The notes under the pieces are model-generated. The model had not been told where the DNA came from, did no database searches, and saw nothing but the letters and a program-made list of their open reading frames with translations. The position numbers and the translations under genes were made by a program. 64,000 nucleotides of DNA from Burkholderiaceae bacterium (GTDB lineage: Bacteria; Pseudomonadota; Gammaproteobacteria; Burkholderiales; Burkholderiaceae_F), in the NCBI GenBank assembly GCA_034522655.1, contig JAXHLD010000032.1, positions 10,530 to 74,529 on the forward strand, read 5' to 3'. Shown piece after piece: positions 1 to 64,000 of this stretch; position 1 is the first letter of the stretch, and each line of letters opens with the position of its first letter.

Positions 1-561
1 GCCAGCGGCTTCGAGCGCGCCGGCATCGGCCAGTAGCTGCGTAGCCTGCGCCTCGGTCTTGCCCTGGATCCGGTAGCCGCCCAGCGCGTGCACCGACTGC
101 GGCGTCAGGCCCACGTGTGCGCAGACCGGGATGCCGCGCTCGACCAGGTAGGCGATGGTGGGCGCGATGAAGGCGCCGCCCTCGACCTTCACCATCTGCG
201 CGCCGGCCTGCATCAGCGTCACTGCGTTGGCCAGCGCCTGCTCGCGCGAGCCCTGGTAGCTGCCGAACGGCATGTCGGCGATCAACCACGCGCTGCGCAG
301 GCCGCGCGCCACGCACTGCGTGTGATACGCAACGTCGGCCACCGTTACCGGCAGCGTGCTGGCGTGCCCCTGCATCACCATGCCGAGCGAGTCGCCCACC
401 AGCACCGTGTCCACCCCGCAGTCGTCGAGCAGGCGCGCAAAGCTCGCGTCGTAGCAGGTCAGCATGGTGATCGGCTCGCCGCGCGCGCGCATGTCCATCA
501 GCGCGGGCAGGGTGACCGGCTTGCGGGCGGTGTTGGCTGGTTCGACGGGGTGGGTGCTCAT
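1..561 (-). CDS. panB: 3-methyl-2-oxobutanoate hydroxymethyltransferase (N-terminal 187 codons; the gene's 3' end runs off the window start)
   Basis: My own minus-strand translation from ATG (complement of 559-561) reads [62 protein letters not shown]...DMPFGSY...MVKVEGG...[15 protein letters not shown]. These are PanB hallmark blocks. It is absent from the ORF track because there is no stop inside the window. Confidence 0.9.
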
Positions 562-634
562 GGGTCAGGCTCGCAGGCGCATTGGCGCAGTGTGCCGGGG
601 CGGCGGGATTCGGGGCGGTGCCATCGAGGGGCGC

Positions 635-1291
635 TCAGGCCAGGTTGAAGTATTCGCGACGCCCACGCATCTTCTCAATACGGGTCAGCAATAGGTCGAA
701 GTCCGCCTCGCGCTCGATCGGGTTCAGGTGCTCGGTGCTGACCACCAGCAGCGGCGCGCCGTCGTAGTCGTGGAAAAAGCGCACGTAGGCGTCGTGCAGC
801 GCGCGCAGGTAGGCCTCGCTGATGCCGGCCTCGGCTGACAGCGCGCGCCGTCCCACGCGCTCGATCAGCGTCTCCGGCGGCGCCTGCAGGTAGATCACCA
901 GGTCCGGCGCCGGCGCCTGCGGCGCCAGGTGGGCGTGCAACTGCTCGTAGAGCTTCAACTCGTCCGGCGCCAGGTTCAGGCGCGCGAACAGCGCGTCCTT
1001 GTCGAGCAGGAAGTCGCCCACCACCAGCGATTCGAAAAGGTCCTGCTGTGCCAGGTCGCGCAACTGCTGCACGCGCTGGAACAGGAAGAAGATCTGCGTC
1101 GGCAGCGCGTAGCGGGCGCTATCGCGGTAGAAGCGCTCGAGAAAAGGATTGTCCTCGGCCCGCTCTAGCAGCAGGCGTGCGCCGGTGCGCGCGCCGAGCT
1201 TGCGCGCGAGCGAGGTCTTGCCGACGCCGATCGGCCCTTCGATCACCACGTGGCGCAGATGGACCGGCAGGCCGGCCGCGGCGACGTTCAT
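635..1291 (-). CDS. deoxynucleoside kinase family protein
   Basis: This is the tail of ORF 635..1534. It has the P-loop IEGPIGVGKTSLARKL, then NPFLERFY and the dNK-like ERVGRR block. The start was chosen at MNVAAAG (ATG at 1291), which overlaps the upstream stop as ATGA. Confidence 0.8.
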   Translation of the reverse strand: MNVAAAGLPVHLRHVVIEGPIGVGKTSLARKLGARTGARLLLERAEDNPFLERFYRDSARYALPTQIFFLFQRVQQLRDLAQQDLFESLVVGDFLLDKDALFARLNLAPDELKLYEQLHAHLAPQAPAPDLVIYLQAPPETLIERVGRRALSAEAGISEAYLRALHDAYVRFFHDYDGAPLLVVSTEHLNPIEREADFDLLLTRIEKMRGRREYFNLA

Positions 1292-1632
1292 GCCGAGCGG
1301 AAGATGAAATACACCGCACCCACCAGGCACAGCGCAGCCCACAGGTAGTCGAGCTTGAGCGGTTCGCGCATGTAGAGCACCGCGAACGGCACGAACACCG
1401 ACAGCGTGATCACTTCCTGCAGGATCTTCAGCTGCCCGAGCGAGTATGTGGTGTAGCCGATGCGGTTGGCCGGCACCTGCAGCAGGTACTCGAACAGCGC
1501 GATGCCCCATGAGACGAACGCGGCGATCCACCACGGCTTGCTCTGCAGGTCGCGCAGGTGCGCGTAATGGGTCAAGGTCATGAAGATGTTGGAGGCGACC
1601 AGCAGCAGCGTGGTCTGGGCAAGGATCGGCAT
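1288..1632 (-). CDS. small DMT-superfamily membrane protein (DUF486-like)
   Basis: A 114-aa ORF with four hydrophobic segments (MPILAQTTLLLVASNIFMT...LVGAVYFIF). It is coupled to the downstream kinase by an ATGA overlap. Confidence 0.7.
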   Translation of the reverse strand: MPILAQTTLLLVASNIFMTLTHYAHLRDLQSKPWWIAAFVSWGIALFEYLLQVPANRIGYTTYSLGQLKILQEVITLSVFVPFAVLYMREPLKLDYLWAALCLVGAVYFIFRSA

Positions 1633-1687
1633 GGCCAGGAAACGCGGAAGGCGGGATCAGGGCCGGTCCGGCGCACGCAGCGCGCGC

Positions 1688-2191
1688 TCAGCCGGTCGGG
1701 GTGTCGAGGCGCTCGATGCGCTGGTCGGTCACCGCATCGAGAAAGCGGTCGAGCCGGCCCAGCGCGGGCGCCTTCAGTTCCGGGTCGAGATCGAGCAGCG
1801 GCCGCAGCACGAACGCGCGCTGGTGCAGCCGCGGGTGCGGCAGCGTCAGCGGCGTGCTGCGCAGGATCAGGCTGCCCACCAGCAGCAGGTCGAGGTCGGC
1901 CTTGCGCGAGACATTGCGCTTCTCGCCGCCCAGGCGGCGCTTGCGACCGAGCATCAGCTCGATGTCCTGCAGGTGCAGTAGCAGGCCATAGGGTTCGAGC
2001 TCGGTGTCCAGGCTCGCCACGGCGTTGACGAAGTCGGGGCCATCGCAGTCGATCGGCGCGCTGCGGTAGAAGGGCGAGACGCCGACCAGCTCGCAGCGCT
2101 CGACCGATTTCAAGGCATCGAGCGCGGCGTGCAGGGTCTCCTCGGGTTCACCCAGATTGGCCCCCAGCCCGATGTAGGCGCGGCGCATCAT
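1688..2191 (-). CDS. folK: 2-amino-4-hydroxy-6-hydroxymethyldihydropteridine diphosphokinase
   Basis: C-terminal 167 aa of ORF 1688..3451: MMRRAYIGLGANLGEPEETL...SPFYRSAPI...DLDLLL...LTLPHPRLHQRAFVLRPLLDL, which matches the FolK signature. The ATG at 2191 overlaps the pcnB stop. Confidence 0.9.
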   Translation of the reverse strand: MMRRAYIGLGANLGEPEETLHAALDALKSVERCELVGVSPFYRSAPIDCDGPDFVNAVASLDTELEPYGLLLHLQDIELMLGRKRRLGGEKRNVSRKADLDLLLVGSLILRSTPLTLPHPRLHQRAFVLRPLLDLDPELKAPALGRLDRFLDAVTDQRIERLDTPTG

Positions 2192-3585
2192 GCGGCGTCT
2201 CCGTGCGGTGTCGACGCGCGCTCGCCGGCGTCGCCGCCGCCGTCGTTGGCGCCGCCCTTGCCGCCGCCCCGGCGGCGTCGCCGCCGGCGCGGACCGGCGG
2301 CCGCTTCGCTGCGCCCGAGGCCGGCGACCAGTTGTTCGCGCGTGTCGGCGTCGGCATGCATGAAGTTCGTCCACCATTCGCCGAGCTCGGCCGGCGCTTC
2401 GTCCGCCGCGCAGCGCAGCAGCAGGAAGTCGTAGCCGGCGCGCAGGCGCAGGTGCTCGACCAGCTTGAAGGCGTTGCGGCCGGTACGGCGCTCCAGCCGC
2501 GGCTGCAGCATCCAGATCTCGCGCATGTCGGAGGTATAGCGGCGCTGGATGGCGAGCTTCTCGGTCTGCAGGTCGAGCACGTCGTCGATCGCCGCATCCA
2601 GCGCGGGGATGCGATGCTCGCCGCGCGCCTCGCGCTCCTTGTAGCGCTTGAGCACCTCGTGCCAGAGCAGGGTGGCGAACAGGAAGCCCGGCGCGATGTG
2701 CTTGCCGGCGCGTACCCGCTCGTCGGTGCGCGACAGCGCCAGCATGACGAAGCGCTCGCCCTCCGGCTGCTCGAGGATCACGTCGAGGAACGGCAGCACG
2801 CCGTGGTGCAGGCCCTCGGCGCGCAGGCGCGTGATGCAGGCCACCGAGTGACCGCTCATCAAGAGCTTGAGCATCTCGTCGAAGACGCGTGCGGCCGGCA
2901 CGTTCTCCAGCAGGGCCGCCATCTCGCGGATCGGCACGCGCGTGGCTTCGTCGATCTCGAAGCCCAGCTTGGCGGCAAAGCGCACCGCGCGCAGCATGCG
3001 CACCGGGTCCTCGCGGTAGCGGGTGGCGGGATCGCCGATCATGCGCAGCCGCTTGCGCCGGATGTCTTTCACGCCGTCGTGGTAGTCGAGCACCGTCTGC
3101 GTGACCGGGTCGTAGTACAGCGCGTTGATCGTGAAGTCGCGCCGCGCCGCGTCCTCGTGCTGCGGGCCATAGAGGTTGTCGGACAGCACGCGGCCGTGCT
3201 CGTCGGTCTGGCGGTCCGGGTTCTCCAGCGCGCGGTAGGTGGAGACCTCGATCGTCTCCTGCCCGAACATCACGTGCACCAGGCGGAAGCGGCGGCCGAT
3301 GATGATCGCGCGCCGGGAGTGCGACTTCACCTGTTCGGGCGTGGCGTCGGTGGCGACGTCGAAGTCCTTCGGCGCCACGCCCAGCAGCAGGTCGCGCACC
3401 GCGCCGCCGACGATGAACGCCTGGTGGCCGGCCTTCTGCAGCGTCTCGCACACGCGCTGTGCATTGCGCGGCACCAGGGCCGGGTTGATCCCGTGCTCGG
3501 CCGCCGCCAGCCGCTTGGGCTCCTTGCGCAGCCGCGGCTTGCGCGTGAAGAGCGTCTGAACTTTCTCGACGAATCGCTTGATCAT
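2188..3585 (-). CDS. pcnB: poly(A) polymerase I
   Basis: ORF 2188..3786, with the start taken at MIKRFVEK (ATG 3585). Motifs GGAVRDLLLG, DFDVAT, RRDFTINALYYD and RAVRFAAKLGF are present, plus a basic Arg/Gly-rich tail. Confidence 0.9.
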   Translation of the reverse strand: MIKRFVEKVQTLFTRKPRLRKEPKRLAAAEHGINPALVPRNAQRVCETLQKAGHQAFIVGGAVRDLLLGVAPKDFDVATDATPEQVKSHSRRAIIIGRRFRLVHVMFGQETIEVSTYRALENPDRQTDEHGRVLSDNLYGPQHEDAARRDFTINALYYDPVTQTVLDYHDGVKDIRRKRLRMIGDPATRYREDPVRMLRAVRFAAKLGFEIDEATRVPIREMAALLENVPAARVFDEMLKLLMSGHSVACITRLRAEGLHHGVLPFLDVILEQPEGERFVMLALSRTDERVRAGKHIAPGFLFATLLWHEVLKRYKEREARGEHRIPALDAAIDDVLDLQTEKLAIQRRYTSDMREIWMLQPRLERRTGRNAFKLVEHLRLRAGYDFLLLRCAADEAPAELGEWWTNFMHADADTREQLVAGLGRSEAAAGPRRRRRRRGGGKGGANDGGGDAGERASTPHGDAA

Positions 3586-3611
3586 CTTTCGACCATGATC
3601 AAGCCGCCGGT

Positions 3612-3683
3612 GTCGTCCCCGCGGAAGCGGGGACCCAGCGCATGTGGGAGTGCTGCTGGATTCCCGCTTGCGCGGGAATGACA
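3612..3683. repeat. pair of REP-like palindromic units in inverted orientation (BIME-like)
   Basis: Unit 1 (3612-3638) is gtcgtCCCCGCggaaGCGGGGacccag. The reverse complement of unit 2 (3656-3683) is tgtcatTCCCGCgcaaGCGGGAatccag. Each unit forms a 7-8 bp hairpin. The pair lies in the pcnB/HAD spacer. Confidence 0.75.
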
Positions 3684-3709
3684 CATCGCTGGCAAAGCCC
3701 GCGCGCTCG

Positions 3710-4399
3710 TCATGCCGCCGCCACCAGGTCGAACAGTTCCATCGTCTGCCAGCCCCGCTCCGCGGCAATGGATTTGAGCTTCGCATCGCCGTTGGTCACG
3801 ATCGGGCGCTTGACGCGTTCGAGCAGCGGCAGGTCGTTGATCGAGTCGCTGAAGAACACGCTGTCCTCGAGCTTGTCGAGCGTGGTGCCGTGCTGCGCGA
3901 GGAAGGCCTCGGTCGCGCGCACCTTGCCTTCCTGGTAGGTGTGCGGCGGCAGGTAGCGGCCGGTGAAGCGGCCGTCCTTCTCCTCCGGCTGCACGGCGAT
4001 CAGGTGCTCGACGCCGAACAGGGCGGCGATTGGGCGCGTGATGAAGCTGTGGGTGCCGGTGACGATGGCCACCGTGAAGCCGTCGCTGCGGTGCTTTTCC
4101 ACCAGCGTCTGCGACTCGAAGCGCATCTGCGGGAAAACCTGAGCGCGCAGGAAGGCGGCGCGCCACAATTCGAGCTGGTCGCGCGGGAAGCGCGCCAGCA
4201 GGCCCATCTGGAACGACAGATAGCCCTCGACGTCAAAGCGGCCGGCCCGGTAGTCGGCGCCGAAGCGGCGGATCTCGTCGCCGTAGTGCGCAGCGTCGAG
4301 GCCGGCGGCCTGGACCACGAAATGCGACCAGCCATCGGCGCTGTCGATCGGCAACAGCGTGTGGTCGAGGTCGAACAGGGCGAGGTGCGTGATTGTCAT
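3710..4399 (-). CDS. HAD-IB family hydrolase (phosphoserine phosphatase-like)
   Basis: ORF 3710..4450 has the DLDHTLL motif I, IVTGT, and GKV...FFSDSINDLPLL. The start was chosen at MTITH (ATG 4399), which is preceded by GGAGAC. Confidence 0.8.
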   Translation of the reverse strand: MTITHLALFDLDHTLLPIDSADGWSHFVVQAAGLDAAHYGDEIRRFGADYRAGRFDVEGYLSFQMGLLARFPRDQLELWRAAFLRAQVFPQMRFESQTLVEKHRSDGFTVAIVTGTHSFITRPIAALFGVEHLIAVQPEEKDGRFTGRYLPPHTYQEGKVRATEAFLAQHGTTLDKLEDSVFFSDSINDLPLLERVKRPIVTNGDAKLKSIAAERGWQTMELFDLVAAA

Positions 4400-4477
4400 C
4401 GTCTCCATTCTACGGACTGGCCATGACTGCACCCGGCCGGACCGAGACACGCCACCGGCCGGCCGCCGCGGCCGGAC

Positions 4478-5104
4478 TCAGGGTCCGCCTGGAGGGCTGG
4501 CCGCAGCGCTCGTCGACAGCTGCAACCACTCGCGCAGCAGGCCGGGCGTCAGCGGGCGCTTGCGGGCCAGCGCGTAAGCGTCCAGCGCCTCGACGGCGGC
4601 GACCAGCGTGCGCATGTCGCGCGGCAGCCGCGCCAGCAGGGTGGTCAGCACGTCGTCAGGCAGCGCCAGGCCCGTGGCTGCGGCGTGCGTGCGCAGCGCC
4701 GCGGCCTTCTCGTCGTCGCTCAGCGGGTGGAGCTGGTAGACGAGGCCCCAGGCGAGGCGCGTGCGCAGGTCGTCGCGCAGCGCCAGCTTCGAAGGCGGCT
4801 GCGGGCCGGTCACCAGGCAGGCGGCATCGGCCTGCGCGCGCACGGCATTGAGCCGGTTGAACAGCGCGATCTGGGCCGCGGCGTCGAGGGCATCGACATC
4901 ATCGACGAGCGCGAGGCCGGGCTGCTCCGGCGCCGTCGCCGCCGTCCACTCAATGCCGCTCCCGGCCGCGGCCAGGGCGGCCAGCAGATGTGTGCGGCCG
5001 CTCCCCGCCTCGCCCCACAGATACACGATGCGCGCGGGCGCGTGCTCGACGCCGCGCGCCAGTCGCAGCAGCACGTCCAGTGCCTCGGCGTTGCGGCCGG
5101 GCAC
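4478..5104 (-). CDS. hda: DnaA regulatory inactivator Hda (start codon unresolved)
   Basis: LWGEAGSGRTHLLAA (Walker A), LALVDDVDAL, and the RLAWGLVYQL/PLSDDEK box. The first in-frame start-like codon is the GTG at 5104. However, Hda-like N-terminal sequence (QLALDLLQPLQPTLANF) continues upstream in frame to about 5150 with no ATG/GTG/TTG. Confidence 0.8.
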   Translation of the reverse strand: MPGRNAEALDVLLRLARGVEHAPARIVYLWGEAGSGRTHLLAALAAAGSGIEWTAATAPEQPGLALVDDVDALDAAAQIALFNRLNAVRAQADAACLVTGPQPPSKLALRDDLRTRLAWGLVYQLHPLSDDEKAAALRTHAAATGLALPDDVLTTLLARLPRDMRTLVAAVEALDAYALARKRPLTPGLLREWLQLSTSAAASPPGGP

Positions 5105-5163
5105 GAAGTTCGCCAGCGTCGGCTGCAGCGGTTGCAGCAGATCGAGCGCGAGCTGGGGGACGG

Positions 5164-5336
5164 GGGATTCGGGATTCAGGATTCGGGACTTCGGGAAGGG
5201 CGCTGCAGGGGCGACGCCTAGAATGCGGCCCTCGTGTCGTCATGCGACGACGGGCGACACTGAGTTTAGTGGCGCCGCGCCGGCACCCGCTGCGCGTGGC
5301 GGCTTCCCGAATCCTCAATCCCGAATCCCGACTCCC
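5164..5336. repeat. inverted pair of degenerate GGGATTC/GAATCCC heptamer arrays flanking a ~100-bp core
   Basis: Left arm 5164-5198: gggattc gggattc aggattc gggactt cgggaag. Right arm 5303-5336: cttcccgaatcctcaatcccgaatcccgactccc. The arms are near reverse complements. The core contains a tagaat -10-like hexamer. Confidence 0.85.
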
Positions 5337-6431
5337 GTGGACTACAAGCAAGCCGGCGTCGACTACGCCAAGATCGATCCGCTGAAGATCCTCGCCCAGC
5401 AGGCGGCGGCCTCGACCGCCGGCAACCTGGCGCGGCACGGGCTGACGGAGATCGCGGCCTCGCGCGGCGAATCGGCCTACGTGGTCGACTGCGGCGAGTT
5501 CTACCTGGCCTCGATCACCGAGTGCCTCGGCACCAAGGCGTTGGTGGCCGACGCGACGCGCGCGATCACCGGCAAGACCTACTACGACCAGATCGCGCAG
5601 GACACGATCGCGATGGCGATCAACGACCTGATCACGGTCGGCGCCACGCCGGTGTCGGTGCACGCCTACTGGGCCACCGGCGGCAGCGACTGGTTCGACG
5701 ACGCCGAGCGCGCGCGCGACCTGGTGGCCGGCTGGAAGGCCGCCTGCGACACCTGCGGCGTGGCCTGGGGCGGCGGCGAGACGCCGGCGCTGGCGGGCGT
5801 GGTCGCGCCGGATCGCATCGATCTGGCCGCCTCCTGCGTAGGGCTGGTGCGGCCCAAGTCGCGGCTGACGCTGGGCGAGAAGCTCGCAGCGGGCGATGCG
5901 ATCGTGCTGCTCGCCTCCAGCGGCATCCACGCCAACGGTGTCTCGCTGGCGCGCAAGCTGGCCGAGAAGATCGAGGGCGGCTACGGCGCGCGTTTGGAAG
6001 ACGGATCGCTGTACGGCGAGGCGCTGCTCGCACCCACCGTGCTCTATTCGCCCGTGAGCGAGGCACTGGCCGCCGCCGGCATCGTGCCGCACTACGCGGC
6101 CAACGTGACCGGCCATGGCTGGCGCAAGCTGATGCGGCATCCGGGGTCGTTCACCTACCGCTTCCACGCGCTGCCGCCGGTGCCGCCGGTGCTGCGCTTC
6201 ATCCAGCGCCATGCGGGCATCGATGATCGCGAGGCCTACGGCAACCTCAACATGGGCGCCGGCTTCGCGCTGTACGTCGCGGCCGGCGACGCCGAGCGCT
6301 CGGTGGCGATCGCGCGCCAGCAGGGCGTGGGGGCCTGGATCGCCGGCCGCGTCGAGGCCGGTCCGAGGCAGGTGGTGATCGAGCCGCTCGGGCTCACTTT
6401 CGCCGGCGACGACCTGCACGTGCGGGCGTGA
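5337..6431 (+). CDS. AIR synthase-related (PurM-like) protein, non-canonical N-terminus
   Basis: In-frame tail of ORF 4761..6431 starting at GTG 5337: VDYKQAGVDY...IAMAINDLITVGATP...WGGGETP...SSGIHANGVSLARK...NVTGHGWRKL...NMGAGFALYV, which fits a PurM/AIRS N- and C-domain pattern. The start is uncertain because there is no obvious SD. Confidence 0.65.
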   Translation: MDYKQAGVDYAKIDPLKILAQQAAASTAGNLARHGLTEIAASRGESAYVVDCGEFYLASITECLGTKALVADATRAITGKTYYDQIAQDTIAMAINDLITVGATPVSVHAYWATGGSDWFDDAERARDLVAGWKAACDTCGVAWGGGETPALAGVVAPDRIDLAASCVGLVRPKSRLTLGEKLAAGDAIVLLASSGIHANGVSLARKLAEKIEGGYGARLEDGSLYGEALLAPTVLYSPVSEALAAAGIVPHYAANVTGHGWRKLMRHPGSFTYRFHALPPVPPVLRFIQRHAGIDDREAYGNLNMGAGFALYVAAGDAERSVAIARQQGVGAWIAGRVEAGPRQVVIEPLGLTFAGDDLHVRA

Positions 6432-6445
6432 GTCGACGCCGGCAG

Positions 6446-7384
6446 TCAGCCGGCCCTCAGTGCGGCGCGACATGCCGTGGGTGCCTCCGCCACGAATGGG
6501 TCGATTCGCAGCGCCGACTGCATCGATCGCAGCCACGTGATCTGCCGCTTCGCCAACTGCCTCGTCGCTGCAATACCGAGCGAGCGGAACTCATCGAACG
6601 TCGTCTCGCCCAGAATATGCCGCCACGCCTGCCGGTAGCCCACGCTGCGTAACGCCGGCAGGTCGGGGTCGAGGTCGCCTCTGGCCATCAGGGCACGCAC
6701 TTCGTCGAGGAAGCCGGCGGCGAGCATCGCGTCGAAGCGCTGTTCGATGCGCCGATGCAGTTCGGCACGGTCCTCGGGCAGCAGCGCGATCGTCGCAAGT
6801 TGCAGTGGGGGCTTCTGCGGTGCGCTCTGCAACTGCGACAACGGTACCCCCGTCAGCTCGATTACTTCGAGCGCACGCTGGATGCGTTGGCTGTCGTTGG
6901 GCGGAAGGCGGGCGGCGGTGGCGGGGTCGAGCCGCGCCAGCGCGGCGTGCAGCGCCGGCCAGCCGCGTTCCTGCGCGCGCGCCTCGATGCGCGCACGCAC
7001 CTCAGCGTCGGCGGACGGGAGGCTGCTCAGTCCTTCGCGCAGCGCCTTCGCGTAGAGCATGGTGCCGCCGACCACCAGCGGCAGCCTGCCGCGCGCATTG
7101 ATCTCGCCGATCACGCGCACCGCGTCGCGCACGAACTCGGCCGCCGAGTAGGGCTCGGACGGTTCGCGTAGGTCGAGCAAGTGGTGCGGCACTTCGGCGC
7201 GCTCGGCCGCGCTCGGCTTGGCGGTGCCGATGTCCATGCCGCGGTAGACCTGCGCGCTGTCGATCGAGACGATCTCCAGCGGGATCTCACGGGCGAGTTG
7301 CATCGCCAGCGCGCTCTTGCCGCAGGCGGTGGGGCCGAGCAGCAGCACGGCGTCGACGCGGCGCTCGCCCATCGAGTTAACCAT
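6446..7384 (-). CDS. miaA: tRNA dimethylallyltransferase
   Basis: 312-aa ORF with [42 protein letters not shown] and AKRQITW. Confidence 0.92.
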
Positions 7385-8606
7385 GCTGGCTGACGTCGCC
7401 GTCGTGCCGCACGAGCGTGACGGCGATCAGCAGCGAGGTGAAGCCGAAGGCAGCGATGGTCAGCGTCAGCGGATACACGGTGCCGTTGAAGCTGGCACCG
7501 AGCCAGGCGCCGACCCCCGTGGCCACGCCCATCATCAGGAAACCCATCAGCGCGGCGGCAGCACCCGCCGCATGCGGGAACGGTGCCACCGCGCCGGACT
7601 GCGCCGGCATCTGCACCATCGCGTGCGAGATGCCGACGAAGAACATCGGCAGCACGATCGCCAGCGCATGGTGCACGCCGGAGAGCGCGAGCAGCGCCAT
7701 CGTGCCGGCGGCGAGTGCCTGCAGCCAGGCGCCGGCGGTCAGCGTGCGCTGCAGGCCGCGCCGGCCGACCTGCCTTCGGCAGAACAGCGTGCCGACCAGG
7801 TAGCCGGCGACCATCGTGCTGAACGAGAACCCGTAAGCGGTGACCGATAGTCCCAGCACGCGGATCAGCACAAACGACGAGCCGGCGATGAAGGCGAACA
7901 GCGCCCCATAGGTGGAGGCGGCCGCCGCCGCATAGGCGCGAAAGGCGGGCGAGCGCAGCACCTCGGCGTAGGTGCGCAGCATCGGTCCCGGTTGCAGCGC
8001 GCGCGGGCTGCGCTCGCGGATCGTCTCGCGCAGCCGCGTGGCGGCGATCACGGTCAGCGCGAGTGCAAAGCTGCCGAGCGCGGCGAAGGCCGAGCGCCAG
8101 CCGAAGGCCTCGAACAGCGCGGCGCCGACGATCGGCCCGAGCAGCGGCGCGATGCTCATGATCGTGGCCGCGCCGGCCAGCATGCGCGCGCCCTCGGTCG
8201 GCGCGTACAGATCGCGCACCAGGCCGCGTGCGCCGACCAGCGCGCTGCAGGCGCCGATGGCCTGCAGCAGCCGCCCGCCGATCAGCACCTCGATCGTCGG
8301 CGCCACGAAGCACAGCGCGCTCGCCAGGCCGTACGTGACGATGCCGCCGAGGATGACCGGTTGGCGGCCGAAGCGATCCGCCAGCGGGCCGGCCACGAGC
8401 TGCCAGCTGCCGAAGGCGGCGACGAAGATCGACAGCGTCCACTGCACCGAGGCCACCGGTGCGTGGAATGCGGCGGCGATGCCCGGCAGCGTGGGCAGGT
8501 AGAGATCGGTGCCAAGCGGCTGCAGCATCGACAGGAGTGCGACAAGCCAGACCACCGTGGCGGCCGACATGCCGGCGGCCGCCAGGCGCGCGGCGGAGGA
8601 CGTCAT
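7377..8606 (-). CDS. MFS transporter, Bcr/CflA drug-resistance subfamily
   Basis: 409-aa ORF with 12 predicted TM segments. The motif [12 protein letters not shown] follows TM2, and the N-terminus [14 protein letters not shown] is typical of Bcr/CflA. Confidence 0.8.
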
Positions 8607-8613
8607 GCCGCGC

Positions 8614-10473
8614 TCAGCGTCCGCGCAGGAACAGCCGGTCCAGGTCGCCGATCGACAACTGCACCCAGGTCGGCCGGCCGTGGTTGCACTGGTCGGCGCG
8701 CTCGGTCGCTTCCATCTCGCGCAGCAGCGCGTTCATTTCCTCGAGCGTGAGGCGGCGGTTGGCGCGCACTGCCGCGTGGCAGGCGAGCGTGCCGAGCAGT
8801 TCGTTGCGATGCTCGGTCAGCACCCGCGAGCCGCCGTACTCGCGCAGGTCGCGCAGCACGGCGCGCGCGAGGGCGGCGCCGTCGGCGCCGTCGACCGCGG
8901 CCAGCAGCGCCGGCACGGCGCGCAGCGCGAGCTGGGTCGGCGCGGCGGGGGCGAGGTCGAGGCCGATCTGCGCCAGCGTGTCCGCGTGCTCCTCGCTGCT
9001 GGCCACGTCGAGCGCATCGGCGGCGAACACCTGCGGGATCAGCAGGCGCTGCTGCGGGATCGCGTGCGCGTCGAGCTGATGCTTGAGCTTCTCGTAGACG
9101 ATGCGCTCGTGCGCCGCATGCATGTCGACGATCACCAGCCCCGCGCTGTTCTGTGCCAGCACGTAGATGCCGGCCAGTTGCGCGATCGCGTAGCCCAGCG
9201 GCGGCATGCTGGCTGCCTGCTGCGCGGGCATCGCGGCCGTCGCGGTCGGTGCGGCCACATCGGCGGGAAAGGCTGCGGAGGCAGGAGCGGCCACCGGCAC
9301 CAGCGCCGGCCGCGCGGCCATCAGGTCGAGGTAGGCGGCCACCGGCTGCGCGATGCCGAGCGGTGGCTGCAGCGGGGTCGGCGCGTAGCCGCTGCGGGCG
9401 GCGGCGAGATCGGCCAGCGACTGCACGTTGGTTGCCGTGGGCGCCGGCATGCGCACCGTCTCGGCCAGCGCCGCCTGCACCGCGTGCAGCACGAACTGAT
9501 GCACGGCGGAGGAGTCGCGCAGCCGCACCTCGATCTTGGTCGGGTGCACATTGACGTCGACGCGCGTGGGGTCGATGTCGAGGAACAGGCAGTACATCGG
9601 CTGCGATGCGCCGTGCAGCACGTCCGCATAGGCGGCGCGTACCGCATGGCTCAGCACCTTGTCGCGCACGTAGCGGCCGTTGACGTAGAAGTACTGGGCG
9701 TCGGCGCGCGCGCGGGCGGCGGTGGGCAGGCCGACCCAGCCCTGCACGCGAATGCCCGGCGCCTCGGCCTGCACGCTGCGATGGGCGGCGGCGAACTCCT
9801 CCGGCAGCAGCTTCAGCGCGCGCTCGCGCGGCGTGGCCGGCGCCAGTTGCAGCAGCGTGCGGCCGGCGTGGCTGACGCTGAACGCCACCTGCGGATGGGC
9901 GGCGGCGATGCGCTCGATCTGCGTCAGGCAATGGCCAAGCTCCGTCTGCTCGGTGCGCAGGAACTTGCGCCGGGCCGGTGTCTTGAAGAACAGATCCGCC
10001 ACCTCGACACGCGTGCCGACGCTGCCGGCCGCGGCGATCGCGCGCGCCTCGCCTTCGGCCTCGAGCGTAAAGGCGCTGTCGGCCGCGGGCGTGCGCGAAG
10101 TGATGCTGACCGCGGCGACCGATGCGATCGAGGCCAGCGCCTCGCCGCGAAAGCCGAGCGAGGCCACCGACTCGAGCTCCGCCAGCGTGGCGATCTTGCT
10201 GGTGGCATGCCGTGCCAGCGCCAGTGGCAGTTCGTCGCGCGCGATGCCGCCGCCGTTGTCGGCGACCACGATGCGCTTGATGCCACCGCCGTCCAGGCGC
10301 ACGTCGATGCGCGTGGCGCCGGCATCGAGCGCGTTCTCGATCAGTTCCTTGACCACCGACGCCGGGCGCTCGACCACCTCACCGGCGGCGATCTGGCTCA
10401 CCAGCAGGTCGGGCAGCGGCTGGATGCTGCGGCGCGCAGCCGTGTCGGAGGGCAAGGTGGCCGGTGAAGACAT
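8614..10473 (-). CDS. mutL: DNA mismatch repair endonuclease MutL
   Basis: 619-aa ORF with IAAGEVVERPASVVKELIENALDAG, DNGGGI, SLGFRGEALASI, VHPTKIEVR, and a C-terminal CNHGRPT. Confidence 0.95.
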   Translation of the reverse strand: MSSPATLPSDTAARRSIQPLPDLLVSQIAAGEVVERPASVVKELIENALDAGATRIDVRLDGGGIKRIVVADNGGGIARDELPLALARHATSKIATLAELESVASLGFRGEALASIASVAAVSITSRTPAADSAFTLEAEGEARAIAAAGSVGTRVEVADLFFKTPARRKFLRTEQTELGHCLTQIERIAAAHPQVAFSVSHAGRTLLQLAPATPRERALKLLPEEFAAAHRSVQAEAPGIRVQGWVGLPTAARARADAQYFYVNGRYVRDKVLSHAVRAAYADVLHGASQPMYCLFLDIDPTRVDVNVHPTKIEVRLRDSSAVHQFVLHAVQAALAETVRMPAPTATNVQSLADLAAARSGYAPTPLQPPLGIAQPVAAYLDLMAARPALVPVAAPASAAFPADVAAPTATAAMPAQQAASMPPLGYAIAQLAGIYVLAQNSAGLVIVDMHAAHERIVYEKLKHQLDAHAIPQQRLLIPQVFAADALDVASSEEHADTLAQIGLDLAPAAPTQLALRAVPALLAAVDGADGAALARAVLRDLREYGGSRVLTEHRNELLGTLACHAAVRANRRLTLEEMNALLREMEATERADQCNHGRPTWVQLSIGDLDRLFLRGR

Positions 10474-10648
10474 CGCGCCGATTATAGGAAGCGGCTGCGC
10501 GCGCCATCGCCGCCGGCCCCGGGTTTACCCGCTGCAGCGGCGCCGGCGCCGGGTGCGTGGCGTCGTGGCCTTTGCGCGATCGCTTGCGTATGATCAAACC
10601 ACGCGTTCAGCACTGCCCTTGCGGGGTCGGTGTGCAGGATGCGCCAAG

Positions 10649-10681
10649 AGGGCCGCGTCATGCGGCCCTTGTGTTGTCTTG
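10649..10681 (+). terminator. orphan intrinsic terminator 85 nt upstream of dedA
   Basis: agggccgc-gtcat-gcggccct followed by tgtgttgtcttg. There is no plus-strand gene upstream, because mutL is on the other strand. Confidence 0.6.
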
Positions 10682-10765
10682 ATCTGCCACGCCCGCACCG
10701 ACTGCTGCCGCGCGCCGCCGCGCCCACCACTTCGCTCGCCCAACCACTCGTTCCGACCCTCGCGC

Positions 10766-11437
10766 ATGGAAGGCATCAACTGGATCGAGCTGTTCAACGC
10801 GATGGACAAGTTCCTGATCGGCATCGTCGAGCGGAACGTGGTGATGTTCTACGTGGTGCTGTTCGCGATCTTCTTCTCGGAAACCGGGCTGGTCTTCATG
10901 ACCTTCCTGCCGGGAGACTCGCTGCTGTTCGTGGCGGGCGCGGTGAGCGCACTGCCGCAGGCCCAGGCGCAGGGCCTTAACGTCTACCTGCTGATGCTGG
11001 TGATCACGGTGGGCGCGATCCTCGGCAATACGCTCAACTACCAGATCGGCGCCTGGCTTGGCCACAAGGTCTACGACGGCAGCATCAAGTGGATTGACAA
11101 GGGCGCGCTCGACCGGACCCACGCGTTCTACGCGAAGCACGGCGGCAAGACGGTCATGGTTGCGCGCTTCGTGCCGATCGTGCGCAGCTTCGCGCCGCTG
11201 GTGGCGGGCGCCTCCGGCATGGACTACAAGAAGTTCCAGCTCTACAACGTGCTGGGCGCGCTGATCTGGGTGGTGTCGCTGGTGTATGGCGGCTACCTGT
11301 TCGGCAACGTGCCGATCATCCGCGACAACCTCGGCATCATCCTGATCGTTGGCATCGGCGTCGTGCTTGGTCCGCTGTTGATCGCCGGCCTGTTTCGCTG
11401 GGCCGCGCGCACGCTGGAGCGGCGCAAGACCGCCTGA
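10766..11437 (+). CDS. DedA family inner-membrane protein
   Basis: Tail of ORF 9722..11437 from ATG 10766: FFSETGLVFMTFLPGDSLLF...HGGKTVMVARFVPIVRSFAPLVAG. This is the SNARE-associated/DedA signature. Confidence 0.88.
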   Translation: MEGINWIELFNAMDKFLIGIVERNVVMFYVVLFAIFFSETGLVFMTFLPGDSLLFVAGAVSALPQAQAQGLNVYLLMLVITVGAILGNTLNYQIGAWLGHKVYDGSIKWIDKGALDRTHAFYAKHGGKTVMVARFVPIVRSFAPLVAGASGMDYKKFQLYNVLGALIWVVSLVYGGYLFGNVPIIRDNLGIILIVGIGVVLGPLLIAGLFRWAARTLERRKTA

Positions 11438-11487
11438 GTGCACCGCCGTCTCCGGCGGGCTGCCGCGACCGTCTCGGCCGCTGACGG

Positions 11488-12849
11488 TCAGCCGATGACG
11501 CTGCGCGCCGCCGGCGGGTGCTTCTGGAAGTGGCGCTTGATGCCGGCGAAAATCGCCGCCGCCAGCTGCTGCTGGTAGGACTCGTCCTTCAGCCGCCGCT
11601 CCTCTTCCGGGTTGCTGATGAAGGCGGTCTCGACCAGGATGGACGGGATGTCAGGCGCCCGCAGCACGGCGAAGCCGGCCTGCTCGACACGCGGCTTGTG
11701 CAACTGGTTCACGCGCTCCAGTTCACGCAGCACGGCGTTGCCGAATTTGAGGCTGTCGTTGATCTGCGCGGTGGTCGACAGGTCCAGCAGCACGCGCGCC
11801 AGGCCGGCGTCGTGCGTGCCGAGGTCGATGCCGCCGATGAGATCGGCGTCGTTCTCGCGCCGCGCCATCCACGCGGCCGCGGTGCTGGTGGCGCCGCGTT
11901 CGGACAGTGCGAACACCGACGAGCCGCGTACATCGGGCTTGATCCACGCGTCGGCGTGGATCGACACGAACAGGTCGGCGCTGACGCGCCGCGCCCGCGC
12001 CACGCGCTGGTGCAGCGGCACGAAGTAGTCGCCGTCGCGCGTCATCAGCACGCGCATGTTGGGCTCGGACTCGGCCAGCTTCTCGATCCGGCGTGCGATG
12101 GCGAGCGTGACGTTCTTCTCGTAGGTACCGCGTTTGCCGACCGCGCCCGGGTCTTCGCCGCCATGTCCGGCGTCGATGGCGAGCGTGATGATGCGGCTGG
12201 CCGGCTGGGTGCTGCGCCGCGCGCCGGGCGCGCGTTCGTGCGCCAGGTTGCGCTCCGCTGGCGTGCTGCGATCAAGGCGATCGGCGGCCTCCGTCGGCGC
12301 CGTTGCCGGCCGTGGCTCCGCGCCGGCCGTGGCGCGCTGCTCGTGCTCCTGCAGCAGCGCGAGCAGGGGGTCGACCGGCGTCAGGGAGTGCAGGTCCATC
12401 ACCAGCCGATGCTGGTACGGCCCCACCGGCGCCAGCGAGAACACCTGCGGCCGCACGTCCTGCTTCAACTCGATCACCACGCGCACCACGTGCGGCCGGT
12501 TCTGGCCGAGCCGGATGCCGGCGATGAACGGATCGTCGGCATCGATCTTTCCGACCAGTTCCTTGAAGCGCGCATTCAGCTCGATGCCATCGACATCGAT
12601 CACCAGTCGCGGCGGATTGTCGAGAGCGAAATGGTTGAAGCCGAGCGGGGCGTCGTGCTCGAGCGTGACGCGGGTGTAAGCCGGGGCGGGCCAGACACGC
12701 ACGCCGAGCAGGGTGGCGCCGCGCGCGATCTGCCAGGGCGCGAGCGACAGCGCGAGCGTGCCGACGATCAACCGCCGCCGGCCGTTTCCTTCATCGTCGT
12801 GACCGCCTGCTGCAGACATTGGACCCCTGCTTCGCTGGTGGCCGCGCAC
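11488..12849 (-). CDS. amiC: N-acetylmuramoyl-L-alanine amidase (AmiC-type, Tat signal, AMIN domain)
   Basis: RRRLIVGTLALSLAPWQIARG is Tat-like. An AMIN-like RVWPAPAYTRVTLE is present, and the amidase_3 blocks are IDAGHGGEDPGA, SIHADA and ETAFISNPEEE. An alternative start is MSAAGG at 12819. The 5' end overlaps the tsaE 3' end. Confidence 0.9.
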   Translation of the reverse strand: MRGHQRSRGPMSAAGGHDDEGNGRRRLIVGTLALSLAPWQIARGATLLGVRVWPAPAYTRVTLEHDAPLGFNHFALDNPPRLVIDVDGIELNARFKELVGKIDADDPFIAGIRLGQNRPHVVRVVIELKQDVRPQVFSLAPVGPYQHRLVMDLHSLTPVDPLLALLQEHEQRATAGAEPRPATAPTEAADRLDRSTPAERNLAHERAPGARRSTQPASRIITLAIDAGHGGEDPGAVGKRGTYEKNVTLAIARRIEKLAESEPNMRVLMTRDGDYFVPLHQRVARARRVSADLFVSIHADAWIKPDVRGSSVFALSERGATSTAAAWMARRENDADLIGGIDLGTHDAGLARVLLDLSTTAQINDSLKFGNAVLRELERVNQLHKPRVEQAGFAVLRAPDIPSILVETAFISNPEEERRLKDESYQQQLAAAIFAGIKRHFQKHPPAARSVIG

Positions 12850-13304
12850 TGCGCAGCGCGGCCCTCGTCCTTCACGTGCAACGTCACGAAGAGGTCAGGC
12901 GTTGGCAGCCGCCCCGTCACGCGTTCCGGCCATTCGACCAGGCACACGCTGCCTGCGCCGAACAGTTCTCGGAAGCCCGCTGCATCGAATTCTGCAGGTT
13001 CCGAGAAACGATAAAAATCAAAGTGATAGAAGTTTAAGCTCGAAATGACATAAGGTTCAAGCAGGGTGAAGGTCGGGCTTTTCACGGGGCCAGTCACGCC
13101 CAGTGCCCGCAGCAGCGCGCGCACCAGCACCGTCTTGCCGGCGCCGAGGTCGCCGCTGAGCCCGAGCACGAAGCCGTGCGCGCGCAGGGGATCGCGCTGC
13201 GCGTCGAGCCAGCGTGCGAGCGCGCGGCCGAAGGCAGCGGTGGCCGACTCGTCGGCCAGCGGCAGCGTCGCTTCGGCGCGCGGCGTGATCGGATTGGGTG
13301 CCAC
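12768..13304 (-). CDS. tsaE: tRNA t6A37 biosynthesis ATPase TsaE
   Basis: 178-aa ORF with GDLGAGKTVLVRALLRALGV, VKSPTFTLLEPY and HFDFYR. Confidence 0.9.
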   Translation of the reverse strand: MAPNPITPRAEATLPLADESATAAFGRALARWLDAQRDPLRAHGFVLGLSGDLGAGKTVLVRALLRALGVTGPVKSPTFTLLEPYVISSLNFYHFDFYRFSEPAEFDAAGFRELFGAGSVCLVEWPERVTGRLPTPDLFVTLHVKDEGRAAQCAATSEAGVQCLQQAVTTMKETAGGG

Positions 13305-13317
13305 CTAGAATCGATCC

Positions 13318-14487
13318 ATGAGTGAAGTCGGAGCAGCGCCGCCGCCCTCGGCGGCGCGCGACACGCCTGCGCAGGATAGCGGCGCGCACGGGCTCGATCC
13401 GGCGCAACTCGCCGCGCTGGCTGCGCGCATCCGGGCTTGGGGCGCCGAGCTCGGGTTCGGTGCGGTCGGCATCGCCGACGTGGACGTGTCGGCTGCGAGC
13501 GAGCGCCTGCGGGATTGGCTCGCGGCGGGACGCCATGGTGCGATGGACTACATGGCACGCCACGCCCCGTTGCGCGCCGACCCTTCGCGGTTGCTGCCGC
13601 CGGGTGCGGGGCCGGCGGCCTGCGTGATCAGCGTGCGGCTCGATTACCTGCCGCGCGGCAGCACACCTGACTGGGCGGCGCGCGAAGCGCAGCGTCTGGC
13701 GCATCCCGATGCGGCGGTGGTGTCGGTCTATGCACGCGGCCGCGACTATCACAAGGTGCTGCGCCAGCGCCTGCAGGCGCTGGCCGCGCGCATCGAGGCC
13801 GAGGTCGGTGCCTTCGGCTATCGCGTCTGCACCGATTCGGCGCCGGTGTTCGAGGTCGAACTGGCGTGCAAGAGCGGGCTGGGCTGGCGCGGCAAGCACA
13901 CCTTGCTGCTGGACCAGACGGCCGGTTCGATGTTCTTCCTGGGCGAGATCCTGACCGACCTGCCGCTGCCCGTCGCGCGGCCGGCCGATGCGCCGACCGG
14001 CGAACACTGCGGCACCTGCGCGCGCTGCATCGAGGTCTGCCCGACCGGCGCCATCACCGCGCCCTATGCGCTCGATGCGCGGCGCTGCATCTCGTACCTG
14101 ACGATCGAGCATCCCGATGCGATCCCGGAGGAGTTGCGGCCGCTGATCGGCAACCGCGTGTACGGCTGCGACGACTGCCAACTGGTGTGTCCGTGGAACA
14201 AGTTCGCCCGCACCGCGACGCTGCCCGACTTCGACGTGCGCCACGGCCTCGATCGCGCCGCGCTGGTCGAACTGTTCGCATGGACCGAGCAGGAGTTCGC
14301 GACGCGCCATGCGGGCAGTGCGATCCGGCGCATCGGCCATGTGCGCTGGTTACGCAACATCGCGGTCGGCCTCGGCAATGCGCCGACCTCGCCCGCGGTC
14401 ATTGCGGCCTTGCACGCACGCGCCGATCATCCGTCGGCGCTCGTGCGAGAGCACGTCGGCTGGGCCCTGGCGCGCCACGGCGATTGA
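13318..14487 (+). CDS. queG: tRNA epoxyqueuosine(34) reductase
   Basis: 389-aa ORF with two 4Fe-4S motifs (CGTCARCIEVCPTGAI and CDDCQLVCPWN) and C-terminal HEAT-like repeats. Confidence 0.9.
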   Translation: MSEVGAAPPPSAARDTPAQDSGAHGLDPAQLAALAARIRAWGAELGFGAVGIADVDVSAASERLRDWLAAGRHGAMDYMARHAPLRADPSRLLPPGAGPAACVISVRLDYLPRGSTPDWAAREAQRLAHPDAAVVSVYARGRDYHKVLRQRLQALAARIEAEVGAFGYRVCTDSAPVFEVELACKSGLGWRGKHTLLLDQTAGSMFFLGEILTDLPLPVARPADAPTGEHCGTCARCIEVCPTGAITAPYALDARRCISYLTIEHPDAIPEELRPLIGNRVYGCDDCQLVCPWNKFARTATLPDFDVRHGLDRAALVELFAWTEQEFATRHAGSAIRRIGHVRWLRNIAVGLGNAPTSPAVIAALHARADHPSALVREHVGWALARHGD

Positions 14488-14622
14488 TGCCGCTCCATCG
14501 GCGCCTAGCGCGCCGCTGCAACCGTCCGCGCCGCTTTGCTGAGGCCGCGTTCGCAGCCGCCAGCCATGCGATACGTCGGGTTCAACCGCGGGCGTCGCCC
14601 GGCGGATTGCGCCTGCACGCCC

Positions 14623-15540
14623 TCAGCTGCCGAGAGCGGTGGCGAGCGAGATCCACAGCGGCAGCGTAATCACTGCGGCCAGCGTCTGCGCCGTGATGGT
14701 GAACGCCACCGGCGCGGCGTTGCCGCCCATGCGCGCCGCCAGCACGTAGGCCGTGGATGCGGTCGGCAGGGCGGCGAACAGCACCACGAGCTGGGTCTCG
14801 ATCAGGCCCAGCCCCGCCACCTGCGCATGCGCCAGCGCCAGCGCCGGAAACGCCAGCAGCTTGATCGACGAGAAGTAGGCCAGCACGCGGCGCGGCGCAT
14901 GCATCTGGTCGAGCGTCAGGCCGGCGCCGATGCACAGCAGACCGAGCGCCAGGCCGCCGCTGCCCAGCCGGTCCAGCAGCGCGGTCGACAGCAGCGCCGG
15001 GACTTTCCAGCCGAGCAGGTTGGTCAACAGTCCGGCCACGGTCGCCACGATCAGAGGGTTGCTCGCCAGCTCGCGCAGCAGCCCGCGCTGCGCATGGCGC
15101 GCCAGCGCATAGACCGCGAAGGTGTTGGCCAGCGGCACGCACACCGCGATCACCAGCGCCAGCAGGGCCACGCCGCGCGCACCGAGCAGCGACTGCGCCA
15201 GTGCCAGCCCGATGTAGGAGTTGTAGCGGAACGCGGTCTGCACGCAGCTGGCGAACACATCGGGCGCCGGCCGCACGACGAAGCGCGCCGCGAAGCCGAG
15301 CGCCACCGCGCTCAGGAATGCGCCTACCGCGACCGCCAGCACCGTGGCCTCGGTGGCGAGCGAGAACTGCGCGCGATTGATGGCGTTGAAAAGCAGCGCC
15401 GGGAAGAGAACGTAGTAAACGAGCTTCTCGGCGCCGGTCCAGAAGCCCTTGTTGAAGCTGTCGGACCACAGGCGGCGCAGCAGCAATCCGAGCGCGATCA
15501 GCGCGAAGTCGGACAGGATCAGCAGCGCATTGGCGAGCAT
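14623..15540 (-). CDS. AEC (auxin efflux carrier) family transporter
   Basis: 305-aa polytopic membrane ORF. MLANALLILSDFALIALGLLLRR...YVLFPALLF is typical of the AEC family. Confidence 0.75.
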   Translation of the reverse strand: MLANALLILSDFALIALGLLLRRLWSDSFNKGFWTGAEKLVYYVLFPALLFNAINRAQFSLATEATVLAVAVGAFLSAVALGFAARFVVRPAPDVFASCVQTAFRYNSYIGLALAQSLLGARGVALLALVIAVCVPLANTFAVYALARHAQRGLLRELASNPLIVATVAGLLTNLLGWKVPALLSTALLDRLGSGGLALGLLCIGAGLTLDQMHAPRRVLAYFSSIKLLAFPALALAHAQVAGLGLIETQLVVLFAALPTASTAYVLAARMGGNAAPVAFTITAQTLAAVITLPLWISLATALGS

Positions 15541-15585
15541 CGGGTAGGCCGCCGCGCGCAGAGCGCAGCCCGGGCCGGGTGCACA

Positions 15586-15612
15586 AACGAAAACGCGCCC
15601 GGGGTGGGCGCG
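15586..15612 (-). terminator. intrinsic terminator downstream of tRNA-Thr
   Basis: On the minus strand: cgcgccc-acccc-gggcgcg followed by ttttcgtttgt. Confidence 0.75.
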
Positions 15613-15638
15613 GTTCGTTCGGACGTTTCCTCGCGATT

Positions 15639-15714
<76 letters not shown>

Positions 15715-15735
15715 AGCGACTCGCAAGGAGCGTCA

Positions 15736-15764
15736 ATTATAAGCGGCTCGTCGCTTGCGGCCAA
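15736..15764 (-). promoter_or_regulatory. sigma70-type promoter for tRNA-Thr
   Basis: On the minus strand: TTGGCC, then 17 nt, then TATAAT. It ends about 21 nt before the mature tRNA 5' end. Confidence 0.6.
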
Positions 15765-15798
15765 ACCGATGAAAGCTGACGATTCGGCGGTGCAAACC

Positions 15799-16719
15799 TC
15801 AAGACCGGCCGCGCAGGTCGGTCAGCGTGGCGGCCACCGTCGGCCAGGCGAGCCGTACCTTCAGCTCGCGCTTGATGCGTGCGTTGCGCAGCCGGCGCGA
15901 TTCGGCCATGAACGAGTACATCATCGGCGACACGGCGGCCTTCAGCTGCGCGCGCGGCAGCCGCGGTGGGCGGGGCAGGCCGAAGGCATCGGCCACGGCG
16001 TCGAAGTAGTCGCCCATTTTCAGCTGCGAGTCGTCCACCGCGTTGTAGGTGCGTCCGCGGCCACCGCGCATCAGCGCGGCGAGGGTGATGCGTGCGAGGT
16101 CGTCGGCATGGATGTGGTTGGTGAACTCGTCGTCGTCGGCAGCCAGTGCCGGCGTGCCGGCGCGCAGCCGGTCGAGCGGCAGGCGGTCGTGTGCGTAGAT
16201 GCCCGGCACGCGCAACACGGCGGCGCCGACGGTGCGCATCGCCTGCTCGGCGGCCACACGACGCCACGCGCGCTCATTGGCAGGAGCCAGCGGTGCGGTC
16301 TCGTCGAGCCAGGCGCTGGCGCGATCGCCATAGACGCCGGTGGTGCTGATGTACACCGCGCGCTGCGGCGGCTCGAGCGCGGCCAGCAGGCGGCGTGTGC
16401 GCGGATCGCCGCGACCGTGGTTCGGCGGTGGCGCGAGGTGGATCAGGCGTGGCGCCAGCGCGCGCAGCCGGGCGAGCGTGGCCCGGTCATCGAGATCGCC
16501 GGCCAGCGGCACGGCGCCGGCCGCGCGCAGCAGCGGCACGCGCGCGGGCGTCGAGGTCAGGGCGAACACGCGAAAGCGCCGATGCACGCGTGCGAGAATG
16601 CGCAGGCCGATATCGCCGCAGCCAACGATCAGCAAGCGCGGCATGCCGAGCTTGCGCCGCGGACTGCGTTGCCGGCCCGCCAGGTGCAGCGCGCTGGGCG
16701 CGTTCTCCGACTTCTCCAT
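15799..16719 (-). CDS. NAD(P)-dependent epimerase/dehydratase-like SDR family oxidoreductase
   Basis: 306-aa ORF with the Rossmann motif LLIVGCGDIGLRI, then YISTTGVYGD. The true start may be the internal MPRLLIVG (16644). Confidence 0.7.
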   Translation of the reverse strand: MEKSENAPSALHLAGRQRSPRRKLGMPRLLIVGCGDIGLRILARVHRRFRVFALTSTPARVPLLRAAGAVPLAGDLDDRATLARLRALAPRLIHLAPPPNHGRGDPRTRRLLAALEPPQRAVYISTTGVYGDRASAWLDETAPLAPANERAWRRVAAEQAMRTVGAAVLRVPGIYAHDRLPLDRLRAGTPALAADDDEFTNHIHADDLARITLAALMRGGRGRTYNAVDDSQLKMGDYFDAVADAFGLPRPPRLPRAQLKAAVSPMMYSFMAESRRLRNARIKRELKVRLAWPTVAATLTDLRGRS

Positions 16720-16730
16720 CGCTCGATTCT

Positions 16731-17795
16731 ATGGTCCACAAAGTCACGTTGCGGCCGTCCGGCCGCGAGTTCACCGTTGAAGGCGACGAGACCCTCCTCG
16801 CGGCCGCGCTGCGGGCCGGCATCGGCCTGCCGTACGGCTGCAAGAGCGGCACCTGCGGCACGTGCAAGAGCACGGTGCTCGAAGGGCGCTGGGACCAGGG
16901 CCCGCACGCGACGAGTGCGCTGAGCGCCGACGAGGAGGCCAAGGGCCGCGTGCTGGTGTGCTGCAGCCGGCCGCAGACCGATCTCGTGATCGAGGCACGC
17001 GAACTGACCGGCCTCGGCGACATCCCGGTCCGGAAGATGCCGTGCCGCGTGGCGAAGGTCGAGCGGCCGACCGATGACGTGGCGATCGTGTTCCTTCAGT
17101 TGCCGGCCAATGAGCGGCTGCAGTATCGCGCCGGCCAGTACATCGAGTTCATCCTGAAGGACGGCGCACGCCGCAGCTACTCGATGGCCACCGCGCCGCA
17201 TGCGGACGAGCAGATCGCGCTGCACATCCGGCACCTGCCGGGTGGCCTGTTCACCGACGCGCTGTTCGGCGCAAGAACGCCGGCCCTGAAGGAGCGCGAC
17301 ATCCTGCGCTTCGAGGGGCCGCTGGGCAGCTTCTTCCTGCGCGAGGACAGCGCCAAGCCGATCGTGCTGCTCGCCAGCGGCACGGGCTTTGCGCCGATCA
17401 AGGCGATCGCCGAGCACATCTTCCACCAGCGCGTGAACGTGGATGGGCCGAACCGGCCGGCGCGTCCGGTGGTGCTCTACTGGGGCTGCCGCACGCGCAA
17501 GGATCTGTACCTCGACGAGCTGCCGCGGCGCTGGGCGGCCGAACAGCCGAACTTCAGCTACGTGCCGGTGCTGTCGGAGCCGCGGCCCGAGGACGGCTGG
17601 ACCGGCCGCACCGGATTCGTCCACGAGGCAGTCATGGCCGATCTGCCGGACCTGTCGGGCCATCAGGTCTACGCCTGCGGAGTGCCGGTGATGGTCGATG
17701 CGGCGCGTGCCGACTTCGCCACGACGTGCGGCCTGCCACCGGACGAGTTCTTCGCCGATGCGTTCACCTCGCAGGCCGATCTCGTCAACGGTTGA
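16731..17795 (+). CDS. 2Fe-2S ferredoxin / FNR-type flavin reductase fusion (CDP-6-deoxy-3,4-glucoseen reductase-like)
   Basis: From ATG 16731: plant-type ferredoxin motif CKSGTCGTCKS...CC, then RSYSMA (the RxYS FAD motif), GPLG and ASGTGFAPI (NAD binding). Confidence 0.8.
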   Translation: MVHKVTLRPSGREFTVEGDETLLAAALRAGIGLPYGCKSGTCGTCKSTVLEGRWDQGPHATSALSADEEAKGRVLVCCSRPQTDLVIEARELTGLGDIPVRKMPCRVAKVERPTDDVAIVFLQLPANERLQYRAGQYIEFILKDGARRSYSMATAPHADEQIALHIRHLPGGLFTDALFGARTPALKERDILRFEGPLGSFFLREDSAKPIVLLASGTGFAPIKAIAEHIFHQRVNVDGPNRPARPVVLYWGCRTRKDLYLDELPRRWAAEQPNFSYVPVLSEPRPEDGWTGRTGFVHEAVMADLPDLSGHQVYACGVPVMVDAARADFATTCGLPPDEFFADAFTSQADLVNG

Positions 17796-17945
17796 CGACG
17801 CGGCCTGCGCGTGGGCATAGTTCACTTTATGTGCTCGATCCTCAACCGACGCGCGCGACGTACTGCGGCACTCCGCAGGAGTCCACGCGCCTTGAGATCG
17901 CACGGGCGGCCGGCCAGCAACCGGCGCCCCACAACAGCAGACAGG

Positions 17946-17980
17946 AAAGGGCCGCGGATTCCGCGGCCCTTTTTCTTTTC
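17946..17980 (+). terminator. intrinsic terminator about 150 nt after the reductase stop
   Basis: gggccgcgg-att-ccgcggccc followed by tttttcttttc. Confidence 0.8.
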
Positions 17981-18014
17981 CGCATCCACTGCAGCAGACA
18001 CCGAAGGAACGACG

Positions 18015-19202
18015 ATGAAGATCGACCACTACGAGACCTCCGCCCTGATGAACATCGCTGCGCGGCCGGCGCAGGTGTTCGTCGCGGGCCGAGGCAGCTG
18101 GCTGGTCGATCATCGCGGCAAGCGGCACCTGGACTTCGTGCAGGGCTGGGCGGTCAATGCGCTCGGCCACTGTCCGCCGGAGGTCACGCAGGCCCTGGCA
18201 GCCCAGGCGCAGCGGTTGCTCAATCCGAGCCCCGGCCTCTTCAACGACCAGGCGATCGCGCTGGCGACGAAGCTCGCGCAGCGGTCGGGTCTGCCGCGCG
18301 TATTCCTTGCCTCCAGCGGCGCGGAAGCGAACGAAGGGGCGATCAAGCTCGCGCGTCGCTGGGGCCGGACGCATCGTGCCGGCGCCCATGAAGTGATCAC
18401 CTTCGCCGATGCTTTCCACGGCCGCACGCTGGCAACGATGAGCGCCTCCGGCAAGGCCGGCTGGGACCGCTTGTTCGAGCCCAAGGTGCCGGGCTTTCCC
18501 AGGGCGCGGCTGAACGATGTCGCGTTGGTCGAGGCGCTGATCGGGCCACAGACGGTGGCGGTGATGCTGGAGCCGGTGCAGGGCGAGGCGGGCGTGATCC
18601 CGGCGTCGCACGCGTTCCTGCGCGACCTGCGCGCGCTGTGCGATCGGCACGACCTGCTGCTGATCCTCGACGAGGTGCAAACGGGCATCGGCCGCACCGG
18701 CACGATGTTCGCATTCGAGCAGAGCGGCGTCGCGCCCGACGTGCTGACGCTCGGCAAGGGGCTGGGTGGCGGCGTGCCGCTGTCGGCGCTGCTGTGCAAT
18801 CCGCGCGCCGACTGCTTCGAGCCGGGTGACCAGGGCGGGACGTACTGCGGCAATCCGCTGATGGCCGCAGTGGGCTGCGCGGTGCTCGATGCAGTGTCGC
18901 AGCCGGCCTTTCTCGCGCAGGTCCGCGAGCGCGCGGGGCAGATGCAGCAGGTACTCCAACGACACGCGCGGCGCGTCGACGGCCAGGTGCGAGCGGCCGG
19001 GTTGCTGCAGGCGCTGGTGTTGCCGTGGCCCCCGGCGGCGCGCGTGGCCGGGGCCGCGCGCGAGCTTGCGCCGGATGGCCTGCTCGTCAACGCGGCGCGG
19101 CCCGACGTGCTGCGGCTGATGCCGGCGCTCAACGTGCTCCCGGAGGAGATCGCGCAGATGGACCGGCTGCTGGGGCAGGCACTCGACGCGGTGCGGCCCT
19201 GA
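18015..19202 (+). CDS. argD: acetylornithine/succinylornithine-type class-III aminotransferase
   Basis: From ATG 18015, with the SD gaaggaa. Motifs SGAEANEGAIKLAR, DEVQTGIGRTG, TLGKGLGGG (PLP lysine) and GTYCGNPL are present. Confidence 0.85.
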   Translation: MKIDHYETSALMNIAARPAQVFVAGRGSWLVDHRGKRHLDFVQGWAVNALGHCPPEVTQALAAQAQRLLNPSPGLFNDQAIALATKLAQRSGLPRVFLASSGAEANEGAIKLARRWGRTHRAGAHEVITFADAFHGRTLATMSASGKAGWDRLFEPKVPGFPRARLNDVALVEALIGPQTVAVMLEPVQGEAGVIPASHAFLRDLRALCDRHDLLLILDEVQTGIGRTGTMFAFEQSGVAPDVLTLGKGLGGGVPLSALLCNPRADCFEPGDQGGTYCGNPLMAAVGCAVLDAVSQPAFLAQVRERAGQMQQVLQRHARRVDGQVRAAGLLQALVLPWPPAARVAGAARELAPDGLLVNAARPDVLRLMPALNVLPEEIAQMDRLLGQALDAVRP

Positions 19203-19203
19203 G

Positions 19204-19378
19204 CCCGCCGGGCCGTCCCAAGGGCGAATCCCTGAGCGCGCAGCGCGAAGGTAGTCCGCATTGCCCGCCGGGCCGTCCCAAGGGCGAATCCCTGAGCGCG
19301 CAGCGCGAAGGTAGTCCGCTTTGCCCGCCGGGCCGTCCCAAGGGCGAATCCCTGAACGCGCAGCGCGAGAGTCGTACC
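19204..19378. repeat. tandem repeat, three copies of a 60-bp unit
   Basis: The unit is cccgccgggccgtcccaagggcgaatccctgagcgcgcagcgcgaaggtagtccgcattg, starting at 19204, 19264 and 19324. Copies 1 and 2 differ at one position (cat to ctt). Copy 3 diverges in its last ~20 nt. Confidence 0.95.
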
Positions 19379-19807
19379 GTGACGCCGATCGAGGTGAGCA
19401 GCGATCCGGCGCGCATCGACCGTGCCGCGGTGCATGCGTTTCTCAGTGGAGAGTCGACCTGGGCGCGCGGCATCGACCGTGCGCGAGTGGAGCGCGCGCT
19501 CGACGCCTCGCTGTGCTTCGGCGCCTTTGCCGACGGCGCGCAGATCGGCTTTGCGCGCGTGATCACCGATGGCGCTACCTTCGCCTACCTGTGCGATGTG
19601 TTCGTGCTGCCCGCCTGGCGCGGTCAGGGCGTGGCGCGCGCGCTGCTGGCGGCGATCGATGCGCATCCGCAGCTGCAGGGGCTGCGGCGCCTCCTGCTGT
19701 TCACGTCCGATGCGCACGGCCTGTATGCCCGCGCCGGCTTCACGCCGCTGGCGCATCCCGAGCGCGGCATGGAGCGGCTGCGCACCGATCTCTACACTTC
19801 GACCTGA
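19379..19807 (+). CDS. GNAT family N-acetyltransferase
   Basis: The GTG at 19379 is the first start-type codon after the repeats. GFARVITDGATFAYLCDVFVLPAWRGQGVARALL matches GNAT motif A (R/Q-x-x-G-x-A). Confidence 0.75.
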   Translation: MTPIEVSSDPARIDRAAVHAFLSGESTWARGIDRARVERALDASLCFGAFADGAQIGFARVITDGATFAYLCDVFVLPAWRGQGVARALLAAIDAHPQLQGLRRLLLFTSDAHGLYARAGFTPLAHPERGMERLRTDLYTST

Positions 19808-19836
19808 CCCCTTTTTCCTTTTCTCGAGAGCGGCCC

Positions 19837-20805
19837 ATGAGCACCCCGAAAGTCTTCATCGACGGCGAACACGGCACCACCGGCCTCGAGATACGCGAGC
19901 GGCTGGCGCCGCGCACGGACGTCGAGGTCATCAGCCTGCCGCGCGAGCGTGCCAAGGACGAGGCAGCCAAGCGCGAGATCGTGAATGCCGCCGACTGCGT
20001 GATCCTGTGTCTGCCCGACGAGGCGGCCAAGGCCACCGTCGCGCTGCTCGATGGCGCCGGCAACAGGCGCACGCGCGTGATCGACGCCAGCACCGCGCAC
20101 CGCACCGCGCCCGGCTGGGTGTACGGCTTCGCCGAGATGACCAGGACACAGCGCGCGGCGATCGCGGCCAGCACGCGGGTCTCCAACCCCGGCTGCTATC
20201 CGACCGGCTTCATCGCGCTGGTGCGGCCATTGCGAGAGCGCGGCCTGCTGCCCGCCGACCATCCGGCCACCGTGCATGCGGTGTCCGGCTACTCCGGGGG
20301 CGGCAAGAAGATGATCGAGAGCTTCGAGCAATCGCAGGCGGGTGTCGCCGCGCCGCAGGCCTTCGGCGCCTACGGGCTCGGCATGAACCACAAGCATCTG
20401 GGCGAGATGCAGCAGCACGGCCTGCTCGCCGCCAAGCCGATCTTCGCGCCGTCGGTCGGCCGCTTTCATCGCGGCATGCTGGTATCGGTGCCGCTGCATC
20501 TGTCGCAGCGGCCGGGTCTGACCGCGGCCACGCTGCATGCGGCCTATGCCGAGCACTTTGCCGGCGAACGCTTCGTCGGCGTGCGGCCGCTGAACGACAC
20601 TGCGGCGCTGCGCGAAGGCGCTTTTCTCGAGCCCGAGGACCTGAACGGCAGCAACCGGCTCGAGGTGTTCGTGTTCGCCAACGATGCGCAGGGCCAGGCA
20701 CTGCTGGTGGCGCGGCTGGACAACCTCGGCAAGGGCGCCAGCGGCGCGGCGGTGCAGAACATGAACCTGATGCTCGGGCTGCCCGAGGCGGCCGGACTGA
20801 GCTGA
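19837..20805 (+). CDS. argC: N-acetyl-gamma-glutamyl-phosphate reductase (type 2)
   Basis: MSTPKVFIDGEHGTTGLEIRERL..., the active-site NPGCYPTG, SGYSGGG and DNLGKGASGAAVQN. Confidence 0.92.
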   Translation: MSTPKVFIDGEHGTTGLEIRERLAPRTDVEVISLPRERAKDEAAKREIVNAADCVILCLPDEAAKATVALLDGAGNRRTRVIDASTAHRTAPGWVYGFAEMTRTQRAAIAASTRVSNPGCYPTGFIALVRPLRERGLLPADHPATVHAVSGYSGGGKKMIESFEQSQAGVAAPQAFGAYGLGMNHKHLGEMQQHGLLAAKPIFAPSVGRFHRGMLVSVPLHLSQRPGLTAATLHAAYAEHFAGERFVGVRPLNDTAALREGAFLEPEDLNGSNRLEVFVFANDAQGQALLVARLDNLGKGASGAAVQNMNLMLGLPEAAGLS

Positions 20806-21449
20806 TGCTGTACCAGCCAGCGCACTTCCGCCTCGACGATCGCGCGCATGCGCTGGCGCTGATCGAGGCGCATCCGCTGGCGACGCTGGTCAGCGTGCAG
20901 GCAGATGCGGCGTCGATCGAGCAGCGCGACGATCCGATGATTTCGCACGCACCGCTGATGGCGGTCGAATCCGCGGGGGCGCCGCTGCGCCTGATCGGCC
21001 ATCTGGCCGCAGTAAATCCGCATGCCGCGCTGCTGGTCGAGGGCGTGTCGGTGACGGCCATCTTTCATGGCCCGCACGGCTATGTGTCGCCCGCCTGGTA
21101 CACGGTGAAAAAGGCGGTGCCGACCTGGAACTATGCGGTGGTGCACGCACGCGGCCGGGTGCGGCGGATCGACGACAGCGCGGGCAAGGAGCACCTGCTC
21201 AAGGCGCTGATCGACCGCCACGACGCGCCGTACCACGCGCAGTGGGATGCGCTCGATGCCGATTACCGCGAGGGCATGAAGCGCGGCATCGTGGGCTTTG
21301 CGATCGAGGTCGAATCGATTGCGGCCAAGTTCAAGCTCAGCCAGAACCGCTCGGCGGCGGATCGCGCCGGCGTGGCGAACGGCCTCTTATCGGGCGATCC
21401 TGCAGCGCAGGCGCTGGCAGCATGCATGCATCGCCTGAACCTGGCCTGA
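20805..21449 (+). CDS. FMN-binding negative transcriptional regulator (PaiB family)
   Basis: The ATG overlaps the argC TGA. Contains YQPAHF, PTWNY and KFKLSQNR. Confidence 0.8.
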   Translation: MLYQPAHFRLDDRAHALALIEAHPLATLVSVQADAASIEQRDDPMISHAPLMAVESAGAPLRLIGHLAAVNPHAALLVEGVSVTAIFHGPHGYVSPAWYTVKKAVPTWNYAVVHARGRVRRIDDSAGKEHLLKALIDRHDAPYHAQWDALDADYREGMKRGIVGFAIEVESIAAKFKLSQNRSAADRAGVANGLLSGDPAAQALAACMHRLNLA

Positions 21450-21478
21450 GCCCGGCCCTACTCTGATCACGACCCCGC

Positions 21479-21904
21479 ATGCAGATCCGCGCCGTCGTCG
21501 CCACCGACATCGATGCCGTGGTCGCGTTTTGGCGCGAGGTCTTCCCCGAGTACAGCGACCCCGCACGGCCGCAGCGCGATCCGCGCACGAACATCGTGCG
21601 CAAGCTTGCCTTCGGCGACGGGCTGTTCTGGCTGGCTGAGGATGGCGCCAAGGTGATCGGCACCGTGATGGCCGGCTACGACGGCCATCGCGGCTGGCTG
21701 TATTCGCTCGGCGTGGATCCGGCGCAGCGCGCGCATGGCGTGGGCCGCCTGCTTTTGTCACACGCCGAAGTCGAACTGAAGAAGCTCGGCTGCCCGAAGG
21801 TCAACGTGCAGGTGCTGGAGACCAATGCGGGCGCCCACGCCTTCTGGGAGGCCGCCGGCTACAAGGCCGATCCGGTGATGAGCTTCGGTCGCCGGCTGCG
21901 CTGA
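21479..21904 (+). CDS. GNAT family N-acetyltransferase (small, YpeA-like)
   Basis: 141-aa ORF with GYDGHRGWLYSLGVDPAQRAHGVGRLLL. Confidence 0.8.
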   Translation: MQIRAVVATDIDAVVAFWREVFPEYSDPARPQRDPRTNIVRKLAFGDGLFWLAEDGAKVIGTVMAGYDGHRGWLYSLGVDPAQRAHGVGRLLLSHAEVELKKLGCPKVNVQVLETNAGAHAFWEAAGYKADPVMSFGRRLR

Positions 21905-21953
21905 GCGCAGGTGCTCGGAGTAGCGGCGCCGTGCCTCGGCTCGGTCTCGCTGC

Positions 21954-22684
21954 TCAGTGGGCTTCGCCGAGGTAGGCGGCGCGCACCTTCGGATCGTCGA
22001 GCATCGACTTGGCGTCGCCACTGAGCGTGATCAGGCCCGAGTCCATCACGTAGGCGCGGTCCGCCGCTTCCAGTGCGAGGCGGGCGTTCTGCTCGACCAG
22101 CAGCATCGGAATTTTCTGCGCCGACACGCTGCGCACGACCTCGAAGATCTTCTCCACCATGATCGGCGCCAGGCCCATCGACGGCTCGTCGAGCAGCAGC
22201 AGCTTCGGCTGGCTCATCAGCGCGCGCGCCATCGCCAGCATCTGCTGCTCGCCGCCGGAGAGCGTGCCGGCGAGCTGTCGGGAGCGCTCCTTGAGCCGCG
22301 GGAAGGTCTGGAACATGCGGTCGATGTCGGCATTGACCTGCGCGTTGTCGTTGCGCAGGAAGGCGCCCATCAGCAGGTTCTCGGTCACCGACATGCGCGG
22401 CGAACACGCCGCGCCCTCCGGCACCATGCGCCAGCCCTGCGCGCACGCAGCTCGTGCGGCGGCCATGCGCCGGTGATCGTCTCGCCCTGGTACGCGATCG
22501 CGCCGGCCGACGGCGCTGAGTCCCGGTGATGCGCCTTGAGCGTCGTGCGTCTTGCCGGCGCCGTTGGCGCCGATCAGCGCGACCAGTCTCGCCTGCGCCG
22601 ACGTCGAGGTCGATGCCCTTGCACCGCCTGGATGCCGCCGTAGGCGACCTGCAGGCCGCGAGATGCGAGGACTGCGCCGGTCAT
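21954..22684 (-). pseudogene. livF: branched-chain amino acid ABC transporter ATP-binding protein LivF, multiply frameshifted as assembled
   Basis: The start MTGAVLASRGLQVAYGGIQAV then drops out of frame. Removing two extra C bases from ggcaagacgCacgacgctcaaggcgCatcacc restores GKTTTLKAIT. The C-terminal 170 aa (RMVPEG...LSGGEQQMLAMARAL...LLLLDEPSMGLAP...AYLGEAH) are intact. Confidence 0.85.
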
Positions 22685-23530
22685 GCGTCTCCTCGGTCGC
22701 CACGTGCCTCTTCGCGCACTCGCCGAGGTAGGCCTCGATCACGGCCGGATCGCTGCTGCACGTCGGCCGGCGCGCCCTCGGCGATCTTCTCGCCGTAGTC
22801 GAGCACGGCGACGCGGTCGCACAGGCCCATCACCAGCTTCACGTCGTGCTCGATCAGCAGGATCGTCACGCCGTCGCGCGGATGCCTTCGCAGCAGGCCG
22901 TCGCAGCGCCCTCGGTCTCGGTGGCGTTCATGCCGGCCGCGGGCTCGTCGAGCGCCAGCAGCTTCGGGTCCGTCGCCAGGGCGCGCGCGATCTCGAGCCG
23001 GCGCTGGTCGCCGTAGGGCAGGTGCGCGCCTGGAAGTCGGCGTAGCGGGCGATGTTCACGTACTCGAGCAGCTCGCGGGCGCGCTGCTTGATCGCCGCTT
23101 CTTCCTCGCGCGTGCGCCGTGTCGCGCGAGGATCGCGCCGAGCACGCCGGCCTGCGTGCGCACGTGGCGGCCGACCATGACGTTCTCGAGCGCCGTCATG
23201 TTGCCGAACAGGCGGATGTTCTGGAAGGTGCGCGCGATGCCCGCTGCGGCGACCTTGTGCGGCTGCAGCCGGCGATAGCGCGGCGCCGTCGAACGCGAAT
23301 CGCCCCCGACGTCGGGCGGGTAGAGCCCGGTGATGCACGTTGAAGAACGTGGTCTTGCCGGCGCCGTTGGGGCCGATCAGGCCGTAGATCTCGCCGCGCT
23401 CGATGTGCGAAGCGCGACATCGTCGACAGCGCCTGAGGCCGCCGAAGCGCTTGTTGACGCCGCTGCGACGCCTCGAGCAGGCGTCTGCGCGTCGCGCCAT
23501 CGCGGCATCGCCTCGGGCGCCGGCCAGCAT
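22681..23530 (-). pseudogene. livG: branched-chain amino acid ABC transporter ATP-binding protein LivG, multiply frameshifted (boundaries approximate)
   Basis: LivG blocks are scattered over three frames: VNKRFGGL, ERGEIYGLIGPNGAGKTTFFNV, EEEAAIKQRARELLEYVNIARYADFQA, TILLIEHDVKLVMGLCDRVAVLDYGEKIAEGAPADVQ, and VIEAYLGE. Confidence 0.8.
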
Positions 23531-24668
23531 TGCGTCGCTCGTGCGCTCGGCGGCGGACGATGCCTGCGCTGCGTGCGCGGCCACAGCCGGCTCGGCCGAC
23601 ACAGCATGATCGAGCACCAGCGCCAGGCCGAAGAGCAGCATGCGCAGCCCCTCGGGCGTCGACCAGCGATCCTGCCGAACAGCCGCCTCCTGCAGCGGCG
23701 CCGACCGTCGCGCAGCACCTCCGGCAGGACCGACAGCAGCACGCGCGCCGAGGATGACGCCCGGCGATGTGGCCCATGCCGCCGAGGACCACCATGCACA
23801 GCACCATGATCGACTCCATCAGCGATGAAGCTCTCCGGGCGACGAAGCCCTGGAAGCGCCGAGAACATGCCGCCCGCGACGCCGCCGAAAGTCGCGCCCA
23901 TCGCGAAGGCGAGCAGCTTGATGTTGCGCGTGTTGATGCCCATCGCCTTGGCGGCGATCTCGTCCTCGCGGATCGCCATCCAGGCGCGGCCGATGCGCGA
24001 GTCCTGCAGCCGGATGCAGACGACGATCGTGATCAGCGTCAGGAACAGGAACAGGTAGTAGTACGTCGTCGGCCGACGGATCTCGAAGCCCGACGAAGTG
24101 CTCGGTGCTGCGCGAAGCTCGAAGCCGCCGATCGCTGACCGGGTCGATCAGCGTGATGCCCTGCGGGCCGTTGGTGATGTTGACCGGCGCGTTCAGGTTG
24201 TTCAGGAAGATGCGGATGATCTCGCCGAAGCCGAGCGTGACGATGGCCAGGTAGTCGCCGCGCAGCTTGAGCGTCGGCGCGCCGAGCAGCGACGCCCGAA
24301 CAGGCACGCCGAGCCGCGGCAGCCGATCGGCAGCAGATCAGCCGCAGAACGGCCAGGTGCAGACGCCGAAGTGCGGCGAGGCGAGCAGCGCGTAGGATGT
24401 AGGCGCCGACCGCGTAGAAGGCGACGTAGCCGAGGTCGAGCAGGCCGGCGAAGCCGACGACGATGTTCAGGCCGAGCGCCAGCATCACGTACAGCAGCGC
24501 GAAGTCAGTGATGCGCACCCAGGCGGTTGCCCACGCCGGCCGCAGCGACGAAGGGCAGCACGGCCAGCAGCAGCGCCGACCAGCGCGATGTCGGCGGCGA
24601 GCGCAGCCGACGCGGGTTGCCTTGAGCGTCGGAAGAAGCGTCGTGATCAGCGCGCTAGCTCCGCTCAT
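23530..24668 (-). pseudogene. livM: branched-chain amino acid ABC transporter permease LivM, multiply frameshifted (3' boundary approximate)
   Basis: The ATG at 24668 overlaps the livH stop. Fragments [72 protein letters not shown] and MESIMVLCMVVLGGMGHI lie in different frames. Confidence 0.8.
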
Positions 24669-25611
24669 GCGCGGTCTCCGACCCGCTCGCCCAACAGGCC
24701 GCGACGGCCTGAACGACCAGCACCACGGATCAGCACGACGAAGGCGAATACGTCCTGATAGTGCGAGCCGAGGATGCCGCCGGTCAGGTCGCCGATGTAG
24801 CCGGCGCCCAGCGCCTCGATGACGCCGAGCAGCAGGCCGCCGACCATCGCGCCGGGGATGTTGCCGATGCCGCCGAGCACCGCGGCCGTGAAGGCCTTCA
24901 GGCCGAGCAGGAAGCCCATGTAGTAGTGGGCGATGCCGTAGTAGGCGCTGACCATGCACGCCCGCCACGGCCGCCAGCCCGGCGCCGATGGCGAAGGTCA
25001 GCGCGATCACGTAGTTCGGATTGACGCCCATCAGTCCGGCTACGCGCGGGTTCTCGGCGGTGGCGCGCATCGCCCGGCCGAGCTTGCTGCGGTTCACCAG
25101 CAGCATCAGTCCGACCATGATCAGCGCCGAGACGAGCACGATGATCAGCAGCTCTGGTCACGGTGATGATCGCGCCCGCCGATCACGATCGAGCGTCGGC
25201 ACGGCAGCGATCTGCGGGAAGGTCATGTAGTTGCGGCCCCAGATGATCATCGCCACGGTTCTGCAGCACGATCGAGACGCCGATCGCGGTGATCAGCGGC
25301 GCCAGCCGCGGCGCGTTGCGCAGCGGCCGGTAGGCGATGCGCTCGATCGTGAAGCCGACCGCGCATGCACGACCGGGATCGCCGACCAGTGCCGACCATC
25401 AGAAGCAGCCAGCCGGGCATTCCGGGCACGCCGAGCCTTCAGCGAACAGGATCGTGGTGAGCGCGGTCAGCGCGCCGATCATCACCACCTCGCCATGGGC
25501 GAAGTTGATCAGCCCCAGGATGCCGTAGACCATCGTGTAGCCGAGCGCGATCAGCGAGTACAGGCTGCCGAGCACGAGACCGTTGATGACCTGCTGGATG
25601 AAGGTGTCCAT
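24665..25611 (-). pseudogene. livH: branched-chain amino acid ABC transporter permease LivH, frameshifted
   Basis: MDTFIQQVINGLVLGSLYSLIALGYTMVYGILGLINFAHGEVVMIGAL (from 25611), [47 protein letters not shown], and [36 protein letters not shown] are in three different frames. Confidence 0.85.
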
Positions 25612-25692
25612 CGATTCTCCTGCACCGGCGAAGCGGCGCGGTCGCATGCTAACAAGCGGCTTGCCCGGTGCCGCCGCGGTCTGGGCGACGGC

Positions 25693-25720
25693 AAAAAAAA
25701 GCGGCACCCGCAGGTGCCGC
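25693..25720 (-). terminator. intrinsic terminator/attenuator between the binding-protein gene and livH
   Basis: On the minus strand: gcggcacc-tgcg-ggtgccgc followed by tttttttt. Confidence 0.85.
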
Positions 25721-25743
25721 TTTCATGTTCGACGCGGCGCGAG

Positions 25744-26931
25744 TTAGCGCACGGTCGACAGGTAGTGCAGCTTGCCTTCCTTGACGTTGAACATCGAGAT
25801 GGCGCCGTTCTTGATGTCGCCTTTCTCGTCGAAGGCGATGGTGCCGGTCACGCCCGTGTAGTTGGTGGCGGGCATCGCGGCAGTGATGGCAGCGCGGTCG
25901 GCCTTGCCGGCGCGCTTGATCGCGTCGGCGATCACATAGACGGCGTCATAGCTGTACGGCGAGTAGACCTGGACATCCTGGTTGAACTTAGCCTTGTACT
26001 TGGCGACGAAATCGGCGCCCTTGGGCATCTTCTCGACCGCCTCACCGGCCATCGAGCAGCTCAGGATGCCGGCAGCGTCGCCCGCGAGCTTGATGAACTC
26101 GGGCGAGCAGACGCCGTCGCCGGCCAGCAGCGGGGCCTTGATGCCCAGTTGCTTCATCTGCTTGGCCATCGGGCCGGCGGTGGCGTCCATGCCGCCGTAC
26201 ATCACGACGTCCGGCTTGGCGCCGCGGATCTTGGTCAGGATGGCGTTGAAGTCGGTTGCCTTGTCGTTGGTGAACTCGCGGGCGACGACTTTCAGGCCCT
26301 TTTCCTTGGCTACGCGCTCGACCACGTCCGCCAGGCCCTGGCCGTAGGCGGTACGGTCGTCGATGATGGCAATGGTCTTGGCCTTCATCTCGTTGGCCGC
26401 GAAGTTGGCCAGCACGGCGCCCTGCTGATTGTCGTTGGCAACCACGCGGAAGGTGGTCTTGAAGCCCTGCTCGGTCAGCTTGGGATTGGTGGCCGACGGC
26501 GAAATCTGCGAGACGCTGGCGTCCGAGTAGATCTTCGAAGCGGGGATCGAGGTGCCGCTGTTCAGGTGGCCCACGACCGCGACCACGCCGGCGTCGACGA
26601 CCTTCTGCGCGGCGAGCGTGCCTTCCTTCGGGTCGGCCTTGTCGTCCTCGGCCACCAGTTCGAGCTTGATCTTGGTGCCGCCAGCATCGATGCCGCCCGC
26701 GGCGTTGATCTCCTCAACCGCCAGGCGAGCGCCGTTCTCGTTGTCCTTGCCCAGGTGGGCGATACCGCCGGTCAGCGGCGCAACGTGGCCGATCTTGACC
26801 GTGGCGGGGGCCGGGGCAGCAGGCGCCGCCTTGGCTTCTTCCTTCTTGGCCGGCTCTTCCTTCTTGCCGCAGGCAGCCAGGGCGACAGCAGCCGCGATGG
26901 CAACCGGTGCGAACTTCAACAGGTGGTTCAT
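25744..26931 (-). CDS. branched-chain amino acid ABC transporter substrate-binding protein (LivK/LivJ-like), intact
   Basis: 395-aa ORF with a lipoprotein-like signal (AAAVALAACG), then VKIGHVAPLTGGIAHLGKDNENGARLAVEEINA, which is type-I PBP family. Confidence 0.9.
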   Translation of the reverse strand: MNHLLKFAPVAIAAAVALAACGKKEEPAKKEEAKAAPAAPAPATVKIGHVAPLTGGIAHLGKDNENGARLAVEEINAAGGIDAGGTKIKLELVAEDDKADPKEGTLAAQKVVDAGVVAVVGHLNSGTSIPASKIYSDASVSQISPSATNPKLTEQGFKTTFRVVANDNQQGAVLANFAANEMKAKTIAIIDDRTAYGQGLADVVERVAKEKGLKVVAREFTNDKATDFNAILTKIRGAKPDVVMYGGMDATAGPMAKQMKQLGIKAPLLAGDGVCSPEFIKLAGDAAGILSCSMAGEAVEKMPKGADFVAKYKAKFNQDVQVYSPYSYDAVYVIADAIKRAGKADRAAITAAMPATNYTGVTGTIAFDEKGDIKNGAISMFNVKEGKLHYLSTVR

Positions 26932-27171
26932 GGAGTTTCTCCTCGACGGATTCAGTGTCGGCGACCGTGGGTCAGATGCGGGCCGGTGTGGATGAGGCGC
27001 GATGTTTCAGACCGAATGCAGCACGGCGCCAAGCACCGGCCCGATCCGAAGCGGCGCGATTGTACTGACGCGACCTGACGCGGCAACGCCACGCCGGACG
27101 CGACTGTCCCCGTGCGGCGACAGGTGTCGCATTCAGGGCACGCGCGTTATCGCGGATGTGCGTGAGGACGA

Positions 27172-27199
27172 ACGAGAAAGGGCGCCCGCAGGCGCCCTT
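27172..27199 (-). terminator. intrinsic terminator after the cytochrome c gene
   Basis: On the minus strand: agggcgcc-tgcg-ggcgccct followed by ttctcgttcg. Confidence 0.7.
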
Positions 27200-27245
27200 T
27201 GCGCTGCACGACCCCGGACCGGCCCGCGCTCTCATCGGGGACCGA

Positions 27246-27554
27246 TTACTTGGTCGCCAGGACCCACTTGGCCAGGGTCTGGGCTTCAGCGTCGCTGACC
27301 TGGGGATTGGCCGGCATCGGGATCTGGCCCCAGCTGCCGACGCCGCCTTCGCGGATCTTCTTCGACAGCTTGGCGACCGCGTCCTTGTCGGCGGCGTACT
27401 TGGCAGCGACGTCCTTGTACGACGGACCGACGACTTTCTTGTCGGCGGCGTGGCATGCGAGGCAGTTCTTCGCCTTCGCGAGATCAGCATTGGCAAGGGC
27501 GGCACCGCTCAACATCGACAGGCCAAGGGTGGCAACGATCAACGATTTCTTCAT
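27246..27554 (-). CDS. class I c-type cytochrome (c551/c552-like)
   Basis: 102 aa with the signal peptide MKKSLIVATLGLSMLSGAALA, the heme motif CLACH, and the distal PMPAN Met ligand region. Confidence 0.9.
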   Translation of the reverse strand: MKKSLIVATLGLSMLSGAALANADLAKAKNCLACHAADKKVVGPSYKDVAAKYAADKDAVAKLSKKIREGGVGSWGQIPMPANPQVSDAEAQTLAKWVLATK

Positions 27555-27836
27555 CCAGCAGTCTCCGTGTCTTGGAAGGGGTGATAGCGGGGCAGGGGTG
27601 ACGGGGTGAATCGTCTCGCTTCATTCCAGCGCGATGAGTTTAACGGCTCACCCTCGGCCGGGTTGACCGGTCGTGACCCGCGTGACGCAAGCCACGCAGC
27701 ATCGTCGCGGGCCAACGCGGCGCACGCTGCCGCCGCGAAGCGGTGTTATGGGCGGCTGAAGCCGACGTATTTGCTGGTTGGGTGGGTCGGGCCGCGCGGC
27801 TATAGTCGATCCGGGTCGAATCCCTGGGTGACTGCC

Positions 27837-28082
27837 ATGTGGATGCTGTGGGTCGCGGTCGTCGCGCTGCTGCTGTGGTACTTCGATATCGGTTTCATGG
27901 GCCAGATCTCGGGCTGGTGGATCGCGCTGCTGTTCGGGATCGCGTTTGTCTGGTTCGAAGTCTTCGAGAAGCGGCTCGGCCTGGACAAGAAGGCGGCCTT
28001 CGACGAGCTCGACAAGGCCAAGAAGGAGCGCATCAAGCGGCAGATGGAACAGGCGCGCAACTTCCGCTCGCGGCGGATGTGA
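27837..28082 (+). CDS. small Trp-rich membrane protein (TIGR04438-like)
   Basis: 81 aa: MWMLWVAVVALLLWYFDIGFMGQISGWWIALLFGIAFVWFEVFEKRLGLDKK... with a basic C-terminus. Confidence 0.7.
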   Translation: MWMLWVAVVALLLWYFDIGFMGQISGWWIALLFGIAFVWFEVFEKRLGLDKKAAFDELDKAKKERIKRQMEQARNFRSRRM

Positions 28083-28120
28083 TGCGCGGGCGGCGCATGC
28101 CGCCGGCGGATGCAAATGCG

Positions 28121-28154
28121 GACTGGGGGTGCCTTGGCGCCCCCAGTCGCTTTC
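28121..28154 (+). terminator. 12-bp GC hairpin between convergent genes (probably a bidirectional terminator)
   Basis: gactgggggtgc-cttg-gcgcccccagtc, followed by gctttc. Confidence 0.6.
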
Positions 28155-28222
28155 AGGGGCTGAGCGGGCGCGGAGGGTCGCTTCCGGATCGGGCAGAGAA
28201 GGGGCGCTGAGCCGCGCCCAGT

Positions 28223-29930
28223 TCAGCCGAACAGGTTCTCGTCAGTGATCGCGCCCTTGCTCGCGGTCGACACCAGCTTCGCGTACTTCGCGAGCACCCC
28301 GCGCGTGTAGCGCGGCGTCGGCTGCTTCCACGCTGCGCGGCGCCGCGCAGCGAGCTCCGCCTCGGCGACGTTCAGCTGGATCAGGAGCTGGTGCGCGTCG
28401 ATGGTGATCGAGTCGCCTTCCTTGACCAGCGCGATCGTGCCGCCCTCGTAGGCCTCCGGCGCCACGTGGCCGACGACCATGCCCCAGGTGCCGCCCGAGA
28501 AGCGCCCGTCGGTGATCAGGCCCACGGATTCGCCCAGCCCCTTGCCGATGAGCGCCGAGGTGGGCGCGAGCATCTCGCGCATGCCGGGGCCGCCCTTCGG
28601 GCCCTCGTAGCGCAGCACGACCACGTCGCCCGCCTTGATGCGGTCGGCGAGGATCGCGTCCATGAGGTCGGGCTCGGAGTCGAACACGCGCGCCGGGCCG
28701 GTGATGACCGGGTTCTTGAGGCCGGTGATCTTGGCCACGCAGCCCTCGGGCGCGAGGTTGCCCTTGAGGATCGCGAGGTGCCCCTGCGCGTACATCGGGT
28801 TCGACCACGGGCGGATCACGTCCTGGTCCTTGCGCGGCTCGGCCGGGATGTCCGCGAGCACCTCCGCGATCGTCTGGCCGGTGATGGTCATGCAGTCGCC
28901 GTGCAGCAGGCCGTGCTCGAGCAGCATCTTCAGCACCTGCGGCACGCCGCCGGCGCGGTGGAAGTCGGTGGCGACGTAGCGCCCGACGGCTTCAGGTCGC
29001 ACAGCACCGGCACCTTGCGGCGCACGCGCTCGAAGTCGTCGATGGTCCACTCGACCTCGGCGGCGTGGGCGATGGCGAGGAAGTGCAGCACCGCGTTGGT
29101 GGAGCCGCCCACCGCCATGATGACGCTGACCGCGTTCTCGATCGACTTGCGGGTGATGATGTCGCGCGTCTTCAGGCCCCGCTTCACCGCCGCCACCAGC
29201 ACGCGCGCGCTCTCCTCGGCGCTCGCGACCTTCTCCGCGTCCTCGTTGGCCATGGTCGAGGAGTCCGAGCAGGCTCATGCCCAGCGCCTCGAAGGCGGAG
29301 CTCATCGTGTTGGCGGTGTACATGCCGCCGCAGGCGCCGGTGCCGGGCAGGGCGCAGCGCTCGATGCAATCGAAGTCCTCGCGGCTCATCTTGCCGGCGG
29401 TGAACGCGCCCACCGCCTCGAACGCCGAGACGATGGTGCAGGTCCTGGCCCTTGTAGTGGCCGGGCTTGACGGTGCCGCCGTAGACATAGATCGCCGGCA
29501 CGTTCATGCGCGCGATCGCCATCATGCCGCCGGGCATGTTCTTGTCGCAGCCGCCGATGACGAGCACGCCGTCCATGCACTGGCTCTGACGGCGGTCTCG
29601 ATGGAGTCGGCGATCACCTCGCGCGAGACCAGCGAGTACTTCATGCCCTCGGTGCCCATGCAGATGCCGTCGGTGACGGTCGGCACGCCGAACACCTGCG
29701 GCATGCGCGCCGGCTTCGCGAGCGCCGCCATCGGCGGCATCGGCCAGCGGCTGGATGCCGGCGTTGCAGGGGTTCATGGTCGAGTGGCCGTTGGCCACGC
29801 CGACGATCGGCTTGTCGAAATCGCCGTCCTTGAAGCCGATGGCGCGCAGCATCGCGCGGTTGGGCGAGCGCGCCACGCCCTGGGTGATGGCTGTGGAGCG
29901 GATTGTTGGTTATGGCGTGTCGTTCTCGGA
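28223..29930 (-). pseudogene. ilvD: dihydroxy-acid dehydratase, multiply frameshifted as assembled; start codon not identifiable
   Basis: Near-perfect IlvD blocks are spread over three frames: [113 protein letters not shown]...GGSTNAVLH, and [11 protein letters not shown]...[20 protein letters not shown] count at least five frame switches. Confidence 0.88.
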
Positions 29931-29979
29931 TGCTGCGTGGTGCCTCCCGATCGACTCCCGATTCTAGTCGCGAGCCTCC

Positions 29980-30797
29980 ATGACCCCTGACGTGCTGGTC
30001 CATCCGCAGTTCGATCCGATCGCGCTTTCCCTCGGCCCGGTGGCCGTGCGCTGGTACGGCCTGATGTATCTGCGTCGCCTTCGTCGCCTGTTCGTGATTC
30101 TGGGCGGGTAGCGCGCGCGCGAGGCCTCGGCACCGGCATGAACAAGCAGGACGTCGACGACCTGCTGTTCTACGGCGTGCTCGGCGTGATCCTCGGCGGG
30201 CGGCTCGGCTACGTGCTGTTCTACAAGCCCGGCTACTACCTCGCGCACCCGCTCGAGGCGCTGATGCTGTGGAAGGGTGGCATGGCCTCGCACGGCGGCA
30301 TCGTCGGCGTGATCGCCGTGATGTGGTTGTGGTCGCGCGCGCGCGCCAAGCTGCGCTGGCTCGACGACTGACCGACTTCGTGGTGCCGCTGGTGCCGCTC
30401 GGGCTTGCAGCAGGCCGCATCGGCAACTTCATCAACGGCGAGCTGCTGGGGCCGCGCGCCATCCGACCTGTGCCTGGGGCGATGGTGTTCCCGCAGGCGC
30501 GATCGCGGCGTCCCGCGCCATCCGTCGCAGCTGTATCAATTCGCGCTCGAAGGCGTGCTGCTGTTCGTGATCCTCTGGCTCTACTCGCGCAAGCAGCGCA
30601 CGCCGGGGCAGGTGGGCTGCATGTTCCTGATCGGCTACGGCGTGCTGCGTTTCATCGCGGAGTTCGCGCGCGAGCCCGATACCTTCCTCGGCCTGCTGGC
30701 TTTCCAGCTCAGCATGGGCCAGTGGCTGTCGCTGCCGATGATCCTGGCCGGGGTCGGACTGATGGCCTGGTTCAGCCGCGTCCCGCGCGCGCCCTGA
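29980..30797 (+). pseudogene. lgt: prolipoprotein diacylglyceryl transferase, multiply frameshifted as assembled
   Basis: [31 protein letters not shown], then [30 protein letters not shown]...GGMASHGG, then [28 protein letters not shown], then [18 protein letters not shown]...[10 protein letters not shown]. These sit in alternating frames, with at least five switches. Confidence 0.88.
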
Positions 30798-31064
30798 GCG
30801 GCGCACGCACGCCGCCGGGGGCGTGGTTCGGCCGCAACGCGGCTGGTGATTCGTCGGGCAAGGGCTAGCGCCAGTCCTACGGACTGATGGTGAACTATCT
30901 GTACGATCCGGCGCGTCTAAACCGTAATCGCGTGCAACTCTTGCGCGGGCGCCCCGCGGTCGGGTCGAGCCGCGCACGCGCCGCGCCGGCGTGCCGGTTG
31001 GTCCGACGCCAGTTCGTCGCAGTTCAGACCACAAGCCCGAACGGGCGTACACAAGGAGATAACG

Positions 31065-32048
31065 ATGGATCGCCGCCATATCGTGCGGGCCCTGCTGGTG
31101 TCGACTGCCGCACTGGCCGCTGCAATTCCCGCCCTGTCCCAGGCCCAGGCCTGGCCAAACAAGCCGGTGACCCTGATCGTGCCGTTCCCGCCGGGCGGCG
31201 GCACCGACGCCTTTGCGCGGCCGCTGTCGGCCCAGCTTTCGAAGCAGCTCGGCAAGCAGGTCATCATCGACAACCGCGGCGGCGCCGGTGGCACGGTCGG
31301 GGCCGCGCTGGCGGCCAAGGCCGCTCCCGACGGCTACACGTTCTTCATCGGCGCCGTGCATCACGCGATCGCCCCGAGCTTCTATCCGAAGCTCGACTAC
31401 GACATCGAGAAGGACCTGATCCCGATGACCACGATCGCCAGCCCGCCGCAGGTGATCGTGGTCAATCCGAACCGGGTGCAGGCGACCGACCTCAAAGGGC
31501 TCCTGGAGCACATGCGCAAGAACCCGGGCAAGATGAACTACGGGTCGGCCGGCAATGGCACCTCGCATCATCTGGCCGGCGAACTGTTCAAGCAGCTGTC
31601 GAAGACCTTCGTCGTCCACATCCCGTACCGCGGCGCCGGCCCGGCGCTGCAGGACCTGATTGCCGGCAACGTCGACATGATGTTCGACGGTCTTGGCTCG
31701 TCGGCGCAGCACATCCGCTCGAACCGGATCCGCGCGATCGCGGTGGCCGCGCCCAAGCGCGTGCCGGCCTTCCCCAACCTGCCCACCGCCGCCGAGGCGG
31801 GGCTGCCTGGCTATGAAGTGGCGACCTGGTACGGCATCTGGGCGGTGAAAGGCACGCCCAAGGAAATCGTCGATCGGATGTACGACGAGGTGGTCAAGGC
31901 GATCAACTCGCCGGAACTGCGCGAGAGCTGGGCCAACAACGGCTCCGAGACCGGCGTGATGACGCAGGCTGACTTCGCCCGGTTCCTGAACAGCGAGATC
32001 AAGCGCTGGGCCCAGGTCACCAAGGTCAGCGGCGCCAAGCTCGACTGA
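31065..32048 (+). CDS. Bug-family (TctC-like) tripartite tricarboxylate transporter substrate-binding protein
   Basis: 327 aa with a strong SD (aaggaga), a Tat/Sec-like signal, WPNKPVTLIVPFPPGGGTDAFARPL, and NYGSAGNGTSHHLAGELF. Confidence 0.9.
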   Translation: MDRRHIVRALLVSTAALAAAIPALSQAQAWPNKPVTLIVPFPPGGGTDAFARPLSAQLSKQLGKQVIIDNRGGAGGTVGAALAAKAAPDGYTFFIGAVHHAIAPSFYPKLDYDIEKDLIPMTTIASPPQVIVVNPNRVQATDLKGLLEHMRKNPGKMNYGSAGNGTSHHLAGELFKQLSKTFVVHIPYRGAGPALQDLIAGNVDMMFDGLGSSAQHIRSNRIRAIAVAAPKRVPAFPNLPTAAEAGLPGYEVATWYGIWAVKGTPKEIVDRMYDEVVKAINSPELRESWANNGSETGVMTQADFARFLNSEIKRWAQVTKVSGAKLD

Positions 32049-32083
32049 CCGATGTCCGGCCCGGCGCGCGCGCCGGGTGCCGC

Positions 32084-32860
32084 ATGCCGATCCAGCTTGC
32101 CATCGAAGCGGCCGTCGCGCGCGTGACGCTCGACGCGCCGGCGCGCCTGAACGCGCTCGACGTGGCCATGTGGCGCGCGCTGCGTGCCGCCTTCGAGACG
32201 CTGGCGGCGCGCGACGACGTACATTGCATCGTGCTGCGTGGCGCCAGCGGCAATTTCGCCGCCGGTGCCGACATCGCCGAGTTCCCGCGCGAGCGCTTCG
32301 ACCGCGACTCCGGCCGGCGCTATCACCTCGATCTGATCGCGCCTGCGCTGGCCGCGATCCGGGAGGTGCCGCAGCCGGTCGTAGCGGCGATCGAAGGTGC
32401 TTGCGTCGGTGGCGGCTTCGAAATCGCCAGCGTGTGCGACATCCGCATCGCGGCGGCCGGGGCGCGGCTGGGGGCGCCGGTGGGCAAGCTCGGCTTTCCG
32501 CTCGCGCTGCCCGAGCTGGCGCCGGTGCTGCAACTGATCGGGCCGGCCCTGGCCGCCGACCTGCTGCTGACCGGACGTCTGCTCGATGCCAGCGAGGCGC
32601 TGGCACGAGGCCTGGTGCAGCGGGTGGTCGACGCCGATTTCTTCGAGACAGCGCTGGCCGAGACGGTGGCGGCGATCGGGGCCGGCTCGCCGCTGGCGGC
32701 GCGCCTGAACAAGCGCAACCTGCGCATGCTGGTGGCACAGGGCGGCAGCTACACCGCGGCGCAACTGGAAGCGAGCTTCGCGTTCTTCGAGTCGGCTGAC
32801 TACACCGAGGGTCTGCGTGCCTTCCTCGAGCGGCGCACGCCGGATTTCCGCGGCCGCTGA
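32084..32860 (+). CDS. enoyl-CoA hydratase/isomerase (crotonase) family protein
   Basis: 258 aa with VLRGASGNFAAGADIAEF and AAIEGACVGGGFEIASVCDIRIA, which form the oxyanion-hole motifs. Confidence 0.85.
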   Translation: MPIQLAIEAAVARVTLDAPARLNALDVAMWRALRAAFETLAARDDVHCIVLRGASGNFAAGADIAEFPRERFDRDSGRRYHLDLIAPALAAIREVPQPVVAAIEGACVGGGFEIASVCDIRIAAAGARLGAPVGKLGFPLALPELAPVLQLIGPALAADLLLTGRLLDASEALARGLVQRVVDADFFETALAETVAAIGAGSPLAARLNKRNLRMLVAQGGSYTAAQLEASFAFFESADYTEGLRAFLERRTPDFRGR

Positions 32861-32964
32861 ATGCGCCACTGCAAAAGCCGCGAGTTCTTGCAAGAATCTC
32901 GATCCCCTTCCTTTCCGCCCCACGGCGCCCCGGTGGACTCGGCGATCGCCACGGGCGCGCGCGG

Positions 32965-34569
32965 ATGCCGATGATGAAGAACAAGAATTTCTATGCTCTG
33001 GTCGAGTCGCGGCTGCCGCGCGACCTCGACAGTGCCTGCATCGAGACCCAGGAGGGCCGTCTCTACTCGTGGCGCGACATGCATCGCGCCAGCGCGCGCA
33101 TCGCCGGCTGGCTCGCGAGCCTGGGTTTGGCCGCTGGCGCCGATGGCCAACCGCCGCGCGTGGCGGTGCAGGTGGAGAAGTCGCCCGAAGCGCTGATGCT
33201 GTACCTGGCCACGTTGCGCGCCGGGCTGGCCTATGTGCCGCTGAACACGGCTTACCAGCGGGCCGAGATCGACTACTTCCTGCGCGATGCGCAGCCGGCG
33301 GTCTTCGTCTGCACACCGCAGCGCGCGGCCGATCTCGCGCCGCTGGCGCAGGCGGCCGGCGTGGCGCATGTCGTGACGCTCGGCGAACACATCGACGGCA
33401 CCCTGCTGGCCGCCGCCGCGCCGTTCGCCGACGCGTTTGCCACCGTCGCCCGGCGCGCGGAAGACCTGGCCGCGATCCTCTACACCTCGGGGACCACCGG
33501 CCGCAGCAAGGGCGCGATGCTCAGCCACGGCAACCTCGCCGCCAACGCGCTCGTGCTCGACGAGTTCTGGGGATTCAAGGAGGAACGCGACGCCGGTGAC
33601 CAGGACGTGCTGCTGCACGCGCTGCCGCTGTTCCATGTGCACGGCCTGTTCGTTGCGTCACATGCGGCATTGCTGGCTGGCGCGAAGATGATCTTCCTGC
33701 CGAAGTTCGACGCCGGCGAGGTGATCCGCCGGCTGCCCAAGTCGACCGTGTTCATGGGTGTGCCGACCTACTACGTGCGCCTGCTGGCCGATCCGAAATT
33801 CGATCGGCACGCCTGCCGCAACATGCGGTTGTTCGTCTCCGGCTCGGCGCCGCTGCTGATGGAGACCTTCACCGAGTTCCAGCGCCGCACCGGACAGACG
33901 ATCCTCGAGCGCTACGGGATGTCGGAGACACTGATGCTGGTGTCCAACCCGTACTTCGGCATCGCAGTGCGCGAACGGCTTGGCGGCACGGTCGGCGTGC
34001 CGCTGCCGGGCGTGGCGGTGCGGGTGGTCAATGACGACGGCTCCAAGTGCGCGTTGGGCGAGATCGGCAACGTGCAGGTGCGCGGACCGAACGTGTTCTC
34101 CGGCTACTGGCGCATGCCGGAGAAGACCGCCGAGGAGTTCACCGCCGATGGCTTCTTCAAGACCGGCGACGTCGGCTACTTCGGTGCCAGCACGCCGGCC
34201 GCAGGCCGACCCGACCCGTACCTGACCCTGGTCGGGCGCAGCAAGGATCTGATCATTTCCGGCGGCTACAACGTGTACCCGAAGGAGATCGAGAGCTACA
34301 TCGACGAGATGCCGGGCGTGGTGGAAAGCGCGGTGATCGGCCTGCCGCACGCCGACTTCGGCGAGGCGGTGGCCGCGGTGGTGGTGGCGCAAGGCCCGGC
34401 GGCGCCGGACGGCGCGCAGATCGCGGCCCGGCTCAAGGGGCAGATCGCCAATTACAAGGTGCCCAAGCGCGTGTGGGTGGTGGCCGAGCTGCCGCGCAAT
34501 TCGATGGGCAAGGTGCAGAAGAACGTGCTGCGTCAGCGCTATGCCGAGGCGTTCAAGGCCGGCAACTGA
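32965..34569 (+). CDS. matB: malonyl-CoA synthetase-like AMP-forming acyl-CoA ligase
   Basis: 534 aa. It is collinear, from my memory of rhizobial MatB, with VAVQVEKSPEALMLYLA, LNTAYQRAEIDYF, ILYTSGTTGRSKGAMLSHGNL, GYWRMPEKTAEEFTADGFFKTGD, ISGGYNVYPKEIE and PRNSMGKVQKNVLR. Confidence 0.8.
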   Translation: MPMMKNKNFYALVESRLPRDLDSACIETQEGRLYSWRDMHRASARIAGWLASLGLAAGADGQPPRVAVQVEKSPEALMLYLATLRAGLAYVPLNTAYQRAEIDYFLRDAQPAVFVCTPQRAADLAPLAQAAGVAHVVTLGEHIDGTLLAAAAPFADAFATVARRAEDLAAILYTSGTTGRSKGAMLSHGNLAANALVLDEFWGFKEERDAGDQDVLLHALPLFHVHGLFVASHAALLAGAKMIFLPKFDAGEVIRRLPKSTVFMGVPTYYVRLLADPKFDRHACRNMRLFVSGSAPLLMETFTEFQRRTGQTILERYGMSETLMLVSNPYFGIAVRERLGGTVGVPLPGVAVRVVNDDGSKCALGEIGNVQVRGPNVFSGYWRMPEKTAEEFTADGFFKTGDVGYFGASTPAAGRPDPYLTLVGRSKDLIISGGYNVYPKEIESYIDEMPGVVESAVIGLPHADFGEAVAAVVVAQGPAAPDGAQIAARLKGQIANYKVPKRVWVVAELPRNSMGKVQKNVLRQRYAEAFKAGN

Positions 34570-34725
34570 AGGCAGGCCGGCCCTCGCGCCGTGCCCGATG
34601 CGCTGGGGTCGACGCGCCGAAACCGGCGACGCGCAGCGGGCCTAACCGATCTGGTCCGCGCAGCGGCGGGCGGCAGGCTGCCTGCGCCGCCTCGCCGCCC
34701 GCCGCTGCCGGCCGATGACCGCGGC

Positions 34726-35406
34726 TCAGTGGCCGCCGGTCGTGAATGCAGGGCGCCCGAGTATCGAGCGGATGAAGTCGGCCTTGCCGACCGCATACAT
34801 CAATGGCCGACCCTGAGTCTGGCGCGCAAGTTCGCGCTTGAGGGCGGCATAGGTGGTCGCCAAGTCGGGGTCGAGGCGCAGCATGTCGCGGAACATCAGC
34901 AGCCGATGCCAGGCGTCGCCGAACGCGGTGACCACGTGCACGTGGTGGGTCCGCACGCCGCGCACGGTGCGCATCAGCACCCGCCGGTCGGTGGCCATGT
35001 ACTCGGGCGCGCTCATCAACCGATAACCGAAGTTCGACAGGCGCTCGGCGTGAGCGTCGACGGCGGTCGGATCGGCTACCCCCAGCGCCATGTCGATGAC
35101 CGGCACCGCGGCCAGGCCCGGCACGGCCGTGCTGCCGACATGCTCGATGACCGGCGTCAGCGTCGCCAGCGCCACGCGCAGCACTTCCGCCTCGACCCGG
35201 AAGCGCGCCGACCAAGCCGGGTGGTAGGGGGCGATCTCGGAGGCCGCCTCGACCGCGGTGCCCGGGCGCAGAGCGACCTGCTGGTCCTTGCGCGGCGGCG
35301 GTGCCGATGTGGCCGGCGGTCCGGCGCGCGATGCGGCGCGGGACGCGGCGAGTGATGCGGCCCCGCTGCGGGCAGCAGGGCGGGTGGCGCGTTCGATGGT
35401 GTGCAC
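34726..35406 (-). CDS. GrpB family protein (UPF0157)
   Basis: IEHVGSTAVPGLAAVPVIDM and HHVHVV...HRLLMFRDMLR...YAALKRELA. The start was chosen at GTG 35406 (VHTIERAT). The longer ORF to 35529 is possible. Confidence 0.7.
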   Translation of the reverse strand: MHTIERATRPAARSGAASLAASRAASRAGPPATSAPPPRKDQQVALRPGTAVEAASEIAPYHPAWSARFRVEAEVLRVALATLTPVIEHVGSTAVPGLAAVPVIDMALGVADPTAVDAHAERLSNFGYRLMSAPEYMATDRRVLMRTVRGVRTHHVHVVTAFGDAWHRLLMFRDMLRLDPDLATTYAALKRELARQTQGRPLMYAVGKADFIRSILGRPAFTTGGH

Positions 35407-35642
35407 GGCGTGTCCTCGGCAGCGAGTCGTTCGGGTCGAGGACAGTGTCGCTGCCGCGCGCCTCGTGTGCAGCCGAGGATTCACATGCAGGGGCGCTGAA
35501 CATTCGCCACGGTTGCAACCCAGCGACACCGGTTCGCGCAGCGGCTGGGCCGCGCAGCGAAAGAAAAAGGCGCGGTGCCGATGCCCCGCGCCCTTCGGTC
35601 CAGCTCTTGCGCGGGGCGTACCCAGACACCGCGCGCCGGCGA

Positions 35643-36281
35643 CTACCAGCGCGCAGGCGGCTTGCGGTTGATGGTGATGATGCGGTCGACCACGGTGACG
35701 TAGCCGCCGATGGTCAGGTCCTTGAAGATGCGGCTGATCATGTCGCGCGAGGCGCCGACGCGGTCGGCGATGTCCTGCTGCGTCATGCGCTCCGGCACCA
35801 CCAGCTTACCGTCAGGCTGCTCCTTGGCGATCGACAGCAGCAGCCGCGCGACGCGGCCGTAGACGTCCATCAGCGCCAGGTTCTTCACGTTGTCCGTGGC
35901 GATGCGGGCGCGCTCGATCAGAGTGCCGATCAGGGCCATCGCGACGTCGGCGTTGGCCACGATCGCCGCGCGCAGTGCATCGCGCGTGACCACCGAGCAG
36001 CTGGTCGGCTCGAGCGTCATCACCGAGGCCGAGCGCGGACGGCCGTCGAGCGCCATCTCGCCGACGTAGTCGCCCGGGCCGTACTGGTCAAGGATCATCT
36101 CGCGGCCGTCGTCGTCGGAGACGTAGACCTTGACCCTGCCGGAGAGGATCACGAACAGCGAGTCGCCGCGGTCGCCTTCGTTGATGATCACGGTGTTCTT
36201 GGGAAAACTGCGCACGGCGCCGCGGCTGGCGAGTTCGCGCACCATCGGGTCGGTGATCGCGGCAATCAGTTCGCTGGACAT
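35643..36281 (-). CDS. Crp/Fnr family transcriptional regulator
   Basis: From MSSELIA (ATG 36281): a cNMP-binding-like fold (FPKNTVIINEGDRGDSLFVILSGRVKV...GEMAL) and a C-terminal HTH (MTQQDIADRVGASRDMISRIFKDL). Confidence 0.88.
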   Translation of the reverse strand: MSSELIAAITDPMVRELASRGAVRSFPKNTVIINEGDRGDSLFVILSGRVKVYVSDDDGREMILDQYGPGDYVGEMALDGRPRSASVMTLEPTSCSVVTRDALRAAIVANADVAMALIGTLIERARIATDNVKNLALMDVYGRVARLLLSIAKEQPDGKLVVPERMTQQDIADRVGASRDMISRIFKDLTIGGYVTVVDRIITINRKPPARW

Positions 36282-36494
36282 GATGCAATGGCCTCGTGGT
36301 CGATGGAAGGCTGCCGGTGGCCGCCGCGCCGCGCGTGGGCCGGCATCACGCGCTGACGCGAAGTTTGCGCCCGTCGGCGGCGGCTGTGGCGATTTGCTCA
36401 AGTGAATCTTCGGCACGCTGCGCCGAATGCCACACGGCTCGGCCGGTCGCGTCGACCGGCCGAGCCGTGGCCCGAGTGGCAGCGCCGACTCGCC

Positions 36495-37847
36495 TTATTG
36501 CGCGGTGCGTTCGAACGCGCGCAGCAGTGCATTGCCGCGGCGCTGGGCATTGTGCAGCGCCTCGCTGGCGCCCTGCTTGCCCTGCAGCGCCTTCTCCACT
36601 TCCTCGTGGTAGGCGTCGCGGATCTCGGTCCAGCGGCCGAAGCGGTAGCCGCTGGTGTTCTCGCCGGTGGGCATGCTGGTGAGCGACAGGATCGGCACGT
36701 CGCGGCCCGGGTTCTTGGCGAAGAAGCCCTCGTCCTGCATTGCCTTGAACGAGGCCGTGGTGGCCGGCAGGAAGCCGGTCTGCTTGGCCCAGTCGCTCAT
36801 CACCGGCGTCGAACGCAGGTAATTCAGGAACTGCGCCACGCCGCGGTACTCGGCAGCCGAGCGGTTGGGGGCGTTGAACACCCACAGCGACGCGCCGCCG
36901 ATGGTGGTGGCAAACGGCGCGCCCTTGACGTCCGGCCAGAAGGGCAGCGGCGCGGTGCCAAAGGCGAACTTGGCGTCGCGCGCGATCGCCCCCAGGCCGC
37001 CCGAGCTCTGGGTCAGCATGGCGCACTCGCCGCTGATGAACTTGGCGGCGGCGTCGTTGCTGCGGCCGCCATAGTCGAAGCTCTTGTCCTTCTGCATGTC
37101 GACCAGCGTCTGCACCATGCGCTGGTGCAGCGGCGTGTTGAAGTTCAACTCGGCATTCAGCCCGGCGCGGCCGTTGCCCTGCGTGCCCAGCGGCAGGTTG
37201 TGCCGCGAACTGAACTGCTCGAGCATGATCCAGGCGAGCCAGGTGGTCGTGTAACCGCAGGCGGCTGCATTGGTCTTGCGGATTTGCTGCGCGGCCTTAA
37301 TGAGTTCCGGCCAGGTGCGTGGCGGCTTCTCCGGGTCGAGCCCTGCCTTCTTGAAGATGTCCTTGTTGAAGAACAGGACCGTGGTCGACACGTTGAACGG
37401 CATCGACAGCAGGTCGCCGCTGGGCAGGCCGTAATAGCCGCGCGCGGGGGCGATGAAGTCGGCCGGGTCGAACTGCAGTCCGGCGCGCTTGAACACCTCG
37501 CTCACCGGCACGATCGCGTTGCGGGCGCTCATCATGTCGCCGCTGCCGGCGTCGAACATCTGCAAGATGTGAGGCGGATTGCCGGCACGGAAGGCGGCCA
37601 CGGCGGCGGCGCGCTGCTCCGGATACTGGCCCTTGAACGAGACGACGACCTTGTAGTCGCTTTGCGTCTTGCTGAAGTCTTGGCCGTACTTCTGCAGCAG
37701 TTCGCCGCCGAGGCCCGTGAGGCCCATCCAGAACTGGATTTCGATCGGCGCGCCCTTGGGCTGGGCGCTGACCGGCTGCGGCGCGGCGGCAGTTGCCGCC
37801 AGGCAGAGCGCGATCGCGCTGGCGATCCATGTCCTGCGCAGAGTCAT
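36495..37847 (-). CDS. ugpB: sn-glycerol-3-phosphate-type ABC transporter substrate-binding protein
   Basis: 450 aa with a signal peptide, then IEIQFWMGLTGLGGELL...PHILQMFDAGSGDMM...TTIGGASLWV, a UgpB-like family-1 SBP pattern. Confidence 0.8.
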   Translation of the reverse strand: MTLRRTWIASAIALCLAATAAAPQPVSAQPKGAPIEIQFWMGLTGLGGELLQKYGQDFSKTQSDYKVVVSFKGQYPEQRAAAVAAFRAGNPPHILQMFDAGSGDMMSARNAIVPVSEVFKRAGLQFDPADFIAPARGYYGLPSGDLLSMPFNVSTTVLFFNKDIFKKAGLDPEKPPRTWPELIKAAQQIRKTNAAACGYTTTWLAWIMLEQFSSRHNLPLGTQGNGRAGLNAELNFNTPLHQRMVQTLVDMQKDKSFDYGGRSNDAAAKFISGECAMLTQSSGGLGAIARDAKFAFGTAPLPFWPDVKGAPFATTIGGASLWVFNAPNRSAAEYRGVAQFLNYLRSTPVMSDWAKQTGFLPATTASFKAMQDEGFFAKNPGRDVPILSLTSMPTGENTSGYRFGRWTEIRDAYHEEVEKALQGKQGASEALHNAQRRGNALLRAFERTAQ

Positions 37848-38155
37848 CTTGTTTCTCCTTGGAGGGGTGTTGCGTGGCGCGCCGGCACCTACGTGCGTGC
37901 TCTAACGCGGTGCGGCGCGTGCATCCTAGCGCCGCGCCGTCATTCGACCACGGGGGATCGCCCTGAGCGGCGCGGGCCGCCGGGTCCGGCGCCGCGACTG
38001 CGCCGGCCGCCGAGCCAATGGCCGAGCAAGCAGCCCGGCGCGGCGCAGTGTCATGCCGAACAGTGACGCGCACGTTACGATGCGCCCGCGTTCACGCCCG
38101 GCTCGCCTTTCATCGGCGACGTTCGCGGCGACTGGACGCCTTCGGCGGACTCCCC

Positions 38156-39016
38156 GTGTTGCGCGAGCGACTTTCCCTTTACGTGAAGCTGACCCGCTTC
38201 GACAAGCCGGTCGGCACGCTGCTGCTGCTGTGGCCGACGCTGGCTGCGCTGTGGGTTGCCAGCGATGGCGAGCCGAGCGGTCTGCACCTGGCGATCTTCG
38301 TGCTCGGCACGTTCCTGATGCGCTCGGCGGGCTGCGCTATCAACGATGTGGCCGACCGCGACTTCGATGGGCACGTCAAGCGCACCGCCGATCGGGTGGT
38401 GGCCAGCGGCCGGGTGTCGCCCGGCGCAGCCCTCGGTGTGGCCACGCTGCTGACGCTGCTGGCCGCGCTGCTGCTCATCCCGCTGAACCTGCTCACCTTC
38501 ACCCTGGCGGTGATCGGGGTGTTGGTCGCCTCCACCTATCCGCTGTTCAAGCGCTTCTTTCCGCTGCCGCAGGCGTATCTCGCGATCGCTTTCTCGTTCG
38601 GCATTCCGATGGCCTTCGCCGCCGTGCAGGGGCAGGTGCCGGATGTCGGCTGGTGGCTGTTCGCTGCCAACCTGTTCTGGGTCGTGGCCTACGACACCGA
38701 GTACGCCATGGTCGACCGCGACGACGACCTGCGCATCGGCGTGCGCTCGTCGGCCATCCTCTTCGGCCGCGCCGACGTGGCGGCGGTGATGGCCTGCTAC
38801 GGGCTGTACTTCTCGCTGCTGCTGGTGGTCGCCATGCGGATCCACGCCGGCTGGCCGTACTACCTCGGCTGGGCGGTCGCCGTGGGCTTCGCGATCTACC
38901 ACTTCAGCCTGATCCGCACCCGCGAGCGCGAGCGCTGCTTCCGCGCGTTCCGCCACAACCAGTGGGTCGGGCTCGCGGTGTTCATTGGCGTGGTGGGCAC
39001 GTACCTCGCCAATTGA
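38156..39016 (+). CDS. ubiA: 4-hydroxybenzoate octaprenyltransferase
   Basis: [19 protein letters not shown], the first Asp-rich motif [15 protein letters not shown], and the second motif [16 protein letters not shown]. The GTG 38156 start is tentative. Confidence 0.88.
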
Positions 39017-39128
39017 AAGGCCACTGCGTGCGCCCGGCCTGCGCTTCGCTGAAGGCGGTCTGGCGCGGCGCTGACCGCGCGGTGCTGCGGCGGGAGCCGC
39101 GTGCGGACCGGGAGGAACGCCGCCGACC

Positions 39129-39929
39129 TCAATCGGCGCCGAACGCCTGCCCCATTTCCACCGCACGCGCATTGGCTGCCTTGACGGCGGCGACGATGAG
39201 GCCGCCGATGCCCGCGTCCTCCATCACGGCCAGGGCGGCGGCGGTGGTGCCGCCCTTGGAGGTGACGCGCTCGCGCAGCACGCTAACCGGCTCGTCCGAC
39301 TGTGCGGCCAGCTGGGCGGCGCCGGTGAAGGTCGCGAGCGCGAGCTGGCGCGACTGCGCATCGGTGAAGCCGAGTGCCCGCCCGGCGTCCTGCAGCGCCT
39401 CGATGAAGCGGAACACGTAGGCCGGCCCGCTGCCGGAGACTGCGGTGACCGGGTCGAGTTGCGCCTCGTCGTCGAACCACAGCACCGGTCCGGCGCTGCC
39501 GAGGATGCGCTCGGCAAGCTGCCGCTGAGCAGTACTGACGGCCGGCAGCGCGGCGACGCCGCTGATGCCCTGGCCGATCAGCGCCGGCGTGTTGGGCATC
39601 GCCCGCACCACGCAGTCGGTGCCGCACCAGCGCGCGATTTCGGTCGCGCGAATGCCCGCCGCCACCGACAGCAGCAGGGCTGCGCCTGCGTGCGCGCGCA
39701 GCGCCGTGCAGGCCTCGCGCATCTGCTGCGGCTTGACCGCCAGCACGATGACGTCGAACGCCGCCAGGCTGGCGTCGGGCGCAGCGGCGGTGGTGGCGCC
39801 GAACTCGCGCTCCAGCATGGCCCGGCGCGCGGCATCGACCTCGACCACATGCAGCGCGGACAGCGCGCCCTCGCGCTGCAGGCCGCCGATCAGCGCTGTC
39901 GCCAGGTTGCCGCCGCCGATGAAGGCCAC
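39129..39929 (-). CDS. proC: pyrroline-5-carboxylate reductase (catalytic part; may be the C-terminal domain of a longer fusion protein)
   Basis: VAFIGGGNLATALIGGL, LAVKPQ, RAMPNTPALIGQG, SGSGPAYVF and TSKGGTTAAAL. The only start-type codon at the domain boundary is GTG 39929. The frame stays open upstream. Confidence 0.85.
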   Translation of the reverse strand: MAFIGGGNLATALIGGLQREGALSALHVVEVDAARRAMLEREFGATTAAAPDASLAAFDVIVLAVKPQQMREACTALRAHAGAALLLSVAAGIRATEIARWCGTDCVVRAMPNTPALIGQGISGVAALPAVSTAQRQLAERILGSAGPVLWFDDEAQLDPVTAVSGSGPAYVFRFIEALQDAGRALGFTDAQSRQLALATFTGAAQLAAQSDEPVSVLRERVTSKGGTTAAALAVMEDAGIGGLIVAAVKAANARAVEMGQAFGAD

Positions 39930-40819
39930 GCGCGCCGCGGGCGGCGGTGGGGGAAACTCGGAGGCGTCCTGCGCCAGCAGTTGCCGAGTGTCGGCATCGA
40001 GCCCGGCGGCCAGCGCGTCGGTTTCGGCGCGCAGAGCTGCGGCGCGGGTGCTCGCGCCCGCGCGCTCGACCGCGGCCGCGAGCAGTTGCAGCAGGAAGGC
40101 GCGCTCGACGGTGTCGTTGCCGTTCTGTGTCACGACGGCGAGCGCACGTTCTGCGGCGGCCACCGCGGTGGCCTGCTCGCCCAGCCGCAGCGCCACCTTC
40201 GCGCACAGGTACAGCGCGCGCTCATGCTCGAGCCAGCCTGCCGTGCGCGACCAGAAGGCGAGGGCGGCGTCGGCGCCGCGTTGCAGGGCCTGGCGCACCG
40301 TGGGCCCGAGCGGCGCCGTGCGCGTGTCGTAGTACAGGCGATTGGTGGCGTTGTTGAAGGCAGCGCCGAAGGCTGTATCGAACCCGCCGCTGGGCACGCC
40401 GACGGCGCGCGCGGCCAGCGTGGCCAGGTCTCCCCGCGCAGCGGCGCCACGAACTCGAGCGCACAGGCACGCACCAGCACGGCCGCGGTGGCGATGTCGC
40501 TGTCGGCGCGCGCGGCGAGCGTGGCGATCGCTTGCGCTGCGGCCGCCACGTTGCCGGCGAAGTGCGCCGCCACCGCGTGCTGGCGCAGCACGGGCAGCGG
40601 CGCGCCGGGCCGTGCGGCCAGTGCCGCGATGCGCTCGCAGGCCTCGTCCCACTGGCCGAGCTTCTCGCCGAGCACGTGGTTGACGAGGAAGGCCAGCAGC
40701 CGCAACCGATCGTCGCCGACCTCGGCGACATCGAGAGCGCGCAGCAACTGGGCCGCCTGCGCCGGGTCGTCGTCGTGGATACGGTCGATGCGATCGAGTT
40801 GTTCGTTTGCCGTGCTCAT
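39930..40819 (-). CDS. uncharacterised all-helical ~290-aa ORF between yggS and proC (one frameshift near 40436; in frame with proC)
   Basis: ATG 40819 overlaps the yggS TGA (ATGA). MSTANEQLDRIDRIHDDDPAQAAQLLRAL...ACALEFVAPLRG lies in one frame. It continues as GDLATLAARAVGVPSGGF...RAETDALAAGLDADTRQLLAQDASEFPPPPPAAR in the proC frame. The switch is at a G-run (cgcGGGGagac). Confidence 0.55.
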
Positions 40820-41559
40820 GCGGTCTCCTGGGCCGGACGGGTTCGCGCGCCGAAGATCGCGGTGCCGATGCGCACCATGGTCGCACCCTCTGCGATCGCG
40901 GCCTCGAGATCGGCGGACATGCCCATCGACAGCGTGTCGAGCGGCAGTCCGTCGTGCTGCAGCTGTTCGAAAAGCTGGCGCGTGCGGGCGAGCGGGGCGC
41001 GCTGGCGCGCCGGGTCCGTCTCGGGCTCGGGGATCGCCATCAGCCCGCGCAAAGCCACGCGCGGCAGGGCGGCCACGGCACGCGCCAGCGCCAGCAGCTC
41101 GGCCGGTGTTACGCCGCTCTTGCTGGCCTCGCCGCTGATGTTGACTTGCAGCAGCAGGTTCAGCGCCGCTCGATCTGCCGGCCGCTGCTCGCTCAGCCGC
41201 TGCGCAATCTTCAACCGGTCGACCGAGTGCACCCAGTCGAAGTGCTCGGCGATGGCGCGCGTCTTGTTGCTCTGAATCGGTCCGATGAAGTGCCACTCCA
41301 GCCCGGCTGCCGCCGGCTCGGCCTGCGCGGCCCGCCGCTGCAGCTCGGCGATCTTGTCGAGCGCCTCCTGCACGTAGTTCTCGCCGAAGCGCCGCTGGCC
41401 GGCGCGGGCGGCGGCCAGTACCGCCTCGGCACCGAAGGTCTTGCTGACCGCGATCAGCACGATCTCGCGTCGATCGCGAGAAACAGCCTGCGCCGCGGTG
41501 CTAATCCTTTCGTTAACGCGGTACAAGTTGGCTTGCACCTGCTCTTGCAAACTGGACAT
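40816..41559 (-). CDS. yggS: YggS-family pyridoxal-phosphate homeostasis protein
   Basis: 247 aa with LIAVSKTF (PLP lysine), RRFGENYVQE, WHFIGPIQSNK, and LSMGMSADLEAAI...MVRIGTAIFG. Confidence 0.92.
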   Translation of the reverse strand: MSSLQEQVQANLYRVNERISTAAQAVSRDRREIVLIAVSKTFGAEAVLAAARAGQRRFGENYVQEALDKIAELQRRAAQAEPAAAGLEWHFIGPIQSNKTRAIAEHFDWVHSVDRLKIAQRLSEQRPADRAALNLLLQVNISGEASKSGVTPAELLALARAVAALPRVALRGLMAIPEPETDPARQRAPLARTRQLFEQLQHDGLPLDTLSMGMSADLEAAIAEGATMVRIGTAIFGARTRPAQETA

Positions 41560-41777
41560 AATCGTTTCGAGTTACGACCGCGGTCCGGGCTGATCGGGCG
41601 CGGCAGGTGGCGGGTGTCCGTCGATCGTGCCCGGCCCTAGGAAACGCCAGGCATTCTCCGGCGCTTCGATGCGGTCCCGGCCCATCGATCTGACCACCAG
41701 CGATCGAATCACGCGGACTTCCGGCCGCTCCGTTCCGCGGCCGGTTCAAGAAGCAGGCTCACCAGGCATCGACGACG

Positions 41778-42821
41778 ATGGATATCTCCGAACTGCTCGC
41801 ATTCTCCGTCAAGAACAAGGCCTCCGACCTGCACCTGTCGGCCGGCCTGCCGCCGATGATCCGCGTCCATGGCGACGTACGACGCATCAACCTGCCGCCC
41901 CTGGAACACAAGGACGTGCACGCGATGATCTACGACATCATGAACGACAGCCAGCGCAAGCTGTATGACGAAAACCTGGAGTGCGACTTCTCGTTCGACC
42001 TGCCCGGGCTGGCGCGCTTCCGCGTCAACGCGTTCAACCAGGATCGTGGCGCGGCCGCGGTGCTGCGGACGATTCCCTCGCGCGTGCTGTCGCTCGAGGA
42101 ACTGCAGGCGCCGCGCGTGTTCGCCGACTTCTCGTCCAAGCCGCGCGGCCTGGTGCTGGTCACCGGTCCGACCGGCTCGGGCAAGAGCACGACCCTGGCG
42201 GGCATGGTCGACTACGTCAACAACAACCTGTACGGCCACGTGCTGACGATCGAAGATCCGATCGAGTTCGTGCACGAGTCGCGCAAGTGTGTGATTAACC
42301 AGCGCGAGGTTGGTCCGCACACGTTGTCCTTCGCCAATGCGCTGCGCAGTGCACTGCGCGAGGACCCGGACGTGGTGCTGGTGGGCGAGTTGCGCGACCT
42401 GGAAACGATCCGGCTGGCGCTGACTGCGGCCGAAACCGGCCACCTGGTGTTCGGCACGCTGCACACCTCGAGCGCGGCCAAGACGATCGACCGGATCGTC
42501 GATGTCTTCCCGGCGGCCGAGAAGGAAATGGTGCGCGCGATGATGTCCGAATCGCTGGTGGCGGTGATCTCGCAGTCGCTGCTGAAGCTGAAGGACGGCA
42601 ACGGCCGGGTGGCGGCGCACGAAATCATGGTCGGCACGCCGGCCATCCGCAACCTGATCCGCGAGAACAAGGTGGCGCAGATGTACTCGATGATCCAGAC
42701 CGGCAGCCAGCACGGCATGCAGACGCTCGACCAGTGCATGATGGATCTGGTGCGGCGCAACGTGGTGTCGGTGGGCGAGGCGCGGCAGTACGCGAAGCAG
42801 CCCGAGACTTTCGTCGGCTGA
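41778..42821 (+). CDS. pilT: type IV pilus retraction ATPase PilT
   Basis: 347 aa with ASDLHLSAGLPPMIRVHG, GPTGSGKSTTLA, TIEDPIEF, VGELRDLETI, GHLVFGTLHTSSA and AHEIMVGTPAIRNLIRE. Confidence 0.95.
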   Translation: MDISELLAFSVKNKASDLHLSAGLPPMIRVHGDVRRINLPPLEHKDVHAMIYDIMNDSQRKLYDENLECDFSFDLPGLARFRVNAFNQDRGAAAVLRTIPSRVLSLEELQAPRVFADFSSKPRGLVLVTGPTGSGKSTTLAGMVDYVNNNLYGHVLTIEDPIEFVHESRKCVINQREVGPHTLSFANALRSALREDPDVVLVGELRDLETIRLALTAAETGHLVFGTLHTSSAAKTIDRIVDVFPAAEKEMVRAMMSESLVAVISQSLLKLKDGNGRVAAHEIMVGTPAIRNLIRENKVAQMYSMIQTGSQHGMQTLDQCMMDLVRRNVVSVGEARQYAKQPETFVG

Positions 42822-42867
42822 CCCAGACCCATCGCATCCGCGCCCCGCACAACTCCCGAGACAAACC

Positions 42868-44028
42868 ATGGAACGCGATCAGGCCATCCGCTTCGTCCAC
42901 GACCTGCTGAAGCTGCTGCTTACCAAGAAGGGGTCGGACCTGTTCCTGACCGCCGACTTTCCACCGGCCTTCAAGCTCGACGGCCGCGTGCTGCCGGTAT
43001 CCAACCAGCCGCTGTCGGGCAGCCACACCTCGGAACTGGTGCGGGCGATCATGAACGACCGCCAGGCTGCCGACTTCGAGGCGAACAAGGAGTGCAACTT
43101 CGCGATCAACCCGACCGGCATCGGCCGCTTCCGCGTCAGCGCGTTCGTGCAACAGGGAAAGGTCGGCATCGTGTTCCGCGTGATCGCGGACCGCATCCCG
43201 ACCACCGAGGAACTGAACCTGCCGCCGATCTTCAACGAGCTGTCGATGGCCAAGCGCGGCATCGTGATGGTGGTCGGCGCCACCGGCTCCGGCAAGAGCA
43301 CCACGCTGGCGGCGATGGTCGGCTACCGCAACGAGAACAGCCAGGGCCACATCATCACGATCGAGGACCCGATCGAGTACGTGCACCCGCACCGCAACTG
43401 CATCATCACGCAGCGCGAGGTCGGCGTGGACTGCGATTCATGGCAGGTGGCGCTGAAGAACACGCTGCGCCAGGCGCCAGACGTAATCCTGATCGGGGAG
43501 GTGCGCGAGCGCGAGACCATGGAGCACGCGATCGCCTTCGCCGAAACCGGCCATCTGGTGATGTGCACGCTGCACGCCAATTCCACCAACCAGGCGCTGG
43601 ATCGCGTGATCAACTTCTTCCCCGAGGAGAAGCGCCAGCAGCTGCTGATGGACCTGTCGCTGAACCTGCGGGCGATGGTCAGCCAGCGCCTGATCGCCTT
43701 CAAGGACCGCAAGGGCCGCATCCCGGCGGTGGAGATCATGCTGAACTCGCCGCTGATCTCGGACCTCATCTTCAAGGGCGAAGTGCACGAGATCAAGGAA
43801 GTGATGAAGCGCAGCCGCGAGCAGGGCATGCAGACCTTCGACCAGGCGCTGTTCGACCTGCACGAGCAGGAGCTGATCACCTACGAGGACGCGCTGCGTA
43901 ACGCTGATTCGGTCAACGACCTGCGCCTGCAGATCAAGCTCAACTCCAAGCTGTACGGTGGGGTGGCGGGGATTCACAAGGGCATCGAGCATCTCGGTCT
44001 GGCTGGTCAAGCTCTACTGCGTCATTAA
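42868..44028 (+). CDS. pilU: PilT/PilU-family ATPase PilU (extreme C-terminus possibly replaced by the IS junction)
   Basis: 386 aa with GSDLFLTADFPPAFKLDG, GATGSGKSTTLA, TIEDPIEY, and GHLVMCTLHANS. The last ~10 codons run into the IS left end. Confidence 0.9.
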   Translation: MERDQAIRFVHDLLKLLLTKKGSDLFLTADFPPAFKLDGRVLPVSNQPLSGSHTSELVRAIMNDRQAADFEANKECNFAINPTGIGRFRVSAFVQQGKVGIVFRVIADRIPTTEELNLPPIFNELSMAKRGIVMVVGATGSGKSTTLAAMVGYRNENSQGHIITIEDPIEYVHPHRNCIITQREVGVDCDSWQVALKNTLRQAPDVILIGEVRERETMEHAIAFAETGHLVMCTLHANSTNQALDRVINFFPEEKRQQLLMDLSLNLRAMVSQRLIAFKDRKGRIPAVEIMLNSPLISDLIFKGEVHEIKEVMKRSREQGMQTFDQALFDLHEQELITYEDALRNADSVNDLRLQIKLNSKLYGGVAGIHKGIEHLGLAGQALLRH

Positions 44029-44029
44029 A

Positions 44030-45475
44030 TTCAAGGCACTATACGCACGTCTTCGTCCCTTTCTGGTGAGCAACGATGGGTGCGAGCGATCGGTTTGAGC
44101 GGTATATGGAGCATTTGGCGGGGGGGCTGGGCATATGATCGGCACGCCGGGTTGAAGGGCTACTGCACCGGGTTGATGCTCCCCCTGTCGCGCAAGAGTG
44201 TGGAGCCCATGGCCGCGCGAGTCGATCCGATGCATGCGAGTGCCAAGCACCAGGCGCTGCACCACTTCGTGGCCAAGGCGCAGTGGTCTGACACCCAGAT
44301 GTTGCGCCGCGTGTGCCAGTGGGTGATGCCCAAGATGGACTTCAGCCAGGGCGGCTGGTGGATCATCGACGACACCGGTTTCCCGAAGAAGGGCCGCCAT
44401 TCAGTCGGTGTCACGCGCCAGTACTGCGGGATGCTCGGCAAGCAGGACAACTGCCAGGTGGCGGTCAGCATCTCGCTGAGCTGCAATCAGCAGGCCAGCC
44501 TGCCCGTGGCCTGTCAGTTGCACCCGCCCGAAGGAGTGGGCTGCGATCGCTGAGCGGCGGAGCAAGGCCGGCGTGCCGAAGGTGCACTTGCCACGAAGTA
44601 CCGAGATCGGCTGGAGCAGCTGGCACGCCTGTGATGGCGGCCGATGCGTGTTGGCCATGCCGGCTACGGCGTGGACAACGCCTTTCGCCAGTCGCTCAGC
44701 GACATGGGCTTGCTCTATGCGGTGGGTGTCACTTCGTCCGTCGTAGTCTGGCCGCCTGGGGTCCGGCCGCTGCCACCCAAGCGCTACAGCGGCATGGGTC
44801 GTCCTCCCGTGGTGCCTCGGCGCACGAGCACTCTGCAGCCCATGAGCGTCAAAGCACTGGCGATGTCGTTGCCGCCAGAAGCATTCCAGACGATCACTTG
44901 GCGCGAGGGCACCAACACGCCGCTGCGCGAGCGCTTCGCGGCTGTTCGGGTGCGTCATGCTGGAGGTAATGTCGGCAAAGCACGCCTGCATCCCGAGCAA
45001 TGGCTGCTTATCGAGTGGCCGGCAAGCGACGCCCAGCCGAGCAAGTACTTCTTGTCCACCCTGCCGGAGGACACGCCGATCAACGAACTGGTCAGCGTCG
45101 CCCATCAGCGCTGGCGCATCGAGCGCGACTACCAGGATCTGAAGCAGGACTTCGGCCTGGGCCACTACGAGGGCCGAGGTTGGCGGGGGTTCCACCACCA
45201 TGCCGCCTTGAGCATCGCGGCCTACGGGTTCCTGATGGCAGAACGCCTCGTCGCCGACAAGCCTGCCGGCGGCAAAAAAAACTTCATCGAACGCCAAGGT
45301 GCCTGCCCTTCCCGAGGATTACATCCCCCGCGGCAGTCCTGCGCGCGCAGCGCCACGTGGGGACGTCGATCACGACGCTGCGCCATCGGCTGAGCTACCA
45401 CTGATCTTCCGCCGCGGTCGATGTCCACGTTGCGCGGACAAAGCGCAAGGCGACGTTCGTGACACAGTAAGATTA
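44030..45475 (+). mobile_element. IS701-family insertion sequence, degenerate (ends approximate)
   Basis: It encloses the transposase pseudogene. Weak terminal inverted repeats are ACTATACGCACGTCTTCGTCC (left, ~44048) versus the reverse complement of ~45447-45468, ACTGTGTCACGAACGTCGCC. It sits between pilU and a low-GC segment. Confidence 0.7.
44076..45470 (+). pseudogene. IS701-family DDE transposase, frameshifted several times
   Basis: Pieces in three frames: MGASDRFERYMEHLAGGLG; DRHAGLKGYCTGLMLPLSRKSVEPMAARV...WWIIDDTGFPKKGRHSVGVTRQYCGMLGKQDNCQVAVS; VLADAGYGVDNAFRQ...; HQRWRIERDYQDLKQDFGLGHYEGRGWRGFHHH; and the C-terminus ...FVTQ stop at 45468-45470. Confidence 0.85.
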
Positions 45476-45506
45476 GTCGTCGAGGCAGAGGGAGATCGCC
45501 CCATCA

Positions 45507-46121
45507 ATGCGCCTCGATGCTGGCGCTGTTAGCGCAGCCAGCCAAAGGCTGGGAGCTACGCTCGTTGCGCTTTGGCTGTTGTCGGGCTGCGTGCTGCCCA
45601 ACACGCGCCCCTACCCAGATCACTGGCCCTTGGTCGCCAAGGTTGCTGAAGGGTGCCCGTTTCTGACGGGTCGCTACTCAAACCGAAGTGATCGTTCTAC
45701 CTCTGGATGGATCGATCTGGCTGACCTATCCGAGTGGATCCTGACCGGGGAACGCAGGCACGTCGAACCTGACGCCGAGGTCGTGGATATTGACGGTCCC
45801 CGTGATGGTGTCGTGGCGCTCAGGCTGTATCCGAGACCTGTTGGAGCCGCTGGCGGCGTCGGATCAGAGGTTGGCTCCAGCAAGTGGCGCGAAGGTCATG
45901 AGTACAGCTGCGAAAAAGGAAGGCTTGTGTTGCGTCGGTTGGCTGTGGAGCCCGCGCTTCCAGCGGTTGTCACCAGCATGAGCGCGCGCCTTTTACTCGC
46001 TTCCGACGGATCACTTGTGGTGGAGCGGGTGGAAACGCTGAGCGCGGTGATTCCCATCCCGTACTACACGTCAGACAGCGAGTGGTACCTCTACAAGAGG
46101 CTGCCCGGGCGGAGCCCCTAG
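45507..46121 (+). CDS. hypothetical lipoprotein (orphan, lower GC)
   Basis: 204-aa ORF with the lipobox LWLLSGC and no motif I recognise. Codon third positions are visibly less GC-biased than in neighbouring genes. Confidence 0.55.
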   Translation: MRLDAGAVSAASQRLGATLVALWLLSGCVLPNTRPYPDHWPLVAKVAEGCPFLTGRYSNRSDRSTSGWIDLADLSEWILTGERRHVEPDAEVVDIDGPRDGVVALRLYPRPVGAAGGVGSEVGSSKWREGHEYSCEKGRLVLRRLAVEPALPAVVTSMSARLLLASDGSLVVERVETLSAVIPIPYYTSDSEWYLYKRLPGRSP

Positions 46122-46196
46122 CAGCGCCCGTCTTGAGGGCGTTGGAGCACAGGGCTCTACAATGCACTGTCAGTGACTACCTGGGTTAGACCTGCC

Positions 46197-46682
46197 ATGC
46201 CCACCGTGTATGACTTCTCCGCGCAGACCATCGACGGCAAGACGCGCCAGCTGGCCGACTACAAGGGCAAGGCGCTGCTGGTGGTGAACACCGCCAGCAA
46301 GTGCGGCTTCACGCCGCAGTACAAGGGGCTGGAGGCGGTCTACGAAAAGTTCAAAGACCGCGGCTTTGCCGTACTCGGGTTTCCGTGCAACCAGTTCGGC
46401 GCACAGGAGCCGGGGCCGGAGTCGGAAATCGCCGAGTTCTGCGAGATGAACTACGGCGTGACGTTCCCCATGTTCGCCAAGGTCGACGTCAATGGCGATG
46501 ACGCGCATCCGCTGTTCAAGCACCTGACCAGCGCAAAGAAGGGTCTGCTCGGCTCCGAGGCGATCAAGTGGAACTTCACCAAGTTCCTGATCGGCAAGGA
46601 CGGGGCGGTGCTCGAGCGCTACGCGCCAACCACCACGCCCGAGGCGATCGTCAAGGACATCGAAAGGGCGCTGGCCGCCTAA
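46197..46682 (+). CDS. glutathione peroxidase
   Basis: MPTVYDFSAQTIDGK..., with LVVNTASKCGFT (Cys-type active site), LGFPCNQFG and WNFTKFL. Confidence 0.92.
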   Translation: MPTVYDFSAQTIDGKTRQLADYKGKALLVVNTASKCGFTPQYKGLEAVYEKFKDRGFAVLGFPCNQFGAQEPGPESEIAEFCEMNYGVTFPMFAKVDVNGDDAHPLFKHLTSAKKGLLGSEAIKWNFTKFLIGKDGAVLERYAPTTTPEAIVKDIERALAA

Positions 46683-47884
46683 GACGGCGGAGGCGCCGCA
46701 GGATCCGTCGCCGCGCGCGGCCGGTACTGGCCGCGCACCAGGTCGAAGCGGAAGAACCGGCACTCCAGCGCGCCGTTGAAGAGCACCGTCTTGCGCGTCT
46801 CGGCCAGCCGCATCTGGCGCGGCAACTGGCGATCGGAGGTCAGCAGCCACGCGGTCCAGCCGGCAAAGCGCTGCTTCAGCGCATCGCCGATCTCGGCCAT
46901 CATCTTCGGCACGCTCGCAGAGCGCGGCGCGCTCTGCTCGCCGTAGGGCGGATTGGTCACGATCAGGCCGGTCTCGGCCGGGGCCTGCATCTGGCGCGCG
47001 TCGCTAGCCGCAAGCGTGAGCCGGCCATCGTCGAGCCAGCGCTGCAGGCCGGCAAGCCGCGCGTTGGCGCGCGCCTGCTCGACCACGCGCGTGGAGATGT
47101 CGCTGCCCGCGATGCGCGCTGCCGCCGTATCGTCGACCTGCGCCAGCGCGGCGTTCTTCAGGTCTTTCCAGCCGGCGCCATCGAAGCTCGCCAGCCGCTC
47201 GAACGCGAAGCGGCGATTCAGGCCGGGCGCGCGCCGGGTCGCCATGCAGGCCGCTTCGATGACGATGGTGCCGCTGCCGCAGAACGGGTCGAGCAGCGGC
47301 TGCGCGGGCGTCCAGCCGGCCAGCATCAGCAGGCCCGCGGCCAGGTTCTCCTTCAGCGGCGCCTCGCCCTTGTCGGCGCGCCAGCCGCGCTTGAACAGCG
47401 GCTCGCCCGACAGGTCGAGGTACAGCGTCACGGCCTCGTGGTCGAGGTAGGCGAACACGCGCACGTCGGGCCGGGTGCGGTCGATCGACGGTCTTTCTCC
47501 TGTGCGATCGCGGATGCGATCAACGATGCCGTCCTTCACCTTGAGCATCGCGAACTCGAGACTGCGCAGCGGCGAGTGCGAGGCGTTCACGTCCACCCGC
47601 AGCGTCTGCTGCGCGCTCATGTGGTCGTCCCAGGGCACGGCGAAGGCGGCGTGATAGACGTCGTCCTCGCTGGCGTAGGGGCGGCGGCCTACCTGCCACA
47701 GCACGCGGCTCGCCAGGCGCGAGTGCAAATTGGCGGCGTAGGCGGTGGCGAGCGAGCCGCCAAAGGCGACGCCGCCGGCTTCAGGCGCGAGGTGGGTGGC
47801 GCCGAGTGCCTTCAGTTCGGCGGCCAGCAGTTCGTCGAGACCACGCGGGCAGATGGCGAAGAAGCGGTGCAGGGATGTGCTCAT
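46679..47884 (-). CDS. THUMP-domain class I SAM-dependent RNA methyltransferase (RlmL N-terminal-half-like)
   Basis: 401 aa with FFAICPRGLDELLAAEL, PLKENLAAGLL, DPFCGSGTIVIEAA and IVTNPPYGEQ. Confidence 0.85.
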   Translation of the reverse strand: MSTSLHRFFAICPRGLDELLAAELKALGATHLAPEAGGVAFGGSLATAYAANLHSRLASRVLWQVGRRPYASEDDVYHAAFAVPWDDHMSAQQTLRVDVNASHSPLRSLEFAMLKVKDGIVDRIRDRTGERPSIDRTRPDVRVFAYLDHEAVTLYLDLSGEPLFKRGWRADKGEAPLKENLAAGLLMLAGWTPAQPLLDPFCGSGTIVIEAACMATRRAPGLNRRFAFERLASFDGAGWKDLKNAALAQVDDTAAARIAGSDISTRVVEQARANARLAGLQRWLDDGRLTLAASDARQMQAPAETGLIVTNPPYGEQSAPRSASVPKMMAEIGDALKQRFAGWTAWLLTSDRQLPRQMRLAETRKTVLFNGALECRFFRFDLVRGQYRPRAATDPAAPPPS

Positions 47885-47897
47885 GGGTCGTTTCTCG

Positions 47898-48314
47898 TCA
47901 GAAGGGTTTGAGCACGACGAGGATCACCACCGCGAACAGCGCGAGCACCGGCAGCTCGTTGAACCAGCGGAACCAGACATGCGAGCGCGCGACGGTGCCG
48001 GCGCGAAAGCCGCGCAGCAGCCGCCCGCAATACAGGTGATAGGCGATCAGCCCCACCACCAGCGCGAGCTTCGCGTGCATCCAGCCGCCGCTGATGCCGA
48101 AGCCCAGCCACAGCCACAGCCCGAGCCCCACGGCCAGCACGGCCAGCGGCGTCATGAACCGGTACAGCTTGCCGGCCATCAGCAGCAGCCTGTCGCGCTC
48201 CGCGCCCGGTCCGTCGACCATCGCCAGGTTCACGTAGATGCGCGGCAGGTAGAACAGGCCGGCGAACCAGGACGTGACGAAGATGATGTGCAGCGCTTTG
48301 AGCCAGAGATACAT
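47898..48314 (-). CDS. hemJ: protoporphyrinogen IX oxidase HemJ
   Basis: MYLWLKALHIIFVTSWFAGLFYLPRIYV... with four TM segments, which is the HemJ/UPF0093 signature. The start is ATG 48314. Confidence 0.85.
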   Translation of the reverse strand: MYLWLKALHIIFVTSWFAGLFYLPRIYVNLAMVDGPGAERDRLLLMAGKLYRFMTPLAVLAVGLGLWLWLGFGISGGWMHAKLALVVGLIAYHLYCGRLLRGFRAGTVARSHVWFRWFNELPVLALFAVVILVVLKPF

Positions 48315-48509
48315 CGCGTGACCGGTTGCAGGTGAGGGAAGAGGGAGCCGTGCGGCCCAAAGCAGGGCGGAGCACGGCTGGCGTGGGCGATCGACGCCGC
48401 TGGGAGCGGATCGCGGACCATCCCCCGGAACGGTCCGCAATCTGTCGTGAAGCGCCGGCGGCTGTGCCGTGTGGTGTGGCGCCAAGCCTGCCGCGCGCGC
48501 ACGGCGCGG

Positions 48510-49718
48510 CTAGCTGCGCACCTCGCCGTTGCCGAACACCACGTATTTCAGCGAGGTAAGGCCTTCGAGCCCGACCGGGCCGCGCGCGTGCAGCTTGTCG
48601 TTGGAGATGCCGATCTCGGCGCCAAGACCGTACTCGAAGCCGTCGGCGAAGCGGGTCGAGGCGTTGATCATCACCGAGGCCGAGTCAACCTCGCGCAGGA
48701 AGCGCATCGCCGCCGCATATTCCTCGGTCACGATGGCATCGGTGTGCTTGCTGCCATAGGTGTTGATGTGATCGATCGCCGCATCCAGCCCGGCCACGAT
48801 GGCGATCGACAGGATCGGCGCCAGGTACTCGGTGCGCCAGTCCTCCTCGGTCGCATCCTTTGCCGCGACCCCGGCGGCGGCCAGGATCGCCTTGCTCTGC
48901 GGGCAGGCGCGCAGTTCGACGCCCTTGTCGGCATAGATGCGACCGAGCAGCGGCAGCACGCGCGGCGCGATCGACTGCGCGACCAGCAGCGTCTCCATCG
49001 TGTTGCAGGTGCCGTAGCGCTGTGTCTTGGCGTTATCCGCGATCTTCACCGCCTTGGTCAGATCGGCCGCGCCGTCGATGTACACGTGGCAGATGCCGTC
49101 GAGGTGCTTGATCATCGGCACCTTGCTCTCGCGCATCAGCCGCTCGATCAGGCCGCGTCCGCCGCGCGGCACGATGATGTCGACGTACTCGGGCATCGTC
49201 ACCAGCAGGCCCACCGCGGCGCGGTCGGTCGTGTCGACCAGCTGCACCCCATCGCGAGGCAGGCCGGCCGCCTGCAGCCCCTCGGCCACGATCTGCGCAA
49301 GGAAGCGGTTCGACTCGATCGCCTCCGAGCCGCCGCGCAGGATGCTGGCATTGCCGCTCTTGATGCACAGGCCGGCCGCATCGACCGTCACGTTCGGCCG
49401 GCTCTCGTAGATGATGCCGATCACGCCCAGCGGCACGCGCATGCGACCGACGCGGATGCCCGACGGCATCGGCCGTACCGCGTCGATCTCGCCGATCGGG
49501 TCCGTCAGCTGCGCGATCTGCTCCAGCCCGACGGCCATCTGCTCGACGGCCGCATCCGACAGCGCCAGGCGGTCGAGCGCGGCCGCATCCAGGCCCGCCG
49601 CTCGCGCGCGTGCGACGTCGCGTGCGTTGGCGGCCTGCAGCGCGAGCCGGGCCGCGCGGATGGCGGCGGCAATCTTCAGCAGCGCATCGTTCTTGGCCGC
49701 GGTACCGGCCTTGGCCAT
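48510..49718 (-). CDS. proA: glutamate-5-semialdehyde dehydrogenase (N-terminal ~15-35 codons displaced by a 2-nt slip)
   Basis: 402-aa ORF with [23 protein letters not shown], the catalytic CNTMETLLV, and [11 protein letters not shown]...HARGP. Upstream, MTAVGQRAR lies in another frame. Confidence 0.9.
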
Positions 49719-49907
49719 GGCGGCCGCCGCGGCGCGCGCGCTGGCCGACCGCAGTCATCTGCGCAGCGAGTGCCGCGTGATCGGTGCGGGCAGGATCTGG
49801 AACGGGAACGGGAACGGCGTGCATCAGGTCAGGGGCAAGGGCGCGGGGAGGGCGGCGGGTGGCATCGATGGCGGCGCGCGGCGGTTGCGGCGCGCGACGG
49901 GCCTGGC

Positions 49908-50924
49908 TCAGGCGGCGACGCCGAGCGCGATCTCGCTCAATTCTAGCCAGGGGTCGCTGTCGGCGCGGCGCACGCGCAATCCCTTGATCAGTCGATCGAG
50001 GTCGGCGCAGCGCGCCAGCAGCGCGGCCAGGCGCGTGCCATCGAGCCGGCGCAACGCGGCCTGGGTCGCCGGCTCCTTCTCGCGCCGCACCCACACGTCG
50101 CGCGCGGCCTGCGCAAACGGGATGCCGCGGTCCAGCGCCGCGCGCAGCCGCAGCAGCGTGCGCACTTCTTCGCTGACCGCCCACAGGATCAGCGGCAGCG
50201 GCTCGTTCTCGGCGCGCAGGCCGGCCAGCATCCGCTGCAGGCGCGGCGCGTCGCCGGTGAGCATCGCCAGCGGCAGCGCAAAGACCTCGAAGCGCGAGAC
50301 ATCCAGCACGGCGTCCTGCACCTGCGCCAGCGACAGCTCGCCAGCCGGATGCAGCAGCCCGAGCTTGCTGATCTCCTGGTGCGCCGCCAGCAGGTTGCCC
50401 TCGACGCGATCGGCGATGAACTCGAGCGCCTCCTTCGGCGCCGACTGCCGCTGCCGCGCCAGCCGCGCACCGATCCACTGCGGCAATTGCGCACGCGCAA
50501 TGCCGGGCACATCGATCCACACGCCGGCCGCCTCCAGCGCCTGGGCCCAGCCGCTGTTGCGGCTGGTGCGGTCCAGCGCCGGCAGGGCGACGATGGTCAG
50601 CAGGTCGTCGGCCGCGTGCGCCGCATGGGCCTTCAGGGCGTCGCCGCCCACCTTGCCCGGCTTGCCGCCCGGCAGGCGGATCTCGAGGATGCGGCGCTCG
50701 GCGAACAGCGACAGGCCCTGTGCCGCACCGACAATCGTCGACCAGTCGCTGCGGCCATCGGCATGCACCACCTCGCGCTCGCTGAAACCGAGCTTGCGCG
50801 CGGTGGCGCGGATTGCGTCCTGCGCCTCGATCGCCAGCAGGGCTTCGTCACCGCTGACCACGTACAGCGGCGCAAGCTTGCCGCGGGCAAGATGGGCATC
50901 GAGCTGATCGGCGCGCAGTTGCAT
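49908..50924 (-). CDS. holA: DNA polymerase III subunit delta
   Basis: 338 aa with LAPLYVVSGDEALL, SLFAERRILEIR, and the three-domain HolA layout. Confidence 0.85.
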   Translation of the reverse strand: MQLRADQLDAHLARGKLAPLYVVSGDEALLAIEAQDAIRATARKLGFSEREVVHADGRSDWSTIVGAAQGLSLFAERRILEIRLPGGKPGKVGGDALKAHAAHAADDLLTIVALPALDRTSRNSGWAQALEAAGVWIDVPGIARAQLPQWIGARLARQRQSAPKEALEFIADRVEGNLLAAHQEISKLGLLHPAGELSLAQVQDAVLDVSRFEVFALPLAMLTGDAPRLQRMLAGLRAENEPLPLILWAVSEEVRTLLRLRAALDRGIPFAQAARDVWVRREKEPATQAALRRLDGTRLAALLARCADLDRLIKGLRVRRADSDPWLELSEIALGVAA

Positions 50925-50926
50925 CG

Positions 50927-51592
50927 TCAGGCGGGTTTCGGCGTCTGCGCGGCGGCCAACCGGCGCAGGACCTGCTGCACCAGGTCATAGCCCATCTCGC
51001 GGAACATCACCGCTTCTTCAGCCTCGCGCGCCAGCACCTGCGCCTCGTTGAAGGCGATGTCGCGCTGGATCGCGACCGTGCTGGGCGGCACGTACTCGCC
51101 GCCCTTGCCGTCGTGTACCCGGAACGCGAAGCGCAGGCGCAACTGGTACTCGCGCGTGCGGCCCTGGGCGTTGACGGCCAGCACTTCGCGCTCGCGCGCT
51201 TCGTTCAGCACCTCGAGGATGGCCTGCGCCTTCGTGCGGTCGTCCACCACTCGGGTGCGCGAGCCGGCGCGGATGCTGCGCGCCAGTTCGGCGCCGAGCG
51301 CCGAGTTGGGGGCAAAGCCGAGGTAGATCGTGTCGAACGGCAGCGTACGCTCGCCGCGCAGGCGAAAGCCGCAGGCGGCGAGCAGTGGCGTCGCCCCGGC
51401 AGCGAGCAGCAGGGTGCGGCGCGAAGCGGCTTGCCGCGCGTCGTGGTCCCCCGTGTGCGGCGCCGGGTTGGGGTGGAGGCCGCACGGCGAGCCGCTCGCG
51501 AACGCTGACCCCGCCCTGACCCGGCTCGGCACGCGGCCGAGGGAACCCAGGGCGCGCAGGACTCGGGAGCGCACGGGCTCAGACCACCACAT
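50927..51592 (-). CDS. lptE: LPS-assembly lipoprotein LptE (start uncertain)
   Basis: The lipobox [11 protein letters not shown] is followed by LptE-like [14 protein letters not shown]...[13 protein letters not shown]. The only upstream start codon is ATG 51592, 50 codons before the signal peptide and overlapping the leuS end. Confidence 0.75.
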
Positions 51593-54208
51593 TGACCAGC
51601 TTGCCCGGCACGACCACGAGCTTCTTGATCGGGCTGCCTGCGATGAACTTCTGCACGGTGGCGTCGGCCAGCGCGGCGGCCTCGACCGCTGCCTTATCAG
51701 CTTGCGCCGGCACGCGGATCTGTCCGCGCAGCTTGCCGTTGACCTGCACCACGAGTTCGATCTCGTCCTGCTTCAGCGCCGACTCGTCCGCCTGCGGCCA
51801 CGGCGCGTCGAGCAGATCGCCCAGTTCGCGCACGTAACCCAGCTCGGTCCACAGCGCATGGGTGATGTGCGGGGCGATCGGGTACAAAGTGCGCAGCAGG
51901 ATGCCGACGCTCTCCCTCAGCACCGCCGCTTCGGCCGGGCCGGCGCCCAGCCGGGCGCCGTCCAGCGCGTTGAGCATCTTCATCACCGCGCTGACGACCG
52001 TGTTGTACTGCACGCGGCCGTAGTCGAAGTCGGCCTGCTTGAGGTTCAGGTGAATCTCCCGGCGCAGCGCCTTGAGTGCCGGTGCGGCATCGCTGATCGC
52101 GCCCGCGCTGTCGGCACCGGCGACGATCTGCGCCTTGCGCTCGACGCAGTGGTTCCACAGCCGCCGCAGGAAGCGGAAGGTACCCTCGGCGCCGCTGTTG
52201 CTCCAGGCTGCGCTCTGGTCCGGCGGGCCGGCGAACATGGCGAAGGTGCGCGCGGTGTCGGCGCCGAAGCGGCCGATGATGTCGCGCGGCTCCACCACGT
52301 TGTTCTTGCTCTTGCTCATCTTTTCGGTGCCGCCGAAAAAGACGGGCTGGCCATCGTCCTTCGACGTGACCTTGACCGGGCGGCCCTTGTCGTCGAACTC
52401 GACGTCGATCTCGTTCGGATAGAACCAGCGCTTCTTGCCATCCGGCTGCTCGCGGTAGTAGCAGTCGTGCGTCAGCATGCCCTGCGTGAACAGGCGCTTG
52501 AACGGCTCGTCGAACTTCACCAGCCCGAGGTCGCGCATCGCCTTGGTCCAGAAGCGCGCGTACAGCAGGTGCAGCACCGCGTGCTCGATGCCGCCGATGT
52601 ACTGGTCCATCGGCATCCAGTAGTCGTTGCGCGAATCGACCATGGTCTTGGCGCCGGGCGAGCAGTAGCGCATGTAGTACCAGCTCGAGTCGACGAAGGT
52701 GTCCATCGTGTCGGTCTCGCGCCGCGCAGGCGCACCACACTTCGGGCAGCTGCACTTCAGGAACGGCTCGTACTTGGCGAGGGGGCTGCCGCTGCCGTCG
52801 GGCACCAGGCCTTCGGGCAGGACGACCGGCAGGTCCTGCTCCGGCACCGGCACTTCGCCGCAGGCCGCGCAGTGGATGATCGGGATCGGCGTGCCCCAGT
52901 AGCGCTGGCGGCTGATGCCCCAGTCGCGCAGCCGGTAGTTGACCTGCTTGTCGCCGAGGCTCTTGGCCTTGAGGTCGGCGGCGATGGCGTCGACCGCGGC
53001 CTCGTACGGCAGGCCGTCGTACTTTCCGGAGTGGATGCACTGCGCATCCGCCTTGTCCGCGTACCAATCCTGCCAGGCATCGAGCGAATAGGGCTGCCCG
53101 CGGATGTCGATCACCTGCTTGATCGACAGGCCGTACTTCTTGGCGAACGCGAAGTCGCGCTCGTCGTGGCCCGGCACGCCCATCACCGCGCCCTCGCCGT
53201 AACCCAGCAGCACGTAATTGCCGACCCACACCGGCACCTGCTCGCCGGTCAGCGGATGGGTGACGGAGAAGCTGGTCGCCATGCCCTTCTTTTCCATCGT
53301 CGCGATGTCGGCCTCGGCCACGCCGCCCTTCTTGCACTCCTCGATGAACGCCTGAAGCTCGGGCTTGCCCTGCGCCAGCCGCGTGGCGAGCGGATGCTCG
53401 GCCGCCACCGCGACGAAGGTGACACCCATGATGGTGTCGGCGCGCGTGGTGAACACGCGCAGCAGCTGTCGCTGGCCGCCGATCTCGTACGGGAAGCCGA
53501 AGTTCACGCCGACGCTCTTGCCGATCCAGTTCTCCTGCATCGCCTTGACCTGCGGCGGCCACTCCAGGCCTTCGAGGCTGGCCAGCAGTTCCTCGGCGTA
53601 CTGGGTGATGGCGAGGTAGTAACCGGGGATCTCGCGCTTCTCGACCACCGCACCGGAGCGCCAGCCGCGGCCGTCGACCACCTGCTCGTTGGCGAGCACG
53701 GTCTGGTCCACCGGGTCCCAGTTGACGATCTGTGTCTTGCGGTAGGCGATGCCCTTATCGAGCATCTTGAGGAACAGCCACTGGTTCCAGCAGTAGTACT
53801 CGGGATCGCAGGTGGCCAGCTCGCGGCTCCAGTCGAAGGCCAGCCCGAGCGGCTGCATCTGCGACTTCATGTCGGCGATGTTGGCGCGCGTCCATTCGGC
53901 CGGGGCGACCTTCTTGTCGATGGCGGCGTTCTCGGCCGGCAGGCCGAAGGCGTCCCAGCCCATCGGCGTCATCACGTTGTGCCCGCGCATGCGCAGGATG
54001 CGATACATGACGTCGTTCAGCGTGTAGTTGCGCACATGGCCCATGTGCAGCTTGCCGCTCGGGTAGGGCAGCATCGAGCACACGTAGAACTTGGGCTTGA
54101 GCCGGCCGGCCGCATCGATTGCGTGCTCGACCGCGCGGTAGGCCTGGGACCCGCATGCGCCTGCGCGAGCCGGCTCGACCCTTGCAGTGGGCTGGTACTT
54201 TCCTGCAT
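51579..54208 (-). CDS. leuS: leucine--tRNA ligase (1-nt frameshift after codon 3 as assembled)
   Basis: ATG CAG GAA at 54208, then a frame change. The long ORF carries KYQP..., the HIGH motif [18 protein letters not shown], the CP1 editing domain, and the KMSKS motif. Confidence 0.92.
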
Positions 54209-54680
54209 GGGAGTTGTAGTGAGCCTTCACAAGAGCGAAATACCCACCTCGCCCCCCACCGGGAGCCACACGTAAGACTGGCGGCGCAGCGACCGGCCGC
54301 GGCGCCTGCCAGGCCGGGCAGGGCGAGCCGCCGGCCGAGAGCCGGCGGCGCGCCAGCGGCGCCGGCCGAAGGACGGAAAGGGGCATGGCCCTCCAAAAGA
54401 GGGGTCTCCGTCGGCCGGGAGAAAGGGCGGGGGCGGGGGTCGAACCACCGCTCCACCTGCAGCGCCGAGCCGAGGAAGCCAGGGCGTCGGCGACGCGGGA
54501 GGAGGGGCCTCGGCAGCGGGACTTTGAGGCGTGCCGCGGTACGCAGCGGGTCTGTGCCAGCGGCACAAGCGGTGTCCGTAGCGAACAGATATAGTTCGAG
54601 GGTGGAGGGGCGGGCGGAGGAAGGCATTTACGGGGGAGCCGGCCAGCCTTGAGGCCGTTAGAATCGGACGGTAAGTCACC

Positions 54681-57600
54681 TTGAATTTGCTGGAGGCCTC
54701 AATCGCACCGCAGCTGGCCGCCGTCACCCTGCCCAACCAGTCGGCGCTGATCCTGGCCGGTGCGGGTTCCGGCAAGACGCGCGTGCTGACCACGCGCATC
54801 GCCTGGCTGATCCAGACCGGGCAGGTGAGCCCGCAGGGCATTCTCGCCGTCACCTTCACCAACAAGGCGGCGAAGGAAATGCTGACGCGGCTGACTGCGA
54901 TGCTGCCGATCAACACGCGCGGCATGTGGATCGGCACCTTCCACGGCCTGTGCAACCGCATGCTGCGCGCGCATCACCGCGACGCCAGTCTGCCGCAGAC
55001 CTTCCAGATTCTCGACACCAGCGATCAGCTGTCGGCCGTAGAGCGGCTGCTGAAAGCCAACGGCGTCGACGACGAAGTTCCCGCCGCGCGAACCTGACAG
55101 TGGTTCATCAACGCGCAGAAGGAAGCCGGCCTGCGTGCCGGCGCCGTGGAGGTCATAGACGACTTCGGACCGAAAAAGGCGCGTCGAGCTGTACGCCGCC
55201 GTACGAGGAGCGATGCCAGCGCGAGGGCGTGGTCGACTTCCCTGAACTGCTGCTGCGCTGCTACGAGCTGCTGGTGCGCAACGAACCGCTGCGCGCGCAT
55301 TACAACGCGCGTTTCCGCCACGTGCTGGTCGACGAATTCCAGGACACCAACGTGCTGCAGTACAAGTGGCTGAAGCTCTTGGCGGGCCGGCTCGACGGGG
55401 CGGCGGCAACGGAGGCCGGCAGCGGCGCCATCTTCGCCGTGGGCGACGACGACCAGTGCCTGCTGGCCGGCACCAAGGTCACGATGGCCGATGGTCGCTT
55501 CAAGCTGATCGAGGACGTGCGGGTCGACGACCTGGTGTGTTCGGCGGTGGGCGGCGGCCGCATCGGTGCGGCGCGTGTCACCAAGGTGTTCGAGCGGCAG
55601 GAGCGCGTGCCGCTGGTCACCGTGCACACGCAGAAGGGCAAGTCGCTCACCAGCACGCTCGAGCACGTGCACTTTGCCGGCTATACGGTCGGCCATCTGC
55701 CGGCCAAGTACTTCCTGCACCTGATGAACAAGCCGGGCGTGGGCTATCGGCTCGCGGTCAGCGGTCACCGCAGCGCGCGCAGTGACGGCAAGACCGTGCC
55801 TGGCTTCCGCCAACGCGCGCGCCAGGAGGGCGGCGAGCACTGCTGGGTGATCGACGCCTTCGACGATGAAGTCGAGGCGCGCGAGCGGATGAACGTGCTG
55901 TCGCTCAGTGACGGCCTGCCACGCGCAAGTTGATCTGCGGTGACGAAGAAAGCCCGCCGCTACCGGCCGAGTTTTCCGAGGTCAACACCGAGCGCGCGGC
56001 GGAATGGCTGCTGAAGGACCTGAACCTCGCCTTCGACCACCCGGCGGAGCGGCGCCGCCCGACCTTCGGCACCCCGGGCGACGTGCTGGTGAGCCTGTGC
56101 AGCGATTCGCGCCGCGGCAAGCCGGACCATCGCGTCTACGCGCGCATCGCGACCGAGACTGCGATGCAGAAGGCGGTGGCGGCCGGGTTCGTTGCCCACC
56201 CGCAGACCACCGGCAGCGGCGGCTGGTATGTCCAGTTTTGGCGGCGCGACTTCGGCGAGGCGCTGAACGAGGCCAACCGGCTGCGCAACGTGCTCAACGG
56301 CCGCGTGCTGCAGCGGGCGCGCCTGGGCCGTGGCTATCTGCCGATGGTGCCGGCGCAGTACGTGAGGCCGGGCATGGCGATCTTCGAGGAGACTGGCGAC
56401 TTCGACATCGTGACCCAGCTCGAGACGCACGCGCCGGCGCTGGTCACGGTGTACGACCTCAATATCGAGGGCAGCCACAACTTCGCTGCCAACGGACTGC
56501 TGACGCACAACTCGATCTACGCCTTCCGCGGTGCCAATGTCGGCAACATGGCCGACTTCGAGCGCGAGTTCCGGGTGCGCAACGTCATCAAGCTCGAGCA
56601 GAACTACCGCTCGCACGGCCATATCCTGGATGCTGCCAATGCGCTCATCCGCCACAACGCCAAGCGCCTCGGCAAGGAACTGTGGACGCAGGCGGGCGAG
56701 GGTGAGAAGGTGCGCGTGTTCGAGGCCGGCAGCGACGGCCTGGAGGCTGCCTGGCTGGTGGACGAGGTGCGCAACCTGATCGCCGAAGGCCACGCGCGCA
56801 GCGAGATCGCGGTGCTGTATCGGTCGAATGCGCAGTCGCGCGTGATCGAGCACGCGCTGTTCAACGCCGGCGTGCCGTATCGCGTCTACGGAGGACTGCG
56901 TTTCTTCGAGCGCGCCGAGATCAAGCACGCGCTCGCCTATCTGCGGCTGGTGGAAAACCCGGCCGACGATACGGCGTTCATGCGGGTGGTCAACTTCCCG
57001 CCGCGCGGCATCGGGGCGCGCACGCTGGAGCAGCTGGCCGACGCCGCTCGCAGCGGCAACCTGAGCCTGTATGCCGCGGTCGGACAACTGGCCGGCGCAC
57101 CGGGCGCCAAGCTCGCTGCGTTCGTCAAGCTGGTCGACAGCCTGCGCTTCGAGGCGCAGCCGCTGACGCTGAAGGAGATCGTCCAGCTCACCATCGAGCG
57201 CAGCGGCTTGGTCGAGCACTACCGCGGCGAGAAGGAAGGCGGCGAGCGGATCGAGAACGTGGAAGAGCTGGTCAATGCGGCCAGCGCCTTTGTGTCGGAA
57301 GAGGGGTATGCGCAGGATGCGCCGGGTGCGCGTGCTGATGCGGCCGAAGCGGCCGCGGCGATCGCCTCCCCGCTGGCCGGTTTCCTGTCGCACGCCTCGC
57401 TCGAGGCCGGCGATAACCAGGCCGAGGCCGGACAGGACGCGCTGCAACTGATGACGGTGCACGCGGCCAAGGGCCTGGAGTTCCACGCGGTGTTCATCAC
57501 CGGGCTGGAAGAAGGCCTGTTCCCGCACGAAAATAGTGCGCAGGAGCTGGACGGGCTGGAAGAAGAGCGGCGCCTGATGTACGTCGCCATCACGCGTGCG

Positions 57601-58011
57601 CGCAAGCGGCTTTACGTGTCGTTTGCGCAAACGCGGATGCTGCACGGACAGACCCGTTATGGCATCCGCAGCCGCTTCCTGGAAGAGATCCCGGACGGCG
57701 TGATCAAGTGGCTGACGCCGCGGCTGCGCGAAGGTCAAGGCGCGGGTGGCGGCTGGAGCGGTGCGCGCTTCGGACAATGGCAGGACCGGACCGCCGAGGC
57801 CGCCAATGGCGCGGGCACGCCGCCGCGCATGGCTCTGGCGCAGACGCTGCACGGCTTTCGCGTCGGGCAAAGCGTTCGCCACGCCAAGTTCGGCGATGGC
57901 GTGATCGTCAAGCTCGAGGGCAACGGCGCCGATGCACGCGCAAAGATCAACTTCGGGCCGCACGGCCTGAAGGAACTGGCGCTGGCGATCGCAAAGCTCG
58001 AAGCGGCCTAG
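54681..58011 (+). CDS. uvrD: intein-containing DNA helicase II UvrD (as assembled, interrupted near 55071-55205 and inside the intein)
   Basis: TTG start. [20 protein letters not shown] (motif I), [19 protein letters not shown] (II), AVGDDDQ|intein|SIYAFRGA (III), [28 protein letters not shown] and YVAITRA. Confidence 0.9.
55457..56511 (+). other. intein (Hint domain) inserted in UvrD motif III
   Basis: Cys1 lies within [27 protein letters not shown] (block A). [15 protein letters not shown] is block B (TxxH). [21 protein letters not shown] forms blocks F/G and ends in HN, followed by Ser+1. The length is 1055 nt, which is not divisible by 3, and the frame changes near 55925-55935. Confidence 0.85.
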
Positions 58012-58158
58012 GACGACGCGGCGGCGCGATCGTTGCGGCGCTGCCCTTGCTCCCTCGGCGCGCTGACGGTGCGCGCTCAGTGCGCCGCGACACGTCGCCG
58101 CAGCGTGGGTTCGCGCGCCACACCGCTTTCCCCCAGGCGGCGGACTACAATTGGCCGA

Positions 58159-58584
58159 ATGAAATCGCGGTCTCTTCTCGCCATCGCCTGCGCCCTTGCA
58201 CTGGTCGCGGCAGGCGTGCGTGCGCAACCGTTGGATGCGCCGCCGCCGTTGCCTTCCAAGGCGCCCGCGAGCGTGCCGGCTGCGCCGGCGCGGCAGGACG
58301 CGCCCAGGCCCGTAATGCCGCGGCCGAATCCGGTCAATTCCGAGAAGATCGGCCCGATCACGGAAGACGAAGCACTGGCCGATCTGCCGCCGGCGCGTCT
58401 CACCGCGCCCGAGACCCGCATCGAGCAGCGGCGCCAGGGCAACCGCATTGTTGAACTCACGGTAACGCCGGCCGGGTCCACCCGCAGCTACACCATCGTC
58501 AACCGCGAGGGTCAGCGCCCGCTCGGCGCCGACGAACTGAGCGCCGGACTGTCGACGCCGCGCTTTCTCAAGTTCGATTTCTGA
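58159..58584 (+). CDS. DUF2782-like secreted protein
   Basis: 141 aa with a signal peptide (MKSRSLLAIACALALVAAGVRA), a Pro-rich linker, and a C-terminal ...RIVELTVTPAGSTRSYTIVN...PRFLKFDF. Confidence 0.7.
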   Translation: MKSRSLLAIACALALVAAGVRAQPLDAPPPLPSKAPASVPAAPARQDAPRPVMPRPNPVNSEKIGPITEDEALADLPPARLTAPETRIEQRRQGNRIVELTVTPAGSTRSYTIVNREGQRPLGADELSAGLSTPRFLKFDF

Positions 58585-58663
58585 CCGGATGCCCCGCGCC
58601 ATCGATCGCGCACCGCGCGCGGCTTGCCTGTGGGCCACGCATCAGCGCGCGGCACGCTGATCG

Positions 58664-59635
58664 ATGGCCGTCTTCACCCCGCTCTCCGAGGCCGACGTCG
58701 CGCGACTGCTCGCGCACTACGCGCTGGGCGAGCTCCAATCGCTCGAGCCGATTGCCGCCGGCATCGAGAACACCAACTACTTCGTCACCACCGCCCGCGG
58801 CCGCTGGGTGCTGACGGTGTTCGAGCGACTGACCTTCACCCAGCTGCCGTTCTACCTCGAGTTGATGCGCCACCTGTCGCAGCGCGGGCTGCCGGTGCCG
58901 CTGCCGCAGGAAAACAACGCCGGCAGCCTGTTGTCCGAGGCACGCGGCAAGCCGGCTGCCATCGTCACCCGCATGGCCGGGCGCTGGGTGCCGGCGCCGA
59001 GCGCGGCGCACTGCGCGCGCATCGGCACGCTGCTGGCGAAGTTGCACGTGGCAGCGCAGGACTTCCCGCGCTTTCAGCCCAACCTGCGCGGCATCGGCTG
59101 GTGGAAGAGCACGCTGCCGAAGCTCGACCGCCACATTCCCGATCACCTGTTCTCGCTGCTGGCCGAGGAAGTGATCCATCAGGACAGCTTCTTCCGCAGC
59201 CCCGGCTTCGAGCAACTGCCGGCCGGACCGGTGCACGCCGACCTGTTCCGCGACAACGTGCTGTGGGAGGGCGATGGCACGGCCGCCGCAGTCGGCGGCG
59301 TGATCGATTTCTACTTCGCCGGCTGCACCCTGTGGCTGTATGACCTTGCGGTGACGGTCAACGACTGGTGCGCCGATGTCGACTCGGGCGCATTCGACCT
59401 GCCGCGCATCAAGGCGCTGCTCAACGCGTACCACGCCGAGCGGCCGCTGCTGGCGACCGAGCACGCCGCCTGGCCGACGGTGCTGCGCGCGGCCGCGCTG
59501 CGCTTCTGGATGTCGCGCCTGTACGACTATTACCTGCCGCGTCCGGCCACCATGCTGACACCGCATGACCCGACGCGCTTCGAGCGCATGATCGCGCTGC
59601 GGATCGCCGACCCCAGCCCGCCCTGGATCGACTGA
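58664..59635 (+). CDS. thrB: homoserine kinase (type II, ThrB)
   Basis: 323 aa with GIENTNYFV, the catalytic loop HADLFRDNVL, IDFYFA, and an APH-like fold. Confidence 0.88.
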   Translation: MAVFTPLSEADVARLLAHYALGELQSLEPIAAGIENTNYFVTTARGRWVLTVFERLTFTQLPFYLELMRHLSQRGLPVPLPQENNAGSLLSEARGKPAAIVTRMAGRWVPAPSAAHCARIGTLLAKLHVAAQDFPRFQPNLRGIGWWKSTLPKLDRHIPDHLFSLLAEEVIHQDSFFRSPGFEQLPAGPVHADLFRDNVLWEGDGTAAAVGGVIDFYFAGCTLWLYDLAVTVNDWCADVDSGAFDLPRIKALLNAYHAERPLLATEHAAWPTVLRAAALRFWMSRLYDYYLPRPATMLTPHDPTRFERMIALRIADPSPPWID

Positions 59636-59743
59636 CCCCGCCACATCGTTTGCGACGGCGGCCAGGGAATAGCGCGCGGGTATCAAAGCGAGCGAACGCG
59701 CGTCATCGAGCGCGCGGCGCCTCCCACTAGAATCGAGCGCACG

Positions 59744-60508
59744 ATGCAGATCAATTCGGTTTCCGCCAGCGCCGGTGTGCGCTGGCTTCTTGGCGGTGCG
59801 CAATTGCTACGCAAGCAGCCCCTCGGCCTGCCGGCCATGGTGGTGGTCTACCTGATGCTGCTGCTGGTGCCGGCGGTGATTCCGCTGGTGGGACTGGCGC
59901 TTGCCGGCGTGCTCGGTCCGTTTGCCACGGTCGGCCTGATGCAGTGCTTCCGCGAGGTGGCGCAGGGCCGCGCGCCCAGTCCCGTCCAGTACATGCAACC
60001 GTTCCAGGACGAGCGCCAGCGCACCAACCTGTTTCGGCTCGGGCTCGTCAATGCCGGCCTGCTGATGGTGGTGGCGGTGCTCGCCTCGCTGGTCGCGCCC
60101 GAGGAGAGCACGGCTGCGCCGCAGTCGATCGAAGAACTGCCGCTGCAGACGCTGGTGGTGCAGTTGCTGCTGTACTCGCCGGTGATGGTGCTGATGTGGT
60201 TTGCGCCGCTGCTGGCCTGCTGGCACGATGCGAGCCCGGCCAAGGCGATGTTCGGCAGCGCCGTGGCCTGCCTGCGCAACGTGGGTGCGCTGCTCGTCTA
60301 TGGCGTGGCGGCGACGGCACTGACGGTGGCGGTGAGTTTCGTGCTGATCGGCGCGCTGGCGGCAGTGATCTCCTCGCGCGAAGCGCTGTCGTTCGTCGTC
60401 GCGCCCGTGGCCCTGTTGCTGATGACCGTGGTCCAGGGCAGTTTCTATCCGATGTACCTGTCCGTTTTCGCCGCGGCGCCTGTAGCGCGCGAGGCCGACC
60501 CGTCATGA
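59744..60508 (+). CDS. BPSS1780-like polytopic membrane protein of unknown function
   Basis: 254 aa with 5-6 TM segments. The stop overlaps the oxyR ATG (ATGA). Confidence 0.6.
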   Translation: MQINSVSASAGVRWLLGGAQLLRKQPLGLPAMVVVYLMLLLVPAVIPLVGLALAGVLGPFATVGLMQCFREVAQGRAPSPVQYMQPFQDERQRTNLFRLGLVNAGLLMVVAVLASLVAPEESTAAPQSIEELPLQTLVVQLLLYSPVMVLMWFAPLLACWHDASPAKAMFGSAVACLRNVGALLVYGVAATALTVAVSFVLIGALAAVISSREALSFVVAPVALLLMTVVQGSFYPMYLSVFAAAPVAREADPS

Positions 60509-61449
60509 CGCTCACCGAACTCAAGTACATCGTCGCGGTGGCGCGCGAGCGCCACTTCGGCCGCGCTGCCGAGGCGTGCTTCGTCAGCCAGCCGACGCTG
60601 TCGGTGGCGATCAAGAAGCTCGAGGACGAACTGGGCACGCTGCTGTTCGAACGGCGCAGTAACGAGATCACCTTGACCCCGGTGGGGGAGCGGATCATCG
60701 CGCAGGCCCAGCGCGTGCTCGATGATGCCGCGCAGATCAAGGAGATCGCCAAGCAGGGCAAGGACCCGCTCAATGGGCCGCTGCGGCTGGGTGTGATTTA
60801 CACCATCAGCCCGTACCTGCTGCCGGCGCTGGTGCGTCAGATGCTGAAGGACGCGCCGAAGATGCCGCTGCTGCTCAACGAGAACCTGACGGTTAAGCTG
60901 ATCGAGATGGTGAAGAACGGCGAGGTGGACGTGGCCGTGCTGGCGCTGCCGCTGCCTGATACCGGCACGATGATCCAGCCGGTGTACGACGAGCCGTTCA
61001 TGGTCGCGTTCCCCAAGGGCCACCCTTGGGGAACCCGCAAGTCGATCTCGAGCGAGGATCTGAAGAGCGAGACGATGCTGCTGCTCGGTACCGGACACTG
61101 CTTCCGCGACCAGGTGCTCGAGGTGTGTCCGGAACTGTCGCGCTTCTCGGTCGCAGCCGAGGGCATGCAGAAGACGTTCGAGGGCTCGTCGCTGGAGACG
61201 ATCCGCCAGATGGTGGCCTCGGGCGTGGGCGTGACCGTGATGCCGATCACCTCGGTGCCCGAGAAGATGCCGCGCGACTCGCTGATCGACTACAAGCCGT
61301 TCAAGGCGCCTGCGCCCGACCGCCGGGTGGTACTGATGTGGCGCAAGAGCTTTACCCGGGTGAAGGCAATCGACGTGCTGCGGCGCGCGATACTGAAGTG
61401 CCCGCTGCCCGGTGTGACCACGCTTGACCTGCCCGCGCAGGCGCACTGA
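60505..61449 (+). CDS. oxyR: LysR-family hydrogen-peroxide sensor OxyR
   Basis: MTLTELKYIVAVARERHFGRAAEACFVSQPTLSVAIKKLE (HTH), and the redox pair in LLLGTGHCFRDQVLEVCPE (equivalent to Cys199/Cys208). Confidence 0.85.
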   Translation: MTLTELKYIVAVARERHFGRAAEACFVSQPTLSVAIKKLEDELGTLLFERRSNEITLTPVGERIIAQAQRVLDDAAQIKEIAKQGKDPLNGPLRLGVIYTISPYLLPALVRQMLKDAPKMPLLLNENLTVKLIEMVKNGEVDVAVLALPLPDTGTMIQPVYDEPFMVAFPKGHPWGTRKSISSEDLKSETMLLLGTGHCFRDQVLEVCPELSRFSVAAEGMQKTFEGSSLETIRQMVASGVGVTVMPITSVPEKMPRDSLIDYKPFKAPAPDRRVVLMWRKSFTRVKAIDVLRRAILKCPLPGVTTLDLPAQAH

Positions 61450-61539
61450 CGCCTCGCCGCGCTCGGCTGCGGTCGAGCCGCCGATAGCGCGCCTGCATCG
61501 CAGACAGCGGAACTCTCGATTGGCGCCGCACGCGGGCCG

Positions 61540-61563
61540 TCGATAGCATTGAAGTGCAATCGA
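61540..61563. promoter_or_regulatory. imperfect dyad upstream of dps (candidate operator)
   Basis: tcgatagca-ttgaag-tgcaatcga (8/9 symmetric), 17-40 nt before the dps ATG. A second ATAG-containing half-site is at 61484. Confidence 0.35.
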
Positions 61564-61579
61564 TTCTGGAGAAACTCTC

Positions 61580-62089
61580 ATGGCTAAAGGCAAGGCAAAG
61601 GCAGTCACGGGCAATGGTGCGCCGTCGATCGACATCGGTATTGCCGACAAGGACCGCGCGAAGATCGTCGACGGCCTGTCGCGCGTGCTCGCCGACACCT
61701 ACTCGCTTTACTTGAAGACTCACAATTTCCACTGGAACGTGGAAGGTCCGATGTTCAACACGCTGCATCTGATGTTCATGGACCAGTACACGGAGCTGTG
61801 GACCGCGCTCGATGCGATCGCCGAACGCATCCGCGCGCTCGGCTATCCGGCGCCCGGCACCTACAAGCAGTTCGCCAAGCTCACGTCGATCGAGGAGACC
61901 GATGGCGTGCCCGAGGCGCTCGACATGGTGCGCCTGCTGGTCGCTGGCCACGAAGCGGTGACCCGCACGGCGCGTGCGGCGTTTCCCGCGGCGGAAAAGG
62001 GCGGCGACGAGTCGACGGTGGACCTTTTGACGCAGCGGCTGCAGATCCACGAGAAGACCGCCTGGATGCTGCGCAGCCTGCTGAAGTAG
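61580..62089 (+). CDS. dps: Dps family DNA-binding ferritin-like protein
   Basis: 169 aa with [21 protein letters not shown].....D.IAERI, the ferroxidase-site residue pattern. The SD is ggaga. Confidence 0.92.
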
Positions 62090-62108
62090 GACAGTCGCGG
62101 CGCCGGGA

Positions 62109-63182
<1,074 letters not shown>

Positions 63183-63215
63183 CCGTCGTCGATCGCGATC
63201 GTGCCGTTCCGTGCC

Positions 63216-64000
63216 TCATTTCTCGGTCTCCACCAAACCCTTGATGAACCAGCGCTGCATCAGGATCACGACCAGCGCCGGTGGCAGCAGCGCGAGCAGG
63301 GTGGTCGCCATCACGAGGTTCCAGTCGGTGGTGGCGTCGCCGGTGCCGATCATCTTCTTGATACCGACCACGATCGTGTCGAGGTTCTGGTCGGTGACGA
63401 TCAGAAGCGGCCACAGGTACTGGTTCCAGCCGTAGATGAACAGGATCACCGCGAGCGCCGCGATGTTGGTGCGCGACAGCGGCAGCACCACGTCCTTGAA
63501 GAAGCGCAGCGGGCCAGCGCCGTCGATCTTGGCCGCTTCCACGTACTCGTCGGGGATGGTCAGGAAGAACTGGCGGAACAGGAACGTGGCGGTGGCCGAG
63601 GCGATCAGCGGGATCGTCAGCCCGGCAAACGAGTTGATCAGGCCGAGGTCGCTGACCACCTCGTAGGTCGGCAGGATGCGCACCTCCACCGGCAGCATCA
63701 ACGTGATGAAGATGCACCAGAAGAAGAACATGCGGCCGGGAAAGCGGAAGAACACCACCGCGTAGGCGCTGATGATCGACACGGCGATCTTGCCCGCCGT
63801 AATGACCAGCGCCATCACCAGGCTGTTCCACATCATCGACATCACGGGCGAGCTGAGGCGCTGCACGCCGCCACGCAGAAGCGCGTCACGGTAGTTCTCC
63901 ACCAGGTGCACACCCGGCAGGAGCGACATCGGCGCCTGCGCGATTGCCTGGTTAGTCAGCGTCGAGGCGACGAACGCCAGGTAGATCGGGAAGGCCACGA
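63216..64000 (-). CDS. ugpE: sn-glycerol-3-phosphate ABC transporter permease UgpE (5' end beyond the window)
   Basis: [14 protein letters not shown]..., with the EAA loop [21 protein letters not shown]. The frame is intact to the stop at 63216. Confidence 0.88.

Follow-up and report, generated by a model that had tools for sequence, protein, structure and literature searches.

The intein in motif III of uvrD

The window (the whole 64,000-nucleotide stretch of DNA that was analysed) carries, on the chromosome of a Burkholderiaceae-type bacterium, a uvrD gene that is interrupted within SF1 helicase motif III. Direct reading places a 1055-nt insert (55457-56511, forward strand) between the two halves of the motif, AVGDDDQ^SIYAFRGA (here and below, ^ marks an intein junction). 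The gene and its insert comprise the following features:

54681-55456, forward strand: uvrD N-extein, with motifs Q, I, Ia, and II, and with motif III up to the junction (...AVGDDDQ); broken in two patches as assembled, as judged from three-frame translation and alignment to intact L001 and L003-L005
55457-56511, forward strand: intein, 1055 nt as assembled, 1056 nt (352 aa) with one base restored
55457-55684, forward strand: Hint N-terminal lobe (aa 1-76), blocks A and B; pLDDT ~94-98, and the family profile aligns residues 1-76 to solved inteins
56305-56511, forward strand: Hint C-terminal lobe (aa 284-352), blocks F and G, from profile and model
56512-58011, forward strand: uvrD C-extein, intact to the stop codon and in the same frame as the C-terminal 580 nt of the intein (ORF 55930-58011)

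At the upstream junction, Cys1 (TGC, 55457-55459) lies directly 3' of GCC GTG GGC GAC GAC GAC CAG (AVGDDDQ). At the downstream junction, His-Asn (CAC AAC, last base 56511) is followed by TCG ATC TAC GCC TTC CGC GGT GCC (SIYAFRGA), whose first codon, at 56512-56514, supplies Ser +1. Removal of the insert restores a contiguous motif III; as assembled the insert is one base short of frame, and in the relatives L003-L005 the in-frame intein is 1050 nt long. The splicing residues are Cys1, T67xxH70 (block B, TSTLEHVHF), D334, H351-N352, and Ser+1. Thus, the full class-1 set that the preliminary description had listed (Cys1, TxxH, His-Asn, and Ser+1) can be read in the window sequence. Cys1 is conserved in 100% of the intein family, and T67, H70, H351, and N352 in 95-100% of 88 relatives. 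The C-extein is 81% identical to P0004.

The preliminary description had also proposed that a Hint-type intein splits motif III, and sequence, profile, and predicted structure all bear this out. In searches against models of splicing domains, the window intein scores 23.9 bits with TIGR01443 (intein_Cterm; cut-off 15.6) and 35.6 bits, E=1e-8, with Pfam Intein_splicing (PF14890), just under the gathering score of 35.8. A profile of the intein family matches solved inteins with E down to 6.7e-14. An AlphaFold2 model of the intein built from a 30-sequence alignment (pLDDT 90.4, pTM 0.88) displays the Hint fold; it supersedes a first run with 5 fragmentary relatives, in which pLDDT was 51 and the middle region was left unmodelled. 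In Foldseek searches of the PDB, the best E-values are those of PI-SceI (5e-8) and PI-PfuI (1.8e-6), with most mini-inteins at ~1e-4; TMt is 0.85-0.87 to mini-inteins and 0.86 to gp41-1. Since the whole-model Foldseek matches (PDB, BFVD) are driven by the Hint domain, they are not used to assign a fold to the middle lobes. Matches of this strength far exceed what chance would give. The insert is therefore confirmed as a class-1 Hint intein between the Gln and the Ser of motif III (GDxxQ^SIYxFRG).

It is proposed that the ribosome reads through the intein, and that Cys1, T67xxH70, H351-N352, and Ser+1 would then drive four-step splicing, making motif III contiguous and releasing the 352-aa intein. 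The real organism probably makes a spliceable UvrD precursor.

The frame break and other lesions in uvrD and lgt

As the preliminary description noted, the length of the insert (1055 nt) is not a multiple of 3, and the entry frame ends at 55933, with the TGA at 55931-55933. The break is a 1-nt deletion at 55920/55921, within the linker region of the intein; the exit frame is open through to the uvrD stop at 58011. At least four further indels lie in uvrD upstream of this break, and the lesions are distributed as follows:

55076-55099, forward strand: lesion patch 1, with -2, +1, and +1 indels relative to the relatives, which put about 8 codons out of frame and create an in-frame TGA (55095-55097)
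55165-55196, forward strand: lesion patch 2, where the frame changes twice in a row (+4 at 55171-55174, +1 at 55195)
55919-55933, forward strand: frame break, with one base missing from the Pro155 codon (CTGCC-ACG versus CTGCC[G/C]AC[G/C] in L003-L005)

The N-extein TGA at 55095-55097 and the frameshifts at 55171-55174 and 55195 had not been part of the earlier finding. Six indel events within 850 nt of one gene are unusual whatever their origin.

Only in patch 1 does the best relative match at as little as 0.53-0.56 identity, with the relatives at 0.79 among themselves. L003, L004, and L005 (80-85% identity) each encode a 350-aa in-frame intein in a uvrD frame that is open over the whole gene, and the noisy contig L002 likewise reads through the break site. 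Within the window itself, lgt switches frame at least four times and is as patchy as uvrD, and at least 15 other genes give full-length Pfam matches. (Pfam completeness was used here in place of an assembly-wide frameshift check by GC3 frame-plot, which was too noisy.) The lgt gene is essential in Gram-negative bacteria, and tight indel patches that include a frame-restoring set are typical of consensus errors rather than of independent mutations. Because the deletion is absent from three relatives, at least four more indels are present in uvrD, and the essential lgt is multiply frameshifted, the frame break is most likely a sequencing or assembly error.

In the alternative, the deletion, the upstream indels, and the stop are all real, and uvrD with its intein is a genuine but recently inactivated pseudogene. 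At least five frame-disrupting events together with an in-frame TGA fall within 55076-55921, and a search of a collection of 5.8 billion clusters gave no exact copy of the protein (the best match is 81% identical), which would fit either annotation as a pseudogene or a genome that lies outside the collection. However, dN/dS between the window and its relatives is as low as among intact relatives, at 0.17-0.31 for the whole intein and 0.13-0.22 for the C-extein (0.13-0.24 for the C-extein over all pairs); window-containing pairs have no excess, indicating no relaxed selection in the window lineage. In addition, the 2.09 kb downstream of the break is free of lesions, the indels are confined to tight patches that include the frame-restoring -2/+1/+1 set, and the essential lgt is damaged alike. 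A pseudogene is consequently unlikely. The preliminary description had left the choice between one more indel error and a dying intein and host gene; given the in-frame relatives, the lack of relaxed selection, and the similar damage in lgt, the first is favoured and the second disfavoured.

The break could also be natural, with the intein split over two ORFs (a TTG at 55930 overlaps the TGA as TTGA) or joined by a programmed frameshift. In favour of this, the stop overlaps a possible start, a split would be tolerated in a disordered linker, and the metagenome contigs of two relatives likewise end in the linker. Against this, the N-terminal ORF is broken three more times upstream, the site has no slippery heptamer, and L002, L003, L004, and L005 read straight through it; because these relatives are in frame, both the split intein and the programmed frameshift are rejected, and a natural break is highly improbable. 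With error as the preferred reading, the uvrD of the window should be annotated as an intein-containing gene rather than as a decayed one, and its frame breaks, like those of lgt, are best handled as problems of sequence quality.

A family of motif-III inteins and its middle module

The predicted structure, which the preliminary description had suggested obtaining, resolves the middle ~210 aa of the intein into two lobes with a floppy linker between them, placed right after block B:

55685-55918, forward strand: middle lobe 1 (aa 77-154), modelled by AlphaFold as beta 85-92, beta 96-103, alpha 116-124, beta 128-135, alpha 138-152
55924-55983, forward strand: flexible, hypervariable linker (aa 157-176), with pLDDT down to <50
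55984-56304, forward strand: middle lobe 2 (aa 177-283), modelled by AlphaFold as alpha 178-188, beta 210-219, beta 222-231, alpha 234-242, beta 247-249, beta 257-263, alpha 266-280

Within the family, lobe 1 is marked by the motifs F.YLM.K.G.GYR.G.T, GF..R..QE.AD..W, and EAR..E...S..YG.PT, and lobe 2 by DT...A..LL.D.GL....PHH.P, RRN...TLC.D.R....HR, and WR.E. The linker is 2 aa longer in the window than in L003-L005.

For the window and canonical relatives, the middle ~210 aa match none of the Pfam, NCBIfam, PHROGs, or PDB sequence models. Profile searches of PDB sequences with the whole intein or with lobe 1 return nothing for the middle region, and neither canonical inteins nor 60 lobe-1 sequences are assigned to any family by Pfam, PHROGs, or NCBIfam. 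A search of the literature found no description of the module, or of nuclease activity for any family member. The middle domain, called unrecognised in the preliminary description, is indeed unmatched in these databases; it is not unique to the window, being instead a conserved signature of motif-III helicase inteins.

An exhaustive HMM search with a profile of the middle region of the window clade finds 257 proteins at E<=1e-3, of which 76 reach E<=1e-10; a word-indexed homology search started from the lobe-1 alignment gave just 2 proteins and did not help with taxonomy. A complete intein of 334-379 aa, inserted as GDxxQ^C...HN^[SC][IVL]Y, is present in 89 of 150 matches listed, and nearly all of the other matches with readable flanks are at the same motif-III site. 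The insertion site of the window, GDxxQ^[S/C][I/V/L]Y.[F/W].G, is shared by 7 GTDB loci, and the middle region of the window aligns full-length to the family at 25-45% identity. Among the family clusters, the only organism names are Burkholderiaceae and Armatimonadota MAGs. The window intein is thus a member of a large family, found at a single site in the UvrD/PcrA helicases of bacteria and in UvrD-like helicases of phages, whose defining trait is the two-lobed ~210-aa module directly after block B. Hundreds of UvrD-like helicases from bacteria and phages have this one type of intein at the motif-III site; with a module for which Pfam, NCBIfam, and PHROGs hold no model, the type is widespread but little studied.

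The 16 UvrD inteins in the survey of Novikova et al. share the UvrD host with the window, and inteins favour conserved ATPase/helicase motifs; the part of that survey available to us states neither the insertion site nor the endonuclease type of the UvrD inteins. For helicases, one review mentions P-loop sites (PMC5874633).

A probable homing endonuclease: mobility, type and fate

Escherichia phage PaulScherrer (MZ501100.1) encodes an "intein-containing UvrD / Rep family helicase precursor" (bas60_0082). Its intein has the same insertion point as that of the window (GDEFQ^C...SHN^CIYQFRG) and the same order of Hint, lobe 1, linker, and lobe 2; it differs in its phage host and in having Cys as the +1 residue, and its annotation is silent on the middle domain. 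By tblastn, the phage intein matches a bacterial family member with E ~1e-28 and 27% identity. Helicase models in BFVD match the whole window intein (TMq 0.56-0.70, E ~1e-17), among them a 924-aa viral protein (TMq 0.70, E=3.5e-17) that is taken as the phi92-like phage helicase by its matching length alone.

The intein is carried in 38 phi92-like phage records; others, ~98% identical, lack exactly 1038 nt. Between one plus and one minus allele, 25 of the 49 extein differences fall within -27 to +50 nt of the insertion point, and in phage Paula the intein-less site reads GTAGTGGTGGGTGACGAATATCAG^AGCATCTACCAGTTCCGTGGA. Alleles that differ mainly beside the insertion point constitute a homing signature, which points to current mobility. 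The middle module is therefore probably the homing endonuclease of the family: it would cleave alleles that have no intein, and these would then gain a copy of the intein during repair. The coliphage plus and minus alleles offer a ready system for testing whether the module is a homing endonuclease of a new kind in inteins. The same pattern could also arise by precise loss, or by recombination that involves no dedicated nuclease.

Alternatively, the module may be no nuclease but an insertion in the Hint fold with a structural, regulatory, or DNA-binding role, for example one that makes splicing conditional on DNA or damage; the family would then have spread by ordinary recombination. A sensor role for inteins in repair proteins has been put forward (discussed in PMC4760082), the module has no significant match to any nuclease family, and in the window clade it is strongly constrained (omega ~0.1) despite loss of the putative catalytic residues. 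Yet near-identical phages are polymorphic for the intein, and the substitutions between their alleles concentrate around the insertion point; a beta-beta-alpha-beta-alpha lobe holds a near-invariant Tyr, two such Arg, and two such Glu residues; and the family is tied to one insertion site across very different helicases, as expected of the product of a site-specific endonuclease. On balance, a module that is not a nuclease is unlikely, about as much so as a real pseudogene.

For the nuclease that is preferred here, lobe 1 is proposed to be the catalytic lobe, with a GIY-YIG-like beta-beta-alpha-beta-alpha order; the near-invariant Tyr88, Arg98, Arg120, Glu124, and Glu145 would fall in the corresponding secondary-structure elements. 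The flexible linker would connect it to lobe 2 (alpha-beta-beta-alpha-beta-beta-alpha), whose probable role is DNA binding. As modelled, the family resembles the GIY-YIG homing endonucleases (I-TevI type, PF01541) in its beta-beta-alpha-(alpha)-beta-alpha order, in an aromatic residue in strand 1, a Y/F/W-R-x-G motif in strand 2, an Arg in the first helix, and a Glu in the last helix, and in the presumed layout of catalytic lobe, flexible linker, and second lobe. In the model of the whole intein, the order of elements over aa 85-152 fits the core, and Y88, R120, and E145 (99% conserved each) lie in strand 1, helix 1, and the last helix, so they may be equivalent to Y6, R27, and E75 of I-TevI. 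Unlike I-TevI, however, the family has no second helix of this kind and no conserved Asn, and the window also lacks the Tyr and the Glu, having H88 and M145.

Sequence comparisons yield no significant similarity to the GIY-YIG superfamily (PF01541) by Pfam, hhalign, or HMM-versus-shuffle tests. PF01541 matches 3 of 60 members weakly (E>=0.042) and the window itself not at all. For hhalign, GIY-YIG alignments were assembled from actual sequences (I-TevI relatives in phage records, E. coli UvrC, and YhbQ); P is 0.65 when 4 templates are used and 0.034, at a probability of 1.5%, when 14 are used. In the resulting alignment, strands one to three and the Glu helix fall in the expected register, and R120 is not paired with R27 of I-TevI. 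GIY-YIG HMM scores lie ~0.7 sd above those of shuffles, a faint shift. The earlier guess of a GIY-YIG-like domain thus agrees with the AlphaFold topology and the placement of the conserved Tyr, Arg, and Glu, but sequence support is marginal (E>=0.04, hhalign P=0.034); the domain is a candidate member. According to a 2006 survey, GIY-YIG domains had not been seen in inteins (PMC1564403); a 2025 preprint includes GIY-YIG among intein-associated endonucleases and gives no example (10.1101/2025.01.02.630785). If true, the GIY-YIG-like reading would clearly exemplify an intein that incorporates a nuclease of the GIY-YIG type.

PI-SceI and PI-PfuI (PDB 1DFA, 1DQ3) are, like the window intein as it is read here, bifunctional, with a Hint splicing domain split by a DNA-targeting module. 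The window intein differs from them in having no LAGLIDADG motif, in the position of its module directly after block B, and in its lobe order (TM 0.27). The module might still be a highly degenerate LAGLIDADG-type enzyme with the homing-endonuclease-like fold: lobe 2 has the alpha-beta-beta-alpha-beta-beta-alpha order of that fold, and the two LAGLIDADG inteins give the best Foldseek E-values cited above. However, TM-scores are only 0.27 with rmsd >20 A, and these matches may come from the Hint part only; the first helix is missing from lobe 1, which is where the near-invariant polar residues lie; and the family alignment has no conserved acidic residue closing helix 178-188. No Pfam LAGLIDADG or Hom_end match was found in the window or in 4 canonical members, and a degenerate LAGLIDADG enzyme is quite improbable. 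For an HNH or beta-beta-alpha-metal enzyme there is no Pfam, NCBIfam, or PHROGs match and no invariant His in lobe 1. The scans thus uphold the earlier statement that no LAGLIDADG or HNH motif is present in the middle region.

The near-invariant residues of the module are Y88, R98, G100, R120, E124, D127, W130, E145, H197, R207, H225, and R258. At such positions the window has H88, A100, E127, M145, and D152 in lobe 1, and its clade has A197, P207, and Y258 in lobe 2; the window and its clade thus carry H88, A100, E127, M145, A197, P207, and Y258 at the corresponding positions. Six of the replacements (Y88H, G100A, E145M, H197A, R207P, and R258Y) are shared by the window, L003, L004, and L005, which keep R98, R120, E124, W130, and H225. 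In contrast, the mobile phi92-like phage allele keeps Y88, G100, E145, H197, R207, and R258, together with R98, R120, and E124. Because six near-invariant residues are replaced, the nuclease of the window clade is probably dead and the intein vertically inherited. Nevertheless, the module in the clade is under purifying selection (dN/dS ~0.1): dN/dS is 0.06-0.18 in lobe 1 and 0.10-0.27 in lobe 2, versus ~0.8-0.9 in the linker in window-containing pairs. Presumably, the Hint domain needs the module to fold and splice, or DNA binding has been retained. The Burkholderiaceae clade would thus be a natural case of a probably inactivated yet conserved module.

Taken jointly, the observations are best explained by a class-1 motif-III intein of a widespread family, whose module is most likely a homing endonuclease that is probably dead in the window clade, and whose frame break is most likely an artefact; we regard this combination as reasonably likely to be correct. 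The strong purifying selection on a supposedly dead nuclease is a point against it. More tentatively, the module may represent an unclassified type of homing endonuclease for SF1-helicase motif III (a GIY-YIG-like catalytic lobe, a linker, and a DNA-binding lobe), still mobile in phi92-like coliphages and, in the Burkholderiaceae lineage, catalytically lost yet domesticated under purifying selection. If so, a domesticated, dead nuclease would still be needed in Burkholderiaceae by the intein or by UvrD.

An antisense or out-of-frame endonuclease ORF has been described for actinophage inteins (10.1101/2025.01.02.630785). Such an arrangement is disfavoured for the present intein: the conserved, selected domain is in the sense frame, and the long antisense ORFs here are the usual artefact of high GC.

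The uvrD insert and its splicing domain

The uvrD gene lies downstream of the divergently transcribed leuS and is interrupted in helicase motif III by an insert of 1055 nt:

54681-58011 (+), uvrD

At the N-junction, ...FAVGDDDQ is followed by TGC CTG CTG GCC..., starting at 55457; at the C-junction, ...CTG ACG CAC AAC (the last codon at 56509-56511) is followed by TCG ATC TAC GCC TTC CGC GGT GCC, which encodes SIYAFRGA. The entry frame of the insert stops at a TGA (55931-55933), and the exit frame is open from the C-terminal part of the intein through to the uvrD stop. This direct reading of junctions and frames shows that the coordinates and residues in the preliminary description were correct.

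When the frame is repaired, the resulting 352-aa insert matches TIGR01443 (intein C-terminus) with a score over the cut-off and Pfam Intein_splicing with E=1e-8 (35.6 bits, just under the gathering score of 35.8); matches to Hint N-terminal models are weak. The profile of the intein family described below matches both ends of solved inteins (gp41-1, 6.7e-14; Pho RadA intein, 5.9e-13). Given an alignment of 30 sequences, AlphaFold2 yields a confident model (mean pLDDT 90.4, pTM 0.88), and Foldseek searches with it retrieve inteins, namely PI-SceI (5e-8) and mini-inteins at a target-normalised TM of 0.85-0.87. Cys1, Thr67, His70, Asp334, His351, and Asn352 are all present, at positions conserved in 95-100% of 88 relatives. 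Thus, as first proposed, UvrD motif III is split by a Hint-type intein, a genuine member of class 1 inserted at a site of a known kind.

A family of motif-III helicase inteins

A word-indexed search finds four close relatives only, all fragmentary. When 1.84 billion representatives are searched exhaustively with HMMER, a profile of the middle region alone returns 257 proteins at E<=1e-3, 76 of them at E<=1e-10. Of the 150 matches listed, 89 carry a full intein (334-379 aa) whose junctions are precisely GDxxQ|C...HN|[S/C][I/V/L]Y.[F/W].G, and nearly all of the remaining listed matches with readable flanks have identical junctions. One exception, P0108 (1203 aa), matches lobe 1 of the middle module partially and has its intein near residue 535, directly after helicase motif II (DETQDTNT|CHPPGT...). 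Another protein, P0062 (979 aa), contains two inteins: the first interrupts the P-loop (GAGSGK|C...) and has LAGLIDADG-like motifs, and the second is of the motif-III type.

The hosts are UvrD/PcrA helicases of ~1000-1100 aa from metagenomic sources, among them MAGs of Burkholderiaceae and Armatimonadota, as well as UvrD-like helicases of phages. In GenBank the intein is present in 40 phage records, mostly phi92-like coliphages of the genus Justusliebigvirus, and in the record of phage PaulScherrer (MZ501100.1) the helicase is annotated as an intein-containing precursor, complete with mature-peptide features. The full length of the window intein can be superposed on BFVD models of phage helicases (TMq 0.56-0.70, E about 1e-17). 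As a class, UvrD inteins have been catalogued before, with 16 in one survey (PMC4760082). The window intein thus joins this large family of motif-III helicase inteins, which some phage annotations recognise, as a new and divergent member. The whole-intein model also matches BFVD A0A8S5TZY8 (782 aa; TMq 0.58, E=2.4e-16), named [quoted passage not shown], which may represent this intein architecture in a host protein of a different name.

The middle module and its probable role in homing

The AlphaFold2 model divides the intein as follows:

Residues 1-76 and 284-352, Hint (splicing) domain
Residues 85-152, lobe 1: beta, beta, alpha, beta, alpha
Residues 157-176, linker, low confidence
Residues 178-280, lobe 2: alpha, beta, beta, alpha, beta, beta, alpha

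The middle module, already called unrecognised in the preliminary description, is genuinely unclassified: neither the window module, nor four canonical members, nor 60 lobe-1 sequences taken singly match any Pfam, NCBIfam, or PHROGs model or any PDB sequence. Family residues conserved at >=93% are Y88, M90, G96, R98, G100, R120, E124, D127, and W130, followed by A141, E145, P155, F159, L185, P196, H197, H225, and R258.

A loose likeness to GIY-YIG nucleases had been suggested. The secondary-structure elements of lobe 1 follow the same order as in the GIY-YIG catalytic domain: strand 1 contains an aromatic residue, strand 2 a Y/F/W-R-x-G motif, the first helix Arg and Glu, and the last helix another Glu; a putative catalytic lobe joined by a floppy linker to a second lobe also recalls I-TevI. 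PF01541 (GIY-YIG) is matched by only 3 of 60 members (E>=0.04). Alignment of lobe 1 with 14 genuine GIY-YIG sequences by hhalign gives P=0.034 and a probability of 1.5%, in a register that places the strands and the Glu helix as expected but leaves R120 unpaired with I-TevI R27, and HMM scores exceed those of shuffles by ~0.7 sd, no more. The likeness is therefore a resemblance rather than demonstrated membership, and the modelled module is possibly GIY-YIG-like. According to a 2006 survey, GIY-YIG domains were unknown in inteins (PMC1564403). Lobe 2 resembles the LAGLIDADG/homing-endonuclease-like fold in element order; a LAGLIDADG motif and a conserved acidic residue at a helix end are both missing from it.

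Of the phi92-like phages with helicase genes that are ~98% identical, 38 records are intein-plus, and others lack exactly 1038 nt. The alleles of PaulScherrer (intein 2501-3538) and the intein-minus phage Paula are 97-98% identical, yet 25 of their 49 extein differences fall between -27 and +50 nt around the insertion point, and the remaining 24 are spread over the other 1659 nt (32% versus 1.4% divergence). At +1, the plus allele encodes Cys and the minus allele Ser. Flanking co-conversion together with a changed target site is the classical signature of homing, and the aligned alleles carry this pattern. The phage intein retains the near-invariant module residues. On this indirect evidence, the middle module is probably the homing endonuclease of the family. 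As inteins go, the element in the window is nothing unusual; its uncharacterised module, together with a ready phage test system, deserves specialist attention.

The window clade and the broken uvrD frame

A scan of GTDB species genomes finds three Burkholderiaceae/Burkholderiales MAGs (L003-L005) with inteins 80-85% identical to that of the window and four more (L006-L009) at 44% identity; in all seven the intein lies within one open uvrD reading frame. The window and L003-L005 retain all splicing residues and share H88, A100, E127, M145, A197, P207, and Y258 at near-invariant family positions.

Pairwise dN/dS in the window clade
Lobe 1: 0.06-0.18
Lobe 2: 0.10-0.27
Hint lobes: 0.16-0.44
C-extein: 0.13-0.24
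Linker: about 0.8-0.9 (pairs including the window)

Values of dS are comparable in intein (0.38-0.53) and extein (0.57-0.67). In this clade the intein is probably vertically inherited and its nuclease inactive, and the module appears degenerate yet constrained. Our reading is that its fold is still needed.

Compared with L003-L005, the window is one base short in the Pro155 codon, at 55920/55921 (CTGCC-ACG versus CTGCC[G/C]AC[G/C]), at the edge of the disordered linker. A further relative on a very noisy contig (ENA NODE_10501, coverage 0.6, locus 1500-4389), with the same leuS-uvrD neighbourhood, also reads through at the window's break; its uvrD-intein locus is full of frameshifts, consistent with the very low coverage, and is informative solely on this point. 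At 55907-55912 (+), AGTGAC (Ser-Asp, aa 151-152) replaces the AAGTAC (Lys-Tyr) of the clade, Tyr152 being conserved in 88% of the family; the change may reflect a -1 and a +1 error that cancel each other out, located 10 nt upstream of the break. Two lesion patches lie in the N-extein, so uvrD is broken well before the intein:

55076-55099 (+), patch 1: -2/+1/+1, creating an in-frame TGA at 55095-55097
55165-55196 (+), patch 2: +4 and +1, with frame changes near 55171 and 55195

No lesion is found in the 2.09 kb downstream of 55921. The in-frame relatives, together with the broken N-terminal ORF, rule out both a natural split intein and a programmed frameshift.

The break had been ascribed either to an indel error or to a dying intein and gene. 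That uvrD is a real, very recent pseudogene is unlikely: dN/dS pairs including the window reveal no relaxed selection, and patchy frame damage also affects lgt (prolipoprotein diacylglyceryl transferase; 29850-30800, +), which is essential in Gram-negative bacteria. Here three frames are used, with at least four frame switches within ~0.8 kb, an in-frame stop at 30369-30371, and the two Pfam LGT halves in separate ORFs. At least 15 other window genes have full-length Pfam matches. Since an essential gene is broken likewise and selection is not relaxed, patchy consensus errors explain both genes better than decay does, and the frame break is most probably a sequencing or assembly artefact.

In relatives, three independent metagenome contigs have one of their ends inside the intein, two in the linker (L001 ends at 7440, ...YGLPTR; P0001 starts at LNTERAA) and one in lobe 2 (the start of P0004), which suggests that the region varies between co-occurring strains. 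Elsewhere in the window, an ORF at 44635-45393 (+) aligns with DDE transposase models over their C-terminal portion only (DDE_5 positions 185-271 of 272) and is a truncated insertion-sequence remnant.
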